Positions 1-30,877 of a stretch of 30,877 nt of DNA are shown in pieces. Positions within the stretch are counted from its first letter, which is position 1, and the number at the start of each line of letters is the position of its first letter. The DNA lies in the IMG/VR virus record IMGVR_UViG_2778261069_000012, positions 1 to 30,877 of that record. One strand, written 5' to 3'. A program made the position numbers and the translations under genes. The DNA comes from a virus. Its lineage: Duplodnaviria > Heunggongvirae > Uroviricota > Caudoviricetes. The notes under the pieces are model-generated. The model saw nothing but the letters and a program-made list of their open reading frames with translations. It was not told the origin of the DNA and did not search any database.

Positions 1-450
1 ATGATCAATACTAAAACTCCTTTCGTACTTCTGGGTCTGAACCATGATGATAATCTGGATATGATGCATGTTTTCGCTAATCGTGGTTATAACATCATTC
101 GTCATTCCGAAGACTCCAATTTCTCAACTGCTTTCTATGCTCTTAAACGTAATGGTCGCCCTACGGTGATCGTAGACTGCTTTACTGATGAAGGTCGTGA
201 ACAATACAACAACATTCCGGCAATTATTGTTCGTGATGACCTGCCGTTTGATGTTCGTGAATATGACGTTGATTTAGGCTCTTACTATGGGATCGCCGAT
301 CTTGACCAGATTATGGCTGATTACGGTAAACAACCCGCTCAGGAAGCCCCAGAAGAAGATGAACAAGACGAAGATGACGACTACGCACCAATCTGTTTCT
401 CTTCTCAGAATGGCTTCTACGGTTACGATGAAGGCTTAGATATGCTGTAA
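1..450 (+). CDS. hypothetical protein with acidic C-terminus; may be 5'-truncated by the window edge
   Basis: 149-codon ORF starting at nt 1; E/D-rich tail (EEDEQDEDDDY); no motif recognised. Confidence 0.5.
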   Translation: MINTKTPFVLLGLNHDDNLDMMHVFANRGYNIIRHSEDSNFSTAFYALKRNGRPTVIVDCFTDEGREQYNNIPAIIVRDDLPFDVREYDVDLGSYYGIADLDQIMADYGKQPAQEAPEEDEQDEDDDYAPICFSSQNGFYGYDEGLDML

Positions 451-486
451 GTTAGGTCAACCCTTTGGCGTCTTGTCAAGGGGGTG

Positions 487-515
487 TTGACAAAATTTTC
501 TGACTTTTTTATGAT
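487..515 (+). promoter_or_regulatory. sigma70-like promoter candidate
   Basis: TTGACA (487-492), 17-nt spacer, TATGAT (510-515), about 55 nt upstream of the ATG at 572; sits in a cluster of TTGAC-type hexamers. Confidence 0.4.
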
Positions 516-571
516 TATCGCACTTGACAATTTTGAACCTATTTGACCTAGATTTGTAAAGAGGATGTAAC

Positions 572-904
572 ATGAAAGAATTTACCATCACTAAATCCCT
601 GTATGACTGGACTGTTAAAATCTCCGGCAAAACCGTTTCTGTAAGCCCTAGCCATGTAGAAAATGATTGGGGCGTATCCCGTGAAACAATCTCCCGTAGT
701 ATGCATGTTCCGTTTGATCTGATGTCCTTAACTGGTATTCATGCAATGCTGGAAGTTCGCGAACAATTCGAAGCTGGTAATCACAATGCGGCTCCAGTTA
801 GCAATCACCTTCTTACCAATGAAGAACGTGAAATCATCGAAAACTGGCGTTATGAGTATGCGATTCCTTACTACGAAGAAGATCAGGTAGAAATCGATTG
901 GTGA
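572..904 (+). CDS. hypothetical protein (110 aa)
   Basis: ORF preceded by AGAGGA Shine-Dalgarno about 7 nt upstream; no motif recognised. Confidence 0.55.
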   Translation: MKEFTITKSLYDWTVKISGKTVSVSPSHVENDWGVSRETISRSMHVPFDLMSLTGIHAMLEVREQFEAGNHNAAPVSNHLLTNEEREIIENWRYEYAIPYYEEDQVEIDW

Positions 905-993
905 TAAATTTCTATTATAAATAAAATTGTTCCGGTGATGCTGCCGGAACTAGGAGGACCAAATCACTAAACCGTTTAAGGGGAATTTTTACT

Positions 994-1869
994 ATGAATA
1001 CTGTTACTACTATGAATACTGCTACCGTTTCTTTTGATGCTTCTCTGACTGCTACAAAGAAAGAATGGCAAATCGCTAAACCTGCTTCAATGTCTCTGGT
1101 TGTTGATAACACCAAACCGCTTACCATGTCTACTTTGCAGATCGCGCAAATGATGAATCGCGTAGACCGTCATCGTGATATTAAGCGAACTGTTGATCGC
1201 CTTGTTGCTTCTGGTGTAATCGTCCACACGCCAACGGCGCGCGAACAATTAGAGGATAAATTTGGTCGTTCTCGTGAAATTGAAGTTTACCTTCTTGATG
1301 AACGTTCCTCTTACATTGTTGTTGCTCAGATTTCGCCAGAATTTACCGCTTTTATTGTTGATGAATGGAAACGACTGAAAGAAGAAAATGAAAAACTTCG
1401 CTCGACTCCTGTTAATCCATACGAAAACTTCGAAGAAACAGATTGGATTGAACTGGCGTTAGAGAAAACCCGCGAAAATAAACGCCTTGTTGAATTGCAT
1501 GTACGTAAAGCTATCGACACTCACAGCTTAACCCGTCTTCTGGGCGAAAAACGCGGCTCTGTGAAGGTACAAATGATTCTGAAAGGGTTATGTGCTGCTG
1601 GTGTCCTTGAGCGTCGTCTGGATGCTTCTGGTAAGCCTAACGGCTATGATCTGCTGCCTCCTGGCTATATGTTCGCTCGTATGTCGGCACACGGTCAGAT
1701 CGAGTTCACTGCTGATGCTATCCCGCATCTCGTAAAACTCGGATTGCTTGAAGAAGAAAAGGCAGCAACTTTGAAATTGCCACAGCCTAACAACTCACGA
1801 GCAATCGTCAATAATACTGCTTTGCTGATTCGTCAGAATGCTGGATCACTGGAACACTTCGGATTGTAA
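994..1869 (+). CDS. Rha-family phage regulatory protein (antirepressor-like)
   Basis: Residues 45-115 (LTMSTLQIAQMMNRVDRHRDIKRTVDRL ... YLLDERSSYIVVAQISPEF) resemble the Phage_pRha domain from memory; SD AAGGGGA upstream; intrinsic terminator follows. Confidence 0.6.
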   Translation: MNTVTTMNTATVSFDASLTATKKEWQIAKPASMSLVVDNTKPLTMSTLQIAQMMNRVDRHRDIKRTVDRLVASGVIVHTPTAREQLEDKFGRSREIEVYLLDERSSYIVVAQISPEFTAFIVDEWKRLKEENEKLRSTPVNPYENFEETDWIELALEKTRENKRLVELHVRKAIDTHSLTRLLGEKRGSVKVQMILKGLCAAGVLERRLDASGKPNGYDLLPPGYMFARMSAHGQIEFTADAIPHLVKLGLLEEEKAATLKLPQPNNSRAIVNNTALLIRQNAGSLEHFGL

Positions 1870-1877
1870 TAATTTTT

Positions 1878-1903
1878 GCCCCTGAATTTCAGGGGCTTTT
1901 TTG
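1878..1903 (+). terminator. rho-independent terminator after the Rha-like gene
   Basis: GCCCCT / AGGGGC stem, 7-nt loop, then TTTTTT. Confidence 0.7.
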
Positions 1904-1988
1904 TATCTGGAGTTTTTCGCTGAAACCCTGCAATACAGATTTTCGAAATAATCAATGACTTAGAGATGTGCTCAGTTTTGAGCGGATA

Positions 1989-2018
1989 TAAAAAAAGGCC
2001 AACCCCGAAGGATTGGCC
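1989..2018 (-). terminator. rho-independent terminator for the minus-strand cassette
   Basis: GGCCAA / TTGGCC stem with 10-nt loop; the minus-strand transcript follows it with a U-run (A8 on the + strand at 1989-1996). Confidence 0.6.
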
Positions 2019-2025
2019 TAGAGAA

Positions 2026-2256
2026 TCAAATTCCTGTTGCTTCTACCATTTCACCATCAACCTGAACAAAGAATTTCAAATCAACTTTATGGAGTGATTT
2101 GTAGAATTGAGCGATTGAAATACCGTGTTCGCTCAATACTTGTTCTTTTTCGGCTTTACCTTTCGGTGCTTGATAGTACGCTTTTACAATCGCTGCCAGT
2201 TGTTCACGATCAAAACGGCAAGGACGACCGCGAGTAGCTTTAGTAGTCATAGTCAT
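2026..2256 (-). CDS. small basic protein, putative DNA-binding (AT-hook-like RGRP motif)
   Basis: 76-aa ORF; N-terminal TRGRPCRFDREQL and HTH-like EHGISIAQFYKSL; co-oriented with the 200-aa ORF upstream of it. Confidence 0.5.
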   Translation of the reverse strand: MTMTTKATRGRPCRFDREQLAAIVKAYYQAPKGKAEKEQVLSEHGISIAQFYKSLHKVDLKFFVQVDGEMVEATGI

Positions 2257-2284
2257 TTCTCCAAATTAAAGTGAATGTTCACCT

Positions 2285-2887
2285 TTATTTAGAGGACTTA
2301 CATTTTATCGGAAAAAGTTCTCCATCGTCAACCGACATAAAGAACTCTGCCTTAATCCCGTACTTCTTCAACCGTGAATAGTATGTACCCCGACTTATAT
2401 CAACCTTGCGCAGCACTTCGAAGAACTCTTTAGGATCGTTGTAATAATGGCTATATCGCACGTTAGCGAGTTCAACGAACAATTCCCTTGTATCACCATA
2501 CCCTTTCTTGAATGCCTCGTTACGATAGCGTGTAACAGCGTGATTCAATCTCTTCTGTTTCAACACTTCTCGGATCGGCTTCCACTGCAACCTATAGATA
2601 GGACCGTCATCAATGCGATAATAACGCTTGATATCAAAATCAAACCAATCTCGGACTCTCCGAAACTCTGTATGTGATGTTCTATGCTTCTTAAAGAAGT
2701 TGTGAACGTCTGTATAACCATTATCACGGTAAAATTCTATTAAAATCTCTTTCGCTTCCTCACGACTAAAACCGGATGTTGTGTAATCAGTCTTTAAGTG
2801 CTTATGCTTGACTGGCAAACGGTATTCATGATCGGTACAAGACAAGGCTAATTCTAATTCATCTCTTTGTTTCTGATTAATTAGCAT
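2285..2887 (-). CDS. hypothetical basic, aromatic-rich protein with C-terminal HTH-like segment
   Basis: 200-aa ORF; SD AAGGGGG directly upstream on the minus strand; C-terminal [17 protein letters not shown] looks HTH-like; divergent from terL. Confidence 0.55.
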
Positions 2888-2974
2888 ACAACCCCCTTAA
2901 ATCTTAATACCCGTATTTATCAGAAAATCAACAATTTAATAAATACCTTCATATTTCGTAATGAGGGTAATTAC

Positions 2975-4879
2975 ATGAAACTGATTTCTAATAAGGCCAA
3001 ATTAAAAAAGATTCTCAGAAATGCAGCCAAATATATTACGCCACCGCCTAAGCTCCTTCCTTCTGAATGGTGCGAAGCGAATATGGTGCTGGTAGATGGT
3101 CCTCAAGCTGGGGATAAAGTTAAATTGCTGTCATTTCAGAAAGGTATGATTGATGCTCCTTTCCTTGAGAATAAGAAAAAATATGTTCTGATGACCAGTG
3201 CGCAGATCGGAAAGACTACCATCTTGAACGGTATCCTGTTTAACCAGATGGCTAACGATCCATGCAATATGATTATCGGACAATCAACCGCTAAAGAAAT
3301 GTCTCAATATCTCGCTGGTAAGATCCGACCGTCTATCGAAGCATGTGATGCATTAAAAGACGTGGTTACAGACAAGAATGATCGCAATGCTGTTAACAAC
3401 AATAACCAGCTACAGCTAAAAACGAATCACTTCCTATACATGGTATCGCTTACCAGTCCATCAACCCTACGTGGTAAGACCGCAAAGGTTGGATTGCTTG
3501 ACGAAATCGATGCTGCTACAGCCTCAGAAGAAGGTGATCCGGTGGCACTTGCTGCTAACCGTTTAACTACCTTTGGCGATGAAGGTCGATTAGTCGTATC
3601 CAGTACCCCGACCAGTAAGCTCGGAAGCATTAACCAGCAATGGTTATCAAGTGACATGCGTATGTTTTTTGTTCCGTGTCCTCATTGTGGGGAGCATCAA
3701 GTAATCGAGTGGGAAAACGTACAGTTTGAATGGCGTAACATCGATGGCAAGAACTTACCCGATCCTGATACCGCTCGTTATATTTGCCCACACTGTAAGC
3801 AATCATGGACAGAAGGGGAACGAATCAGGGCAGTAGCGCAAGGCGAGTGGAGAGCAACCCGTGAAAGTGAAGTAGCAGGATTCTGGATTAGCCGTCTGTA
3901 TTCACCTTTCAGCACGATCCGCGCTTGTGTGGTTGATTTTAGTCATGCGTGGCAATCCTTTGATTTACAATCATTTTATAACACCGTGTTAGGTAAGGTA
4001 TACGATGATCAGGACACGGCAGTAGAAGCAAATGAACTGGAACAACTCAAAACAGATGTTTCTATCGAGAATATCCCTGATGACGTGATTTTCTTGTGTT
4101 CGGGAATTGACCAGCAATTGGACCGCGCAGAATCTACCATCTTAGGTGTCGCGAAAGATAAGGTTTACATTCTGGATCACCGCAGCTTTTACGATCATAA
4201 CTGTGAACGATATGAATCACCTGTATGGGATAGATTAATCAACTTCCATAAAACCAAATTTACTACTGTATCGGGTGATCGTGTTCCTATGCTCGCCAGC
4301 TTCCTTGATACATCGAACGGTCGATTCACTCAAGCTGGATACCGTATTTGCGGCAAGTGGAAGAACTTACACGCTATCAAAGGTAGTTCTGCTGGTAACG
4401 CTCCGATCATTCCGGTTAAACCTACCCGCACAGGTGGTCATGAATTGCTTATGTTGGGTGTTAACGTGGGTAAAACTGCATTTCGTGAAATGTTGGCTAG
4501 GAACCTGAAAGATAATCCTCATATTGGCTTAGAAATATCAGACACCGTTCCTGATGATTATCTCGATCAGCTTTTAAGTGAATCTGTCAAGCGTACTACT
4601 ACTGGCGTGAGATGGGTAAAGAACCCAGGCGTTAGGAACGAGGCGCTCGACTGCGCCGTGTATGCTACAGCGGCTTCTCGCTACGTCCTTTCAAAAATGT
4701 CATGGGATAAACTCATTGCAATGAAAGACAGCTTAAACCGTGTTGTCGAAGAACCCGTAAAAGCTCCTAAATCGCAATCTAACGAGCAAATCGAAGAAAC
4801 TAAGCCAATCACACGACCGCAACGTCAAAACATCGCCAGACGCCCAAATAGAGGCCGTAGCTGGGTAACATCGTTCTAA
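2975..4879 (+). CDS. terL: terminase large subunit, lambda GpA-like family
   Basis: 634 aa; P-loop-like [10 protein letters not shown] near the N-terminus; CPHCGEHQ ... CPHCKQSW zinc-ribbon pair; position upstream of the portal gene; SD GAGGGTAA. Confidence 0.88.
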
Positions 4880-4885
4880 TAACTC

Positions 4886-4903
4886 GCCGTCCTTCGGGGC
4901 GGC
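4886..4903 (+). other. stem-loop with UUCG tetraloop just after terL
   Basis: GCCGTCC-TTCG-GGGCGGC (one G.U pair); no U-tract follows, so probably not an efficient terminator. Confidence 0.35.
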
Positions 4904-4951
4904 TTACTCCTAAATATTGTTAATCCAATAACAATTAAATAAGGGGTAATT

Positions 4952-5446
4952 ATGAGTTTAGAACTAATTCCCTTAGTAATTCGTAAAGGCGAAAAAATCA
5001 CGCTGGCGAATGAAGAGGGTGTAACAATTCAGGTAGGAAATAATAAAGGTATCATTTATCAGGTTGATGATTCTCCGGCTAATCACGAGATTAAAACCTT
5101 AGATTTTGCCGAGGGTAAATATACCATCGTAATAACTTTGGATGAAGAACTGGTATCAATGCAGGAACTAACTGTTTTGCCAGTATTCGCCAAACAATCC
5201 AAAAAAGAATATCTGCGGGAAATTATCGCCTTAATCGAGCAAGTTATTTTCGCCCGTTTATCTGGGGACGAAGCCGCATTATCTGCAATGACCGTGAAAG
5301 GGAATACTTTCGCCTATGAGTCATTGGGTGTTCTCCAGCAATTGAAGACTGATTATGAACGTCAGTTATCTAAAGTAATTCAAGCCGAACGACGTAAACA
5401 GGGAATTAGCCCTATTAAAAATATCAAATTACGTCTGACGCGATAA
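4952..5446 (+). CDS. hypothetical protein between terminase and portal
   Basis: 164-aa ORF with SD AAGGGGTAA; function assigned by position only. Confidence 0.5.
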   Translation: MSLELIPLVIRKGEKITLANEEGVTIQVGNNKGIIYQVDDSPANHEIKTLDFAEGKYTIVITLDEELVSMQELTVLPVFAKQSKKEYLREIIALIEQVIFARLSGDEAALSAMTVKGNTFAYESLGVLQQLKTDYERQLSKVIQAERRKQGISPIKNIKLRLTR

Positions 5447-5456
5447 GGGGTAAATC

Positions 5457-6968
5457 ATGTTTAATCTTTTTCGACGCAAAAAGGCGGTAGAAACTCCAGT
5501 TAAAACTAATCACCGCCAGCAACAACAAAAAATCTTTATCGACAAACAAGTAGAAAAATTCCAGAAATCTCTGGCGACTCGTAGTTTAGGACTGGTTGGT
5601 GATCGTATTGATGGATCACTTCAACAAGACACCATTACAGGAACCTTCAATAAGGCTCTCAAATCGAACGGTAAGCGCCTTTATGATCAGGGTCGTACTC
5701 TGGCCTTAAACACTTCCGTTGGCAGTCGCTACACGCAATACATCACCGATATGGTGGTTGGTACTGGTCTAGATCCGAAGCCGTCAATCGTTAAATCGAA
5801 TGGCAAACTTGATAGCGCACTGAATAAGCAGATCGAGAATGCTTTCTGGAAGTGGGCGCAGAATGCTAAACGCTTCTCTCGTAACGGTCGCTTTAACTTC
5901 CGTGAACTGCTGGTAATGGCTGAACGTGAGCGCGTTATGGGTGGTGAGTGCTTCATCGTTTTAACCAAAGAAAACAATGAGTTAAATGTTTCTATCCTGT
6001 CTGCTGATAAATGCGACTGGACGCTCAACCGTGAAGTAAGCAAAGAACGCGCTATCTATCAGGGGATCGAGTATGACGTAGAAACAATGCGCCCTGTTGC
6101 ATACTGGTTTCGTAAAATCAACCTACTGACTCAGACTTACACAGGTGATAACTATAGAGTCGAGGCTTCGCAAGTATGCCATTATTATCAACCACTTGCG
6201 GCTGAATCTCTGCGTGGTGTGACCGACTTCCTGCCAGTGATTAAGGATATCGCACATCAAGACGCATTCCGCTTAACTGCTATCGTCCAGAAACGTATTG
6301 CGGCTAGTTCTATGGGCTTTATCGAGCGTCCGAAAGATTCTGGTGACGATTTTGATACTGGTGAAGATGATGAACAATATCAAGCGCCGGAAGTAGTACA
6401 GGATTTTGCACCGGGTACTATTCAGGAATTACCGGAAGGGGCAACGATCAAGAGCATCCAGGCGACGCAAAGCGGTGATGACTTTAACAGCTTCAATGAT
6501 GCGATGTTTACTAGCGTATCAATGGGCTTAGGCGTGTTTAAACAGGGCTTAACGGGAGATTGTTCACAGATCAACTACTCAGCCGCACGTTTTGGTGAAC
6601 TACTTCAACGTAACCGCGTTAAAGCACTTCAAAACAAATTGATTGAAACAGTGGTGTTGCCAATTTTCGAAGCGTATCTACGCCATTATTCCGCGCGTGG
6701 TGTTGTTCCGATTCGTATTACTGCAATTCCACATATTATCGATAATACAACTATTATTCGTCCGCGTTTCGAGTCTGTCGATGTTATTAAAGACGTAAAC
6801 GCTGATATTGCTTTAATTGATAAAGGACTTAAATCACGTACTGCCGTTATTCTTGAACGTGGTGATGATCCTGAAAAAGTATTCTCAGAGATTCAAGCCG
6901 AAAAGAGCGCACTAAATATTATCGTTAATGGCGAGGGTGAAGAAAAAAATTCCCCAGCCGATCCCTAA
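5457..6968 (+). CDS. portal protein (lambda gpB-like family)
   Basis: 503 aa; follows terL; central and C-terminal segments (e.g. SGDDFNSFNDAMFTSVSMGLGVFKQGLTGDCSQINYSAARF) resemble the lambda-type portal family from memory. Confidence 0.82.
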   Translation: MFNLFRRKKAVETPVKTNHRQQQQKIFIDKQVEKFQKSLATRSLGLVGDRIDGSLQQDTITGTFNKALKSNGKRLYDQGRTLALNTSVGSRYTQYITDMVVGTGLDPKPSIVKSNGKLDSALNKQIENAFWKWAQNAKRFSRNGRFNFRELLVMAERERVMGGECFIVLTKENNELNVSILSADKCDWTLNREVSKERAIYQGIEYDVETMRPVAYWFRKINLLTQTYTGDNYRVEASQVCHYYQPLAAESLRGVTDFLPVIKDIAHQDAFRLTAIVQKRIAASSMGFIERPKDSGDDFDTGEDDEQYQAPEVVQDFAPGTIQELPEGATIKSIQATQSGDDFNSFNDAMFTSVSMGLGVFKQGLTGDCSQINYSAARFGELLQRNRVKALQNKLIETVVLPIFEAYLRHYSARGVVPIRITAIPHIIDNTTIIRPRFESVDVIKDVNADIALIDKGLKSRTAVILERGDDPEKVFSEIQAEKSALNIIVNGEGEEKNSPADP

Positions 6969-7013
6969 TAACCAACGGGGGCGCAATGCCCCCAATTAAT
7001 TAAAGGTGATTAA

Positions 7014-9017
7014 ATGCTTAAATTTCGCCGCGATCTTAACGGTTACGGTGGAGTTATTAATGAAGGGCATAACGATCAATACGAATTTGAAATTGCTTTC
7101 TCAAGTACACAGCCTTATCAGCGCCAATTTTGGGATGAGCAAAATCAAGAAATGGTGGTATTAGATGAAATTCTGGTACATACACCGGAAGCGGTTGATC
7201 TGTCTCGTCTGAATAATAACGCTCCGTTGCTGTTCAATCATAATTTCGATAATCACATTGGTGTTGTTTGTAACGCTCGAATCGATGCGGATAACGTAGG
7301 TCGTGCTCTGGTTAAATTCTCCAAGCATGGGACTTTGGCTAATGATATTCGTAATAAAGTCATTGAAGGTACGATGGAAAAAATTTCTGTCGGTTATGAC
7401 ATTAAAGAATATCACATCGATTATGCCAAAGGACAATTGATTGTTACTAAGTGGGCACCCTATGAACTCTCATTTGTCACCGTTCCCGCAGACGATACGG
7501 TCGGTTTAAATCGCTCTCTAAATACTATCACAGTTAATTTGGAGGCTAAACGCGATATGACTAAAGAACAAATCGAAGAAATCAAAAACGAAGAACCCGC
7601 TCAGGTTGAAGAAACTCCGGTAGAAGAAAATAAAGAACTGGAAGTTGAAGAAACTCAAGAGCGCCAAGTTGAAGAGAATAAAGAAAATGAAAATCTCGAA
7701 GACGGAAAAGACGCTGAACATCCTGAAAGTGTTGATGATGATAGTTCAACTGTTCGGGAAACAGAAGAAGTAAAAGAAGAACGTGAAGCCGCTCCGATTG
7801 AAGAAGAAAAAATCGAAGAAGTGGCTGAACGTTCCGAAGAAGACGAATTAGAAATCCGCGAGATCGCGCGGGAACTAAATATTGACGACGAAGAGTTAAA
7901 ACGCGCATTGGCAATTAAAGACATGACGCCGGAAGCATTCCGAACTAAGGCACTAAATAATCTTGTCAATGCTCAACGTAATAACGAACAACAAATTAAG
8001 GACTCTAAAATGGAAAAAACTTTTGACCTGAACAACGTAATTCGCTCTCTGGTAGATGGTGCTGCTCTGGGTGCTAACGAAGCTGAATATTCCGCAATGG
8101 CTGCTACTGCAACTATGCAGCGTGGTCGTGCTGCTCGTGGTGGCTCTGTATTCGTTCCGGCTGCTGCTATGCGTGCTGCTTCTGCTGGTAACACCAAAGC
8201 TGACCTGACCGCTATCACTGACGAAAAACTGATGACTGAATCCTACATCGAAATGCTGATGCCGGAATCTGTTCTGGGTCGTCTGGGTGTGACTGTTTAC
8301 AGTGGCTTGAACTCCCCGACCGCTATTCCAAAAATGACTAAATCCAGCGTTGACGCTTTCGGCTTCGTTGATGAAAACGGTGCTGCACCGGAAAGCAAAG
8401 CTGAATTTGCGAACGTGAAACTGTCTCCGAAAACTTTTGCTGGTGGCAACCCGATCAGCCGTCAGTCGCTGAAAACCGTTCCGGGCATCGCTACCCTGAT
8501 CACCGATCACATTAACAAATCTGTTCGGATCAAACTGGAACAACTGATTCTGTCTGATAAAGAAAATGCTCGTGGTCCGGCTGGTCTGGTTAAGCAACTG
8601 GTAGACGCTAGCCGCGTTACCAAGAAAGCTGCTTTCTCTTATAAAGATTTCCTCAAGGAGATTGCTCAGCTTACGGACGCTGGCGTTCCTGCTCAGGCGA
8701 TCAAGTTTGCAATGAGCGGTGCAACTGCTGCTGAACTGGAATCTACCCTGAAAGATAACGGCGTTTCCGGTTATATCATCGAAAACGGCAAACTGGCTGG
8801 TTACGAAGTAGTTACTTCTGGCGTTATCCCGGCAGACCACATCGTTCTGGGTGACTTCTCCGGTATTACTATCGGTGAGTGGGGAGGTCTGGAACTCGAC
8901 ATGGATCTAACTACATATAGGGATCGTGGTGCGGTAGTGCCTCGTATCTTTGTAGATTTGGACTACGTTGTAGCACAGCCGGAAGCCCTGAAAGTTCTTC
9001 ACATCTCCGCTGAATGA
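7014..9017 (+). CDS. prohead protease / scaffold-like linker / major capsid protein fusion (HK97 fold)
   Basis: 667 aa; N-terminal about 170 aa with LLFNHNFDNHIG motif typical of HK97-family prohead proteases; E/K-rich acidic linker (aa 185-300); C-terminal about 340 aa capsid-like; position after the portal gene. Confidence 0.78.
   Translation: MLKFRRDLNGYGGVINEGHNDQYEFEIAFSSTQPYQRQFWDEQNQEMVVLDEILVHTPEAVDLSRLNNNAPLLFNHNFDNHIGVVCNARIDADNVGRALVKFSKHGTLANDIRNKVIEGTMEKISVGYDIKEYHIDYAKGQLIVTKWAPYELSFVTVPADDTVGLNRSLNTITVNLEAKRDMTKEQIEEIKNEEPAQVEETPVEENKELEVEETQERQVEENKENENLEDGKDAEHPESVDDDSSTVRETEEVKEEREAAPIEEEKIEEVAERSEEDELEIREIARELNIDDEELKRALAIKDMTPEAFRTKALNNLVNAQRNNEQQIKDSKMEKTFDLNNVIRSLVDGAALGANEAEYSAMAATATMQRGRAARGGSVFVPAAAMRAASAGNTKADLTAITDEKLMTESYIEMLMPESVLGRLGVTVYSGLNSPTAIPKMTKSSVDAFGFVDENGAAPESKAEFANVKLSPKTFAGGNPISRQSLKTVPGIATLITDHINKSVRIKLEQLILSDKENARGPAGLVKQLVDASRVTKKAAFSYKDFLKEIAQLTDAGVPAQAIKFAMSGATAAELESTLKDNGVSGYIIENGKLAGYEVVTSGVIPADHIVLGDFSGITIGEWGGLELDMDLTTYRDRGAVVPRIFVDLDYVVAQPEALKVLHISAE
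7556..7900 (+). repeat. low-complexity acidic E/K/V-rich linker inside the capsid fusion ORF
   Basis: Reiterated GAAGAA / EE(x)K(E) motifs; generates spurious antisense ORFs. Confidence 0.6.
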
Positions 9018-9151
9018 ACTCCTGTAGAACCATCTGAACCTTCCCCCGATTTGGGGGAAGAAAATCTGATTCCTAAACCGGAAGAAGATTCCCAGACGGT
9101 TACGGCGAAAGCCACAGTTAAAAAACAACGTAAAACTAAAGAATAATAATT

Positions 9152-9178
9152 AGCCCTGCCTAACGGTGGGGCTTTTTT
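9152..9178 (+). terminator. rho-independent terminator downstream of the capsid gene
   Basis: AGCCCTGCC / GGTGGGGCT stem (two G.U pairs), TAAC loop, then TTTTTT. Confidence 0.7.
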
Positions 9179-9208
9179 GTATGTAAATACTCCATAAAGG
9201 GGGTAACT

Positions 9209-9499
9209 ATGTTCAAATTATCAGAATCACAATTATCAAGAATGTTCCGAAGTGCTCCTGTATTTTCGGTGGAAGGTGGTAAATCAATTCGTGCTTATCA
9301 TGAAATTACCACTACCGACGAACAAGGGGTAATTACAGAATCAGAATTTCTATTTTGTCGTGAGGGAGACTTAAATCAGGGTGATGTTGTCATTGTAGAC
9401 GGTGAACGCTTCAAAGTTCAATACGTTAAGCGCAATGGTGATAATACTTCTGATTGCTTTATTGCTCGTGCAGGGGGTACACATGCTCGCTACCGTTAA
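9209..9499 (+). CDS. hypothetical protein, head completion or head-tail joining candidate by position
   Basis: 96-aa ORF with SD AAGGGGGTAA; between the capsid and tail genes. Confidence 0.5.
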   Translation: MFKLSESQLSRMFRSAPVFSVEGGKSIRAYHEITTTDEQGVITESEFLFCREGDLNQGDVVIVDGERFKVQYVKRNGDNTSDCFIARAGGTHARYR

Positions 9500-9905
9500 T
9501 AATATGCCTAGACTGAAAATCAAACGCGCCTTGCAGGATATTATCGAACAAGATTTAGGTCTGGCTTTAAACGTAGAACAAACTCAGCAAGGCTTTAGTG
9601 ATGACGTGGTTTGTTGGATTACTGGCATGAATGAGACTTACACAAGGGTCCGTGGTGGTAATGCAATGCAAGCTGAATGCGTTATCGAAATGCAGTTGTA
9701 TTCTCAGAATCATGAAACCAAAATTCATGAGGGTATTTGCCAGATAATCCAGATTCAGCCTGATAATCCACGTTTTAAAGATTTGGGCTTCTCTATTTCA
9801 GATATCACTCCAGTAGCTTCTAATACCGATTATGACGATGATTCTAGTGATGGGGGTATCGTTGGGACACTTAGCCTTAAATTTTCTTATCTAGCGCGTT
9901 TTTAA
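9483..9905 (+). CDS. hypothetical protein, head-tail connector or tail completion candidate by position
   Basis: Start chosen at ATG 9483 (SD AGGGGG 5 nt upstream) rather than the SD-less ATG at 9402; overlaps the previous ORF by 17 nt. Confidence 0.5.
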   Translation: MLATVNNMPRLKIKRALQDIIEQDLGLALNVEQTQQGFSDDVVCWITGMNETYTRVRGGNAMQAECVIEMQLYSQNHETKIHEGICQIIQIQPDNPRFKDLGFSISDITPVASNTDYDDDSSDGGIVGTLSLKFSYLARF

Positions 9906-9914
9906 GGGGTAATA

Positions 9915-10748
9915 ATGAATATTACACAAGATAACTTAGACATTTTCACGGGGTCACATGTTGAAGTCTCCGTGTCTACTATGGTGGATAACCAGCCGGA
10001 CTTTTTCGATCCTGCATTTAGTCCTATCGAGAACATCGCAGCATTCCCGACGATAACCGAATCCACAGAGATCCAGACGTTAGAAGAGTATGATCAGGAC
10101 GCTACGGGGAAACTTGCTGGTTATCGTAAACTTGAATCAACTACGTTAGTAGTAAACCGTGTTCTGGATGACGAACATCAAGACATGTTGATGAAAGCGG
10201 TGAATGATAAAACTCCTTTACGCTTTCGTATGTTCTATGTTGTGAACTCTGGCTATAGTGCTGCTAACACAGGTTACTACGTCATTTTTGACGCTTATGT
10301 CTCGTCACATAAAACAAAATCCGGTGATAACAAAGTTACTACAATCGAGTTTAAATTAGAACCTGATGGCGGGATTCTAGATCGCGGTATTGCTACCGAA
10401 GGCCGGATCTTACGTCAAGGTGATTTTGGTTTGGGCGCTGGTGTACATCCATTCACAGGTCCGATTGATAGCGAAGCATTAGCCGGAAACCGTTTCGTAA
10501 CTTATCAGGGATCGAGCGTATCTAATCCATTTAGTGCTGATACTTCACTAATTCACGTTCAACCTAATGAAGATGGTGGATGGCAATTAACTTGCACCGC
10601 TTCCGGCGCACCACGTTTACGAGTTCGCACAGTCCAGAAAGACGGTAATTCTGGATGGGTGAAAGTGTATTCCACAGAAGAAAAACCGACACCAGCCGAG
10701 ATTGAAGCCGTTTCTATCCATGACCGGATCGACTTCGGGGAATACTGA
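9915..10748 (+). CDS. virion structural protein candidate (277 aa) with C-terminal KPTPAEI motif
   Basis: SD AAGGGGTAA; C-terminal EEKPTPAEIEAVS matches a motif in the downstream tail fiber; position just upstream of the fiber gene. Confidence 0.5.
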   Translation: MNITQDNLDIFTGSHVEVSVSTMVDNQPDFFDPAFSPIENIAAFPTITESTEIQTLEEYDQDATGKLAGYRKLESTTLVVNRVLDDEHQDMLMKAVNDKTPLRFRMFYVVNSGYSAANTGYYVIFDAYVSSHKTKSGDNKVTTIEFKLEPDGGILDRGIATEGRILRQGDFGLGAGVHPFTGPIDSEALAGNRFVTYQGSSVSNPFSADTSLIHVQPNEDGGWQLTCTASGAPRLRVRTVQKDGNSGWVKVYSTEEKPTPAEIEAVSIHDRIDFGEY

Positions 10749-10772
10749 TTGCTTCTCTAAATAAAACATGAC

Positions 10773-10806
10773 GCGGGAGGTTAACGCCTCCCTTATTCCT
10801 GTTTTA
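10773..10806 (+). terminator. rho-independent terminator
   Basis: GGGAGG-TTAACG-CCTCCC stem-loop followed by a T-rich tract (TTATTCCTGTTTTA). Confidence 0.6.
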
Positions 10807-10821
10807 TAGTGAGGTGATTCG

Positions 10822-13800
10822 ATGCAGTCGATCCAATTTAAACGAACAAATGTTTCTGGCAAAAAACCAACACCGGAACAATTACAGGTCGGTGAGGTAG
10901 CAATCAACCTTAAAGACCATGTTATTTTCACCAAAGACCGAGATCATGAAGTAGTTCAAATCTCTGTTTCTCCTGAAACTCACGCGGCACTAGAATCTAA
11001 AGTTGATGCTAACAAACAAGAATTGGATAGCACAATTGCAGTAAATGACCGCAATATTCACGCTAAAGTAGATGAAATTAAACAAACTACTGATGCAACC
11101 ATCGCAGCAAATCACGCAGAAATTAACAATAAAGTTGATGTAATTAAACGCGAAACCGACGCGACAATCGAGGCCAATAAAAATAAAGCTGCTTCCGATC
11201 TTGCTGGTGTTAAAGCTGAATTGTCGGATACCATCAACGCTAATAAAAATGCGGCTGCTGTAGCAACTCAGGAACTGGACACCCGCATCAATAAAAAAGT
11301 TGATGATATTAAATCCCGTACCGATGCAACCATCGTAAGCAATCACAAAGCAATCAATGACAAAGTTGATTTGATTAAGGCAGAAACTGACCGCACTATC
11401 GCAGCAAATCACGCCTATGCGGAAAATCAGTTAACTGACACCTACAATAACCTTACTGGTGTGATTGCAGCCAATAAGCAAGAGGCAGCGGATAACGTCG
11501 CAGCATTAACCCGTGATGTTGAAGCCAAAAATACAGCAATTCATAGCAAAGTTGACAATAACAAGTCTTACACTGATTCTGAATTGGCACGCTTAGAAAG
11601 CCGTATTGATGCAGCCGATGGATCAAGTGATGGTAAGTACATCAAAAAGCACGTAAACACTTGCACTGATGGCTATTTGCTGTCTAAGACCGCAAACCCT
11701 TTTGATGATCCGAGTGCTCTTAATCTTGATTACTTTGGTGCATTTCGCATGAATGACCTGGCGGGTCATATTGCAATGATCTTGCATGTTCCGCACCCAT
11801 CCGGCGTTAATCATGCTCGTGGTTTTGAGTTCACTTATGGGTCTAATCCGGTTCATACGGTAAGAACATACGGCTATGATGAATTGGGACATTTGGCATA
11901 TTCTCACCGCATGTATCATGAAGGTGATAAACCTACTCCGGCTGAAATTGGCGCATATTCGAAAGCAGAAATTGACCGCCTGTTCCAGAAGACGCTTAAT
12001 TTTGGGATCGAGGGCGGTTGGTTTAAACTCGGTAGTTTAACACTGCCACAGCAACACGGTCGCACGGCTAAGATTCGTTTAGTGGGTGGTAACGGTTATA
12101 ACGTCGGACAGAATGGACAAGCCAATATTATTGAACTGGTGATCCGTTGCGGCAACAATAGCCCGAAAGGTGTTGTATTCAATGCGTATTATACTATTTG
12201 GTATTATGAACAACATTTTTGTGCAATTCCTACCGATGGTGATAATTACGATCTTTACGCTTACTATGGTGCACATACAGGATTTGTTTTAGCAGAATAT
12301 CAAGTTTCTTCCGGTGGTGTTTCTTTAAACCTGTTGGATACTCCTGAATACCTGGGCGGTGAAAAACCTGTTGCAGATGAAATTTTTGATGCTCTTAACA
12401 TTTCATCGTTCAATAACTTTAGCAACCGTGGAACGTTAAATTTTGGTGGAAACCATCAAGGTCAATATGACATTGAGCATTTGAACGAACAACCGACAAA
12501 TGCTAAAAAGATGTTGCGTCGCTTCCGTAGTTCTGCTCCTGCCACTATCTGGCATGAGACAGTTGATGATAACGCATATCGTCTTGCTACTGGATACGAA
12601 GATACAAATCAGGAATTATTGCTGACAGCAACATCCGGGTTACATGTCAAGAAATTAACATTGGATGGCGGTGTTACTGGAAATTCTGGTATTGATATTC
12701 GTCGAGGACCAAACGAATCAAGTCATTTTAATTTCATGGATTATCGCACTGGACAAGATGTTCGTAATGGTTGGTTTGGTTTTGGTGATGGAACAACCAA
12801 AGATTTTATTTGGTGGAACGATAACGGTCAAAACTCTATAAACCTGATTGAAGATGGTGAATTGCATATTACTGGCGGTAAAGGCCAGAAAATTGTAATG
12901 AATAGCGAAGTTGCATTATCTGAAAATGCTCGTTTGGCTGTTAAAGGTGGCAATTATGGCTTAATTTTTAGAAATGATGGCGTTGGCTTCCATATTCTTA
13001 CCACAGATCTCGGTGATTCATTTGGACCGTGGAATACTCGTAGACCATTCAGCTATAATTTTGCGGACGGTGGATTATATTTAGGTGGTACTGAAACTGC
13101 TCGTTGTTTGCATCTGGGAATTGATGGTAGCACTCGTCTCGAAGACAACCTGTTCTTTAAAGCTGGTTCTCGTCAATCTATGGACTATATGGAACTCGTC
13201 CATTGGGGGGCAAGCAATACAGGTCGAAATAACGTTTTAAGTCTTCGTGACTCAAAAGGATTTTTCGCAGAATTTGAACGATTGGGTGATGATACCATTA
13301 AAAACACCTTCTTCGGGAAACTTAAAGTTAATCGTGGATCTGACGCAATCATCATGAATGCCGAAAGTGGCGATTCGTCTATATATTTGTTGGGTACTTG
13401 TGCTGATAATAACAACTGGTATATCGGTAAAGGTGGTGCTGATAATGGATTAGCGTTCTATAGCTATGCTACTAATGCTGCTATCAATATTACAAACGCG
13501 GGTGATATCGCGCTAAGTCCGAAAGGCGTCGAAATGACTCATGTCAATAACGTTCGGTTCTATGTTCATGGTGAACGTTGGACTGCTAGCCAATCTGGAG
13601 GCTGGGGCGATCAATGGGGATTAGAAGCGCCGATATTTGTCGATCATGGTTATGTTGGACCAGATAGCTATTATCCAATTATTAAAGGAAGAAGTTTAAT
13701 CACCAATCAAGGGTATACAACTGCCGTCGATTTTGGTATGCGTCGTGTTCCTCAAAATTGGGGGCAAGCTATTATTCGTGTTGGATCTGCGGAGGCATCG

Positions 13801-14232
13801 CCAGCGGCTGGTCATCCTCAAGCTGTATTCGAGTTCCATCATGATGGTACTTTCTATTCTCCTGGTAATGGTAACTTTAACGATGTTTATATTCGTTCCG
13901 ATGGTCGTCTGAAAATTAATGTTGAAGATTACGAAGAAAATGCGGTGGATAAGGTAAATAAACTCAAAGTTAAAACCTACGATAAAGTTAAATCTCTTAA
14001 TGACCGAGAAGTTATAGGTCATGAGATTGGTATTATCGCACAGGATTTACAAGAGGTATTACCGGAAGCTGTTAAAACCGCAAAAATTGGTGGTCTTGAT
14101 AACCCAGAAGAAATTTTAACAATTTCAAACTCCGCAGTGAACGCGCTTTTAATTAAAGCGGTCCAAGAAATGAGCGAAGAAAATAAACTTCTTCGTGAAC
14201 GTCTTGCTGCAATTGAAGCTAAATTAGGGTAA
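10822..14232 (+). CDS. tail fiber protein with C-terminal intramolecular chaperone (peptidase S74-like) domain
   Basis: 1136 aa; N-terminal KKPTPEQLQVGEVAINLKDHVIF fiber-type motif; four 22-aa KVDxIKxxTDATIxANH repeats; C-terminal GHEIGIIAQDLQEVLPEAV ... LLIKAVQEMSEENKLL typical of self-cleaving fiber chaperone domains. Confidence 0.85.
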   Translation: MQSIQFKRTNVSGKKPTPEQLQVGEVAINLKDHVIFTKDRDHEVVQISVSPETHAALESKVDANKQELDSTIAVNDRNIHAKVDEIKQTTDATIAANHAEINNKVDVIKRETDATIEANKNKAASDLAGVKAELSDTINANKNAAAVATQELDTRINKKVDDIKSRTDATIVSNHKAINDKVDLIKAETDRTIAANHAYAENQLTDTYNNLTGVIAANKQEAADNVAALTRDVEAKNTAIHSKVDNNKSYTDSELARLESRIDAADGSSDGKYIKKHVNTCTDGYLLSKTANPFDDPSALNLDYFGAFRMNDLAGHIAMILHVPHPSGVNHARGFEFTYGSNPVHTVRTYGYDELGHLAYSHRMYHEGDKPTPAEIGAYSKAEIDRLFQKTLNFGIEGGWFKLGSLTLPQQHGRTAKIRLVGGNGYNVGQNGQANIIELVIRCGNNSPKGVVFNAYYTIWYYEQHFCAIPTDGDNYDLYAYYGAHTGFVLAEYQVSSGGVSLNLLDTPEYLGGEKPVADEIFDALNISSFNNFSNRGTLNFGGNHQGQYDIEHLNEQPTNAKKMLRRFRSSAPATIWHETVDDNAYRLATGYEDTNQELLLTATSGLHVKKLTLDGGVTGNSGIDIRRGPNESSHFNFMDYRTGQDVRNGWFGFGDGTTKDFIWWNDNGQNSINLIEDGELHITGGKGQKIVMNSEVALSENARLAVKGGNYGLIFRNDGVGFHILTTDLGDSFGPWNTRRPFSYNFADGGLYLGGTETARCLHLGIDGSTRLEDNLFFKAGSRQSMDYMELVHWGASNTGRNNVLSLRDSKGFFAEFERLGDDTIKNTFFGKLKVNRGSDAIIMNAESGDSSIYLLGTCADNNNWYIGKGGADNGLAFYSYATNAAINITNAGDIALSPKGVEMTHVNNVRFYVHGERWTASQSGGWGDQWGLEAPIFVDHGYVGPDSYYPIIKGRSLITNQGYTTAVDFGMRRVPQNWGQAIIRVGSAEASPAAGHPQAVFEFHHDGTFYSPGNGNFNDVYIRSDGRLKINVEDYEENAVDKVNKLKVKTYDKVKSLNDREVIGHEIGIIAQDLQEVLPEAVKTAKIGGLDNPEEILTISNSAVNALLIKAVQEMSEENKLLRERLAAIEAKLG
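11065..11430 (+). repeat. in-frame tandem repeats (about 22-aa units) in the tail fiber shaft
   Basis: Four copies of KVD(E/V/D/L)IK(Q/R/S/A)xTD(A/R)TI(A/E/V)(A/S)N(H/K). Confidence 0.6.
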
Positions 14233-14238
14233 TTGGAA

Positions 14239-14258
14239 AGCGGGGAGAAATCTCCGCT
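14239..14258 (+). other. stem-loop with GAAA tetraloop between the fiber gene and the paralog cluster
   Basis: AGCGGGGA-GAAA-TCTCCGCT (8-bp stem, one G.U); no U-tract. Confidence 0.4.
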
Positions 14259-14270
14259 AAGGATTCTTAT

Positions 14271-14567
14271 ATGGGATATTGGGTAAGTAGTGAAATTAAT
14301 ACTAAAATCGATGCTTTAAAATGGCATGTATTTGATATTCCTAACGGCTATGGTACTGCTCGTGCTGGTGTCGCTGTAATGCGTCATAATGCTGGTGGTG
14401 GGTGGTCTGATGCACATATTAACGTAGATGGTTTGACCGTTGCTCGTCGTCGTGGTGGGACCAATTGGGGATCTACTATAAATTCGTTTGTTCCTGCTGG
14501 CTGCACCGTCTCCTTTGGTTTAGGGGGTGAAGGTGGTGTTGAATATTTTAAATTCATGGAGTTTTAA
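14271..14567 (+). CDS. small FDIPNGW-motif protein, paralog 1 of 3 (unknown function)
   Basis: 98 aa; SD AAGGA; shares WxxFDIPNG(W/Y), Gly-rich core and C-terminal TVSF ... YFKF with the two ORFs downstream. Confidence 0.65.
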   Translation: MGYWVSSEINTKIDALKWHVFDIPNGYGTARAGVAVMRHNAGGGWSDAHINVDGLTVARRRGGTNWGSTINSFVPAGCTVSFGLGGEGGVEYFKFMEF

Positions 14568-14569
14568 TT

Positions 14570-14876
14570 ATGGCTGGATGGATAAATCAAAGAATGTCAA
14601 ACGCTATTAGTATTTGGGCTAATGGTGGATATTTTGATATCCCCAACGGCTGGGTTACTGATTCATGCGGAATTGTTTTTGCTCATATGGAAGCCATTAA
14701 CGGTGCTGGTGATCTTGATTCTGAATTGGCTGTAAATGGATTGATTGAATCAGGTCATCATGCTGGTGATACTGGGAGTTGGGGGCGCTAGTTCTTTAGT
14801 TGGCGCTGGTGCTACCGTTAGCTTTACATTGGGTAAAGGTAGTTTGCATTATTTTAAATTCAGGAGAATGCACTAA
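14570..14876 (+). pseudogene. small FDIPNGW-motif protein, paralog 2 of 3, interrupted by a +1 frameshift at a G5 run
   Basis: Frame 2 reads M...GDTGSWGR then stops at 14789-14791; frame 0 continues ASSLVGAGATVSFTLGKGSLHYFKFRRMH to a TAA at 14874-14876, matching the paralog C-termini; the shift maps to GGGGG at 14781-14785. Confidence 0.6.
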
Positions 14877-15178
14877 TGGCATTTTGGGTAGATGGCGCTT
14901 TGGGGAATAGGGCGGGTAAAGCAAATCAAGGATGGTTTGATATTCCTAACGGTTGGACAGCCGACGCTTTCGGGACTATTTCATTCTGTGCTCATTCTTC
15001 CGGTGGTGGCGGTGGTGACTCTGAATTGCTTATTCATGGTTTGTGTGTTTCTGGAAGCCATAAGGGTCATGATTGGGGACAGATTCATTCTTGTATTGCA
15101 CCGCAAGGGGCGGTAATTACCGTTAGCACAAATAGGGGGATCGCTCATCTTCGTTATAGACGTTTGAGCAACCGCTAA
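14876..15178 (+). CDS. small FDIPNGW-motif protein, paralog 3 of 3 (unknown function)
   Basis: 100 aa; SD AGGAGA; ATG overlaps the restored stop of paralog 2 (TAATG). Confidence 0.65.
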   Translation: MAFWVDGALGNRAGKANQGWFDIPNGWTADAFGTISFCAHSSGGGGGDSELLIHGLCVSGSHKGHDWGQIHSCIAPQGAVITVSTNRGIAHLRYRRLSNR

Positions 15179-15232
15179 ATAAATAGAATTACGGGTATGT
15201 GCCCTATTGTTTAAAATAGAAGGAAAAGAATA

Positions 15233-15703
15233 ATGACTACTAAATTTGATATTTTTTCTGGTGGCCTCGTTGGTCTGTTTCTGCATGAAGAAGTAACTAA
15301 CACCGATCTAGACAGTGAAAGCTATCTGGAAATTCCAGAATGTGCGGCTTTCCCGGAAACTGGTGTAGAACGTTCTACTGTCGATGTTCCTAACTTCGGT
15401 GGTCCGTATAACCGTAAGCTGGTTGGTCGTATGTCTGTACCGGATATCGAACTTTCGATCAACTACATGCCGGGTAACGAAGTACACGAAAAACTGATTA
15501 AAGCAACCGAAGACGGTAAGCGCGTACAGATTAAAATTGCTTACTACATCGACGCTACGAAAAAATCTGGTGTACATATCGCTTATAACGGCTTCCTGTC
15601 TAAAACTACCATGACTGGTGGTGAGGATGCTGTAGTAGGCCGTACCTTCACCTTTGTAGTAGATGGTGCTCCGGTTAAACAAGCTGTTTTCCAGAAACTC
15701 TAA
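15233..15703 (+). CDS. major tail (tube) protein candidate
   Basis: 156 aa; directly upstream of the chaperone-position ORFs and tape measure gene; followed by a strong terminator, as expected for a highly expressed structural gene. Confidence 0.6.
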   Translation: MTTKFDIFSGGLVGLFLHEEVTNTDLDSESYLEIPECAAFPETGVERSTVDVPNFGGPYNRKLVGRMSVPDIELSINYMPGNEVHEKLIKATEDGKRVQIKIAYYIDATKKSGVHIAYNGFLSKTTMTGGEDAVVGRTFTFVVDGAPVKQAVFQKL

Positions 15704-15712
15704 TATTATCTA

Positions 15713-15737
15713 GCCATCCTTCGGGGTGGCTTTTTTG
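15713..15737 (+). terminator. rho-independent terminator with UUCG tetraloop
   Basis: GCCATCC-TTCG-GGGTGGC followed by TTTTTT. Confidence 0.75.
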
Positions 15738-15785
15738 TTTCCAATTCTAAATAAACATATCTAATTAACTTAAGAGGAAACAATA

Positions 15786-16094
15786 ATGAATATTAATGAA
15801 ATGTTAGCCGCACTTTCTCCGAAACGCGAATCTCTGACCATCGGTGGATTTACTTTCTATGCTCGCCCTATGTCAGTAAAAGAATTTAACGAACATGTTT
15901 TCAATACCGATAAAGAAGACCGTGATGAACGTTCTATTCTTCGTTGTATTGAAGATGAAGACGGTAAGCCAGTATTTGAATCTATTGAACAAGTTAAGGC
16001 ACTGTATACTAACGTCCGCAGTGAATTAATCGGTTTGGTTGCTCAAGCGTCATTGATGCAAGATCCGGCGGTAATTGAAAACGAGGTAAAGTAA
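15786..16094 (+). CDS. tail assembly chaperone candidate (gpG-position)
   Basis: 102-aa ORF immediately upstream of the tape measure gene; assigned by position only. Confidence 0.45.
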   Translation: MNINEMLAALSPKRESLTIGGFTFYARPMSVKEFNEHVFNTDKEDRDERSILRCIEDEDGKPVFESIEQVKALYTNVRSELIGLVAQASLMQDPAVIENEVK

Positions 16095-16123
16095 ACCCGC
16101 TTCTGAATTTCTATTTCCGGCAA

Positions 16124-16465
16124 ATGATGAGATCGGGGCTTAGTAAAGATGAAATGGATAATATGCCAATCACTCTATTTTGGAAATTATACATTTTCGA
16201 CACCTACTTAGAACCACAAAGCCCCGCGTTTCATGATATGCAGAATGCGATGTTGCAATATTCCATGTATATGACGTCGCAAGGAATGACACGCGAAACT
16301 GCAAAGAAACTCAAGCCTAGCCAATTCCAATTAATTAGAGAAGAAAAACTCTTTAAAACTAAAGAAGAACTGGAAGAAATTGCACGCAAGAAAGAAGAAG
16401 AACGTAAAGCGGCAATGCTGAACATGTTTGATCCATCTTTGCTTGAGAAACTCAGAAGCGGTTAA
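16124..16465 (+). CDS. second tail assembly chaperone candidate (gpT-position)
   Basis: 113-aa ORF in the -1 frame relative to the previous ORF; weak SD; assigned by position only. Confidence 0.4.
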   Translation: MMRSGLSKDEMDNMPITLFWKLYIFDTYLEPQSPAFHDMQNAMLQYSMYMTSQGMTRETAKKLKPSQFQLIREEKLFKTKEELEEIARKKEEERKAAMLNMFDPSLLEKLRSG

Positions 16466-16476
16466 AGGGGTAATTT

Positions 16477-18906
16477 ATGACAAAACATATAGTAACAATA
16501 GAAGGGGATAATAAAGGGCTAAAGAGAAGTACCAATGAAGCCGCCGACCTTCTCGATAGTTTGTCTGAAAAGGCAAGTAATATTGATTTTGGTGGTGGCT
16601 TATCTGGTCTGACTGGATCTCTTCGTGGGATCGCTGGCTCTGCTGGTTTAGCTGCTGGTGGTATCGGCTTAGTTGCGACCGCAGTGGTTGCAGCCGCTAA
16701 AGCTGGCGCGGAATACGTTAAACAATATTCAGAAGTATCTAAGGCGACCGGACTCTCGATTGAATCCCTTCAAAGACTGGAAAAGGAATTTTCTGGTACT
16801 GGCCTAACAGTTGAAAAATTCGGTGATATCAACAAAGACACCTTAGATAAGATGGGTGATGCATGGGCTAACGGTGGTGGTATTGCTGATGACTTAGAAT
16901 CGGTTGGCCTTAAGTTAGAAAACTATGCTCACTTCATGACTGATCCGCAAGGTGGTATGAAAGCGGCGATCCAAGTGTTCTATGACATGAAGAAAGCCGG
17001 AAAATCAATGGCTGAAATCAAGTTCATGATGGAATCTTTAGCCAGTGATTCAAGCCATATGACCAGCCAGCTTGAGAAATATAATACTGCTCAAGAGGCG
17101 ATGATCGCTATTCAGAATCAATCTGTTAACGTCACCGAAGAAAACGCTAAAAAATATGATAAATTTTCTCAAAATATCAATAAGCTGGAAAATAACCTGA
17201 AAGGTGTCGGTATGACCATTTCTGGTCCGCTGGTTGATAGTTTAAACTGGTTATTTGACTGGTTTAATATTGATTGGGAAAAGAGTTCTCTATTCAGGGC
17301 ATTAGATCGACTGAATAAAGAAGGCAAGACCGCAACTGGCGGTATTCTTAACGCCAACCATAAAGACGCTCAAAAAATTATTGACAAGTACAATAAAGAA
17401 AAGCGTTGGAATAATCTGGCAGATTGGGAAAAGGCCGCGATCCGTGGTGCTGGTGTCGATCCTCGTACTGCTGGCTTTGATGTTGAAGGATTTAAGAAAC
17501 GTTTTGGTGATTCTTATAAGAAAAATGGCTCTCTGATTGTTGTCGATAACGGGGAACATCTAACCCGCAAGGCAGATCCTAACCGTGATTTGACTATACC
17601 AAATAAACCAGTAAGACCAGAATCATTGGGTAAGTCTGGTAATGAGAAGAAAGCCGAAGAAGAAGCACGCAAGAAAGCGGAAGAGGCAGCTAAAAAGGCT
17701 AAGGAAGCCGCAGAAAAAGCACAGAAAGCACGCGAGGATGCAATCAAGCGACTGAATGCACTTGATGTTAAATTGCAAGGGCAAGTTGCAGCGTCTATCA
17801 CTTCTCAAAATAGCCAGTTGCAAAACAGCTTAAAAGATGTGAACGACGCGTTAGCTCTGGGCTTAATCTCTCAGGAAGACGCAGCCGCGAAACGCCAGGC
17901 GCTAATCGATCAGAATACTGAAAACGTTTATAAAATGATGTTGGGTGCTGATCCGATTGATGCTCTGAATGCTTTAACACAATTGCAACAAATCAGGGAC
18001 AACGAGCTAGAAAGCCATAAACGGTTACTTGATGGTAAAGCTATCTCCTACGAAGAATATATGCGTCGTGTGAACGATACCGAGCAAAACTATTCTCAGA
18101 TTGAAAATTCTTTACAGGGAATGGATGGTTATAAAACCAATCAATTAACTAGTAGTTATGATTATCAAGACTCAAATAATCCGTTTGCTAAATTTAATGC
18201 AATCGATAAAGAGAAATCGGATGCTGAACAAGATTATAAGACCGATAAACTCAAGATTGATGGGATCACCGATCCGGCTAAACGGATGGAAGCATTAGAA
18301 AAACTCAATGAAAACCATCAAAAACGAATGGCTGCAATTGAGAAGAAATATGCTGATGCTCGCCAGTCAATAGCCGATGATATGTACGGCGGTTTTGCTG
18401 CTGCAATGACTCTCTTCGGGCAGGAAAACACTAAAGCTATGCAGATGGCTTTCAATGCTCATAAAGCATTCTCTATCGGACAAGCGACGGTGAACATGTG
18501 GACGGCTGCTACCGATGCATGGAACGATCCGACCAACGTCACCACAGGTCAAAAAATCGCGGCTGCTGCATTGGCTGTTTCTCAGAACATGGGGAACATC
18601 GCAAACATCAAGTCTACTAACGTTAGCGGTATGGCTCATGATGGTATTGATAACATCCCTCGTGAGGGTACATGGTTGCTTGATAAGGGTGAACGAGTAG
18701 TTGATCAGCGTACTAACGGTGATTTGAAAGACTTCCTTGCTGCTCAAAAATCAGGTGGTGGTAACTCTCAGCCGATTGAAGTTAATGCGCCTTTGAACAT
18801 TAACGGCAACGTTAATAGCTCAGACAAGATGGTCATGGATGCTATCAAACGTCACGCTAAGTTTGTTGCTCAGGCGATAGAAGACGTTCAGCGTCGTAAG
18901 ATGTAA
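16477..18906 (+). CDS. tail tape measure protein
   Basis: 809 aa; Gly/Ala-rich hydrophobic segment (GIAGSAGLAAGGIGLVATAVVAAAKAG); long coiled-coil-like regions (EKKAEEEARKKAEEAAKKAKEAAEKAQKARE); position between the chaperones and the tip genes; SD AAAGGGGTAA. Confidence 0.82.
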   Translation: MTKHIVTIEGDNKGLKRSTNEAADLLDSLSEKASNIDFGGGLSGLTGSLRGIAGSAGLAAGGIGLVATAVVAAAKAGAEYVKQYSEVSKATGLSIESLQRLEKEFSGTGLTVEKFGDINKDTLDKMGDAWANGGGIADDLESVGLKLENYAHFMTDPQGGMKAAIQVFYDMKKAGKSMAEIKFMMESLASDSSHMTSQLEKYNTAQEAMIAIQNQSVNVTEENAKKYDKFSQNINKLENNLKGVGMTISGPLVDSLNWLFDWFNIDWEKSSLFRALDRLNKEGKTATGGILNANHKDAQKIIDKYNKEKRWNNLADWEKAAIRGAGVDPRTAGFDVEGFKKRFGDSYKKNGSLIVVDNGEHLTRKADPNRDLTIPNKPVRPESLGKSGNEKKAEEEARKKAEEAAKKAKEAAEKAQKAREDAIKRLNALDVKLQGQVAASITSQNSQLQNSLKDVNDALALGLISQEDAAAKRQALIDQNTENVYKMMLGADPIDALNALTQLQQIRDNELESHKRLLDGKAISYEEYMRRVNDTEQNYSQIENSLQGMDGYKTNQLTSSYDYQDSNNPFAKFNAIDKEKSDAEQDYKTDKLKIDGITDPAKRMEALEKLNENHQKRMAAIEKKYADARQSIADDMYGGFAAAMTLFGQENTKAMQMAFNAHKAFSIGQATVNMWTAATDAWNDPTNVTTGQKIAAAALAVSQNMGNIANIKSTNVSGMAHDGIDNIPREGTWLLDKGERVVDQRTNGDLKDFLAAQKSGGGNSQPIEVNAPLNINGNVNSSDKMVMDAIKRHAKFVAQAIEDVQRRKM

Positions 18907-18912
18907 TTAAAA

Positions 18913-18955
18913 GCCCCCATAGTGATAAATAATCATAAAACTATGGGGGCTTTTC
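18913..18955 (+). terminator. long hairpin plus U4 after the tape measure gene; its 3' arm contains the SD of the next gene
   Basis: GCCCCCATAG ... CTATGGGGGC 10-bp stem with 18-nt loop, then TTTT and the ATG at 18957. Confidence 0.5.
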
Positions 18956-18956
18956 T

Positions 18957-19517
18957 ATGTTCAAATCCAAGAATATTAAAATCACAGATTTTACTCTTAA
19001 ATCAAAACAGCCTTTCTTCAAGGCGCAATCTATCTCCGGTAAGTTCCAGCGTCGCTTTACTGGCATCCATTTTTACGAAGCAGAATTTACCGCGAATTAC
19101 ATGGCTCAGGATATTAACGAAGTAAAAGAATTTGTAGCACGTCACCTTTTTGGTCGTCCTTTTAGTGTGCCACTGTCTTACTTTTCAAAATATACAGGCG
19201 ATGTACGCCAGATGGTTACGGCTGCTGCTGGTACTGCTCGCGGTGGGCGTAAGGTAAGACTCTCCAACTTCACCGGAACACTGAAAGCGGGAACTGTCAT
19301 CCAGTTTGAGAACCACAAGAAAATCTACACGATCACCGAAGACGTGAAATCAGGTGGTGAAATGAAACTCTTCCCTAACTTGCGTCAAAACGTCCTGGCT
19401 GGTGAGGTGATCAAGTATCAGAACGTAGAAGGTGAATTTGTTCTCAAAACTGAAAACATCGATTGGAAGATCGCCCAGATTGGCAAGATGAAATTCGAAT
19501 TAGTGGAGAATGTATAA
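18957..19517 (+). CDS. minor tail protein (lambda gpM-position, distal tail candidate)
   Basis: 186-aa ORF directly after the tape measure gene; assigned by position. Confidence 0.5.
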   Translation: MFKSKNIKITDFTLKSKQPFFKAQSISGKFQRRFTGIHFYEAEFTANYMAQDINEVKEFVARHLFGRPFSVPLSYFSKYTGDVRQMVTAAAGTARGGRKVRLSNFTGTLKAGTVIQFENHKKIYTITEDVKSGGEMKLFPNLRQNVLAGEVIKYQNVEGEFVLKTENIDWKIAQIGKMKFELVENV

Positions 19518-20170
19518 TGGCAACTATTCAGGAATCATTCAGCAAACTATGCACTAATCTGGACTTCATCGAGGTCTACAACGACCAGACAGGTCAGAAC
19601 GTGTCTAGATTGACGCTACCGCAGCTTTTTTCCACTGGATCGATGTTTCACATTATCGAAGTGATTACCGCGTCAGGGGACGTTCTACGGCTTACAGATG
19701 GGTACTTCGATTTGGACTATAACGGATTTACATATCTCGCAACGGGTGATTTTCTTCAAATCTCATCAAATACCGAAGAGAAGGAGATCAACAACAACGG
19801 GATTAACGTAACCGTTTCTAACGTTCGCGAGGAATACATTACCCTGATTCGAAACAAGCAATTCGATAAATCAGATGTGAAAATCGAAATGGTGTTCCTG
19901 AACCCTAACACGGGCAAGGTTGAAACAACTTACCCTGTTTTCCGTGGGGTAGTCGATTCCATCGGGATTAACATCGAACATGAAGATGATGAGTGTAAAA
20001 ACGAATCAGAATTTCAGCTTAATAGTATCTGGGAAGTTCTAGATAAAAACGCTCGTAGTCATGCCTCCGATGGTATCCACCGTTCCTATGTTGGAAACGA
20101 GAACGATCTATTCTTCTCAAGGACCGGGCGCTGGCAATCGGAAAGCAAGTGGCATTCATCGAAGAAATAA
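19517..20170 (+). CDS. minor tail protein (lambda gpL-position)
   Basis: Start at ATG 19517 (SD GGAGA; TAATG overlap with the previous stop) rather than the upstream extension at 19463; 217 aa, close to lambda gpL size. Confidence 0.5.
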   Translation: MATIQESFSKLCTNLDFIEVYNDQTGQNVSRLTLPQLFSTGSMFHIIEVITASGDVLRLTDGYFDLDYNGFTYLATGDFLQISSNTEEKEINNNGINVTVSNVREEYITLIRNKQFDKSDVKIEMVFLNPNTGKVETTYPVFRGVVDSIGINIEHEDDECKNESEFQLNSIWEVLDKNARSHASDGIHRSYVGNENDLFFSRTGRWQSESKWHSSKK

Positions 20171-20216
20171 TCCCTTCTCCCTAAGCCTAGTAAATAACAG
20201 CATGGAGGTATTCAAC

Positions 20217-20636
20217 ATGCTAAAAACTAGGCTTATCACCGATTACATCAATTCTTTAATAGGTCAGGAGTTCGTTCAAGGCGAGAATGATTGCAATATA
20301 ATTGCATGTAAGATCATCGATATTCTCGCTGGTACTGACCTATATAATTCTCTTTATAAAAAATATTCAACTAAAGAAGAAGGCTTGAAAATCTGCAAAG
20401 AATTAAGCGGATACACAAATATCCTTCAACCAATTAAGAAACATTTCAAATTAGTCACTGATGATTTACAGGACGGCGACTTACTGGTCACAGCCCACAA
20501 ATTAGGAAACCGCAAATATTATTCCGTAGTTCCTCATTATTCCGGTTATGGCCTCGTTGAAGAAGATGGTATCTGGATGACCATTCCTGTTTCAGACATT
20601 GACTATGAACAAGTTTATAGATTCGGGGGTGAATAA
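20217..20636 (+). CDS. tail tip assembly protein, gpK-like NlpC/P60-type cysteine peptidase domain
   Basis: Start at ATG 20217 (SD GGAGG 8 nt upstream); ENDC catalytic-Cys motif near the N-terminus with His residues downstream; stop overlaps the next start (TAATG). Confidence 0.5.
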   Translation: MLKTRLITDYINSLIGQEFVQGENDCNIIACKIIDILAGTDLYNSLYKKYSTKEEGLKICKELSGYTNILQPIKKHFKLVTDDLQDGDLLVTAHKLGNRKYYSVVPHYSGYGLVEEDGIWMTIPVSDIDYEQVYRFGGE

Positions 20637-23600
20637 TGGGATTTGAAATATTAGTAGGCGCGGTTATTGCTGGTGCGTCTGCTGGGATGGCTGCTGCTGC
20701 AACGTTTTCTGTTATGACCGCAGTCGCTATCGGTATGGCTGCTGGTGCAATGACCTTGATCGCTTCCACTGTAGGCGCACCAAAAACACCGAAAGTACAA
20801 AGCCCAGATAATGCGGTGACACTAGGAACATCAAACGATCCTAAGACAGTATTACCCGTTCTTTTTGGTACTACCCGCACGGGTGCAATCTGCGTTTACA
20901 AGGCAATTTCACAGCGTGAAAATAACAAGCTGGTACAAATTTTTGCTATTGCCGAAGGTGAGATCGATCACTTTAAAGCACTGCACATCGATAATAAAAA
21001 CGTTCTCATTAGCCAGAATATGACAATTCGTGATGGCATTCTCGATAAAGGAAACATTAAAGACGAATACCGCAAAGTTTTAGAAGTCGAGTTTCGCACG
21101 GGTAAAAATCCTAACACTGCATTGGATTTAGCTAAACATCATTTGGGCGCTGATTGGGATGATCGGTATCAGGGTAACGGCATTGCGACCATGTGTATTG
21201 TTTTACGTCGTGATGACAAATCTTTGGCTGCTGGTGTTGATATTCTCCAGCCTAATAGCCAGGTAGCGGTCGATGTTATGGGCTTAAAGATTCGTAACCT
21301 TGAAACCAATGCTATTGAGGCTAGCACTAACGGCGTGGACCAGATTTTCCATTATCTGACAAATACAAAGTATGGTCTTAGTGTACCGATTGAAAATATT
21401 AACGTTGATTCATTCCTGAAAGTGCGTAAACAAGTACGCCAGATGGATTTACATTCCAACGGTGCATGTGATCCGAACGCCAGCTTTAAAGAGAACTTAA
21501 CTAGCCTTATGCAGACTTTCGGCGGGGTGATGTTCGAATCCTTTGGACGTATTACGCTGAAACTGGATGCTCCTGATATTGTTAAGCATACCTTCAATGA
21601 AGACAATATCATGATGGGTAAGGTATCACTGAAAACAGGTGGCACTAACGGTTATTTCAATACCATTAACGCGATGTATCAAGAACCATCAATCGACTAT
21701 TCAGAGCAAATGCTACGTTATCCGGCTGATGCTGAAAACGATGCTACTATTCGTCAAGATGGTCGAATTATCGCTAAAGACATTGAATATCGTTTTGTTA
21801 AGTCTAAAGCCCAGATTGATAAACTAGCGAGTGTAGAACGAAATAAATCTCGTATCACTCAGGTTATCAGCTTTATGACTACTGACGCATTCACTGCCGA
21901 AGTGTGGGATGTTATTAGCGTTACCTATGATGAATTAAAACTGAATAATTCACTTTGGCGCATTACTGCAATTGATCGTTCTATTGATTCTGGTATTGCT
22001 GGGATGATGACTATCACCGCTACAGAATATAATTCTCAGGTTTATACTGACCTGAACTATGCGGCTAACCCAGATAACCGACCAAGTGGTTTACCGGATT
22101 CAATGACAGTACAGAAGCCTACTAATTTCAGAATTAAGGCAACTGGTGAAACCATCCACGGTAAAAACGTAACTTTGACATGGGATGCACCGGAAGATTT
22201 CAACCGCTACGGTTTCCAGATTGATTATCGTGTGAGTGGATCACCTAACTGGATTAAGCTGGGACAGACTTCACAGCAAATTTTCAATATCAATGCACTG
22301 GCAAAAGATCGCTCCTACGATTACCGCGTTTGTGCTTTCGGTATTATTGCTCGTTCCGAATGGGTGGAACTGGTTAACCAGAATCCTACTGTTACCTATG
22401 AATTGCCGACTCCGGTTATTCGAATCAAAAATCAGGGTAGCACGCCTGGTACTTTCGAAGGCAATGATCTGATTATCGAATGGGAAAATCAGCAACAATT
22501 AGATGTGATGATCAACGGTGAAGCTAACAAGTTTAGTGACCTGTTTGAAGCATACATTATCAAGGTAACTAACAAGGCTGGTAAGTCTATTCAGTACCGT
22601 ACCCGCGATCCTGAATCATGGACTTATACGCTTGATATGAACCAGTTTAACGGCCTTTCCCGTGAATTGACGGTAGAAGTATCAGTCAAGGGCTATAACA
22701 ACTCAGAGAGCGCCCCAGCGCGTTTAGTGGCTATCAACCCACAACATAAGCCGATGAAAGGTTTTAGTGCGCGTGGTGGCTTTAATACTGCGTTTGTTAG
22801 CTGGGCGGATGACGTAGAACATGACTATGCAGGGTCAATCATCCAGTATGCAACCGATAATACTTTCTCCGATGCAAGGGCAGTGACTACCAATAGCGTT
22901 AGTCATACTTCCTTTGATTTGGCTGACGGTGATTATTATATCCGTGGTGCTCACTATGATATTTTCGGTATGGATGATGCTGTTTGGTCTGAACCGTATT
23001 TCATGCAAATGAAATCTACCATTAGCTGGGACGATCAGGACAAAGAAGCACTGGAAGACCTGATTGGTTTACAAGATCGCTTAGATGAAACCATCGCGGA
23101 TGCTATTGCTCAAGCTGGCGCTAATGCCGATGCTAAGATTGATGCAATGCATAAACAGATTACTACCGAGACAGGGCAGACGGTCCAAGCCTCAGCCGAT
23201 ACTCTCAAGAGTCTGATTGCTACCAGTGAGCAAGCCAGCGCAACTAAGATTGATCAGGTTAAAGCTGAACTGAAAGGCGATATCACCAAAGAAGTTAGCG
23301 CATCCGCTACTACCCTGAAACAAGCAATTGCTACCAGTGAGGCAGCAAGCGCAAGTAAGATTGATCAAGTTCGGGTAGAAATGGATGGCAAGATTGCTGG
23401 TGTGAATCAGGAAGCAGATGTAAAAATCGATGCTTTGAAGGGAACCATTAACAGCAAATATAATCTGGCAGTTAATGCAGATGGTCGCGTGGCTGGTATT
23501 CATATGAGCGCAACCAATGATCCGGCAGAACCGACAAGAATCATCTTTACGGCTGATAAAATCGCGGTAGCTCCACAAGACGGATCAGAAGTTTGTCCGT

Positions 23601-24412
23601 TTGGTATCGAAGGTAACAAGGTTTATCTCGATAATGCCATGATTCGTAATGGGGCGATCGGAACAGCCCAGATCAACGATGCTAGCATCACCACGGCTAA
23701 AATCGGCACAGCCCAGATTAACGGTGCTCACATCCAGCACGCCCAGATCGGAACAGGTCATATTATTGATGGCTCTATCGATAATGCTAAAATTGGTAAC
23801 TATATCCAGTCTTATAACTGGAATGGTAACGATGGATGGTATATCGGCAAAGATGGCACTTGTCATTTTAGACACGCTAATATTCGTGGTCATTTGGTGG
23901 CTGATTCCGGCGAAATGAACAACGTAACGATTAATTCAAGTTGCCGCATTTTGGGTATGCTTGATGCTAATCAGGTGCGTGGTGACTTCGTGAAAGCTAT
24001 TGGTCGTCGATTCCCACATTGGGACGAAAACCCATCATTGGGCTATCCCGGTTATCCGCAAGGTACAATCACTGTTCGAATTGAAGATGATCACCCGTTT
24101 GATCGTCAGATTATCGTTCCGGCTATTAGCTTTGGTGGTCTTAATGCGCGTGAAGGCTCGAATAACAATACTTACTATGATAACTGTCGCTTGATTGTTC
24201 GCAAGAACGGTGCTGAATTATATAACCGTGCATATGGCAGACAGACTGGATTGTATAGTGCTGTTATTGATATGCCAGCCGGACACGGACCAGTTACGCT
24301 AACTTTTGAAGTAAGTTCAAGCGCAATCAACAACTGGACTCCCAGCACATGGATCAGCGATCTTTCTGTAATTGTTACTAAGAAAGCCGCTACGGGTATT
24401 TCTGTTTCTTAA
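20636..24412 (+). CDS. tail tip / host-specificity protein, gpJ-like, with an N-terminal gpI-C-like hydrophobic domain fused in frame
   Basis: 1258 aa; N-terminal about 95 aa (Gly/Ala-rich hydrophobic stretch, PKTPKVQSPDN, VLPVLFGTTRTGA) resembles the C-terminal half of lambda gpI; C-terminal about 150 aa (DDHPFDRQIIVP ... VIDMPAGHGPVTLTF ... ATGISVS) resembles the lambda gpJ C-terminus from memory. Confidence 0.88.
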   Translation: MGFEILVGAVIAGASAGMAAAATFSVMTAVAIGMAAGAMTLIASTVGAPKTPKVQSPDNAVTLGTSNDPKTVLPVLFGTTRTGAICVYKAISQRENNKLVQIFAIAEGEIDHFKALHIDNKNVLISQNMTIRDGILDKGNIKDEYRKVLEVEFRTGKNPNTALDLAKHHLGADWDDRYQGNGIATMCIVLRRDDKSLAAGVDILQPNSQVAVDVMGLKIRNLETNAIEASTNGVDQIFHYLTNTKYGLSVPIENINVDSFLKVRKQVRQMDLHSNGACDPNASFKENLTSLMQTFGGVMFESFGRITLKLDAPDIVKHTFNEDNIMMGKVSLKTGGTNGYFNTINAMYQEPSIDYSEQMLRYPADAENDATIRQDGRIIAKDIEYRFVKSKAQIDKLASVERNKSRITQVISFMTTDAFTAEVWDVISVTYDELKLNNSLWRITAIDRSIDSGIAGMMTITATEYNSQVYTDLNYAANPDNRPSGLPDSMTVQKPTNFRIKATGETIHGKNVTLTWDAPEDFNRYGFQIDYRVSGSPNWIKLGQTSQQIFNINALAKDRSYDYRVCAFGIIARSEWVELVNQNPTVTYELPTPVIRIKNQGSTPGTFEGNDLIIEWENQQQLDVMINGEANKFSDLFEAYIIKVTNKAGKSIQYRTRDPESWTYTLDMNQFNGLSRELTVEVSVKGYNNSESAPARLVAINPQHKPMKGFSARGGFNTAFVSWADDVEHDYAGSIIQYATDNTFSDARAVTTNSVSHTSFDLADGDYYIRGAHYDIFGMDDAVWSEPYFMQMKSTISWDDQDKEALEDLIGLQDRLDETIADAIAQAGANADAKIDAMHKQITTETGQTVQASADTLKSLIATSEQASATKIDQVKAELKGDITKEVSASATTLKQAIATSEAASASKIDQVRVEMDGKIAGVNQEADVKIDALKGTINSKYNLAVNADGRVAGIHMSATNDPAEPTRIIFTADKIAVAPQDGSEVCPFGIEGNKVYLDNAMIRNGAIGTAQINDASITTAKIGTAQINGAHIQHAQIGTGHIIDGSIDNAKIGNYIQSYNWNGNDGWYIGKDGTCHFRHANIRGHLVADSGEMNNVTINSSCRILGMLDANQVRGDFVKAIGRRFPHWDENPSLGYPGYPQGTITVRIEDDHPFDRQIIVPAISFGGLNAREGSNNNTYYDNCRLIVRKNGAELYNRAYGRQTGLYSAVIDMPAGHGPVTLTFEVSSSAINNWTPSTWISDLSVIVTKKAATGISVS
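23189..23410 (+). repeat. in-frame tandem duplication (about 111 nt / 37 aa) within the gpJ-like gene
   Basis: SADTLKSLIATSEQASATKIDQVKAELKG versus SATTLKQAIATSEAASASKIDQVRVEMDG; the nearby IGTAQIN motif also occurs twice. Confidence 0.6.
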
Positions 24413-24430
24413 AATTTAATTCTAATAATT

Positions 24431-24471
24431 AATCCCGCTTAATTCTTTTGAGTTAAGCGGGATTATTTTTA
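24431..24471 (+). terminator. rho-independent terminator after the gpJ-like gene
   Basis: AATCCCGCTTAA / TTAAGCGGGATT 12-bp stem, 10-nt loop, then ATTTTTAT. Confidence 0.8.
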
Positions 24472-24517
24472 TCTAAATAATTTTGCCATTAAACCATATA
24501 AAAATATCGGGGGCGTA

Positions 24518-24796
24518 ATGACTGAAATTATATATGGCGGTATCGGTGTTATCGCCTTAATTTGCGGTGGATTATGGAGACTTCACCGAAATCAATTAGC
24601 AACTGAAAATAGATTGTCGAAATTGGAATCCAGCGACGCATTGTTAAACCAGAAGTTTGAGACGATGCAGAATAACCATACTCAGATTGCTGAACGTGTT
24701 TACCAAATGGAACAAACACTACACGGTATAGAGAAGAAAGTGGTTGCGATGGACGCTAAGTTTGACCAAGTTCTCGACATACTCAAACAAAAATAA
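24518..24796 (+). CDS. membrane protein with N-terminal transmembrane segment and coiled-coil tail (holin-like or spanin-like candidate)
   Basis: 92 aa; hydrophobic IIYGGIGVIALICGGLW followed by a heptad-like region; position upstream of the endolysin. Confidence 0.5.
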   Translation: MTEIIYGGIGVIALICGGLWRLHRNQLATENRLSKLESSDALLNQKFETMQNNHTQIAERVYQMEQTLHGIEKKVVAMDAKFDQVLDILKQK

Positions 24797-24815
24797 TAAT
24801 AAAAGGGGTGAATAT

Positions 24816-24986
24816 ATGAAGAATAAACTTAAGAAATATTTTGGTTATCTCTTGATTGTCGCCCTCACTTATAACGTAGCAATTAGACCTCTGCTTACGT
24901 CCTTTGGGCTTGAACTCCCGGCTATGACCGTGGATGAACAATTGCTAAGGACACTGGCGGGGGTCTTTTCGTTATTAGGGGGCTAA
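24816..24986 (+). CDS. small hydrophobic protein (holin candidate)
   Basis: Start at ATG 24816 (SD AAAAGGGG) rather than the upstream extension at 24744; 56 aa with two hydrophobic stretches. Confidence 0.4.
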   Translation: MKNKLKKYFGYLLIVALTYNVAIRPLLTSFGLELPAMTVDEQLLRTLAGVFSLLGG

Positions 24987-24987
24987 C

Positions 24988-25671
24988 ATGGCAACCAGTA
25001 CCAATAAACGAAACGCTCTAAGGACTAAGAAAGCGTTACGGCAATGGTCTGAAAAGGCAACCGATACATTCGAAAGGGCACTAGGGGAAGGGGCGATCTT
25101 TGCTTCCAGAGCACTCCAGAAGAAGATTAACAAGAATGTTGATAGACCTACTCGCTGGACTCAGCAAGCTGTAGGTAATACCAACTACAAGAACCGATCA
25201 GGGACGAGACACCAAATCTTCATCAAGGGCGCAAGGGATAAGGATAAGAAGATCGGCAGTCAGGACGACTATCTGAAACACTATTTCGATGGGGGCAAAA
25301 TCAATAAGCTAGTTCCAATCGCCAACGGTAAGGTCTTAGACGCCCACGGGAACATTAAGGCCATCAAAGGCGGTAAGATGATGCGTAACCTCGAAAACGG
25401 CAACTTCATCAAGGTAGAGAACAAGGAAGGGACTTTTATCATGAAGAAGTACAAGCCTAAGAAATCCCGAACCAAACGCGCTAGGAATGGATCGGCGGTG
25501 GCAAAACGTCGCTTAGAGAAACGCATACAGAAACAGAGCAAGCGAATTGTTGCCGTTAAATCGGATAAAATTTCTACTCGTTATTCGACGCTAGGATCGT
25601 GGGAAAGCAACGAAGCAATGATGCTTGAAAACATCAATAAGCACATTAAATCGCGCATGAAATACGTTTAA
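24988..25671 (+). CDS. hypothetical highly basic (K/R-rich) protein
   Basis: 227 aa; SD AGGGGG; no motif recognised. Confidence 0.55.
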   Translation: MATSTNKRNALRTKKALRQWSEKATDTFERALGEGAIFASRALQKKINKNVDRPTRWTQQAVGNTNYKNRSGTRHQIFIKGARDKDKKIGSQDDYLKHYFDGGKINKLVPIANGKVLDAHGNIKAIKGGKMMRNLENGNFIKVENKEGTFIMKKYKPKKSRTKRARNGSAVAKRRLEKRIQKQSKRIVAVKSDKISTRYSTLGSWESNEAMMLENINKHIKSRMKYV

Positions 25672-25681
25672 TCCATAAATA

Positions 25682-25703
25682 CCCTCATAGAAACTTATGG
25701 GGG
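25682..25703 (+). promoter_or_regulatory. stem-loop that sequesters the SD of the downstream gene
   Basis: CCCTCATA-GAAACT-TATGGGGG; the GGGGG is the only SD for the ATG at 25710. Confidence 0.4.
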
Positions 25704-25709
25704 TATAAC

Positions 25710-26057
25710 ATGGCTAAAAATATTTTCACTGAATTTCCTACTTATCCGGTCGATCAGCTTTCCGGTATTTTTATTAATGGCATTAGCCCAGAATCTATGA
25801 CACATGATTTTGAGGCGAAGAGAGTTAAACATAAACAATATAAAGAATGTATCCGCGATCATGAAAAAGGGACCGTGTTTTGTGTCGCTACATTGGCTAA
25901 ACGTCCTAAATATCGTTTTCGTGTCGGACAAGAAGTTGATGTGGTTAATCCTTATAGCTTTAACTGTCTGGGCGATGCACGCGCGGTGTGTGTAGGCACT
26001 GCTCCTTATTATATCAAGGGTATGCGCTTTATTGGTTATATCTTCGAAATGATCTAA
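25710..26057 (+). CDS. hypothetical protein (115 aa)
   Basis: ORF with SD GGGGG; no motif recognised. Confidence 0.5.
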   Translation: MAKNIFTEFPTYPVDQLSGIFINGISPESMTHDFEAKRVKHKQYKECIRDHEKGTVFCVATLAKRPKYRFRVGQEVDVVNPYSFNCLGDARAVCVGTAPYYIKGMRFIGYIFEMI

Positions 26058-26066
26058 GGGGGTAAT

Positions 26067-26420
26067 ATGTTAAGTAAGCATTTTTCTCGCAAGGAATTTA
26101 AATGTAAATGCGGAAAATGTGATTATGATACAATCGACGCTGAATTACTGGTGATTCTTGAGGATGTACGAGAGCACTTCGGTAAACCAGTGATTATTAA
26201 CAGTGGCAACCGTTGCCCGACTCATAACAAGAATGTAGGCGGGGCAGCCAATAGCTATCACGTTCGAGGCCGCGCGGCTGACATTGTTATCAAGGGTGTC
26301 TCGCCTGATATTGTTCATGCTTATCTTGATGGGAAATATCCTACTCAATACGGCTTAGGAAAATATAAAACCTTTACGCATATTGATTCCAGATCAAAAA
26401 AATCACGGTGGAATGGATAA
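26067..26420 (+). CDS. endolysin candidate, peptidase M15-type zinc peptidase
   Basis: 117 aa; SGNRCPTHNKNVGGAANSYHVRGRAADI ... THID matches the H/D/H zinc-binding signature of small M15 cell-wall peptidases; SD AAGGGGGTAA; no signal peptide. Confidence 0.78.
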   Translation: MLSKHFSRKEFKCKCGKCDYDTIDAELLVILEDVREHFGKPVIINSGNRCPTHNKNVGGAANSYHVRGRAADIVIKGVSPDIVHAYLDGKYPTQYGLGKYKTFTHIDSRSKKSRWNG

Positions 26421-26784
26421 AACAAAAGCGCCTCTGGTGGGCGCTTTTTTGTTAGAATATGCTGGCGACGTTAGCTATATTTCTGACCATTTTTTCATTA
26501 TAGACAAATATACCGCAGATGATAAAGTGGTATTCGACGAAGTTGATCCGTCTCTGGTTGAAGCAATGAAAGAACCTGAGATCGTCATTGAAGAAACAAA
26601 AGAAGAATCTCCAGAAGTTGAACCAGTGGTCGAAGAAGTTAAGTCAGTTGTTGAAGAAGCACTGGAAGTTAAAGTGGAATCTCCGGTAGCCAACATTTTC
26701 TCTGACGAAGCAGAGCATCGTTCTCCTGCACATGACACTGATTCATTTTGCGATCTTACTGGTTTCCAAAACTACAATAATTAA
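26413..26784 (+). CDS. hypothetical acidic protein; start uncertain
   Basis: 123-codon open frame, E/V-rich; the only in-frame ATG near the 5' end overlaps the endolysin stop, and the terminator hairpin lies inside the putative 5' end. Confidence 0.3.
   Translation: MDKTKAPLVGAFLLEYAGDVSYISDHFFIIDKYTADDKVVFDEVDPSLVEAMKEPEIVIEETKEESPEVEPVVEEVKSVVEEALEVKVESPVANIFSDEAEHRSPAHDTDSFCDLTGFQNYNN
26427..26451 (+). terminator. rho-independent terminator after the endolysin gene
   Basis: AGCGCC-TCTGGTG-GGCGCT followed by TTTTTT. Confidence 0.8.
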
Positions 26785-26793
26785 TTCTTATAA

Positions 26794-26832
26794 ATAGTAG
26801 TGAATATTATTTTATTGAGGATTCACTACTAT
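26794..26832 (+). promoter_or_regulatory. 12-bp stem enclosing the SD and start codon of the downstream nuclease gene
   Basis: ATAGTAGTGAAT (26794-26805) pairs perfectly with ATTCACTACTAT (26821-26832); loop contains GAGG; the 3' arm includes the AT of the ATG at 26831. Confidence 0.55.
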
Positions 26833-27829
26833 GAATACTACTTTAGCAAAGGATATCGAATTTACCGCAAAAAGCAAACGTGCGACCCCTCCGGTCGAAT
26901 ATGAAACCAGAATCATTAAAGTTTGTCAAGTGCATGGATGGTTATACAGTGGTTTTGTGCTTCCTGTAAAGAAACCATTCCAGAACACCAAAGTTTGCAT
27001 AGAAGTTAACGGAAAGGTTAAAACGCCATGTATTAGTCATGTTCTAACTGGTCAGTTTACTGGCAAAGATAGAGTATCACCGCCTAAGAAGAAGTTTAGA
27101 TTTACCGAAGAAGAACACTTAGAAAACGCTCGCAAGTTCTACAAGCCGATAGGGTGGGATGTGTTAGGTCTGGCTGAACCTTATCAGGGTGTTGACACTA
27201 AACTAATTCTTCGTTGTAAGTGCCACGGAAAGATTCACAAGAAAGGTGATTTACACAATAACCGCAGACAAGGCGGGTTAACATGCCCTTTGGTTAGGGG
27301 TGTACTTAAATCAATTCAGAATGGTAGAAAACAGGTTATCAGAAACAAGTTTGCACAGCGCCCTATGCACTTTTATCTAATTCGTGTTGGTGAGAAGTTT
27401 TTCAAATATGGAATTACCACTCGCAAAGATCCGATGCAACGGGTAAGAGAACACCAGAAGCACACCAGCGAGAAAATCACCTTTGAATGCTCACATTTGT
27501 TTAACATTGGATGGAAAGCTGGTGATTTAGAAATGGGGATTAAAAAGAATATTCAGGGCAAGAAAATCCCACGTAAGGTAATGAATAGCGGATTCACAGA
27601 AACGCTACCGATTAGCAAGCTGAAAGATGTTAAATCATTCATCAATGAATACATCCACACCAACCCATCTAAGCCAATGTATTTTGATGATACCAACGCA
27701 ATCAATCTGAACAACTACATTAGTGATGAAGACATAGAACGAGATTTATCGCAGTGGATGAATGCACCGTTAGCTGATTTAACACCGGAAGACTTAGAAC
27801 TCGATTTAAGCCCTTTAGAGGCTCTTTAA
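26831..27829 (+). CDS. GIY-YIG / T5orf172-like nuclease-domain protein with N-terminal Cys/His-rich region (homing-endonuclease-like)
   Basis: 332 aa; FYLIRVGEKFFKYGITTRKDPMQRVREH matches the GIY-(9-11 aa)-YIG-R-H pattern with conserved downstream FECS and SGFTE; N-terminal CxxH / CxCH clusters. Confidence 0.5.
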   Translation: MNTTLAKDIEFTAKSKRATPPVEYETRIIKVCQVHGWLYSGFVLPVKKPFQNTKVCIEVNGKVKTPCISHVLTGQFTGKDRVSPPKKKFRFTEEEHLENARKFYKPIGWDVLGLAEPYQGVDTKLILRCKCHGKIHKKGDLHNNRRQGGLTCPLVRGVLKSIQNGRKQVIRNKFAQRPMHFYLIRVGEKFFKYGITTRKDPMQRVREHQKHTSEKITFECSHLFNIGWKAGDLEMGIKKNIQGKKIPRKVMNSGFTETLPISKLKDVKSFINEYIHTNPSKPMYFDDTNAINLNNYISDEDIERDLSQWMNAPLADLTPEDLELDLSPLEAL

Positions 27830-27844
27830 TACAATTAAATTAAA

Positions 27845-27866
27845 AAGGGGTACGGATGTACCCCTT
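27845..27866. terminator. bidirectional terminator between convergent genes
   Basis: AAGGGGTAC-GGAT-GTACCCCTT 9-bp stem; U-rich on the minus-strand side, weaker U-tract on the + side. Confidence 0.7.
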
Positions 27867-27902
27867 AACTGTTTTAGCTCGTTATACGTCGATTTAGGCC
27901 GC

Positions 27903-29582
27903 TTAAATTCCAAATTCCTGTAATGGACCTGGTATTTCCTCTTCTGGTTTCCAGTTCTTATCTGTCAGCATGTCTAAACATGGATGCAAAACAAGCCCGT
28001 TACTCTCCAGAATCTGCCTATCATTGATAGTTTTCAAATCAATGAATATCCGGCCTTTCCTCGTTCCTCTTGAATTTTCTATTACAACTCTCTGGGTCTT
28101 TCCATCGATGTATTCCAGCACAAACAAGTTTTTATTTCTGTCAATCCTGCTACACCCGATCCGCTTTAGAGCTTGCTTAATCTTAAACCGGACCTTTAGT
28201 CGTTCCTCGTTATAAACATCTTCTAAATCAAATTCTGCGAGCTTCTCCCAGCCTTGAGAGTCCACAGAATACATTTCCTCTTCTGCCATCTTGATCTGAT
28301 TGTAGAGTGTTTCACGCTCGCTATTGAGGGTAGTAATCTGATCGGCTAGCTCCTTCGTTGCTCCTGTCATAGCAGAAAGGGCAATCAGGTTATCAATCTT
28401 GCGTGATATTTCATCAACCTGTACTTTCAACGCCGGAACCGGATTAGCCTTGTCCTCAGCAATCCAGATTTTATCAGCCAGCAATTGCAATACAGCTTTC
28501 TCTAATTGATCACCTCGAAAACTCCAGTTTGGATGCTCGCAATCAAGTCTACGTGAACGGGTCGCATCACATGTATAACGATACTGGTCAGAACGTTTGT
28601 TCGTTCCCTTCACTTTAACCATAGCGCAACCGCAATGATCACATTTCAATAGGCCAATACCACTAAGCAGGGGGATCGGTTTAACTTCTTCCTTGTCTCC
28701 AAAGTTCCATGCTCTAGCACCAATATTTTTCTTAAGGTGATAGAACGTAGCATCATCAATAACACGAGGGTAATAATTCTTTAACTCATAGTTAACACCA
28801 TCTACAGAGACTTCCTTGATACCAATCAAAGCGCGGGTATGGAACAACCTTTCAACCATTGCCCGTGACCATTTTGAATGCTTCTTATTACTAACCGCTG
28901 GTGGCGGTGTATATGTCTCGTTAAGGTGATCCAGTATTTCGGCGGTTGAACGTCCATTCTTCCGTAATTCCACAATCTCCTGAACAACAGGGAAGTACAC
29001 CGGATGAGGCAGCACATAACCGGAAGTGGTATCAGTCCACCACATATTCTTTCCAACTTCCTCGATAGCCACTGCCGGATTTTGTGGATTTTCTTGATGA
29101 GCTTTAATCTTAATCAATGCGCTTGAGTTAGTACGATTGCGCTTAGTCTGACTTTCCTCATTACCACGGATGAATAAAAGGATGGAGAACATCAGGTCCA
29201 TCGGATTAGCGGTAACAGTATCCAGCGAGTAGATCTTGTTATCCATGCCAGTAACAATGGTTATTCCCCTACGGATGATTGAAAGGAATAACTCCTGCGC
29301 ACTGACAATATCGGCACGGGATAAGCGGTCCAAGTTTTCAATGAATAGCCAGCTACCAACAGGAACGGATCTACCAATTGCATCAAGGAAACGAGATAGC
29401 GCCCCTGTTTTAGAGTTAGCACCCTTAAACGCAGATACACCCAGATCCTGATAATCATTTACCAGTTCAAGGTCATACTTTGCCGCAACCTCTCTCGCCA
29501 TCCTGATTTGTCGTTCATAACTCGAACCATCATTCTGACGCATAGACGAGAAGCGAATATACGAATACAGTTTAGTTTTCAT
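27903..29582 (-). CDS. large serine recombinase (integrase-type)
   Basis: 559 aa from ATG 29582 (the ORF track begins at an upstream TTG at 29597); N-terminal resolvase-type catalytic domain (YSYIRFSSMRQ ... ENLDRLSR); Cys-rich zinc-ribbon (CDHCGCAM ... C ... C); C-terminal coiled coil. Confidence 0.85.
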   Translation of the reverse strand: MKTKLYSYIRFSSMRQNDGSSYERQIRMAREVAAKYDLELVNDYQDLGVSAFKGANSKTGALSRFLDAIGRSVPVGSWLFIENLDRLSRADIVSAQELFLSIIRRGITIVTGMDNKIYSLDTVTANPMDLMFSILLFIRGNEESQTKRNRTNSSALIKIKAHQENPQNPAVAIEEVGKNMWWTDTTSGYVLPHPVYFPVVQEIVELRKNGRSTAEILDHLNETYTPPPAVSNKKHSKWSRAMVERLFHTRALIGIKEVSVDGVNYELKNYYPRVIDDATFYHLKKNIGARAWNFGDKEEVKPIPLLSGIGLLKCDHCGCAMVKVKGTNKRSDQYRYTCDATRSRRLDCEHPNWSFRGDQLEKAVLQLLADKIWIAEDKANPVPALKVQVDEISRKIDNLIALSAMTGATKELADQITTLNSERETLYNQIKMAEEEMYSVDSQGWEKLAEFDLEDVYNEERLKVRFKIKQALKRIGCSRIDRNKNLFVLEYIDGKTQRVVIENSRGTRKGRIFIDLKTINDRQILESNGLVLHPCLDMLTDKNWKPEEEIPGPLQEFGI

Positions 29583-29601
29583 ACCATTTCCAAACAAAAA
29601 C

Positions 29602-29631
29602 GCCCCTACCGCGTATTATAACGATAGGGGC
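29602..29631 (-). terminator. intrinsic terminator on the minus strand ending about 13 nt before the recombinase start codon
   Basis: GCCCCTA / TAGGGGC 7-bp stem with 16-nt loop containing TATAAT-like TTATAAT; U-run follows on the minus-strand transcript. Confidence 0.5.
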
Positions 29632-29647
29632 ATTGGTTAGTAAGTCA

Positions 29648-29893
29648 TTAATATTTCTTTCCAGTTAGTTTTGCATCACGTTTATTAATATCCTCGATAT
29701 GACTCCATACACACGCAGTAATAAAGTCGTCATCGTCACCAACTCCGGCAACCTGTGCTAATTCAGTACACAGTTGATTTAAAGAAGGTGCAACGGCAGC
29801 ACGCTTGACACTATCACCCTGTACATATTGTTCGGCATTTGCAGCACCAACCAAACCCAGAGCAAGAACAACACCCGCGATAATCTTTTTCAT
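29648..29893 (-). CDS. small secreted protein (signal-peptide-bearing; unknown function)
   Basis: 81 aa; N-terminal MKKIIAGVVLALGLVGAANA (type I signal peptide, AxA site); two Cys in the mature part; SD GAGGAA 8 nt upstream. Confidence 0.62.
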   Translation of the reverse strand: MKKIIAGVVLALGLVGAANAEQYVQGDSVKRAAVAPSLNQLCTELAQVAGVGDDDDFITACVWSHIEDINKRDAKLTGKKY

Positions 29894-29922
29894 AGTAGAA
29901 TTTCCTCTTGTTATTTTAATTA

Positions 29923-29938
29923 CGATATATTTATATCG
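29923..29938. promoter_or_regulatory. candidate operator: inverted repeat CGATATA-TT-TATATCG
   Basis: 7-bp arms with 2-bp spacer, 30-45 nt upstream of the secreted-protein start codon. Confidence 0.3.
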
Positions 29939-30064
29939 TTAAAAGTTGATGCTGATTACCAGACCAAACACAACCGCACCAATCAAATCAATCCAGTTAA
30001 TACACAATCCGCTATATTCTTTCTTGAATGTCTTGGATGAAATGCCATCATGAAATTGTTTCAT
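29939..30064 (-). CDS. small membrane peptide candidate (41 aa)
   Basis: MKQFHDGISSKTFKKEYSGLCINWIDLIGAVVFGLVISINF; hydrophobic C-terminal segment; SD GGGGTGAG upstream; not in the supplied ORF track (below its length cutoff). Confidence 0.35.
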   Translation of the reverse strand: MKQFHDGISSKTFKKEYSGLCINWIDLIGAVVFGLVISINF

Positions 30065-30067
30065 TGC

Positions 30068-30148
30068 TCACCCCATACTAACGACAATATAAGAAAGACT
30101 AATCATAGTTGTGAGACTACCTCCCACGAATGAGATAAAAGCTAACAT
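30068..30148 (-). CDS. tiny hydrophobic peptide candidate (26 aa)
   Basis: MLAFISFVGGSLTTMISLSYIVVSMG; SD GGAGA 7 nt upstream; stop lies 3 nt from the next ATG. Confidence 0.25.
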   Translation of the reverse strand: MLAFISFVGGSLTTMISLSYIVVSMG

Positions 30149-30161
30149 GTTTGATTCTCCA

Positions 30162-30191
30162 GTTTAAAAAGCGGTGGGAATTGCACCCACC
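30162..30191 (-). terminator. rho-independent terminator on the minus strand after the 128-aa gene
   Basis: GGTGGG-AATTGCA-CCCACC stem-loop with a U-run on the minus-strand transcript. Confidence 0.65.
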
Positions 30192-30205
30192 AAATTAGAA
30201 ATTAA

Positions 30206-30592
30206 TTAAGCGCGAACGATGGTCAGAGTATCCAGCAAACCTTTTTCGTATAATTCGAAACACGTTTTATATTGCTCAATCTGGAAACCATAGCGGGTGA
30301 TCTTATTCAGTAGGACAATCGCGCTATTCTCATCTAGGTATTGTCCTTGCTGTCCAATGACATAAGTCTCGCGGGATAGTTTCAGCTTACGGAAACCTTT
30401 AACACCTAATTCCTTAGCAACCGCTTTAATCTCTTTAATCTCACCCTCAGCCGCAACATATTCAGCGTCGATAATCTCAGGTGATGATCTCAGTGCTACC
30501 AGAACTAAGGCCATTGCTTCTTCTTCTGTACGCGCAACACCAGCTTTCTCGAAAGTCATCTCACCAAATTTACGAATCATGATATTGAACAT
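30206..30592 (-). CDS. hypothetical protein (128 aa)
   Basis: ORF with coding-like composition; no motif recognised. Confidence 0.55.
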   Translation of the reverse strand: MFNIMIRKFGEMTFEKAGVARTEEEAMALVLVALRSSPEIIDAEYVAAEGEIKEIKAVAKELGVKGFRKLKLSRETYVIGQQGQYLDENSAIVLLNKITRYGFQIEQYKTCFELYEKGLLDTLTIVRA

Positions 30593-30604
30593 TGTTTTGC
30601 TGCC

Positions 30605-30877
30605 TTACTTCTTGCTGATAAACTCTTTAGCGATAAAGTTGATTACTTCTTTCAGCTTCTTGTCTGTATCGATGCACGCCGGTAATTCTTCTTTAATCTC
30701 CTGCGGCAGATACACATTGCCTTTAAAGTGGAGGAAACCATCATTACCAATCATGTAGGAGAACATCCATTCACAATCGTTATCCGCTTCCCAGAACGCC
30801 ACGGCCTCATCGCCAATCAAGGTAATGTCCATGTTGCGACGTGCTGCGTAGTTGATGATTGCTTTACCGATGTTCAT
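30605..30877 (-). CDS. hypothetical protein; may extend beyond the window edge
   Basis: 90-codon ORF whose first ATG is at the last 3 nt of the window, so the true start may lie outside. Confidence 0.5.
   Translation of the reverse strand: MNIGKAIINYAARRNMDITLIGDEAVAFWEADNDCEWMFSYMIGNDGFLHFKGNVYLPQEIKEELPACIDTDKKLKEVINFIAKEFISKK

Follow-up and report, generated by a model that had tools for sequence, protein, structure and literature searches.

The receptor-binding domain (RBD) at the end of the lambda tip protein gpJ is a leading model for viral receptor change. It is an Ig-like domain whose four bottom loops, L1 to L4, enter trimeric LamB at the extracellular side of its lumen; binding to LamB spreads the RBD trimer, and the change propagates up the fibre and opens the hub (PMC11101478). 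The receptor of lambda is LamB, and evolved lambda uses OmpF (PMC6646904). Phage phi21 also has LamB as its receptor, with one RBP mutation adding OmpC and further mutations adding OmpF (PMC11336670). OmpC is the receptor of phage 434. It is also used by the natural prophage tips A8 and 1A2 (PMC11338833). RBDs of the gpJ type have already been swapped into lambda-derived particles: the OmpC binders A8 and 1A2 serve there to give DNA delivery in the gut a new target. Only a handful of members of this domain family (PF12421) have been characterised, and every one of them binds a trimeric porin: LamB, OmpC or OmpF. Maddamsetti et al. showed that natural J homologues have four peaks of indels and entropy, at positions equivalent to lambda residues 1012, 1048-49, 1077-78 and 1107, and that these include OmpF gain-of-function sites (PMC6646904).

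Not all tip proteins with a related name belong with these. The LamB-, TolC- and NupG-specific GpJ tips of the Drexlerviridae are reported not to be homologous to the C-terminal domain of lambda and were set aside as comparators. Gifsy-1 J (OmpC, BtuB, OmpX), with a C-terminus reportedly only 18% identical to that of lambda, was also dropped.

A gpJ-type domain at the end of a prophage tail-tip protein

The stretch of DNA analysed here (the window, 30,877 nucleotides) is an E. coli prophage. Its tail-tip (central fibre) protein has 1258 amino acids and is translated from a 3777-nt ORF at nt 20636-24412 on the plus strand, with the stop codon at 24410-24412. The gene follows those for the tape-measure, the distal tail protein, a hub N-terminal domain and a DUF6950 protein. 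A 99% identical copy of the product carries the RefSeq name 'phage tail tip protein'.

The last ~140 residues of this protein are a genuine member of the lambda gpJ receptor-binding domain family. That its end resembles the C-terminal domain of lambda gpJ was the core of the original prediction, and phmmer, Pfam, BLASTP and the predicted fold all agree with it. The four motifs then quoted are present in the translation: DDHPFDRQIIVP at aa 1151-1162, YDNCRLIVRKNGAELY at 1181-1196, VIDMPAGHGPVTLTF at 1210-1224 and ATGISVS at 1252-1258. The boundaries given with them, nt 23950-24412, need some adjustment. The start misses the reading frame by one base (the first base of the codon is 23951, and translation from 23950 runs into stops), and the stretch similar to lambda begins slightly further upstream, at nt 23852, while the Pfam domain proper covers nt 24002-24409.

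In a BLASTP alignment with the lambda J sequence of a GenBank lambda record, aa 1073-1257 match lambda residues 952-1131 with 41% identity (E 3e-34). This stretch (nt 23852-24406, plus strand), in the final ~186 residues, is the only one with BLASTP similarity to lambda J. The RBD itself, as delimited by Pfam, by sequence matches in the PDB and by an AF2 model, lies at nt 24002-24409 on the same strand. Here PF12421 (Ig_GpJ_C) is matched by aa 1123-1258 at 122.1 bits (cut-off 26.2; E 2e-35), from profile position 2 to the last of 135. The Pfam title of this family is 'Tip attachment protein J, C-terminal receptor binding domain'. Its members sit at the extreme C-terminus, and in the window the fibre shaft family PF09327 (aa 931-1027) is followed by PF12421 running to the last residue. 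The framework motifs GDxVK, DDxxFDRQ, NG, DMPxGxG and KKxxxGI are all conserved, and each feature of PF12421 membership that is open to computation is present in this RBD.

A phmmer search of all PDB chains with the last 153 residues found only three distinct sequences, all of them gpJ and all aligned end to end. The best was 'A8 gpJ 713' (9wca/9wcb; E 3.3e-40, 53% identity over the RBD). Lambda 'Tip attachment protein J' was matched over query residues 2-152, with E 1.1e-26 for 8xcj/8xck and 3.9e-26 for 8iyk and others; identity to lambda gpJ over the RBD is 41-44%. The AF2 model of aa 1073-1258 has a mean pLDDT of 74; averaged by block, the values are about 77-96 over most of the RBD and low in the upstream strands, as expected for a segment that needs the trimer. 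This is a monomer model built on a shallow alignment dominated by one allele: when the RBD alone served as query in a word-indexed protein search, most of the matches were short pieces of one 434-like allele, so that the result told little about diversity and the alignment was shallow. With this model the first four Foldseek matches in the PDB were the closed A8 gpJ (9wca), closed lambda (8xck), A8 with OmpC (9wcb) and lambda with LamB (8xcj), at E values of about 1e-16 and TM scores of 0.64-0.68; the fifth match had E 4e-4. The domain is thus predicted to be an Ig-like beta-sandwich that matches the solved gpJ RBDs. Chance or low-complexity resemblance to lambda gpJ was rejected as having next to no probability, with E values of 1e-26 to 3e-40, a score of 122 bits and the fold search all against it.

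The closest solved relative is the OmpC-binding A8 gpJ, not lambda. The A8 RBD, solved closed (9wca) and open with OmpC of E. coli EDL933 (9wcb) and identical in sequence to that of the Stx1a-converting phage Stx1_1649, is the best match in both sequence and fold. It has in common with the window the GD(I/F)VK junction and the motifs DDxxFDRQ, DMPAGxG and KKxxxGIS, and the last of four variable loops (V4, described below) is nearly alike (ANNWTPTT in A8, INNWTPST in the window). In contrast, loops V1, V2 and V3 differ in sequence and length, and the A8 domain is carried on a lambda J body. The lambda RBD (8xcj, 8xck, 8iyk) belongs to the same Pfam family and has the same predicted fold, framework motifs and extreme C-terminal place after the fibre, but differs from the window by indels in V1, V2 and V4. 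Phage 434 has exactly the same RGDFVKA junction, with different loop sequences, and the loop sequences of phi21 differ as well.

Judged by sequence comparison, the family is narrow, and the window's RBD, here called allele A, is distinct within it. Identity to allele A is 63% for allele B of sister prophages, 55-57% for the vB_EcoS-640R1 / JLK-2012 type, 53% for both A8 (receptor OmpC) and phi21 (LamB), 50% for Stx1_499, 49% for 434 (OmpC) and 44% for lambda (LamB). The 243 matching phage records are all associated with Escherichia or Salmonella, and all are less than 60% identical. A library of 1.84 billion cluster representatives held only 117 matches at E<=1e-3, the best full-length one being 57% identical. 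The domain family is a known one, with a generic RefSeq annotation already in place; allele A is new to it and uncharacterised.

The body of the protein and the prophage that carries it

The original prediction called the whole protein J-like. This holds for position and architecture only; the first ~1070 residues have no BLASTP similarity to lambda J, with nothing significant before aa 1073. In Pfam, neither Phage-tail_3 (19.7 bits, cut-off 23) nor fn3 reached its cut-off; a phmmer search of the PDB with the body did not find the lambda J hub. The homologous N-terminal hub and FNIII body that would make this a full-length lambda J were not found. The body is of a different tail-tip lineage from lambda J, one that has acquired a lambda-type tip. 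Its architecture (hub, FN3-like, helical shaft, fibre and RBD) is nevertheless analogous.

The body groups with proteins of phage DCP80, a Vibrio phage, and Providencia and Salmonella prophages. The nearest phage protein is that of Escherichia phage DCP80, with about 39-40% identity and collinear to aa ~1119; Vibrio phage proteins come next, at about 22%. A fibre shaft segment at nt 23426-23716 (plus strand, aa 931-1027) belongs to PF09327, Phage_Tail_Tip (E 3.6e-18). A longer section of the shaft (aa 842-1016) has its matches in the T1 tail-tip fibre (9l9p_S, E 7.5e-19), a J-like gp24 and 7z4b_EA, the last deposited as a putative tail tip fiber protein.

The window holds genes for a gpA-type terminase, a lambda-family portal and an S78 protease-capsid fusion. 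Further genes are those for a large fibre, the tail tube, the tape-measure, the distal tail protein, the hub N-terminal domain, DUF6950 and the tip protein, and an M15 endolysin and a recombinase are also encoded. The structural and lysis modules are complete within the window. The large side fibre, at nt 10822-14232, is of the T-even type and shares 97% of its DNA sequence with a T4-like distal fibre; it may be the main host-range determinant of the prophage.

The element is known only as a prophage. A megablast search of a phage genome collection with the tip gene gave no match at the DNA level. The 99% identical copy of the tail-tip protein is found in the chromosome of porcine ETEC1703, in a prophage that encodes a serine recombinase and whose neighbours are ycdY and the csg locus. 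Among 5426 complete E. coli genomes the tail-tip gene is present in 55. In the genome H107 an IS1 is inserted in it.

Variable loops and candidate receptors

In the AF2 model, strands alternate with seven loops, and conservation of each loop was scored as the majority fraction in an alignment of eight non-redundant alleles, with strands and loops taken from the model. Loops b, d and f (EDDHPFD, NG and PAGHGP) are the most conserved (0.77-1.0, with 9 of 15 positions invariant). The least conserved are loops a, c, e and g, at aa 1125-1142, 1169-1178, 1201-1204 and 1230-1237, which score 0.41-0.64 and have just two invariant positions in 40. These four, here called V1 to V4, would be the counterparts of the receptor-facing loops L1 to L4, because alternate loops of a beta-sandwich share one face. 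Their predicted location on one face comes from the order of the strands and the agreement with published hotspots rather than from coordinates.

V1, a predicted receptor-contact loop (nt 24008-24061, plus strand, as are the other three), comprises aa 1125-1142, RFPHWDENPSLGYPGYPQ, and P1133 is the equivalent of lambda 1012. This loop (WDENPSLGYPGYPQG) is the longest among the alleles compared and has a unique insertion, without a characterised counterpart; half of its 18 positions vary within the allele-A group. V2 (nt 24140-24169; aa 1169-1178, LNAREGSNNN) has G1174 and S1175 as equivalents of lambda 1048 and 1049. None of its 10 positions is invariant across alleles, and six vary within the allele-A group. 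V3 (nt 24236-24247; aa 1201-1204, GRQT) has the lowest conservation of all segments, 0.41, and T1204 with the adjoining G1205 corresponds to lambda 1077 and 1078. V4 (nt 24323-24346; aa 1230-1237, AINNWTPS), with N1233 as the equivalent of lambda 1107, is without an invariant position among its eight across alleles; it is invariant within the allele-A group, and it is similar in A8, phi21 and Stx1_499.

The four hotspots of lambda therefore align with the window's RBD as one site or pair for each of V1 to V4, and the diverged residues of allele A sit in the loops that carry the specificity hotspots of lambda. Among close variants of allele A the amino-acid differences are concentrated in V1 and V2; in EC416, seven of nine lie in these two loops.

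By analogy with the lambda-LamB and A8-OmpC complexes, three copies of the RBD would form the distal tip of a trimeric fibre. V1 to V4, the loops at the far end, would reach into a trimeric outer-membrane porin through its extracellular mouths. Binding to the porin could then spread the RBD trimer, and a signal passed up the fibre would open the tail hub for DNA ejection. Since all characterised members of the family use trimeric porins, a porin is the likely receptor of allele A. The original prediction had likewise suggested a porin-type receptor in the outer membrane, with specificity depending on the diverged residues, and this fits what is known of the family.

The sequence relationships give less guidance as to which porin. 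The RBDs of phi21 and A8 are 81% identical and differ in native receptor (LamB and OmpC, respectively), and phi21 is as close to the window as A8 is, so the receptor was not named as OmpC from the A8 match. The porin cannot be named for allele A because relatives as alike as these differ and allele A is itself only 44-57% identical to the lambdoid alleles. As a rough guess, OmpC is the single most likely candidate, at somewhat less than an even chance; LamB stands well behind it, level with something other than these porins, and OmpF has a slim chance.

The same low identity, which holds for every lambdoid allele compared including all of those with a known receptor, can be read as pointing away from the known porins altogether. 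Allele A could be a true gpJ-type RBD with a receptor other than LamB, OmpC or OmpF, such as a minor or alternative porin, a monomeric outer-membrane protein (e.g., a TonB-dependent transporter) or a component of the LPS core. The unique insertion in V1 would fit such a receptor, and a few point mutations can shift receptor choice in the gpJ RBD scaffold. Other GpJ-type central fibres do use TolC or NupG, by means of C-terminal domains that are not homologous to that of lambda. However, all characterised PF12421 domains bind a trimeric porin of 16 or 18 strands, an RBD trimer with three-fold symmetry and loops that enter three barrels suits trimeric porins, and allele A retains both the framework and the conserved top loops. 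A receptor of this kind, with all three types of candidate taken jointly, is considered rather improbable. The reading that we favour with good confidence is that nt 24002-24409 encode the gpJ-family RBD of the prophage's central tail fibre, present as the allele-A cassette and predicted to dock on a porin.

The RBD as an exchangeable cassette

Comparison of near-identical prophages shows that the RBD is a swappable cassette. The junction between fibre and RBD is marked by the motif G-D-F-V (nt 23981-23992, plus strand, aa 1116-1119), and all lambdoid alleles have RGDFVK, EGDIVK or VGDIVK just before the RBD. Allele B is carried by E. coli FDAARGOS_946, PK8568, OW848980 and Z0117, in which the body of the protein is 95-99% identical to that of the window. 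A comparison of sister prophages gave 98% identity for the body against 63% for the RBD. The breakpoints between the two alleles enclose a DNA cassette at nt 23997-24394 (plus strand), where identity falls to ~60% between flanks that are 96-100% identical. Over nt 23850-24520 there are 168 mismatches or gaps, and all but three are inside this block; the exceptions are at 23863 upstream and at 24456 and 24495 downstream. In 90-nt windows, identity drops to 0.50-0.63 within the block, against 0.96-1.0 to either side of it. The allele B RBD is 63-65% identical to allele A and 10 residues shorter, owing to deletions in V1, V2 and V3. Recombination has probably moved the cassette between two conserved sites, the GDFV junction and the KKxxxGIS tail at the C-terminus.

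A database search with the whole protein showed at least 10 PF12421 alleles on the E. coli body. Several of these are close variants of allele A, which differ from it mainly in loops V1 and V2. One further PF12421 allele occurs in Providencia sp. JUb39, in a protein that is 73% identical overall. Elsewhere the residues beyond this junction, ~135-150 in number, are unrelated. Homologues in Salmonella enterica prophages have a body that is 73% identical, and their C-terminal ~150 residues after 'FVGDIAV' are unrelated and not PF12421. In DCP80 the C-terminus is unrelated directly after 'IEGDIV', and its 141 C-terminal residues had no match in Pfam. It is thus at the GD(I/F)V motif that fibre and tip are naturally joined, since the DCP80 and Salmonella proteins are collinear up to it and unrelated beyond it.

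An arrangement of the Drexlerviridae type, where GpJ is accompanied by a separate RBP in a hypervariable locus downstream, was not found in the window. Across prophages that differ in RBD allele, the four ORFs downstream keep 91-100% identity, and the downstream DNA is 96% identical; a co-varying receptor-binding locus of that kind is thus not evident.

Estimates of dN/dS are 0.09-0.13 for the RBD and 0.06-0.07 for the body, with dS higher in the RBD. Values this low indicate that the tail-tip gene is kept by purifying selection. Positive selection on the RBD as a whole domain was rejected because its dN/dS is only 0.09-0.13. The low ratios also suggest that the alleles have diverged through the import of diverged cassettes and not by adaptive substitution in place.

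The selection estimates also bear on whether the domain works at all. The RBD might be a relic in a defective prophage, as would fit the absence of DNA matches to such a phage from the phage genome collection and the IS1 in the tail-tip gene of H107, or the tip might be merely structural, with specificity residing wholly in the T-even-type side fibre, a large protein whose DNA is 97% identical to that of a T4-like distal fibre. We regard both as very improbable. The 1258-codon ORF is unbroken, dN/dS stays within 0.02-0.13 over body and RBD, and the window has complete structural and lysis modules. Moreover, the RBD has many distinct alleles whose recombination boundaries are sharp, and this diversity would be lost if receptor choice were not under selection.

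With the RBD read as a functional tip, the locus adds to the family a natural allele with close and distant sister alleles, sharp recombination boundaries and a body unrelated in sequence to lambda J. The presence of the sister alleles on a body that is not that of lambda suggests that the cassette works across tail lineages, with GD(I/F)V as a natural splice point. Receptor-prediction datasets and the design of chimeras can both profit from the locus; it leaves the understanding of how such domains work unchanged and will not surprise a specialist. If allele A with its long V1 binds outside LamB, OmpC and OmpF, the 10 or more natural alleles would form a graded specificity series. Such a series would extend the receptor repertoire of lambda-type RBDs and could supply cassettes for engineered lambda delivery particles.

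Carriage of the tip gene and carriage of allele A are not the same. At the DNA level the RBD of the window is found in only 19 of the 55 genomes with the tip gene; in the remainder, the DNA match ends 46-69 nt into the region.

Head and fibre genes

The prohead protease and the major capsid protein are joined in a single plus-strand ORF of 667 aa (window 7014-9017). This is a protease-capsid fusion, with the prohead protease domain (Peptidase_S78) at aa 40-162 and the HK97-type major capsid domain at aa 409-663.

A large fibre gene (1136 aa, plus strand) is found at 10822-14232, continuing to about 15194, and has the head genes on one side and the tail tube gene on the other. In Pfam its product has Gp34_trimer and a C-terminal Peptidase_S74 chaperone domain; a match to gp37_trimer is weak and sub-threshold. 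Nucleotides 12343-14538 of the window match the virulent T4-like phage KFS-EC at 97% DNA identity, where the counterpart is the long tail fibre distal subunit plus the next ORF, and the same stretch is 80-87% identical in DNA to many other T-even phages. In this region (10822-14232), fibre tips look to have been recently exchanged between a temperate prophage with a non-contractile tail and lytic myoviruses.

The tail-tip protein and its homologues

The tail-tip protein (20636-24412, plus strand, 1258 aa) begins MGFEILVGAVIAGASAGMAAAATFSVMTAVAIGMAAGAMTLIAST..., and its N-terminus is a long Gly/Ala-rich hydrophobic stretch. In contrast, the N-terminus of lambda J is polar. This N-terminal segment (aa 1-50, window 20636-20790) might be membrane-active or serve to plug the tube. 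The nearest phage homologue of this siphovirus-type protein occurs in Escherichia phage DCP80 (PQ671644.1), where the hydrophobic stretch is kept from about aa 29 and Pfam gives no hit in the C-terminal 141 aa. The DCP80 record is 141 kb long and is labelled Straboviridae/Tevenvirinae/Gaprivervirus, and neighbours of its tail-tip gene are tape-measure-sized; there may be reason to doubt either this taxonomic assignment or the assembly.

Homologues from Salmonella enterica (P0241-P0263) have a body 73% identical to that of the window protein. After the same GDI(A)V junction, their C-terminal domain of ~150 aa differs from the window's and carries no Pfam annotation. Presumably this domain has another receptor-binding fold and recognises another receptor.

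Nuclease genes and an insertion element in related prophages

In the related E. coli prophages of ETEC1703, FDAARGOS_946 and PK8568, a gene with a NUMOD3 domain (homing-endonuclease-like; 18765-19535 in locus L002) sits between the hub gene and DUF6950. The corresponding gap in the window is only about 47 nt (about 20170-20217). The gene is a presence/absence polymorphism within the tail module.

In E. coli 14EC017 (NZ_CP024134.1, 2562448-2567001), an IS1A element splits the tip gene, an example of prophage decay in one lineage. Despite this interruption, the segment encoding the receptor-binding domain is 100% identical to that of the window.

A GIY-YIG nuclease gene was also observed 3' of the lysis genes in ETEC1703 and OW848980.

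What the first reader, a model, noticed from the sequence alone, without database searches (positions are those of the whole stretch)
24518..26420. Atypical lysis-like cluster: two membrane proteins, two unknown proteins, and a signal-less M15 peptidase
The endolysin candidate lacks a signal peptide, so it needs a holin. The upstream 92-aa (one TM plus coiled coil) and 56-aa (two hydrophobic segments) proteins are candidates, but no lipoprotein-type o-spanin (no lipobox Cys) is visible. A 227-aa extremely basic protein and a 115-aa unknown separate the membrane proteins from the endolysin, which is unusual for a compact lysis cassette.
Basis: partly seen in the sequence, partly recalled or inferred. 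Interest (0 to 1): 0.35.

Follow-up and report, generated by a model that had tools for sequence, protein, structure and literature searches.

The report
Spanin-less prophage lysis operon, four orphans
A conserved five-gene operon at the end of the late genes of an undescribed E. coli prophage encodes a cell-wall-cutting enzyme, two small membrane proteins and two proteins of unknown role but no recognisable outer-membrane-breaking gene, so it is probably an unusual cell-bursting module whose extra parts still need experiments.

Summary
Five tightly packed + strand genes lie at 24518-26420: A 92 aa, B 56 aa, C 227 aa, D 115 aa, E 117 aa. All have strong ribosome-binding sites, are under purifying selection, and sit between two terminator hairpins.

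The window is about 31 kb of a roughly 35 kb prophage inserted in ycdX. It occurs in 55 of 5426 complete E. coli genomes. Its head genes are distantly Cronusvirus-like.

- **E:** a signal-less Peptidase_M15_3 enzyme, 60-64% identical to the endolysins of SP6-like podophages. It is the only muralytic gene I found in the prophage.
- **A:** one glycine-rich membrane helix plus a coiled coil.
- **B:** one membrane helix plus an amphipathic tail.
- **C:** net charge +37, evolving far faster than its neighbours. It is a remote relative of phrog_1924 ("minor tail protein"), whose homologue is not among the 12 proteins of the solved R4C virion.
- **D:** an orphan.

The order A-B-C-D-endolysin is kept in Salmonella, Providencia and Buttiauxella prophages, even where the endolysin is replaced by a Peptidase_M15_4 enzyme. 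No lipoprotein spanin exists in any of them.

Most likely this is a spanin-less lysis module with A and/or B as holin. The roles of C and D are unproven. Interest is moderate.

The parts
24430..24465 (+). Intrinsic terminator hairpin (16-bp stem followed by a T run) after the 1258-aa tail-tip gene. It marks the upstream boundary of the five-gene unit.
   Evidence: terminator scan; sequence read
24518..24796 (+). Gene A, 92 aa. It has an N-terminal Gly-rich membrane helix (res 4-20, IIYGGIGVIALICGGLW) followed by RLHRNQ and about 70 residues of coiled coil. It is a holin or holin-partner candidate. By the positive-inside rule the coiled coil is more likely cytoplasmic.
   Evidence: hydropathy, heptads; weak coiled-coil Pfam hits only; homologues only in E. 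coli, Salmonella and Providencia prophages; dN/dS 0.08-0.18
24816..24986 (+). Gene B, 56 aa. It has a cationic N-terminus (MKNKLKK), one membrane helix (about res 8-24, conserved YN motif) and a C-terminal amphipathic segment. It is a holin or antiholin candidate. Its stop lies 1 nt from the start of C.
   Evidence: the 1-nt B/C junction is kept in six family members and the two genes overlap in the seventh, L013; dN/dS 0.09-0.28
24988..25671 (+). Gene C, 227 aa, pI 10.7, net charge +37. Its N-terminal ~115 residues (motifs DRPTxFT, QxxYL, YGNI) are remotely homologous to phrog_1924 / R4C gp49 / RcCronus gp44. It evolves 2-4 times faster than its neighbours. Its role is unknown.
   Evidence: AlphaFold model unusable (pLDDT 43)
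25710..26057 (+). Gene D, 115 aa, with conserved GISPES and RVGQEVD motifs and a beta-rich C-terminal half. It is an orphan family that always sits immediately upstream of the endolysin, and overlaps it by 4 nt in some relatives.
26067..26420 (+). Gene E, 117 aa. It is a cytoplasmic Zn peptidase of family M15 (Peptidase_M15_3) with H65-x6-D72 and H105, and is the phage endolysin.
26424..26448 (.). GC-rich hairpin (AAAAGCGCC-N7-GGCGCTTTT) flanked by T runs on both strands. It is the terminator at the downstream boundary of the unit.
   Evidence: scored on the - strand; the + strand tail TTTTTTGTT was read directly

Best explanation
The cluster is the lysis module of a temperate siphophage (a prophage in ycdX), expressed as the last part of the late transcript.

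E is a soluble, cytoplasmic zinc peptidase that cuts peptidoglycan peptide links. Because it has no export signal, it can reach the wall only after a holin opens the inner membrane.

The holin function is most likely supplied by A and/or B, the only two membrane proteins in the unit. A has a glycine-rich helix with a cytoplasmic coiled coil, predicted N-out/C-in. B is predicted N-in with a short periplasmic amphipathic tail. They could act as a two-component holin or as a holin/antiholin pair.

The phage has no lipoprotein spanin. The outer membrane is therefore either broken by something else in the operon (C and D are the only candidates) or not actively broken at all.

What is shown and what is inferred:
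- Shown: gene reality, conservation, the enzyme family of E, absence of an export signal, absence of a lipobox, and linkage of A-D to two different endolysin families.
- Inferred: the holin role of A/B, and any lysis role for C and D.
For: - **E as endolysin.** Peptidase_M15_3 at 97 bits; phrog_894 endolysin at 1.7e-45; 60-64% identity over the full length to endolysins of SP6-like, Acadevirus and Zindervirus phages that sit in lysis cassettes. The HxxxxxxD zinc motif aligns to the solved carboxypeptidase 1LBU. It has no hydrophobic N-terminus.
- **One transcription unit.** Terminators lie on both sides. Intergenic gaps are 19, 1, 38 and 9 nt, and D/E overlap in relatives.
- **Conserved order.** A-B-C-D-endolysin directly after the tail-tip gene is kept in E. 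coli, Salmonella, Providencia and Buttiauxella prophages. In the most distant members the M15_3 enzyme is replaced by an unrelated-family M15_4 peptidase, while A'-B'-C'-D' stay. This ties the four genes to 'an endolysin' rather than to one particular gene.
- **No alternative found.** No other muralytic or lysis-annotated gene is present in the prophage, and there are no defence-system matches.
- **No spanin.** No lipobox was found anywhere, with a working positive control.
- **Precedents.** About 15% of phages of Gram-negative hosts lack spanins, and extra small membrane proteins can be essential for lysis (bioRxiv 10.1101/515445; 10.1101/2024.01.23.576932).
Against: - A and B match no holin family and have no homologue in 50,697 phage records.
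- Topology is inferred only from hydropathy and charge.
- No sigma-70 promoter was found in front of A.
- C is related to genes that in Cronusvirus phages lie next to terS and are labelled 'minor tail protein'. C may therefore have nothing to do with lysis.
- Small polytopic or hydrophobic ORFs beside terS, outside the window, look at least as holin-like as A or B. One is 94 aa with about 3 membrane helices and a charged C-terminus.
- Structure prediction gave no usable fold for C or D.
Confidence: 0.55

Rival explanations
1. The cluster is a mosaic. Only E (plus a holin) is lytic. C, and perhaps D, are morphogenetic or virion-associated proteins, such as a tail-completion-like assembly factor, that happen to be encoded between the membrane proteins and the endolysin.
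For: - 10 of 13 C-family members hit phrog_1924 'minor tail protein' (best 2.4e-33), and one hits phrog_27 tail completion/Neck1 weakly.
- hhalign of the C profile against R4C gp49 gives 97% probability.
- In the related phage R4C, a true structural gene (the tail terminator, gene 018) is also encoded downstream of the tail-tip gene (PMC10276861).
- The main structural operon here has no recognisable tail-completion gene.
- The weak Foldseek hits of D are mostly small beta domains of tail proteins.
Against: - R4C gp49 is not among the 12 proteins assigned in the R4C virion structure (PMC10276861). I found no experimental basis for the 'minor tail' label.
- hhalign of C against HK97 gp10 is negative, and D against the R4C terminator is negative.
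- C is translationally coupled to a membrane protein gene, and D to the endolysin gene.
- The Foldseek hits are all non-significant, from a low-confidence model.
Confidence: 0.25
2. A and B are not holins. They are superinfection-exclusion or other lysogen-benefit membrane proteins (like HK97 gp15). The real holin is one of the small hydrophobic ORFs next to terS at the other end of the prophage.
For: - In strain ETEC1739 a 94-aa ORF lies directly after terS. It has about 3 membrane helices and a KQTK C-terminus, a class-I-holin-like shape.
- A relative integrated in hicB carries two other small hydrophobic ORFs in the same slot.
- A and B have no known holin signature.
Against: - By megablast the terS-adjacent 94-aa ORF is present in only part of the E. 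coli copies, and is replaced by unrelated ORFs in others. A and B are conserved in every family member I examined.
- A and B have no promoter of their own and are packed with the endolysin.
- The 94-aa ORF matches no PHROG or NCBIfam family.
Confidence: 0.15
3. C is a nucleic-acid-binding late protein, either a packaging or cos-site accessory factor or a late regulator, rather than a lysis or virion protein.
For: - C has net charge +37 with K/R-rich tracts.
- Homologues in RcCronus (gp44) and R4C (gp49) are the last gene before cos/terS. In a metagenomic relative the C-like gene lies two genes upstream of terS, next to an Endonuclease-VII/HNH-like gene. That is the position taken by packaging-accessory HNH proteins in HK97-like phages (my own knowledge).
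Against: - No DNA-binding domain was detected.
- In the enterobacterial family C is about 6-7 kb from terS in the circular map.
- In the same distant relatives an endolysin is also nearby, so position does not discriminate between the two roles.
Confidence: 0.12

Closest known systems
Lysis cassette of SP6-like Autographiviridae (e.g. UAB_Phi78, K1-5, Proteus phage Pm5460)
   Same: The endolysin is of the same family and size (about 115 aa, Peptidase_M15_3, no signal sequence), is 60-64% identical, and lies in a late operon with small membrane proteins.
   Different: Those phages place a small 48-aa membrane protein and an overlapped i-spanin/o-spanin pair downstream of the endolysin (the o-spanin was recovered). 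Here the membrane proteins lie upstream, two unrelated proteins intervene, and there is no spanin.
Spanin-less lysis with a disruptin (coliphage phiKT gp27-gp28-gp29; bioRxiv 10.1101/515445)
   Same: It is an E. coli phage with no lipobox anywhere, and with a small unknown protein inside the lysis cassette. Both B and gp28 are 56 aa and begin with K-x-KKY-x-G.
   Different: gp28 is cationic (+7) and amphipathic, without a true membrane helix (GRAVY -0.06). B is hydrophobic (GRAVY 0.63, net +3). Similarity beyond the first 9 residues is not significant. The phiKT holin has 4 membrane helices and its endolysin is a T4-type lysozyme.
phrog_1924 proteins of Cronusvirus phages (RcCronus gp44, vB_DshS-R4C gp49), annotated 'minor tail protein'
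   Same: The N-terminal ~115 residues of C share the motifs DRPTxFT, QxxYL and YGN (hhalign 97%, E 5.7e-11). The host phages also share a related fused major capsid protein.
   Different: The Cronusvirus genes are the last gene before cos/terS and are not flanked by A, B or D homologues. C carries a long K/R-rich insertion. No function has been demonstrated for either, and gp49 is absent from the R4C virion model (PMC10276861).
Multi-factor lysis systems with extra small membrane proteins (Shewanella LambdaSo Lcc6, bioRxiv 10.1101/2024.01.23.576932; B. subtilis PBSX XhlA/XhlB, from my own knowledge)
   Same: Lysis there needs a second small bitopic membrane protein besides the holin. XhlA combines one membrane helix with a coiled coil, as A does.
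   Different: There is no sequence relationship. XhlA has its helix at the C-terminus. LambdaSo uses a pinholin, a SAR endolysin and a nested spanin, whereas here the endolysin is cytoplasmic and there is no spanin.

Membership tests
Peptidase family M15 (Pfam PF08291 Peptidase_M15_3) phage endolysin | Profile match above the curated threshold | tested here: met
   97.0 bits against a gathering cutoff of 23.2, covering the full profile 1-108; phrog_894 endolysin at 1.7e-45
Peptidase family M15 (Pfam PF08291 Peptidase_M15_3) phage endolysin | Zinc ligands H-x6-D and a distal H | tested here: met
   H65-x6-D72 aligns with SRHMYGHAAD of the Streptomyces Zn D-Ala-D-Ala carboxypeptidase 1LBU. H105 in FTHID was read from the sequence and is conserved in all relatives.
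Peptidase family M15 (Pfam PF08291 Peptidase_M15_3) phage endolysin | Muralytic activity on host peptidoglycan | not testable with these tools
   Needs purified protein on E. coli sacculi or chloroform-permeabilised cells.
Canonical (holin-dependent, cytoplasmic) endolysin | No signal peptide or SAR domain | tested here: met
   The highest 19-residue Kyte-Doolittle mean is 0.72, and the N-terminus MLSKHFSRKEFKCK is hydrophilic. No dedicated signal-peptide predictor was available.
Holin | Small protein with at least one membrane helix and a charged C-terminus, encoded with the endolysin | tested here: met
   A has a helix at res 4-20 and a charged C-terminal domain ending KQK. B has a helix at about res 8-24. 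Both are in the same unit as E.
Holin | Membership of a described holin family | tested here: not met
   No significant Pfam, PHROG or NCBIfam match. The best is phrog_12015 (unknown function, 4.2e-5) for A and phrog_2024 (unknown function, 0.0054) for B. No tblastn hits in the phage records.
Holin | Timed lethal hole formation that releases the endolysin | not testable with these tools
   Requires induction experiments.
Two-component spanin (Rz/Rz1 type) | Outer-membrane lipoprotein subunit with a lipobox, embedded in, overlapping or adjacent to the i-spanin gene | tested here: not met
   An all-frame, all-start-codon scan found none in the window, in the rest of the prophage, or in the relative loci I held. 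The same scan found the UAB_Phi78 o-spanin. Cys16 of A lies in the helix with Ile at -1 and is not conserved.
Two-component spanin (Rz/Rz1 type) | i-spanin with an N-terminal membrane helix and a periplasmic coiled coil | tested here: inconclusive
   A has the helix plus coiled-coil shape, and a weak phrog_739 Rz-like hit (E 0.036). Its charge distribution (MTE before the helix, RLHR after) predicts a cytoplasmic coiled coil. Topology was not measured.
Unimolecular spanin (T1 gp11 type) | N-terminal lipobox plus a C-terminal membrane helix in one protein | tested here: not met
   No lipobox ORF found.
Disruptin (phiKT gp28) | Small, strongly cationic amphipathic peptide without a membrane helix, and sequence relationship to gp28 | tested here: not met
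   B has net charge +3, GRAVY 0.63 and a membrane helix; gp28 has +7 and GRAVY -0.06. hhalign probability is 8%. The B-family HMM does not retrieve gp28. phmmer with gp28 gives E 1.2 to one B homologue among 1685 ORFs. C is cationic, but at 227 aa it is only moderately amphipathic.
phrog_1924 ('minor tail protein') | Profile match | tested here: met
   The window protein scores E 3.7e-4 over 154 residues. 10 of 13 family members match, the best at 2.4e-33. hhalign against R4C gp49 gives 97%. Homology covers the N-terminal half only.
phrog_1924 ('minor tail protein') | Being a virion tail component | tested here: inconclusive
   R4C gp49 is not among the 12 structural proteins modelled in the R4C virion (PMC10276861) and has no PDB entry. 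Low-copy or disordered components could be missed, and no proteomics data were available.
HK97 gp10 family (tail completion / Neck1) | Detectable homology | tested here: not met
   hhalign of the C profile against HK97 gp10 gives 0.1% probability. The only support is a weak phrog_27 hit (E 0.0055) by one distant family member.

The most novel reading that the evidence does not exclude
The four orphan genes A-D form a previously undescribed lysis-control and envelope-disruption set. It travels with whatever endolysin the phage carries and replaces the spanin. The fast-evolving polycationic protein C (with or without D) would act on the outer membrane, or on endolysin release, by a mechanism unrelated to lipoprotein spanins or the phiKT disruptin.
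Probability: 0.15. Interest if true: 0.65.

Novelty: new variant of a known kind. Interest (0 to 1): 0.4.

Why it matters
How phages without spanins get through the outer membrane is an open question for roughly one phage in seven. Only one alternative, the phiKT disruptin, has been characterised.

This prophage lives in E. coli, is present in about 1% of complete genomes, and has a well-understood type of endolysin. Its compact five-gene unit could be cloned as it stands into the standard lambda lysis-complementation system.

If A-D include a new holin type or a spanin substitute, that would add a new class of lysis protein. If they do not, the result still corrects the 'minor tail protein' label that databases propagate for phrog_1924.

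Tried and rejected
- **AlphaFold2 of C** (7-sequence alignment): pLDDT 43, unusable.
- **AlphaFold2 of D** (16 sequences): pLDDT 59. Foldseek against PDB and BFVD gave nothing below E 0.03, only generic small beta domains.
- **C homologue searches:** a profile search of 1.84 billion representatives found only 12 clusters. A profile search of PDB sequences found nothing.
- **Pairwise profile tests:** C against HK97 gp10 was negative. D against the R4C tail terminator was negative. The gene following the C-like gene in the metagenomic contig L015 is not a D homologue.
- **B against the phiKT disruptin gp28:** an eye-catching shared length and N-terminal KxKKYxG. One pairwise shuffle test gave p 0.0004 (Providencia homologue), but the HMM, phmmer and hhalign tests were not significant, so homology is rejected as unproven. 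gp28 has no divergent homologues from which to build a profile.
- **B against the 99-aa membrane protein of L015:** suggestive only (hhalign E 0.003, probability 10%).
- **Defence-system idea:** no PADLOC match for A-E.
- **Phage-record searches:** tblastn of A, B and C against 50,697 phage records found nothing.
- **Wider contig scans:** the IMG/VR scan with D found only near-identical copies of the same prophage. The scan with the C alignment failed for lack of conserved stretches.
- **Promoter in front of A:** none by consensus scan.
- **R4C proteomics:** no supplements were available for the proteomics paper.
Full report
**What is there**

The window holds five consecutive + strand ORFs at exactly the reported coordinates: A 24518-24796 (92 aa), B 24816-24986 (56 aa), C 24988-25671 (227 aa), D 25710-26057 (115 aa) and E 26067-26420 (117 aa). 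Each is preceded by a G-rich Shine-Dalgarno sequence, and the gaps between them are 19, 1, 38 and 9 nt.

A 16-bp-stem terminator follows the 1258-aa tail-tip gene at 24430-24465. A second GC-rich hairpin with T runs on both strands follows E at 24424-26448's position, 26424-26448. The five genes therefore form a bounded unit. I found no sigma-70-like promoter in front of A. In the most distant relative the cluster follows the tail genes with only a 48-nt gap before A'. I therefore take the cluster to be the tail end of the late transcript; this is inference.

Against a 58-81% identical relative, dN/dS is 0.06-0.28 for all five genes, so all five are real protein-coding genes.

**Where it comes from**

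The window is about 31 kb of a roughly 35 kb prophage inserted in ycdX of E. coli. The right-hand junction lies just beyond a large serine recombinase. The 2.5-kb region around the cluster matches 55 of 5426 complete E. coli genomes, all on chromosomes, and 50 of them over at least 80% of its length.

No sequenced phage resembles the prophage at the DNA level. Its fused 667-aa capsid protein is distantly related to those of Cronusvirus phages (RcCronus, vB_DshS-R4C) and of phiHAP-1 and VP882. Its tail genes run distal tail protein, hub-like protein, DUF6950, tail tip. This resembles the distal-tail, hub, peptidase, megatron order of R4C (PMC10276861).

**The endolysin**

- E matches Pfam Peptidase_M15_3 over the whole profile (97 bits against a cutoff of 23.2) and PHROG 894 'endolysin' (1.7e-45).
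- It is 60-64% identical over its full length to the endolysins of SP6-like podophages.
- In UAB_Phi78 that enzyme sits next to a small membrane protein and an overlapped i-spanin/o-spanin pair.
- The H65-x6-D72 motif aligns with the zinc site of the solved carboxypeptidase 1LBU, and H105 is conserved.
- E has no hydrophobic N-terminus, so it should stay in the cytoplasm until a holin acts.
- Neither the RefSeq annotation of the whole prophage nor my PHROG scans of the other ORFs shows any other muralytic or lysis gene.

**The membrane proteins**

A has one glycine-rich hydrophobic helix (residues 4-20). The remainder has a strong heptad pattern, with 75% L/I/V/M/F at a/d positions against 29% overall. 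The flanking charges (MTE before the helix, RLHR after it) suggest that the coiled coil is cytoplasmic. That argues against an i-spanin, whose coiled coil must be periplasmic. This is only a rule-of-thumb inference.

B has a cationic N-terminus, one helix (about residues 8-24) and a short amphipathic C-terminus.

Neither protein matches any holin family or any protein in 50,697 phage records. Homologues of A occur only in E. coli, Salmonella and Providencia.

**The two unknowns**

C has pI 10.7 and net charge +37. Among 5.8 billion clustered proteins it has six homologous clusters. A profile search of 1.84 billion representatives found twelve.

Ten of thirteen family members hit phrog_1924 'minor tail protein', the best at 2.4e-33. 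The family profile aligns to R4C gp49 with 97% probability over the N-terminal ~110 columns. In RcCronus and R4C this gene is the last one before cos/terS. In a metagenomic relative it lies between a membrane protein and terS, with a lysozyme gene nearby.

The published R4C virion structure assigns 12 structural proteins, and gp49 is not one of them (PMC10276861). I found no experimental basis for the 'minor tail' label.

C diverges much faster than its neighbours. In Salmonella relatives A, B, D and E are 64-89% identical to the window proteins, while C is 30-35% identical.

D is an orphan restricted to this prophage family. Its AlphaFold model is of low confidence, and Foldseek found nothing significant.

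**Comparative genomics: the strongest evidence**

The order tail tip, A, B, C, D, endolysin is kept in prophages of E. coli, Salmonella and Providencia.

It is also kept in a more distant branch, a Buttiauxella prophage and loci L013/L014, whose host I did not identify. There A', B', C' and D' are only 27-32% identical to the window proteins (D' confirmed by hhalign at 99.4%). In that branch the endolysin is a Peptidase_M15_4 enzyme instead of M15_3.

The B/C junction (1 nt, or overlapping) is kept in all seven family members compared, and D overlaps the endolysin gene in several. So the four orphan genes stay linked to an endolysin whichever family that endolysin belongs to. This is what one expects of a lysis module. 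The variable region of these prophages begins only after the endolysin.

**No spanin**

I scanned every start codon in every frame for a lipobox preceded by a charged and hydrophobic leader. The scan found no credible candidate in the window, in the remaining 4.5 kb of the prophage, or in the parts of six relatives that I held. It did recover the known o-spanin of UAB_Phi78.

The family therefore belongs to the roughly 15% of phages of Gram-negative hosts without a spanin (bioRxiv 10.1101/515445).

I tested the obvious idea that B is a disruptin like phiKT gp28, since both are 56 aa and both begin K-x-KKY-x-G. B is hydrophobic while gp28 is cationic and amphipathic. HMM, phmmer and hhalign comparisons were not significant. 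I reject homology as unproven.

**Interpretation**

The best-supported reading (confidence about 0.55) is a spanin-less lysis module. E is the endolysin (confidence about 0.85 on its own). A and/or B provide holin function, and C and D are conserved accessory genes of unknown role.

The rivals are:
- C/D are morphogenetic proteins interleaved with lysis genes.
- The true holin is one of the small hydrophobic ORFs beside terS outside the window. These are holin-shaped but not conserved across the family.
- C is a DNA-binding packaging or regulatory protein.

The most novel reading not excluded is that A-D form a new lysis set that replaces the spanin (probability about 0.15).

**Verdict**

The system is a new variant of a known kind, a lysis cassette, in an undescribed but fairly common E. 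coli/Salmonella prophage family. It is moderately interesting because it is directly testable in standard E. coli lysis assays.

Noticed in passing
window 26510-26767 (inside ORF 26383-26784): A 258-nt stretch is 97-98% identical to the middle of the 'inh' (inhibitor of prohead protease) gene of T4-like Krischvirus phages such as GEC-3S and Ec_Makalu, and is read in the same frame. In relatives the same slot holds uvsY and uvsW, which are the neighbours of inh in Krischvirus, but at only about 70-87% nt identity. This looks like repeated DNA exchange between T4-like phages and this prophage family.
   Followed up: partly
window 26831-27829: A 332-aa ORF lies directly after the inh fragment. 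It matches phrog_681 'endonuclease' (4e-20) and is 24-35% identical to putative homing endonucleases of T5 and T4-like phages. A homing endonuclease could explain the imported T4-like DNA beside it.
   Followed up: partly
window 26412-26783, as annotated in RefSeq relatives (L001 22013-22384): The annotated 123-aa 'hypothetical protein' starts inside the stop region of the endolysin gene and runs straight through the terminator hairpin at 26424-26448. Its 5' part is probably not translated, and the ORF may be a remnant built around the inh fragment.
   Followed up: no
window 15707-15740: A 34-nt stretch just after the tail-tube gene is 97% identical to the terminator that follows hoc in Krischvirus GEC-3S. 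This is a second small piece shared with T4-like phages.
   Followed up: no
L002 8634-8918 (minus strand; outside the window, next to terS) and L019 2839-3245: The slot directly after the small terminase gene holds a 94-aa protein with about 3 membrane helices in strain ETEC1739. In a relative integrated in hicB it holds two unrelated, unannotated small hydrophobic ORFs of 59 and 57 aa. This is a variable pocket of small membrane proteins that could be holins or exclusion genes.
   Followed up: partly
whole window plus L002: The roughly 35 kb prophage uses a large serine recombinase and splits ycdX. It shows no recognisable replication module. Its small terminase gene is separated from the large terminase gene by about 6 kb of regulator-like and unknown genes, including a Rha/Ant-like protein.
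   Followed up: no
window 10822-14232: A 1136-aa protein resembling the distal subunit of the T4 long tail fibre (phrog_1699, 1.7e-125) is encoded between the head-completion genes and the tail-tube gene. It follows a 277-aa protein whose N-terminal half resembles a tail-tube protein. This is an unusual place for a fibre gene in a siphophage.
   Followed up: no
window 20061-20636 and 20636-24412: A DUF6950 protein occupies the position between the hub-like protein and the tail-tip protein. In R4C that position is held by the tail-associated cell-wall peptidase. The tail therefore seems to lack its own wall-degrading enzyme. The tail-tip protein begins with a long hydrophobic Ala/Gly-rich segment.
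   Followed up: no
L007 14174-14494 (Providencia relative): This is the only credible lipoprotein found in any relative: 106 aa, with leader LVITGC and a good ribosome-binding site. It lies near the integrase next to an OmpW-like gene, far from the lysis cluster, and is absent from the E. coli prophage. It is more likely a lysogen-conversion or exclusion gene than a spanin.
   Followed up: no

What the first reader, a model, noticed from the sequence alone, without database searches (positions are those of the whole stretch)
26794..27829. GIY-YIG/T5orf172-like nuclease gene whose SD and start codon are locked in a 12-bp stem
The 332-aa ORF carries a GIY-YIG superfamily signature (FYLI ... KYGITTRKDP..R..EH, then FECS and SGFTE) plus N-terminal Cys/His clusters. 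It sits between the lysis genes and the recombinase, a typical site for free-standing homing endonucleases. A perfect 12-bp inverted repeat places the SD in the loop and the AT of the ATG in the stem, echoing the hairpin-controlled translation known for I-TevI in T4.
Basis: partly seen in the sequence, partly recalled or inferred. Interest (0 to 1): 0.6.

Follow-up and report, generated by a model that had tools for sequence, protein, structure and literature searches.

The report
Hairpin-gated T5orf172 nuclease gene in prophage
An E. coli prophage carries a nuclease gene of the phage homing-endonuclease type whose ribosome-binding region is closed by a conserved RNA hairpin that overlaps a T4-style late-promoter motif, next to DNA copied from virulent T4-like phages, so it may record or mediate conflict between the two kinds of phage.

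Summary
ORF 26831-27829 (332 aa) is real. A perfect 12-bp stem (26794-26805 / 26821-26832) holds GAGG at the 3' end of its loop and the AT of the ATG in the stem.

The protein fails Pfam thresholds on its own. Its homologues, an AlphaFold model and fold searches place it among phage nucleases with CapR-type zinc-finger repeats and a T5orf172/GIY-YIG-like domain.

The hairpin is kept in 17 distinct leaders, with one compensatory G-C to A-U change, although synonymous sites between alleles are saturated.

A transcript starting 6 nt downstream would lack most of the arm, as in T4 I-TevI, e, soc, segB and Aeh1 mobE.

Recent homing is not shown. Divergent alleles occupy the same site beside the serine recombinase in E. 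coli, Salmonella and Proteus prophages, and the "empty" sites examined are microhomology deletions.

The gene abuts fragments of Krischvirus inh (98% nt), hoc or uvsW.

Verdict: a known regulatory design on a known nuclease family, in an unusual host and context. Moderate interest.

The parts
26831..27829 (+). Nuclease ORF, 332 aa (stop codon 27827-27829)
   Evidence: It is intact in 9 sampled near-identical alleles, with pN/pS 0.1-0.5. Between diverged alleles dN/dS is about 0.15-0.29 where dS could be computed, and synonymous sites are saturated. PHROG 681 'endonuclease', E 4e-20.
26882..27055 (+). N-terminal helix plus beta-hairpin module 1 (about aa 18-75; C32, H35, C56, C67, H70). Degenerate CapR-like DNA-binding repeat.
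   Evidence: AF2 secondary structure H21-35, E38-43, E54-59, E62-64, H68-73. Homologues carry CapR/DUF723/DUF4379 repeats here.
27098..27298 (+). CapR-like zinc-finger module 2 (about aa 90-156; C129, C131, H132, C152). The last ligand of the family's CPxC motif is lost (CPLV).
   Evidence: Pfam CapR at aa 102-134, E 0.014, below threshold. C129 and C152 are nearly invariant in 100 remote homologues.
27356..27661 (+). T5orf172/MUG113-type GIY-YIG-like domain (about aa 176-277), with Y182, K192, G194, R204, E234, G254, E257 and T258
27767..27826 (+). Acidic C-terminal tail PLADLTPEDLELDLSPLEAL
   Evidence: It is conserved even in alleles only 37% identical overall. The last 46 nt of the ORF survive in the deletion derivatives L004 and L007.
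26789..26796 (+). TATAAATA, the consensus late-promoter motif of T4-like phages. It overlaps the first 3 nt of the 5' arm. The predicted start of a late transcript is about 26802.
   Evidence: Alleles carry TATAAATA, AATAAATA or ACTAAATA, and TAAATA is invariant in 17 leaders. A or T at -13 is usual in RB49, and CTAAATA in Aeh1 (PMC1524935).
26794..26805 (+). 5' arm of the hairpin (ATAGTAGTGAAT)
26806..26820 (+). 15-nt loop that ends with the Shine-Dalgarno GAGG (26817-26820)
26821..26832 (+). 3' arm (ATTCACTACTAT): the SD-to-AUG spacer plus the A and U of the start codon
   Evidence: Opening the ribosome site costs 12.5-13 kcal/mol in long transcripts and 5.2-6.6 kcal/mol in transcripts that start at 26800-26804.
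26510..26767 (+). Internal fragment of the Krischvirus inh gene (inhibitor of prohead protease), 96.5-98.1% nt identity in the best-matching Krischvirus records. It lies in frame inside the nominal ORF 26413-26784.
26424..26448 (.). Terminator-like G+C hairpin with T-runs just after the endolysin stop codon. It would insulate the cassette from the lysis operon.
   Evidence: Sequence AAAAGCGCC-TCTGGTG-GGCGCTTTTTTGTT.
27845..27866 (.). Bidirectional terminator between the nuclease gene and the convergent recombinase gene. It belongs to the prophage backbone and is present in all relatives.

Best explanation
This is a resident, multi-allelic member of the phage 'T5orf172 homing-endonuclease' family. 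It has two degenerate CapR-type zinc-finger DNA-binding modules followed by a T5orf172/MUG113-type GIY-YIG-like nuclease domain. It sits in the cargo locus between the endolysin and the serine integrase of an enterobacterial prophage.

Its 5' leader is a translational gate of the type known from T4-like phages.

1. Shown: in any transcript that enters from upstream, the SD-to-AUG spacer and the first two bases of the AUG pair with a 5' arm. This raises the computed cost of opening the ribosome site by about 6-7 kcal/mol. The hairpin is conserved, with a compensatory change, across 17 leaders.

2. Inferred: a WATAAATA late-promoter-type element overlaps the 5' arm. Transcripts started from it (about 26802) would lack most of the arm and be translatable. 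The protein would then be made only when that promoter fires.

3. Inferred: the protein is an active sequence-tolerant nuclease. Its activity, or recombination at its conserved ends, explains three things: allele swapping on nearly identical prophage backbones, recurrent deletion, and the Krischvirus uvsW, inh and hoc fragments that abut it.
For: Family.
- PHROG 681 endonuclease, E 4e-20.
- tblastn to T5.141 'endonuclease' at 27% identity, E 1e-8, and to Krischvirus JK32 gp173 at 35% identity.
- The family profile finds 2003 representatives, whose members hit CapR, DUF4379, MUG113, DUF723 and T5orf172.
- Y182, G194, R204 and E234 are invariant, and K192 and E257 nearly so, in 100 remote homologues.
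- A T5orf172 domain is a proven nuclease in ICP1 Odn, where E180A abolishes cleavage (PMC8263062).
- The CapR plus T5orf172 architecture is the one described for ICP1 and T5-like homing endonucleases (PMC8096241 and PMC10448857).

Selection.
- pS is 0.64-0.84 (saturated) against pN 0.21-0.36 between alleles.

Leader.
- It is 75-95% identical where the coding sequence is 54-71% identical.
- Folding energies range from -6.3 to -15.0 kcal/mol in 12 alleles.
- 84% of cells are paired, against 13-59% when the partners are slid. One core stem pair (19-51) changes from G-C to A-U in 2 leaders and two loop-proximal pairs also change on both sides. Six pairs never vary, so say nothing for or against. 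0 of 500 shuffles reach the covariation score.
- The motif lies at -13 to -6 relative to 26802.
- In Krischvirus Makalu_002, AATAAATA lies 46 nt upstream of inh and TATAAATA lies upstream of uvsW.
- The same promoter-in-hairpin design is documented for T4 e, soc, 49, I-TevI/II/III, segB and Aeh1 mobE, and for metagenomic free-standing endonucleases (PMC3014915, PMC2988022, PMC2677866).

Recombination.
- The backbone is 95-98% identical while the nuclease coding sequence is 54-66% identical in L005, L038 and L039.
- Three independent microhomology deletions were found.
- Flanking Krischvirus DNA is present.
Against: - The protein itself fails every curated threshold (Pfam, NCBIfam, PADLOC).
- Its zinc sites are degenerate.
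- No pristine empty site and no donor phage carrying this gene were found.
- A perfect TATAAATA is present in only 5 of 17 leaders.
- The motif is short. The window has 3 copies against 2.3 expected by chance.
- The prophage is not known to encode a gp55-type sigma factor.
- A terminator-like hairpin at 26424-26448 should already limit read-through, so the need for a gate is unclear.
- The leaders are related, so the covariation counts are few events.
Confidence: 0.6

Rival explanations
1. Infection-triggered weapon. The nuclease has been domesticated by the prophage, or acts selfishly to the same effect, against superinfecting T4-like (Krischvirus) phages. It stays silent in the lysogen: terminators insulate it and the hairpin closes its ribosome site. 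It is transcribed from the WATAAATA element only when an infecting phage supplies the gp55/gp33/gp45 late machinery. It then cuts phage DNA in or near the uvsW-inh-hoc region.
For: - The late-promoter-type motif matches RB49-type usage, A or T at -13.
- Terminators lie on both sides of the cassette.
- Fragments of Krischvirus inh (98% nt), hoc (72%) and uvsW (84%) lie next to the gene in different alleles.
- T4 segE sits at inh/uvsW and cuts uvsW (PMC2988022).
- A family member lies between uvsW and uvsW.1 in Krischvirus JK32.
- Long-term purifying selection in a prophage argues for a benefit.
- There are precedents. PLE CapR and ICP1 Odn are homing-endonuclease derivatives used in phage-satellite conflict. 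PD-T4-3 is a GIY-YIG anti-T4 enzyme from E. coli O157:H7 (rank 9).
Against: - There is no PADLOC hit beyond E 0.005 to PD-Lambda-1.
- The gene is often deleted: 29 of the 47 E. coli genomes that match the gene region keep only its 3' end.
- It is not shown that late transcription by an infecting phage can act on chromosomal DNA here.
- The same prophage also shares 97% identical tail-fibre DNA with Krischvirus, so gene flow is not specific to this locus.
Confidence: 0.2
2. The hairpin and motif serve the prophage's or the host's own expression system, not a T4-type late system. TATAAATA would be a promoter or -10-like element used by host RNA polymerase or a prophage activator. The stem-loop would be a 5' mRNA stabiliser, an RNase III/E processing site, or an operator for autorepression by the nuclease, as I-TevI represses at its own late promoter.
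For: - All three TATAAATA copies in the window lie just upstream of, and are co-oriented with, an ORF: 916-923, 26789-26796 and 29935-29928. Two of them lie 34 nt from the ATG, and the start contexts are similar.
- I-TevI binds an operator that overlaps its late promoter (PMC2988022).
Against: - The sigma-70 scan finds no plus-strand promoter at the leader. The hexamers lack the -7 T, a -35 element and a TG extension.
- The other two TATAAATA sites have no hairpin that closes the ribosome site.
- Pairing includes the start codon, and the compensatory changes preserve pairing rather than sequence.
Confidence: 0.12
3. The protein is not a nuclease in vivo. It would be a sequence-specific DNA-binding regulator like PLE CapR, or an accessory factor of the adjacent serine recombinase such as a directionality factor.
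For: - Its position is fixed next to, and convergent with, the serine recombinase in all lineages.
- CapR itself is a homing-endonuclease-derived repressor.
- The conserved acidic C-terminal tail could be a protein-protein contact.
Against: - The Arg and Glu positions of the GIY-YIG-type active site are invariant across the superfamily.
- The gene is deleted in many otherwise similar prophages.
- Alleles are swapped independently of the recombinase.
Confidence: 0.05
4. The leader is conserved only because it is a recombination boundary that is repeatedly homogenised by gene conversion. The hairpin would have no RNA function.
For: - Junctions with unrelated upstream DNA (inh, hoc, other nuclease genes) fall within about 20 nt of the motif.
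- L013 has a recombinant leader: the TATAAATA flank with the L003-type loop.
Against: - A G-C to A-U double change and G-U intermediates keep pairing.
- The 3' arm lies in the SD-AUG spacer, where sequence is otherwise free.
- The stem always ends on the AU of the start codon.
Confidence: 0.03

Closest known systems
T5orf172-family homing endonucleases with CapR/DUF723/DUF4379 zinc-finger repeats (ICP1 gp165 and gp174, T5-like phages; Netter 2021 PMC8096241, Barth 2023 PMC10448857); T5.141 of phage T5
   Same: The architecture is the same: N-terminal repeated zinc-finger modules and a C-terminal T5orf172-type GIY-YIG-like domain. It falls in the same PHROG (681). Sequence and fold similarity are detectable. 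It sits at a boundary of inter-phage genetic exchange.
   Different: It resides in a temperate prophage at one fixed locus beside the integrase, not near essential genes of a virulent phage. The zinc ligands are partly lost. It carries an extra conserved acidic tail. No cleavage or homing has been shown.
T4-type translational control by a hairpin whose 5' strand carries a late promoter (T4 e, soc, 49, I-TevI/II/III, segB; Aeh1 mobE; metagenomic 'fractured gene' endonucleases, PMC2677866)
   Same: The ribosome site and AUG are sequestered in a stem. A TATAAATA-type motif is placed so that a transcript starting 6 nt downstream lacks the 5' strand. The gene served is an endonuclease gene.
   Different: The host genome is a prophage with no known gp55-type sigma factor. 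Only the AU of the AUG and the spacer are paired, while the SD sits at the loop edge. The nuclease family differs (T5orf172, not classical GIY-YIG or HNH). There are no transcript data.
T4 segE (GIY-YIG, inserted at inh/uvsW, cuts uvsW) and the JK32 gp173 family member between uvsW and uvsW.1
   Same: A free-standing endonuclease gene is associated with the uvsW-inh-hoc segment of T4-like genomes. The prophage alleles are flanked by copies or fragments of exactly these genes.
   Different: Here the T4-like genes are truncated fragments inside a prophage. No T4-like phage with this gene at inh or hoc was found.
Homing-endonuclease derivatives used in phage conflicts (PLE CapR, ICP1 Odn) and prophage GIY-YIG defence enzymes (PD-T4-3)
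   Same: These are homing-endonuclease-type domains in an integrated element that shares recent nucleotide identity with a virulent phage. PLE capR and ICP1 gp174 share more than 70% identity over 300 bp. Here the identity is 98% over 258 bp.
   Different: The shared DNA here is a neighbouring capsid-gene fragment, not the nuclease's own DNA-binding domain. No defence phenotype is known.

Membership tests
GIY-YIG superfamily, T5orf172 (PF10544) / MUG113 (PF13455) branch | The protein itself scores above the curated Pfam threshold | tested here: not met
   MUG113 13.4 bits against a cut-off of 22.3 (E 0.13). No T5orf172 hit. No NCBIfam hit.
GIY-YIG superfamily, T5orf172 (PF10544) / MUG113 (PF13455) branch | Significant homologues of the same domain pass the family models (transitive homology) | tested here: met
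   The L005 allele at the same locus scores MUG113 27.9 bits (cut-off 22.3) and T5orf172 19.5 bits (cut-off 20). Of 100 homologues with profile E <= 1e-18, 25 hit MUG113 and 8 hit T5orf172 at E <= 1e-3.
GIY-YIG superfamily, T5orf172 (PF10544) / MUG113 (PF13455) branch | GIY-YIG-like beta-beta-alpha-beta-alpha core fold | tested here: met
GIY-YIG superfamily, T5orf172 (PF10544) / MUG113 (PF13455) branch | Conserved Tyr in strand 1, K-x-G in strand 2, catalytic Arg in helix 1, and catalytic Glu | tested here: met
   Y182, G194, R204 and E234 are invariant. K192, G254, E257 and T258 are at least 90% conserved in 101 sequences. Which Glu is the metal ligand was not resolved.
GIY-YIG superfamily, T5orf172 (PF10544) / MUG113 (PF13455) branch | Endonuclease activity | not testable with these tools
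   Shown only for the relative ICP1 Odn (PMC8263062).
T5orf172 homing endonucleases with CapR-type zinc fingers (Barth 2023) | One or more N-terminal CapR/DUF723/DUF4379 zinc-finger DNA-binding repeats | tested here: inconclusive
   CapR E 0.014, 16 bits against a cut-off of 24.2, at aa 102-134. 81 of 100 homologues hit CapR. The model shows two similar helix plus beta-hairpin modules. The CPxC ligand pair is reduced to C152-P-L-V.
Homing endonuclease gene (functional definition) | Sporadic presence, with intact endonuclease-free target sites in close relatives | tested here: not met
   An allele of the family is at the same site in all lineages examined. The loci that lack it (L004, L006, L007) are deletions that keep the 3' end or the leader.
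Homing endonuclease gene (functional definition) | Transfer with co-conversion of flanking DNA | tested here: inconclusive
   Alleles are replaced on backbones that are 95-98% identical. Flanking Krischvirus fragments reach 98% identity. No donor or recipient pair was identified.
Homing endonuclease gene (functional definition) | Site-specific cleavage of the cognate endonuclease-free allele | not testable with these tools
   Needs purified protein and target DNA.
T4-type late-promoter/hairpin translational gate | The SD and/or AUG are sequestered in a stable stem in long transcripts | tested here: met
   12-bp stem, -15 kcal/mol. Opening cost is 12.5-13 kcal/mol.
T4-type late-promoter/hairpin translational gate | The structure is conserved, with compensatory change, among homologous leaders | tested here: met
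   17 distinct leaders. The 8 core pairs are kept. One core stem pair (19-51) shows G-C to A-U in 2 leaders and G-U in 1; two loop-proximal pairs also change on both sides. The covariation score exceeds 500 of 500 shuffles and all slid controls. The events are few.
T4-type late-promoter/hairpin translational gate | A late-promoter motif is placed so that late transcripts lack the 5' strand | tested here: met
   TATAAATA at 26789-26796 puts +1 at about 26802. This leaves 4 nt of the arm, and the opening cost falls to 5-6.6 kcal/mol. The allele variants AATAAATA and ACTAAATA fall within known T4-like usage.
T4-type late-promoter/hairpin translational gate | gp55-dependent initiation at that motif, and read-through transcripts from upstream | not testable with these tools
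   No transcript data. A terminator-like hairpin lies upstream at 26424-26448.
Known anti-phage defence systems (PADLOC) | Match to a defence-system protein model | tested here: not met
   Only PD-Lambda-1 at E 0.005-0.007 over about 22-44 residues.

The most novel reading that the evidence does not exclude
The cassette is a prophage-borne nuclease wired to the late-transcription machinery of its enemy. It is silent in the lysogen and switched on only when a superinfecting T4-like (Krischvirus) phage reaches late gene expression. It then cuts that phage in the uvsW-inh-hoc region. The Krischvirus fragments stacked against the leader boundary would be scars of those encounters, or homology arms that let the gene move between prophage and virulent phage.
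Probability: 0.2. Interest if true: 0.8.

Novelty: new variant of a known kind. Interest (0 to 1): 0.5.

Why it matters
T5orf172-type endonuclease genes and the T4 'late promoter inside a ribosome-site hairpin' switch are each known. They have not been described together, nor in a temperate prophage that has no obvious means of reading a T4-type late promoter.

Four features make this locus a compact place to study how homing-endonuclease-type genes mediate DNA traffic, and possibly conflict, between virulent T4-like phages and resident prophages:
- the leader is conserved while synonymous sites are saturated;
- alleles are swapped on near-identical backbones;
- the gene is repeatedly deleted;
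- fragments of Krischvirus uvsW, inh and hoc (up to 98% identical) abut it.

If the switch responds to an infecting phage, it would be a simple way for a resident element to sense late infection by hijacking the invader's sigma factor.

Tried and rejected
- **Direct family searches.** Pfam, NCBIfam and PADLOC gave nothing above threshold for the protein itself. Family assignment needed homologue profiles and structure.
- **Profile search against PDB sequences.** It found only zinc-ribbon proteins (mS66, a DUF4379 protein), not a nuclease.
- **Search for a donor phage or other contexts.**
  - tblastn and blastn against 50,697 phage records gave only 24-35% identical relatives and no match to the leader.
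  - IMG/VR by protein and by leader pattern returned, apart from one 8-kb metagenome contig, only contigs of about 19-45 kb that look like the same prophage family.
  - The GTDB species genomes and JGI metagenomes returned nothing.
- **Rfam.** No family at the leader.
- **Intrinsic terminator reading of the hairpin.** Rejected: there is no T-run, and the stem ends on the start codon.
- **Sigma-70 promoter at the leader.** None on the plus strand.
- **'Empty site' as evidence of insertion.** Rejected: L004, L006 and L007 are deletions between short repeats.
- **Upstream ORF 26413-26784 as a real partner gene.** Doubtful. Its first codons span a terminator-like hairpin and the rest is an inh fragment. 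The Proteus, L036 and L037 versions are Inh(49-186)-like ORFs, so it is not excluded.
- **TATAAATA as statistically enriched.** It is not: 3 copies against 2.3 expected. Only its position and conservation carry weight.
- **A mafft-based identity script timed out** and was replaced.
Full report
**1. The observation**

The ORF 26831-27829 (+; 332 aa) and the inverted repeat are as described.
- The perfect arms are 26794-26805 (ATAGTAGTGAAT) and 26821-26832 (ATTCACTACTAT).
- The 15-nt loop ends in GAGG (26817-26820).
- The A and T of the ATG are the last stem pairs.
- The RNA hairpin dominates the MFE and centroid folds: -15.4 kcal/mol, z -2.94, 1 of 200 shuffles as stable.
- Only eight local inverted repeats of at least 11 nt exist in the window. 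Several of the others look like terminators, whereas this one has no T-run and overlaps a start codon.

**2. What the window is**

It is a prophage of E. coli.
- About 60 of 5,426 complete E. coli genomes carry the region 26000-30877.
- In the best match it lies next to a truncated ycdX.
- The gene sits between a Peptidase_M15_3 endolysin (26067-26420) and a convergent large serine recombinase (27903-29597).

**3. The protein family**

Alone, the protein is sub-threshold everywhere.
- Pfam gives CapR E 0.014 and MUG113 E 0.13.
- NCBIfam gives nothing, and PADLOC only PD-Lambda-1 at E 0.005.
- PHROG 681 'endonuclease' is clear at E 4e-20.

The closest relatives, and then more distant ones, place it.
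- The word-indexed search found 18 clusters, all named ones from E. coli, Salmonella and Proteus.
- A profile of them found 2003 cluster representatives.
- Of 100 remote homologues, 81 hit CapR, 31 DUF4379, 25 MUG113, 19 DUF723 and 8 T5orf172.
- Y182, G194, R204 and E234 are invariant, and K192, G254, E257 and T258 nearly so.

Structure agrees.
- The AF2 model has mean pLDDT 78.7, and 85-95 in aa 179-277.
- It also matches 112 viral models. The named ones include CapR, zinc-ribbon, GIY-YIG, T5 Orf172 and homing-endonuclease annotations.

This is the architecture described for the T5orf172 homing endonucleases of ICP1 and T5-like phages (PMC8096241, PMC10448857). Nuclease activity of a T5orf172 domain was shown for Odn (PMC8263062).

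Phage relatives include:
- T5.141, between tail chaperone and tape-measure genes;
- a 361-aa protein of Krischvirus JK32, between uvsW and uvsW.1.

The 'Cys/His clusters' are two degenerate CapR-type modules.

**4. Is it mobile?**

All homologues of 48-100% identity sit at the same place, convergent with the recombinase. This holds in E. coli, Salmonella and Proteus prophages.

In E. coli, 18 genomes carry this allele at 98.2-99.8% identity. The other 29 genomes that match keep only the 3' end.

The loci that look empty are not virgin sites.
- L004 encodes MDKTK...VMKEPEDLELDLSQL. This is a fusion created by a deletion from the inh fragment to the last 46 nt of the nuclease ORF.
- L007 is a larger deletion of the same kind.
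- L006 keeps the leader, the ATG and seven codons.

On backbones whose recombinase 3' end is 95-98% identical, the nuclease coding sequence is only 54-66% identical (L005, L038, L039). In more distant prophages both diverge together.

Synonymous sites between alleles are saturated (pS 0.64-0.84), with pN 0.21-0.36. All nine near-identical copies sampled are intact.

The gene is therefore old at this site, selected at the protein level, exchanged as alleles, and often lost. This pattern is compatible with a homing cycle, but homing is not demonstrated.

**5. The leader**

The 45 nt upstream of the ATG are 75-95% identical between alleles whose coding sequences are 54-71% identical.

Seventeen distinct leaders were recovered. 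One precedes an allele with a different N-terminus. All of them fold into the same hairpin.
- Folding energies are -6.3 to -15.0 kcal/mol in the 12 alleles folded.
- The eight core pairs are kept.
- Pair 4 is G-C in 12 leaders, A-U in 2, G-U in 1 and broken in 2.
- 84% of cells pair, against 13-59% for slid partners.
- The covariation score exceeds all 500 shuffles.

The support is real but rests on few events.

**6.

The 5' arm overlaps TATAAATA (26789-26796).
- Other alleles have AATAAATA or ACTAAATA, and TAAATA is invariant.
- TATAAATA at -13 to -6 is the T4 late-promoter consensus.
- In RB49 and other relatives, position -13 is A or T. Aeh1 uses CTAAATA (PMC1524935).
- In Krischvirus Makalu_002, AATAAATA lies 46 nt upstream of inh, and TATAAATA lies upstream of uvsW.

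A start at about 26802 would leave 4 nt of the 5' arm. The computed cost of opening 26815-26843 then falls from 12.5-13 to 5.2-6.6 kcal/mol.

This is the design documented for T4 e, soc, 49, I-TevI/II/III, segB and Aeh1 mobE, and for metagenomic free-standing endonucleases (PMC3014915, PMC2988022, PMC2677866).

Caveats:
- The motif is short and not enriched: 3 copies against 2.3 expected.
- The other two copies in the window also precede ORFs.
- No sigma-70-type promoter is predicted at the leader.
- There are no transcript data.

**7. The neighbourhood**

DNA from virulent Krischvirus (RB49-like) phages surrounds the gene.
- Window 26510-26767 is 96.5-98.1% identical to an internal part of inh in the best-matching Krischvirus records (59 records match, all Krischvirus by BLAST organism names).
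- In other alleles the ORF in front of the leader is one of:
  - an Inh(49-186)-like protein (Proteus L008, L036, L037; about 71% nt identity);
  - an internal piece of hoc (L038; 72%);
  - an Ig-like ORF (L039).
- Other variants carry a uvsW copy (84% nt identity) preceded by a 184-aa PHROG 681 nuclease. Others carry a 193-195-aa PHROG 681 / T5orf172 nuclease on the minus strand, or a 345-aa one ahead of the endolysin.

uvsW, inh and hoc are neighbours in T4-like genomes. T4 segE occupies inh/uvsW and cuts uvsW (PMC2988022).

All these fragments end within about 20 nt of the leader motif. I cannot explain this.

The prophage also shares 97% identical tail-fibre DNA with Krischvirus KFS-EC at window 12343-14538. 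Exchange with these phages is therefore not confined to this locus.

**8. Interpretation**

Most likely (0.6): the gene is a T5orf172-family homing-endonuclease-type nuclease with a T4-type promoter-in-hairpin translational gate. It is long resident and recombinationally active in the prophage's cargo locus.

The most interesting reading not excluded (about 0.2): the gate is read by the late machinery of a superinfecting Krischvirus. That would make the gene an infection-triggered weapon, or a shuttle between prophage and virulent phage.

Lesser rivals:
- a host or prophage promoter with another role for the stem (0.12);
- a non-catalytic DNA-binding or recombinase-accessory role (0.05);
- a leader conserved only as a recombination boundary (0.03).

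**9. Novelty**

Both components are known kinds. Their combination, the temperate host and the T4-like flanks make this a new variant. Interest is moderate (0.5).

Noticed in passing
window 11685-15194 (3' part of ORF 10822-14232 and downstream small ORFs): The distal part of the prophage's 1136-aa tail-fibre gene and the ORFs after it match Krischvirus long-tail-fibre distal subunit DNA. Identity is 97.1% over 12343-14538 to phage KFS-EC. A temperate prophage and virulent T4-like phages therefore share near-identical receptor-binding DNA.
   Followed up: no
window 26413-26784 and 26424-26448: The annotated ORF upstream of the nuclease starts across a terminator-like hairpin right after the endolysin stop (AAAAGCGCC...GGCGCTTTTTT) and continues into the inh fragment. 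It is probably a chance fusion ORF. In Proteus, L036 and L037 the equivalent ORF starts at the internal Met49 of Inh.
   Followed up: partly
window 916-923 (+) and 29935-29928 (-): The only other TATAAATA copies in the window also lie just upstream of, and co-oriented with, ORFs. One precedes ORF 994-1869. The other precedes an 81-aa ORF with a signal-peptide-like N-terminus (29893-29648, 34 nt from its ATG, the same spacing as at the nuclease). The start contexts are similar: CTACTATG and TACTATGAA.
   Followed up: partly
window 27767-27826; alignment A2: The acidic C-terminal tail PLADL(E/T)PEDLELDLSPLEAL is nearly identical in alleles that are only 37% identical overall. It is absent from the JK32 and L022 relatives. 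Its function is unknown. A protein-binding peptide is one guess.
   Followed up: no
L007 2575-3612, L011 1836-2873; L005 2117-2674 (-); L036 2441-3025 (-), L037 2313-2900 (-), L038 2366-2950 (-): Related prophages carry up to two further PHROG 681 / T5orf172-type nuclease genes in the same few kilobases. A 345-aa one lies between the 115-aa ORF and the endolysin; it is preceded by AATAAATA, a terminator hairpin and GGAGG. Ones of 184-195 aa lie on the minus strand.
   Followed up: partly
L005 627-2117 (-), L009 1772-3277 (-), L022 3415-4917: Some prophage variants carry a full-length UvsW-type helicase gene (UvsW_N, ResIII and Helicase_C domains) that is about 84% nt identical to Krischvirus uvsW. 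L011 has a truncated copy.
   Followed up: partly
L021 820-1905 (Shigella phage JK32, MK962753): JK32 has a 361-aa member of this nuclease family inserted between uvsW and uvsW.1, a gap of only 43 bp in Makalu_002. This is a presence/absence polymorphism typical of a free-standing homing endonuclease gene in Krischvirus.
   Followed up: partly
L004 7602-7718; L003 7976-8317: Members of this prophage family lie next to different truncated host genes: ycdX in most, hicB (beside ydcR) in strain 266917_2. Their recombinase proteins carry different accessions.
   Followed up: no

Follow-up and report, generated by a model that had tools for sequence, protein, structure and literature searches.

Serine integrases of phages, the general properties of which are described in PMC3783163 and PMC3556126, share with the element studied here short att sites, an imperfectly palindromic attP and a 2-bp non-palindromic crossover. 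The A118/LI integrase (4KIS, 6DNW), PhiC31 and Bxb1 have the same order of parts (catalytic domain, alpha-E, recombinase domain, zinc ribbon and coiled coil) as the large serine recombinase (LSR) of this element. The structure-based identity of the LSR to A118/LI, PhiC31 and the like was only 12-17%, and it is unlike them in having an extra beta-rich C-terminal region, a Gram-negative enterobacterial host and an attB in ycdX. Its nearest relatives in deposited phages were found in the Burkholderia phages JC1, Bcep22 and Bcep176 and among YbcK-type LSRs (80-94% coverage, 28-33% identity). In lambdoid phages that rely on a tyrosine integrase for integration, YbcK-type genes are part of the nin region.

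In IS10/Tn10, the native promoter is embedded in an inverted repeat, and as a result only foreign read-through transcripts form an inhibitory hairpin. The circle-junction promoters of IS911, IS30 and IS2 are strong promoters made by end-joining and destroyed by integration, and phage P2 features a “split-operon” control of int. The present element resembles these systems in its candidate promoters, one in an inverted repeat and one made by end-joining. However, the IS10 hairpin hides a ribosome-binding site rather than causing termination, and the enzymes of those systems are DDE transposases or a tyrosine integrase. For the integrative and conjugative elements (ICEs) ICEKp1, ICEclc and ICEEc1, it has been proposed that int is transcribed differently in the integrated state and in the circle, a mechanism studied experimentally (PMC13023037). 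These ICEs have a terminator-like stem-loop before int, as does the present element, and a promoter that reaches int only after end-joining, as the candidate junction promoter would here. They differ from it in that their integrases are tyrosine integrases and their promoter is wholly contained in the 3' end; here, each end would contribute one half. The candidate -10 hexamer located inside the terminator loop is a feature of the present element that goes beyond the ICE scheme (PMC13023037).

Prophages with an LSR inside a host coding sequence are likewise known from SPbeta, where SprA acts in spsM (PMC5499854), and from the “regulated gene integrity” candidates (PMC7192596); the main text on the latter makes no mention of ycdX, hicB, codB or ydiJ. 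Neither developmentally regulated excision nor a value of restoring ycdX has a counterpart in the evidence on the ycdX element. A literature search on ycdX and prophages returned only an entry in a Cronobacter sakazakii prophage table and unrelated ycdX SNPs, and one on embedded promoters and terminators returned nothing relevant. Neither the LSR protein nor the attP was present in the accessible portions of the supplements to the LSR discovery paper.

The integrase and its gene neighborhood

The window (i.e. the whole analyzed stretch of 30,877 nt) encodes the LSR on the minus strand (27903..29582; 559 aa from the ATG), and the product is identical to WP_105175813.1, a “recombinase family protein” of Escherichia albertii. 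Pfam matches were obtained to Resolvase (PF00239, residues 6-153, 9e-15), Recombinase (PF07508, residues 198-287, 3e-9) and Zn_ribbon_recom (PF13408, residues 310-368, 1e-10). The catalytic YxRxS motif (R10, S12) was conserved in 12 homologs, as were Q16, D85, R86 and R89, and the zinc-ribbon cysteines (C314, C317, C338 and C348) were invariant in the homolog alignment. In the AF2 model, the coiled coil is an antiparallel helical hairpin (382-406/410-439), and the additional beta-rich region is found at residues 472-533. The LSR profile aligned to the ZD-CC region of A118 integrase, and the best Foldseek matches to the model were full-length serine-integrase complexes, namely those of LI integrase (4KIS) and PhiC31. 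Thus, the ORF, Pfam and the AF2 model bore out the original prediction of a minus-strand, 559-aa recombinase with a resolvase domain, a zinc ribbon and a coiled coil. The end coordinate given with it (29631) had to be corrected, as it takes in the hairpin described below; the CDS ends at 29582. An in-frame TTG at 29597 (564 aa) was considered as a start codon and rejected: it is located inside the T-run that follows the hairpin, and the homologs start M-(K)-T-K-L-Y.

As had been proposed, the LSR is convergent with the late genes; it faces the late and lysis genes, and its plus-strand neighbor is a late/cargo gene (26831..27829). A bidirectional hairpin (27845..27866, both strands) is positioned between the stop of that gene (27829) and that of the LSR (27903). 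All of the features upstream of the LSR are on the minus strand. An 81-aa secreted cargo protein with the signal peptide MKKIIAGVVLALGLVGAANA (29648..29893), for which no family match was found (Pfam included), occupies a variable slot between the terminator and a conserved, tail-anchored ORF of 41 aa (29939..30064; MKQFHDGISSKTFKK...IDLIGAVVFGLVISINF). All of the family members examined carry the latter ORF upstream of the LSR. It is followed in the direction of the att site by a conserved hydrophobic ORF of 26 aa (30068..30148; MLAFISFVGGSLTTMISLSYIVVSMG), a terminator-like hairpin (30172..30192) that comes after a 128-aa gene, and the two att-proximal genes, located at 30206-30592 (128 aa) and 30605-30877 (90 aa). 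The window stops at the ATG of the 90-aa gene. PADLOC and NCBIfam added nothing for the genes neighboring the LSR.

Insertion in ycdX, att sites and relatives

In complete E. coli genomes, an element of ca. 36.9 kb splits ycdX, with host DNA on both sides, and the locus of the exact LSR protein adjoins csgDEFG-ycdZ-ycdY and a truncated ycdX. As judged by these comparisons, the window corresponds to a prophage integrated in Escherichia albertii and trimmed at gene starts, and the encoded enzyme is the integrase of this ca. 36.9-kb Escherichia prophage, of the ordinary LSR kind and with a predicted recombination activity. No other recombinase was annotated in the element, at the end of which the LSR sits.

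The insertion point is inside ycdX, at the Asn134 codon of the HPGNP motif. When attL and attR were compared to the empty ycdX of K-12, exactly two bases were shared (AA, the crossover), and the element junctions were free of a target-site duplication. The reconstructed attP is an imperfect palindrome of 58 bp (GTGTTATTGTGGGTACATGATATTAGGG-AA-CCCGAACGTAGTCAACCCCCAATAACAC) having 28-bp arms that are symmetric at 19/28 positions; a second, independent P' arm yielded the identical junction. The comparison of these sites showed that recombination is conservative at the 2-bp AA crossover between the ycdX attB and the reconstructed attP. The reconstructed attB was exactly the K-12 ycdX sequence, and precise excision would therefore restore ycdX. 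It had been suggested that an attP core may lie near the LSR; none is in the window, because the window is an integrated prophage. The nearest att site is attR, the junction of which is 43 nt past the end of the window, at a distance of 1.34 kb upstream from the ATG of the LSR (P arm at window-equivalent positions 30892-30919, crossover dinucleotide at 30920-30921), and the remaining half of attP is about 4.3 kb beyond the left end of the window.

Family hosts were Escherichia, Shigella, Salmonella and Edwardsiella, in which the elements are siphovirus-like prophages. Relatives with 60-92% identity occupied ycdX, hicB, codB or ydiJ, and the att junctions of the hicB and codB relatives were analogous to those of the ycdX type. 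A TT/AA crossover was assumed for every relative and then ruled out, as the codB-type junctions share GGCA, for which symmetry points to CA. The divergence among relatives was concentrated in the DNA-binding domains; the catalytic domains of the hicB-type and ycdX-type LSRs were 99% identical, compared to 85% for their recombinase domains and 83% for their zinc domains. The use of at least four host genes and this pattern of divergence imply recent, repeated integration. The temperate or integrative lifestyle hinted at by the original prediction was thus upheld by integrated copies in split ycdX and by relatives in split hicB and codB, and the test named beforehand, a search for copies flanked by host DNA, yielded attL/attR junctions of the LSR type.

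Hairpin, candidate promoters and control of int

A hairpin directly upstream of the LSR (29634..29599, minus strand; AATGCCCCTATCGT-TATAATAC-GCGGTAGGGGCGTT) features a 14-bp stem with 7 G-C pairs and an 8-nt loop, and is followed by UUUUUGUUU. In its core stem, 29631-29622 pairs with 29611-29602 (minus strand). The T-run (TTTTTGTTT, 29600..29592, minus strand) ends 9 nt before the LSR ATG, or 13 nt if the distance is counted from the T5 block. A 91-nt segment with the hairpin folded at -26 kcal/mol (z = -3.9), and 0/200 shuffles folded equally well. All relatives of at least 60% identity have a hairpin and T-run upstream of the ATG, at a distance of 9-14 nt; these include two minimal variants without the upstream cargo gene. 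Among seven homologous variants, compensatory changes (both sides altered) were observed at 5/10 consensus stem pairs, and the family comparison revealed three different stem sequences, each followed by a T-run. This recurrence with different stem sequences indicates that the hairpin is more than a chance occurrence. Accordingly, the hairpin and U-run said to lie just before the ATG were corroborated by the fold, the position of the T-run and conservation in relatives, and the 9-nt gap agrees with the claim that there is no room for a promoter between terminator and ATG. From this conserved structure, we infer the function of an intrinsic terminator. Rfam at gathering thresholds had zero matches inside the element. 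A sister clade of ca. 40% identity (Enterobacter, Citrobacter, Atlantibacter, Buttiauxella and marine genera) was considered as evidence of a wider spread; its members have neither the hairpin nor TATAAT before the ATG, and the feature is therefore confined to the clade of at least 60% identity.

The loop of the hairpin contains TATAAT (29620..29615, minus strand), a candidate -10 element. The exact hexamer was kept in five of seven distinct hairpin types despite differing stems (CCCCTATCG, CCCTCGTC and CCCTGCT among them) and loop flanks, although these variants are homologous and not independent. In the window and in the full element, this was the single case of TATAAT inside a terminator-like hairpin. 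A weak -35-like TTACTA (29638..29643, minus strand) is located 17 bp upstream; at the same spacing, relatives have TTCACC, TTTATT, TTCTAA or TTTTCT. Thus, the -35 candidates match the consensus at 3-4/6 positions, with TT always present, and the -10 is perfect. A consensus promoter scan of the window made no call at the loop TATAAT. The comparative data suggest a terminator-nested int promoter with TATAAT as its -10.

A further candidate emerged from the att sites. In each of four reconstructed attPs (three att types), one 10/12 sigma-70 site on the LSR strand spans the crossover (TTGACT-17-TATCAT, TTTACA-17-TATCAT or TTGACC-16-TATCAT); the P' arm supplies the -35, the P arm supplies the -10, and the crossover falls within the spacer. 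The junction site is lacking in attL and attR, the best site in attR being 8/12 or none at all. As background, five equally good sites were encountered in 61,754 window positions. Because the junction hexamers are inside the recombinase-binding arms, their conservation could reflect recognition by the integrase instead. We infer a promoter that would be present only on joined ends, and integration would destroy this candidate site.

The locus as a whole is probably best explained as a prophage integrase gene with an insulating terminator, a loop promoter and a junction promoter that exists only in the circle. The terminator would end the att-proximal unit, which comprises the cargo genes as well as the small conserved ORFs, and, because it closes that unit, would insulate int from transcription arriving from upstream. 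Int would possess its own weak sigma-70 promoter, comprising the loop -10 and a TTnnnn -35 at 17 bp upstream; transcripts from it would begin in the descending arm without the 5' arm and would therefore escape termination. The near-consensus TTGACT-17-TATCAT would be assembled only when the element ends join. With its -35 in P' and its -10 in P, this promoter would fire only on the circular genome, would be directed toward the att-proximal genes and, by any read-through, toward int, and would be switched off by integration. It is possible, if somewhat doubtful, that these parts form a two-state, purely cis-encoded control of int, in which a crossover-split strong promoter in the circle is combined with a terminator-nested weak promoter. 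The split promoter would be active after infection or excision and silenced by the integration that it helps to bring about; the terminator would block incoming transcription while a basal, terminator-immune int transcript would remain for excision.

We regard it as unlikely that the hairpin does nothing more than terminate the upstream unit, that int is without a promoter of its own and that the loop TATAAT is an inherited AT-rich sequence. Expression of int would then depend on the small fraction of transcripts that pass the terminator, having started at promoters upstream of it or, once the ends are joined, at the attP junction promoter. The position of the terminator fits this arrangement, as it is directly 3' of the stop of a ca. 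40-41-aa ORF or a cargo gene in every variant; in the minimal variants, the 41-aa ORF stops 49-63 nt before the LSR ATG, making the TATAAT hairpin its terminator. Sources of read-through transcripts could be the promoter-like sites upstream of the LSR (30115-30086 and 29942-29913) and the 10/12 junction promoter in the circle. However, the latter is absent in the prophage, yet excision needs int, and the stem and U-run look strong, so that read-through would be very low. For ICEKp1, expression of int through stem-loops in the 5'-UTR that resemble terminators has been reported (PMC13023037). The weakness of the loop promoter's -35 and the family variants L102 and L126, in which the terminator is present, the loop is without TATAAT and the LSR is nevertheless intact, are also accommodated by read-through; the retention of the exact TATAAT in five types with differing stems and flanks is hard to account for unless the hexamer is under selection. 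With the hexamer invariant in these five of seven types while the stems covary, the comparative data favor a loop -10 over read-through.

Far less probable is a defective prophage or a GTA-like producer in which the LSR is a relic or serves in resolution or inversion, as a YbcK-like protein might. The closest relatives in the phage database do include YbcK-like proteins (31-32% identity), and some family copies are broken by IS1 or IS3, but hundreds of genomes encode the LSR at full length, and it is the sole recombinase of the element, at its end. No repressor, replication or excisionase gene was recognized in the element, and no candidate for a recombination directionality factor (RDF) was returned by Pfam, PHROGs or NCBIfam. 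Moreover, neither an attP junction nor a free phage turned up in IMG/VR, the JGI metagenomes, INPHARED or 5,426 E. coli genomes: exact and degenerate junction patterns had zero matches in IMG/VR and JGI metagenome contigs, a reconstructed 302-bp attP had no match covering at least 80% of it in the 5,426 genomes, and the 27 copies in IMG/VR were all trimmed prophage calls. When the region and 25 kb of the window were compared by megablast to 50,697 phage records, no close phage relative emerged, the sole match being a T4-like tail-fiber segment. The junctions nonetheless carry the signature of LSR action in having a 2-bp crossover, a palindromic attP and a target that is not duplicated, and the recent, repeated integration implied by related elements in at least four host genes, with diverged DNA-binding domains, likewise speaks against a relic.

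Significance

The LSR is an uncharacterized prophage integrase of a known kind with a plausible regulatory twist; if the promoters are not real, it would be ordinary in every respect and simply lack an annotation. For genome engineering, serine integrases are valued tools, but few enterobacterial ones with defined sites are available. The present analysis provides a concrete attP/attB pair with its central dinucleotide, and its close relatives with other targets could serve to study changes of site specificity. Because their differences are concentrated in the recombinase and zinc domains, the series of 60-92% identical LSRs with at least four attB sites would offer a ready-made map of specificity determinants in an LSR native to E. 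coli. The tying of int expression to the state of the element has been demonstrated experimentally for ICEs only recently (PMC13023037). If they are real, the loop -10 and the crossover-split promoter would illustrate in compact form how integrase expression can be tied to the physical state of a mobile element.

The integrase and its insertion site in ycdX

The large serine recombinase (LSR; gene, int) is encoded on the minus strand at 27903..29582, with its 559 residues counted from the ATG. A possible alternative start, the in-frame TTG at 29597, was rejected; it lies inside a T-run, and homolog N-termini give it no support. Pfam domains were located at residues 6-153 (Resolvase), 198-287 (Recombinase) and 310-368 (Zn_ribbon_recom), and a profile built from 12 homologs aligned to the zinc-domain and coiled-coil region of the Listeria A118 integrase. 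R10, S12, Q16, D85/R86/R89 and four Cys residues are retained. In the AlphaFold2 model (pLDDT 76), the catalytic domain, a long αE helix, the recombinase domain and a zinc ribbon are followed by a helical hairpin (382-406/410-439) that corresponds to the coiled coil, and there is an extra β-rich C-terminal region. Foldseek ranked DNA complexes of full-length serine integrases highest (LI integrase, 4KIS; PhiC31 integrase). Judged on sequence and on this predicted structure, the protein has every feature by which large serine integrases are recognized. WP_105175813.1 (Escherichia albertii) is an exact match, and the nearest phage-database proteins are 28-33% identical (Burkholderia JC1, Bcep22 and Bcep176; YbcK-type proteins of lambdoid phages). 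The LSR gene faces the plus-strand late, lysis and cargo genes in convergent orientation and is separated from them by a bidirectional hairpin at 27845-27866. ORF, Pfam, profile and model thus bear out the original prediction of a 559-aa, minus-strand, resolvase-domain recombinase with zinc ribbon and coiled coil, and the gene map bears out its convergence with the late genes; the description was accurate, but the end coordinate of 29631 falls in a hairpin outside the coding sequence.

The LSR end of the element is neighbored by csgDEFG, ycdZ, ycdY and a truncated ycdX. Of 5,426 complete E. coli genomes, 60 have the element's region. In strain 2017.18.04CC, ycdX is split in two by a 36.9-kb element; in PigCaeca_2, the same site holds a ca. 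23-kb remnant with an IS1 deletion. Junctions were read by alignment to the empty K-12 ycdX, and the att-site inference was modeled on the approach of PMC10083194; the LSR protein was not found in the accessible part of that paper's supplements. attL (the junction away from the LSR) matches attB up to ...CCCGGAAA, and attR (the LSR-side junction) matches it from AATCCC... onward. The overlap common to both is exactly AA, i.e. ycdX nt 400-401 in the Asn134 codon of HPGNP. Aligned on this dinucleotide, attB is ...GCCATCCCGGA-AA-TCCCAAATATG..., attR is GTGTTATTGTGGGTACATGATATTAGGG-AA-TCCC... and attL is ...CCCGGA-AA-CCCGAACGTAGTCAACCCCCAATAACAC. Reconstruction of attP gave an imperfect palindrome of 58 bp (arm symmetry, 19/28), GTGTTATTG...GGG-AA-CCC...CAATAACAC. 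A second variant of the element has a slightly different P' arm (the attP half distal to the LSR) and an unchanged junction. In the window's own host, attR on the LSR strand reads ...ACTTTGGG-TT-CCCTAATATC, which preserves the Asn-codon AA. As read from these alignments, the junction pattern is a signature of serine integrases, and no second recombinase is annotated in the element. The enzyme is of a known kind, and its att sites are now defined.

The search of host genomes for this region split by bacterial DNA, proposed originally, thereby yielded attL and attR in ycdX, and the split gene with its serine-integrase-type junctions supports the integrase role and temperate lifestyle that had been proposed. 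It had also been suggested that an attP core may lie nearby. One att junction is indeed close: the crossover lies 43-44 nt past position 30877, at a distance of 1.34 kb upstream from the LSR start codon. The remaining half of attP is ca. 4.3 kb left of position 1, beside a small-terminase gene.

The element and its relatives

The window is identical to contig PTRS01000044.1 of GCA_002965725.1 at 12,975/12,975 comparable bases, and the host flank on that contig is 89% identical to E. coli. Nearly all of the 27 copies in IMG/VR, the window included, start exactly at a phage-gene start codon and are therefore trimmed prophage calls. The whole element was taken as 1307-38164 of L006 (the locus covering it entirely), its left part being window 1-2900 plus L006 33951-38164. 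The window encodes a lambda-like large terminase, a portal, a protease-capsid fusion, tail genes, a tape measure, a gpJ-like tip protein, a T4-like long tail fibre and an M15 endolysin; the small terminase (phrog_57) is at the extreme left end of the element beside attL, ca. 6.5 kb from the large terminase. The window has no close relative among deposited phages; Escherichia phage DCP80 has a capsid protein with 43% identity to its own. No repressor, replication, excisionase or RDF gene was recognized in the ca. 36.9 kb using Pfam, PHROGs and NCBIfam, and no excised or free form was found in IMG/VR, JGI metagenome contigs or the 5,426 E. coli genomes.

Some copies are disrupted by IS elements. 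Two that are degraded by IS1 or IS3, with insertion and deletion in the tail-fibre region (L005 18319-19016, PigCaeca_2; L133 21336-22483, 06-00048), still retain attL and attR, and their LSR is intact. A stretch at 12343-14538, in the tail-fibre gene of 1136 aa (10822-14232) and the small gene after it, shares 97% nucleotide identity with the segment for the distal long-tail-fibre subunit and adhesin in Escherichia virus KFS-EC, a virulent, T4-like phage. Elsewhere in the element, comparison with the phage collection gave no close match. This pattern suggests that a T-even phage and a siphovirus-like prophage recently exchanged DNA. A variable cargo slot (window 26383-27829; counterparts in L008-L013 and L097-L102) separates the endolysin gene from the LSR stop and looks like a defence and accessory hotspot. 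The window carries a 133-aa protein and a 332-aa endonuclease-like protein (phrog_681) there, and relatives carry a UvsW-like helicase with a CapR-like protein, UvsY, a T4-spanin-like protein, or Kiwa KwaA/KwaB. Just left of position 1 is a 1.39-kb, gene-free divergent region (L006 33951-35338) with no Rfam match; it contains a perfect 21-bp x 2.8 tandem repeat (L006 34645-34702; unit, TTTCAGGGGCAAAAATTAGAT) and could be an origin or operator array. The best sigma-70-like site in the window (487-515, plus strand; TTGACA-17-TATGAT, 11/12 matches) is upstream of a 110-aa gene (572-904) and the Rha-like gene (994-1869).

Relatives with LSRs at least 60% identical to the window's are treated here as its family. 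Enzymes that are 69-76% (Salmonella and another host) or 60% identical (Edwardsiella) are found at ycdX or a ycdX-like gene, those that are 88-92% identical (E. coli) inside hicB, and 74%-identical enzymes at codB and at ydiJ. Insertion in hicB is seen at L130 3895-4014 and L131 6850-7161 (E. coli H2, NZ_CP028733.1); it splits the antitoxin-encoding member of the hicAB toxin-antitoxin pair and leaves hicA intact. Compared with the window LSR, the hicB-type enzyme has 99% identity in the catalytic domain, falling to 85% and 83% in the recombinase and zinc domains, respectively. The conserved form of the P arm (the LSR-proximal half of attP) is CCCTAATA(T/C)...CCCAC..AACAC; in the codB and ydiJ types it is CCTAACATATCATT.CAACCAC. 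For the codB type, the crossover is indicated to be CA, not AA, by the shared GGCA together with the symmetry of the arms. The occupation of at least four host genes and the divergence in the DNA-binding domains argue for recent mobility of the family.

Terminator hairpin and candidate promoter upstream of int

A hairpin at 29634-29599 (minus strand; AATGCCCCTATCGT-TATAATAC-GCGGTAGGGGCGTT) lies 3' of the stop codon (29648) of an 81-aa gene, followed by a T-run at 29600-29592 (TTTTTGTTT), 9 nt (GGAAATGGT) and the LSR ATG. The fold (-26 kcal/mol, z = -3.9; 0/200 shuffles equally stable) and the T-run agree with the hairpin and U-run described just before the ATG. A G+C-rich hairpin and T-run ending 9-14 nt before the LSR ATG are found in all relatives at least 60% identical, and are absent from the ca. 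40%-identical sister clade. Stems vary (GCCCCTATCG/CGGTAGGGGC; GCCCCTATC/GGTAGGGGC; ACCCTCGTC/GGCGAGGGT; GCCCTGCT/AGCGGGGC), and RNAalifold on seven variants showed changes on both sides in 5 of 10 pairs.

Two small, unannotated ORFs (minus strand) are conserved ahead of the LSR throughout the family, Edwardsiella (60% LSR identity) included: a hydrophobic ORF of 26 aa (30148-30068) and a tail-anchored ORF (30064-29939; FHDGISSKTFKK...TM) of 41 aa in the window and 40-46 aa across members. In the minimal variants (Salmonella, the relative at locus L099, and Edwardsiella), only 49-63 nt separate the stop of the 40-aa ORF from the LSR ATG, which makes the hairpin the putative terminator of that ORF; in the Escherichia variants, a secreted cargo gene (81 aa in the window) is inserted between ORF and hairpin. 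Because the minimal variants keep the hairpin after the 40-aa ORF without the cargo gene, it is, on comparative grounds, part of a conserved small-ORF and int module and more than a moron's terminator.

An exact TATAAT occurs in the loop of 5 of the 7 distinct hairpin types, which are homologous and not independent, and the loop before int is the only place in the element where TATAAT lies in a hairpin. The stems differ and the loop flanks vary around the hexamer (T-TATAAT-AC, GA-TATAAT, G-TATAAT, GT-TATAAT, TATAAT alone), and a TTnnnn hexamer with 3-4/6 matches is always 17 bp upstream. A nested int promoter with its -10 in the terminator loop is, by a slight balance, the probable reading. 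Transcription starting ca. 7 nt downstream of the -10 would begin in the descending arm, giving a leader of 20-25 nt without the 5' arm, so the int transcript would be unable to form the terminator. Against this promoter are its weak -35, the failure of a consensus scanner to call the site, and the loops of two relatives with other cargo genes (L102 and L126), which have no TATAAT. Simple leaky read-through of the terminator is a possible but rather doubtful source of int expression.

Candidate promoter across the crossover

On the LSR strand, the joined ends read ...GGGGG-TTGACT-ACGTTCGGG-TT-CCCTAA-TATCAT-GTACCCACAATAACAC-GAGGGGGTACAACA-ATG, the ATG being that of a 90-aa gene. Exactly one 10/12 sigma-70 site was found per attP, always across the crossover (4/4 reconstructed attPs): TTGACT-17-TATCAT in the two ycdX-type variants, TTTACA-17-TATCAT in the hicB type and TTGACC-16-TATCAT in the codB type. 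Equally good sites number only 5 in 61,754 window positions. attR has 8/12 matches at best, or no site. Because the site spans the crossover and is lost in attR, it could be a split sigma-70-like promoter restricted to the circular form. The predicted junction promoter is directed at the att-proximal genes and then, past two terminators, at int. Its hexamers are inside the integrase-binding arms, so their conservation may in part reflect recombinase recognition. Both the -10 nested in the terminator and the candidate promoter split by the crossover are conserved as sequences, and their function is inferred.

In ICEKp1, ICEclc and ICEEc1, int has been shown to switch promoters with the state of the element; the 5'-UTR has terminator-like stem-loops, and one promoter gains access to int only once the ends are joined (PMC13023037). 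By analogy, the regulatory layout of the prophage int resembles that of these three ICEs. It also resembles the protection of IS10 from outside transcription, the junction promoters of IS911 and IS30, and the split-operon model of P2. The prophage differs from those ICE, IS and P2 systems in being a serine integrase phage, in a candidate promoter built from the two att arms together, and in a putative -10 within the terminator loop.

Follow-up and report, generated by a model that had tools for sequence, protein, structure and literature searches.

The window analysed here, a stretch of 30,877 nucleotides taken at its full length, corresponds to the end of an E. coli prophage at which late genes and the integrase lie, and the prophage lineage is uncultured. 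Proceeding inward from the attachment junction, which lies ~40 bp upstream of orf90, one strand carries orf90, orf128, a terminator-like hairpin, a 26-aa ORF, a 41-aa ORF, a palindrome, the gene under study (ORF81), an intrinsic terminator and the gene for a large serine recombinase of 559-564 aa, and the lysis genes are located elsewhere, on the opposite strand, with an M15 peptidase at 26067-26420. The tail tip is encoded at 20636-24412. The features around ORF81 are collected in Table 1. The initial annotation had placed a minus-strand ORF of 81 aa at 29648-29893, and both these coordinates and the ATG start proved exact (ATG at 29893, TAA at 29650-29648). The product reads MKKIIAGVVLALGLVGAANA/EQYVQGDSVKRAAVAPSLNQLCTELAQVAGVGDDDDFITACVWSHIEDINKRDAKLTGKKY, in which the slash marks the predicted cleavage point. 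The Shine-Dalgarno-like sequence preceding the gene has a GAGG core that is kept in 20/20 cassette heads, with some alignment rows offset by 1-2 columns.

Table 1. Features of the ORF81 locus and their positions in the window.
Feature	Position	Strand	Basis or remark
Large serine recombinase (Resolvase + Recombinase + Zn-ribbon)	27903..29597	(-)	Directly downstream of slot
Intrinsic terminator, GCCCCTA...TAGGGGC + T-run	29599..29634	(-)	Between slot and recombinase
Whole ORF81 cargo cassette (palindrome, 5'UTR, CDS, 17 nt 3' spacer)	29631..29938	(-)	BLAST breakpoints; alignment with the empty locus L043 and the 137-aa locus L023
ORF81 CDS, 81-aa precursor, ATG start	29648..29893 (stop included)	(-)	12 homologous clusters; dN/dS 0.18
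Mature 61-aa domain, predicted helical hairpin, invariant C42/C61	29651..29833	(-)	AlphaFold2, alignment, composition
Signal-peptide part (MKKIIAGVVLALGLVGAANA), predicted SPase I cut after Ala20	29834..29893	(-)	Hydropathy, AxA rule
Shine-Dalgarno-like AAGAGGA	29903..29909	(-)	10 nt 5' of the ORF81 ATG
Palindrome ACGATATA-AA-TATATCGT (minus-strand reading), 8+2+8	29922..29939	.	First bases of cargo cassette
41-aa mini-ORF, C-terminal transmembrane segment, backbone gene	29939..30064	(-)	5' border of slot
26-aa hydrophobic mini-ORF, GGAG RBS, first gene of small unit	30068..30148	(-)	
Upstream terminator-like hairpin	30172..30192	(-)	Closes orf128, brackets the mini-ORF/cargo unit

The lineage has no close cultured relative; a megablast search of the window against phages gave no match, and the closest terminase match has 44.6% identity. 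Near-identical DNA is present in 58 of the 5,426 complete E. coli genomes, and ORF81 in 28, which corresponds to ~1% for the platform and ~0.5% for the gene; the carriers are of diverse animal and human origin. In E. coli PigCaeca_2 the element is inserted in ycdX, and the last base of the window lies ~40 bp from the junction. A 37-kb copy is located in hicB of E. coli BS74R-D, and a third insertion site of the lineage is found near ydiJ. Two related elements occur in BS74R-D, one in hicB and one in ycdX; both carry ORF81, with 79 of 81 residues the same. The junctions at ycdX and hicB give an attP of approximately AGTTATTAGGG-GT-ACCCACAATAAC, and the reconstructed attB of ycdX is CCCTAATATCAT-GT-TGACTACGTTAGGG. 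A terminator also closes the gene at the far end of the prophage, just before attP. A literature search for a ycdX prophage with a serine recombinase returned nothing relevant, and when genome contigs were searched with the recombinase, the sole match was a 512-bp contaminant-like contig labelled Actinacidiphila.

Searched against 5.8 billion proteins, ORF81 retrieved 12 clusters of homologs (79-85 aa, 73-98% identity), and those with a source name are all from E. coli; in RefSeq E. coli genomes, the product is annotated as a hypothetical protein (WP_004030915.1, WP_000719875.1). Invariant stretches of the family are QYVQGDSVKR, SLNQLC, ITAC, EDIN and GKKY. The sequences fall into two allele groups, the main difference being a loop that reads GVGDDDDF in one group and GQPNDEEL in the other. 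Between the groups, dN/dS is 0.18 for the whole gene; the mature part gives 0.135, with dS at ~1.25-1.29 and dN at 0.17. Judged from these ratios, ORF81 is a real gene under purifying selection. No model of Pfam, PHROGs (E<=0.01), PADLOC (E<=0.1) or NCBIfam matched the protein, and tblastn against 50,697 phage records yielded no match. A profile run against 1.84 billion representatives recovered its own cluster and frameshifted fragments and nothing else, the same profile gave no genuine match among PDB sequences (E<=10), and a Foldseek comparison of the model with PDB and BFVD folds returned non-specific helical matches only (E>0.8). By the measure of these searches, the ORF81 family is an orphan, with homologs solely in E. 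coli prophages among 1.8-5.8 billion proteins.

The N-terminus of ORF81 has the three parts of a signal peptide. The n-region is MKK (+2 charge), the h-region IIAGVVLALGLVGA forms a 14-residue hydrophobic core with an 11-residue Kyte-Doolittle mean of up to 2.87, and the c-region places A-N-A at -3/-1, followed by E21 (MKKIIAGVVLALGLVGAANA/EQ). In the AlphaFold2 model, this leader is detached and has pLDDT values below 50. A comparison with the unrelated 137/139-aa barrel cargo gene found in related loci reveals that the first 59 nt of ORF81 are identical (59/59) to the leader of that gene and that the similarity is lost abruptly at codon 20, where cleavage is predicted. The leader thus constitutes a separable module, in that the same 20 residues precede an unrelated beta-barrel domain. 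Between the ORF81 allele groups, dS is 0-0.135 in the leader as against ~1.25 in the mature part; the 5' head has therefore been homogenised or exchanged independently of the mature domain. Because the first Cys of ORF81 is residue 42, the protein is not a lipoprotein; an assignment to SPase II was considered and rejected, as the lipobox L-[AS]-[GA]-C is absent, in contrast to the cargo of loci L109 and L114, which has LAGC. The sequence rules, together with the fusion of one leader to two unrelated mature domains, point to a predicted Sec/SPase I signal peptide in ORF81, which bears out the canonical Sec leader with an AxA site proposed in the initial annotation. From established signal-peptide rules, we infer that the protein is exported by Sec, cleaved after A20 and located in the periplasm.

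The earlier description of two Cys in a mature domain of ~60 aa likewise agrees with the alignment, in which C42 and C61 are invariant in 13/13 sequences, and with a predicted mature length of 61 aa. The mature part is acidic (pI 4.8) and contains the variable acidic loop GVGDDDDF. AlphaFold2 places residues 28-49 and 55-77 in two helices that form a hairpin, with pLDDT values of 78-93 over residues 31-70. C42 and C61 occupy mirror positions of the predicted hairpin, which, in combination with the predicted periplasmic location, makes a stapling disulfide plausible. We infer a C42-C61 disulfide from this modelled geometry and from the location.

To the 5' side, the position occupied by ORF81 is bordered by the 41-aa ORF, which differs among relatives mainly by synonymous changes and one in-frame indel and whose homologs extend down to 63% identity (RefSeq WP_274540528.1). 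In locus L043, a different 29-aa hydrophobic ORF replaces the 26-aa mini-ORF. To the 3' side, a strong terminator with a 14-pair stem (29634-29599) begins 13 nt past the ORF81 stop. Related loci are alike through the palindrome and the ribosome-binding site and again from the terminator on, and they differ in between. In the empty sites, the stop of the 41-aa ORF is followed by a 16-nt spacer and then by the terminator; the terminator therefore belongs to the backbone and not to the cassette. Terminal inverted repeats of the cassette, as a transposon or MITE would have, were not seen by eye at the 3' end.

A census of 61 related loci reveals six states of this slot. The most frequent content is a 132-139-aa barrel (20/61 loci), followed by ORF81 alone (18/61) and by a 113-aa protein and then ORF81 (13/61); the slot is empty in six loci (L043, L072-L075 and L113), and two loci each carry a 348-aa CapR/T5orf172 homing-type nuclease that uses the same ATG start or a 130-aa lipoprotein with the lipobox LAGC (L109 and L114). 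The barrel cargo has a signal peptide identical to that of ORF81 and an N-to-C Cys pair in a beta-barrel unrelated to ORF81, and the 113-aa protein has an N-terminal transmembrane segment and a coiled coil. The 130-aa lipoprotein, judged by eye from common sequence patterns, seems to be distantly related to the barrel. Of the five other slot contents, four are envelope-targeted and one is a selfish nuclease. GIY-YIG/CapR-type nucleases populate the neighbourhood of the slot.

Every ORF81 variant examined occupies this slot, and in every related locus the cargo lies directly upstream of the recombinase, across the attachment sites ycdX, hicB and near ydiJ. The recombinase-proximal location suggested at the outset is well founded, and the gene is accessory: some close relatives have it and others lack it, and where it occurs, it is invariably in that position. 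The type of cargo was also compared with the C-termini of the tail tip in 26 IMG/VR contigs. Both ORF81 and the barrel occur with the classes that are 86% and ~81% identical to the window, and the only uniformly ORF81 class is that with 98-99% identity (5 loci). The cargo type does not track the tail-tip class.

The slot is headed by the palindrome, whose plus-strand reading CGATATA-TT-TATATCG (29923-29938) lies 30-45 nt upstream of the ATG, where an inverted repeat had been noted; its true extent is 18 bp, longer than had been claimed, and its first base (29939) doubles as the final stop-codon base of the 41-aa ORF. By statistics, such a dyad is unremarkable: palindromes with arms of at least 7 bp number 13 in the window versus 11.4 +/- 3.7 in Markov-1 simulations, and any given 60 nt would contain one with a probability of ~1.5%. 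The caution in the initial annotation that the palindrome could be a product of chance thus holds as far as these counts go; the comparative data speak against it. The palindrome heads 55/55 occupied slots and 0/6 empty slots, and its core of 14 nt is the same in 19 of the 20 distinct heads, while the UTR that follows it (several variants, with indels) and the last codons of the 41-aa ORF vary. In the one divergent head (L076), the palindrome reads CGTTATA-AA-TATAACG, a compensatory change of A-T to T-A, and the remainder of that head is no longer recognisable. Read on the sense strand, 7/7 pairs are intact in the 20 distinct heads (140/140 cells), and the covariation amounts to one compensatory and two wobble-type pairs (C/T, A/G), a level reached by 23/500 shuffles and one that depends on a single divergent sequence. 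The corresponding RNA hairpin is weak (MFE -5.7 kcal/mol), and an Rfam scan of 29300-30877 returned two sub-threshold chance matches and nothing else. The palindrome was also considered as a secondary attachment site of the serine recombinase and set aside, since it bears no resemblance to the reconstructed attP or attB with their GT core.

That the palindrome has no function, being an AT-rich chance dyad or an insertion scar kept only through recent spread of the cassette, appears rather unlikely; this reading accords with the lack of an excess of such dyads in the window, with the high overall similarity of most heads and with the origin of the covariation in one sequence, but it leaves a constant 14-nt core between variable neighbours and a dyad that is preserved by compensatory change in an otherwise diverged head. 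The initial annotation had placed here an operator overlapping a promoter, and this proposal does not hold up well. Under it, a dimeric regulator of the phage or the host would bind the 16-18 bp dyad and control the cargo promoter. The perfect dyad with its 2-bp centre does lie between a -35-like and a -10-like hexamer in the window, its core is invariant between variable flanks, and both half-sites are altered symmetrically in the divergent head. However, the best promoter-like match near the palindrome (TTAACG-18-TAAAAT, 9/12 in a crude consensus scan) has a -10 hexamer that is private to the window, the relatives having TCAAAT, TCAAAC or TCATTC, and no convincing sigma-70 promoter for the mini-ORF/cargo unit was found, the two weak matches being conserved in neither case. 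Moreover, five of the 20 heads lose the outer symmetry by a C to T change, no regulator gene accompanies the cassette, and a single palindrome is present per slot, even with two cargo genes. A search for a second copy with up to 3 mismatches, in the window and in the whole 37-kb related prophage L007, yielded only one 2-mismatch hit (24494-24509), which is at chance level. An operator is consequently judged to be improbable. A hairpin on the sense strand accounts for the substitutions no less well than a protein site does, and the pattern across loci suggests that the palindrome is probably selected and travels with the cargo. A sense-strand stem-loop at an intercistronic junction or a recombination-junction element is more likely than a classical operator.

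Taken together, ORF81 is best explained as a prophage accessory (cargo) gene that encodes an exported periplasmic protein in a swap slot and is likely targeted to the envelope or to phages, a reading that we regard as reasonably probable. ORF81 would be synthesised with a Sec leader that is removed after Ala20 on export to the periplasm, and the mature protein is modelled to fold as a small acidic two-helix hairpin, probably stapled by C42-C61. The slot follows the conserved 26-aa and 41-aa hydrophobic mini-ORFs and precedes the backbone terminator ahead of the recombinase, and its occupied forms all open with a common head made up of the 18-bp palindrome, a short GAGG UTR and an ATGAAA start. 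In the two families predicted to be soluble, this head continues into the same 20-codon signal peptide, and ORF81 and the barrel cargo diverge solely from the predicted cleavage codon onward. The common head and the common flank therefore indicate that the cargo is exchanged by recombination between the head and the terminator/recombinase flank. Since the slot contents are almost all envelope-targeted, ORF81 most likely acts in the periplasm. The context suggests that it may be a small binder or inhibitor of the lysogenic-conversion or superinfection-exclusion type, most likely acting on an envelope or phage component. A conversion role of this kind needs expression from a repressed prophage, and both the attachment junction only ~40 bp ahead of orf90 and the lack of a conserved promoter for the unit count against it.

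Several more specific functions may be weighed within and beside this explanation. A superinfection-exclusion or receptor-masking factor, produced by the lysogen to block adsorption or DNA entry of incoming phages, is possible but doubtful; such a protein might bind the periplasmic part of a receptor or transport complex or, as T4 Spackle does, inhibit a tail-borne cell-wall hydrolase. Mature ORF81 is small, helical, acidic and, by prediction, periplasmic, and with its Cys pair it has the general architecture of mature Spackle; the slot adjoins the integrase, nearly all its alternative contents are envelope proteins, and morons such as HK97 gp15 are known exclusion proteins. However, no sequence or fold match to Spackle or to a known exclusion protein and no PADLOC hit were obtained, ORF81 is not a lipoprotein, unlike Cor or Llp, a conserved promoter for expression from the prophage was not found, and the type of cargo is uncoupled from the tail-tip class. 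The double lysogen BS74R-D, with ORF81 in both elements, additionally argues weakly against exclusion of its own kin. A role as a host-fitness or virulence-type conversion factor outside defence (stress tolerance, protection against colicins or toxins, or interaction with the host) is quite unlikely. The roles of morons are diverse (Lom, Bor, colicin M protection), the carriers are drawn from many animal and human sources, and ORF81 is dissimilar to known defence proteins, all of which is compatible with such a factor, but nothing points to it specifically, with no adjacent partner toxin gene and no known domain.

Alternatively, ORF81 might serve the infection or lytic cycle of the phage itself, in lysis timing or envelope events, rather than the lysogen. 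It would then be transcribed only after excision or circularisation, from the other prophage end across attP, with transcription entering orf90-orf128 and proceeding through the mini-ORFs and the cargo to the recombinase. The genes from the attachment junction to the recombinase are co-oriented, the interval between the junction and orf90 is too short to house a promoter, the two serial terminators look like read-through control points, and no conserved promoter precedes the cargo. The layout of the 113-aa partner (transmembrane segment, periplasmic coiled coil and Cys) is one that we take to resemble that of an i-spanin. In spite of this, the lysis genes lie on the other strand, a terminator closes the far-end gene just before attP, and ORF81 is dispensable, as otherwise near-identical phages have empty slots or wholly different cargo; this dispensability fits an accessory role better than a core lytic role, and the lytic alternative is considered unlikely. 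A more far-reaching version of the swap-slot explanation, to which we assign only a small chance, is that the head (stem-loop, RBS and a fixed Sec signal peptide) constitutes a dedicated secretion-ready platform that lets a family of temperate coliphages swap unrelated periplasmic effector domains by recombination precisely at the signal-peptide junction, possibly with help from the nearby GIY-YIG/CapR-type nucleases, with ORF81 as a new class of periplasmic exclusion effector and the barrel as a PliC/MliC-like inhibitor of incoming tail lysins.

ORF81 joins the known small exported accessory proteins of prophages as a new and uncharacterised member, and the swap slot with its shared leader is the most interesting aspect of the locus. 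One slot and one export signal appear to serve at least two unrelated soluble periplasmic domains (as predicted), in addition to membrane and lipoprotein variants, which makes the slot a clean and testable case of temperate phages varying the envelope proteins with which they equip their hosts. Should ORF81 or the barrel prevent phages from entering, the two would count as new periplasmic exclusion proteins, of which very few are known in Gram-negatives, with relevance for predicting host range in phage therapy. If neither affects phages, both would still be uncharacterised lysogenic-conversion proteins of commensal and pathogenic E. coli.

The locus shares features with several known systems. 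Cor of phages phi80, N15 and HK022 and Llp of T5 are outer-membrane lipoproteins. As small envelope proteins made by a phage, they guard the cell against a further infection (PMC11436027, PMC9586334), and ORF81 may be likened to them in size and predicted location. ORF81 differs from them in that it has no lipobox Cys and no sequence relation, and the 130-aa lipoprotein cargo of L109 and L114 is closer to the Cor/Llp architecture, being unrelated in sequence as far as tested. The genes for Sie2009 and Ltp sit in the lysogeny module beside the integrase. These proteins of lactococcal and streptococcal temperate phages are likewise exported or membrane-anchored exclusion proteins (PMC3952083); unlike ORF81, they belong to Gram-positive hosts, are lipoproteins or membrane-anchored, have known prophage expression and show no sequence relation to ORF81. 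The PeSLs of T4-type phages are stem-loop intergenic motifs that precede varied non-essential ORFan genes and offer homology for swapping, in which they resemble the palindrome. Each PeSL unites a strong early promoter and a terminator stem-loop, and many PeSLs are found in one genome, whereas the ORF81 slot has one AT-rich stem of 7-8 bp, no strong promoter and a single locus, and its homology runs into coding sequence, namely the signal peptide.

A closer parallel is offered by morons, such as HK97 gene 15 (Juhala et al. 2000; Cumby et al. 2012, reviewed in PMC3594210). As with morons, ORF81 is present or absent among close phages, encodes a small protein with a predicted envelope location and lies between conserved blocks. 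It differs in that it has no terminator of its own (29599-29634 is unchanged in the empty sites), in that its GC content is similar to that of its surroundings (0.387 for the cassette and 0.419 for ORF81 vs 0.421 for the window and 0.429 for the recombinase) and in that at least five types of cargo use the slot, all with one head in front of them. With regard to the promoter of morons, the crude scan found near ORF81 a single 9/12 match with the -10 private to the window. HK97 gp15 is an inner-membrane protein, whereas ORF81 is predicted to be cleaved and periplasmic. With respect to function, the comparison leads to T4 Spackle, a periplasmic exclusion protein with a helical mature form of 75 aa and one disulfide that binds the basic surface of the gp5 lysozyme (PMC7677548; PDB 6X6O). 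Spackle is encoded early by a virulent phage, and ORF81 lies beside the integrase of a temperate phage; Spackle is a five-helix bundle and ORF81 a predicted two-helix hairpin, and neither a sequence match (profile vs PDB, E<=10) nor a fold match (Foldseek vs PDB, E<=10) links them. As for charge, ORF81 is acidic (pI 4.8), and the gp5 surface that Spackle binds is highly basic. The likeness consists in a leader-bearing precursor, a small all-helical mature protein (75 aa vs 61 aa) and a single Cys pair, and by this analogy, which does not imply homology, Spackle may be taken as the closest functional analogue of ORF81.

The two hydrophobic mini-ORFs upstream of the cargo, of 26 and 41 aa, form a conserved backbone unit to which the cargo is attached. 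Changes in the 41-aa ORF among relatives are largely synonymous, together with an in-frame indel, and its lowest homolog identity is 63%; the ORF carries an annotation in one RefSeq genome. In one related locus (L043), a different 29-aa hydrophobic ORF takes the place of the 26-aa ORF.

Coordinates of the cargo-slot genes, backbone ORFs and related features
Feature	Position	Strand	Location
26-aa hydrophobic ORF (MLAFISFVGGSLTTMISLSYIVVSMG)	window 30068-30148	-	backbone unit
41-aa ORF, C-terminal TM segment	window 29939-30064	-	backbone unit
113-aa protein	L004:3064-3405; L009-L014:3630-3971; L018:981-1322		cargo slot, ahead of ORF81
CapR-repeat/T5orf172 (GIY-YIG-like) nuclease gene	window 26831-27829	+	converges on recombinase
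348-aa nuclease, related to the preceding nuclease	L005:3066-4112; L041:578-1624		inside cargo slot
130-aa lipoprotein (MKRLIIAGVVLAAFGLAGC...)			cargo slot of L109 and L114 (metagenome contigs)
CCATATAAAAATATCG, palindrome relative with 2 mismatches	window 24494-24509	+	8 nt upstream of ATG of ORF 24518-24796

The 113-aa protein, inserted before ORF81 in 13 loci, combines an N-terminal TM segment with a coiled coil on the periplasmic side and a pair of Cys residues in the C-terminal part. A variant of the ~30-nt UTR/RBS lies directly 5' of its gene, and this segment is therefore present twice in the slot, unlike the palindrome, which remains single where both genes are carried. A relative of the palindrome within the window has a counterpart, CTATATAAAAATATCG, at the equivalent position of L007 (an E. 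coli BS74R-D element); the number of such matches is at chance level, and the resemblance is thus probably coincidental. In two relatives the slot is occupied by the 348-aa nuclease, which uses the same start ATG as other cargo; homing-type CapR/T5orf172 nucleases might be drivers of local gene exchange. On L109 and L114, the backbone terminator is replaced by one arriving with the 130-aa lipoprotein, which, from its sequence, appears to be distantly related to the barrel cargo.

The attachment sites were reconstructed from the junctions L001:11330-11430, L006:10400-10520, and L007:11140-11260 and 48170-48240 of related loci. The junction sequences give an attP of approximately AGTTATTAGGG-GT-ACCCACAATAAC, the right arm of which overlaps the orf90 RBS region, and an attB in ycdX of CCCTAATATCAT-GT-TGACTACGTTAGGG; the crossover dinucleotide is probably GT. 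Related recombinases, at 87-100% identity, insert into ycdX, into hicB or near ydiJ. Strain BS74R-D (NZ_CP063332.1) contains two related elements, L007 and L121: the element in hicB is a siphophage-type prophage, and in the one at ycdX a gene for a UvsW-like helicase lies on the far side of the recombinase. ORF81 is present in the two elements, whose recombinases share 87% identity; the att/cargo/recombinase module is therefore common to differently organised elements. Separately, a 512-bp contig of an actinomycete assembly (L017, JANCAF010000145.1, labelled Actinacidiphila cocklensis) shows 99% identity to the E. coli prophage recombinase and is most likely contamination.

The whole prophage element is only ~36 kb, and in some genomes it has decayed through IS1 or IS421 insertions (L006, L007). 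Across the early region (window 1-2887; L007:11249-14305), almost all proteins lack Pfam matches, and a CI-like repressor is not recognisable.

The layout of the 113-aa protein resembles that of an i-spanin or of a membrane-anchored exclusion protein. The occurrence of a soluble barrel and an apparent lipoprotein version of it in the cargo slot has a parallel in PliC and MliC.
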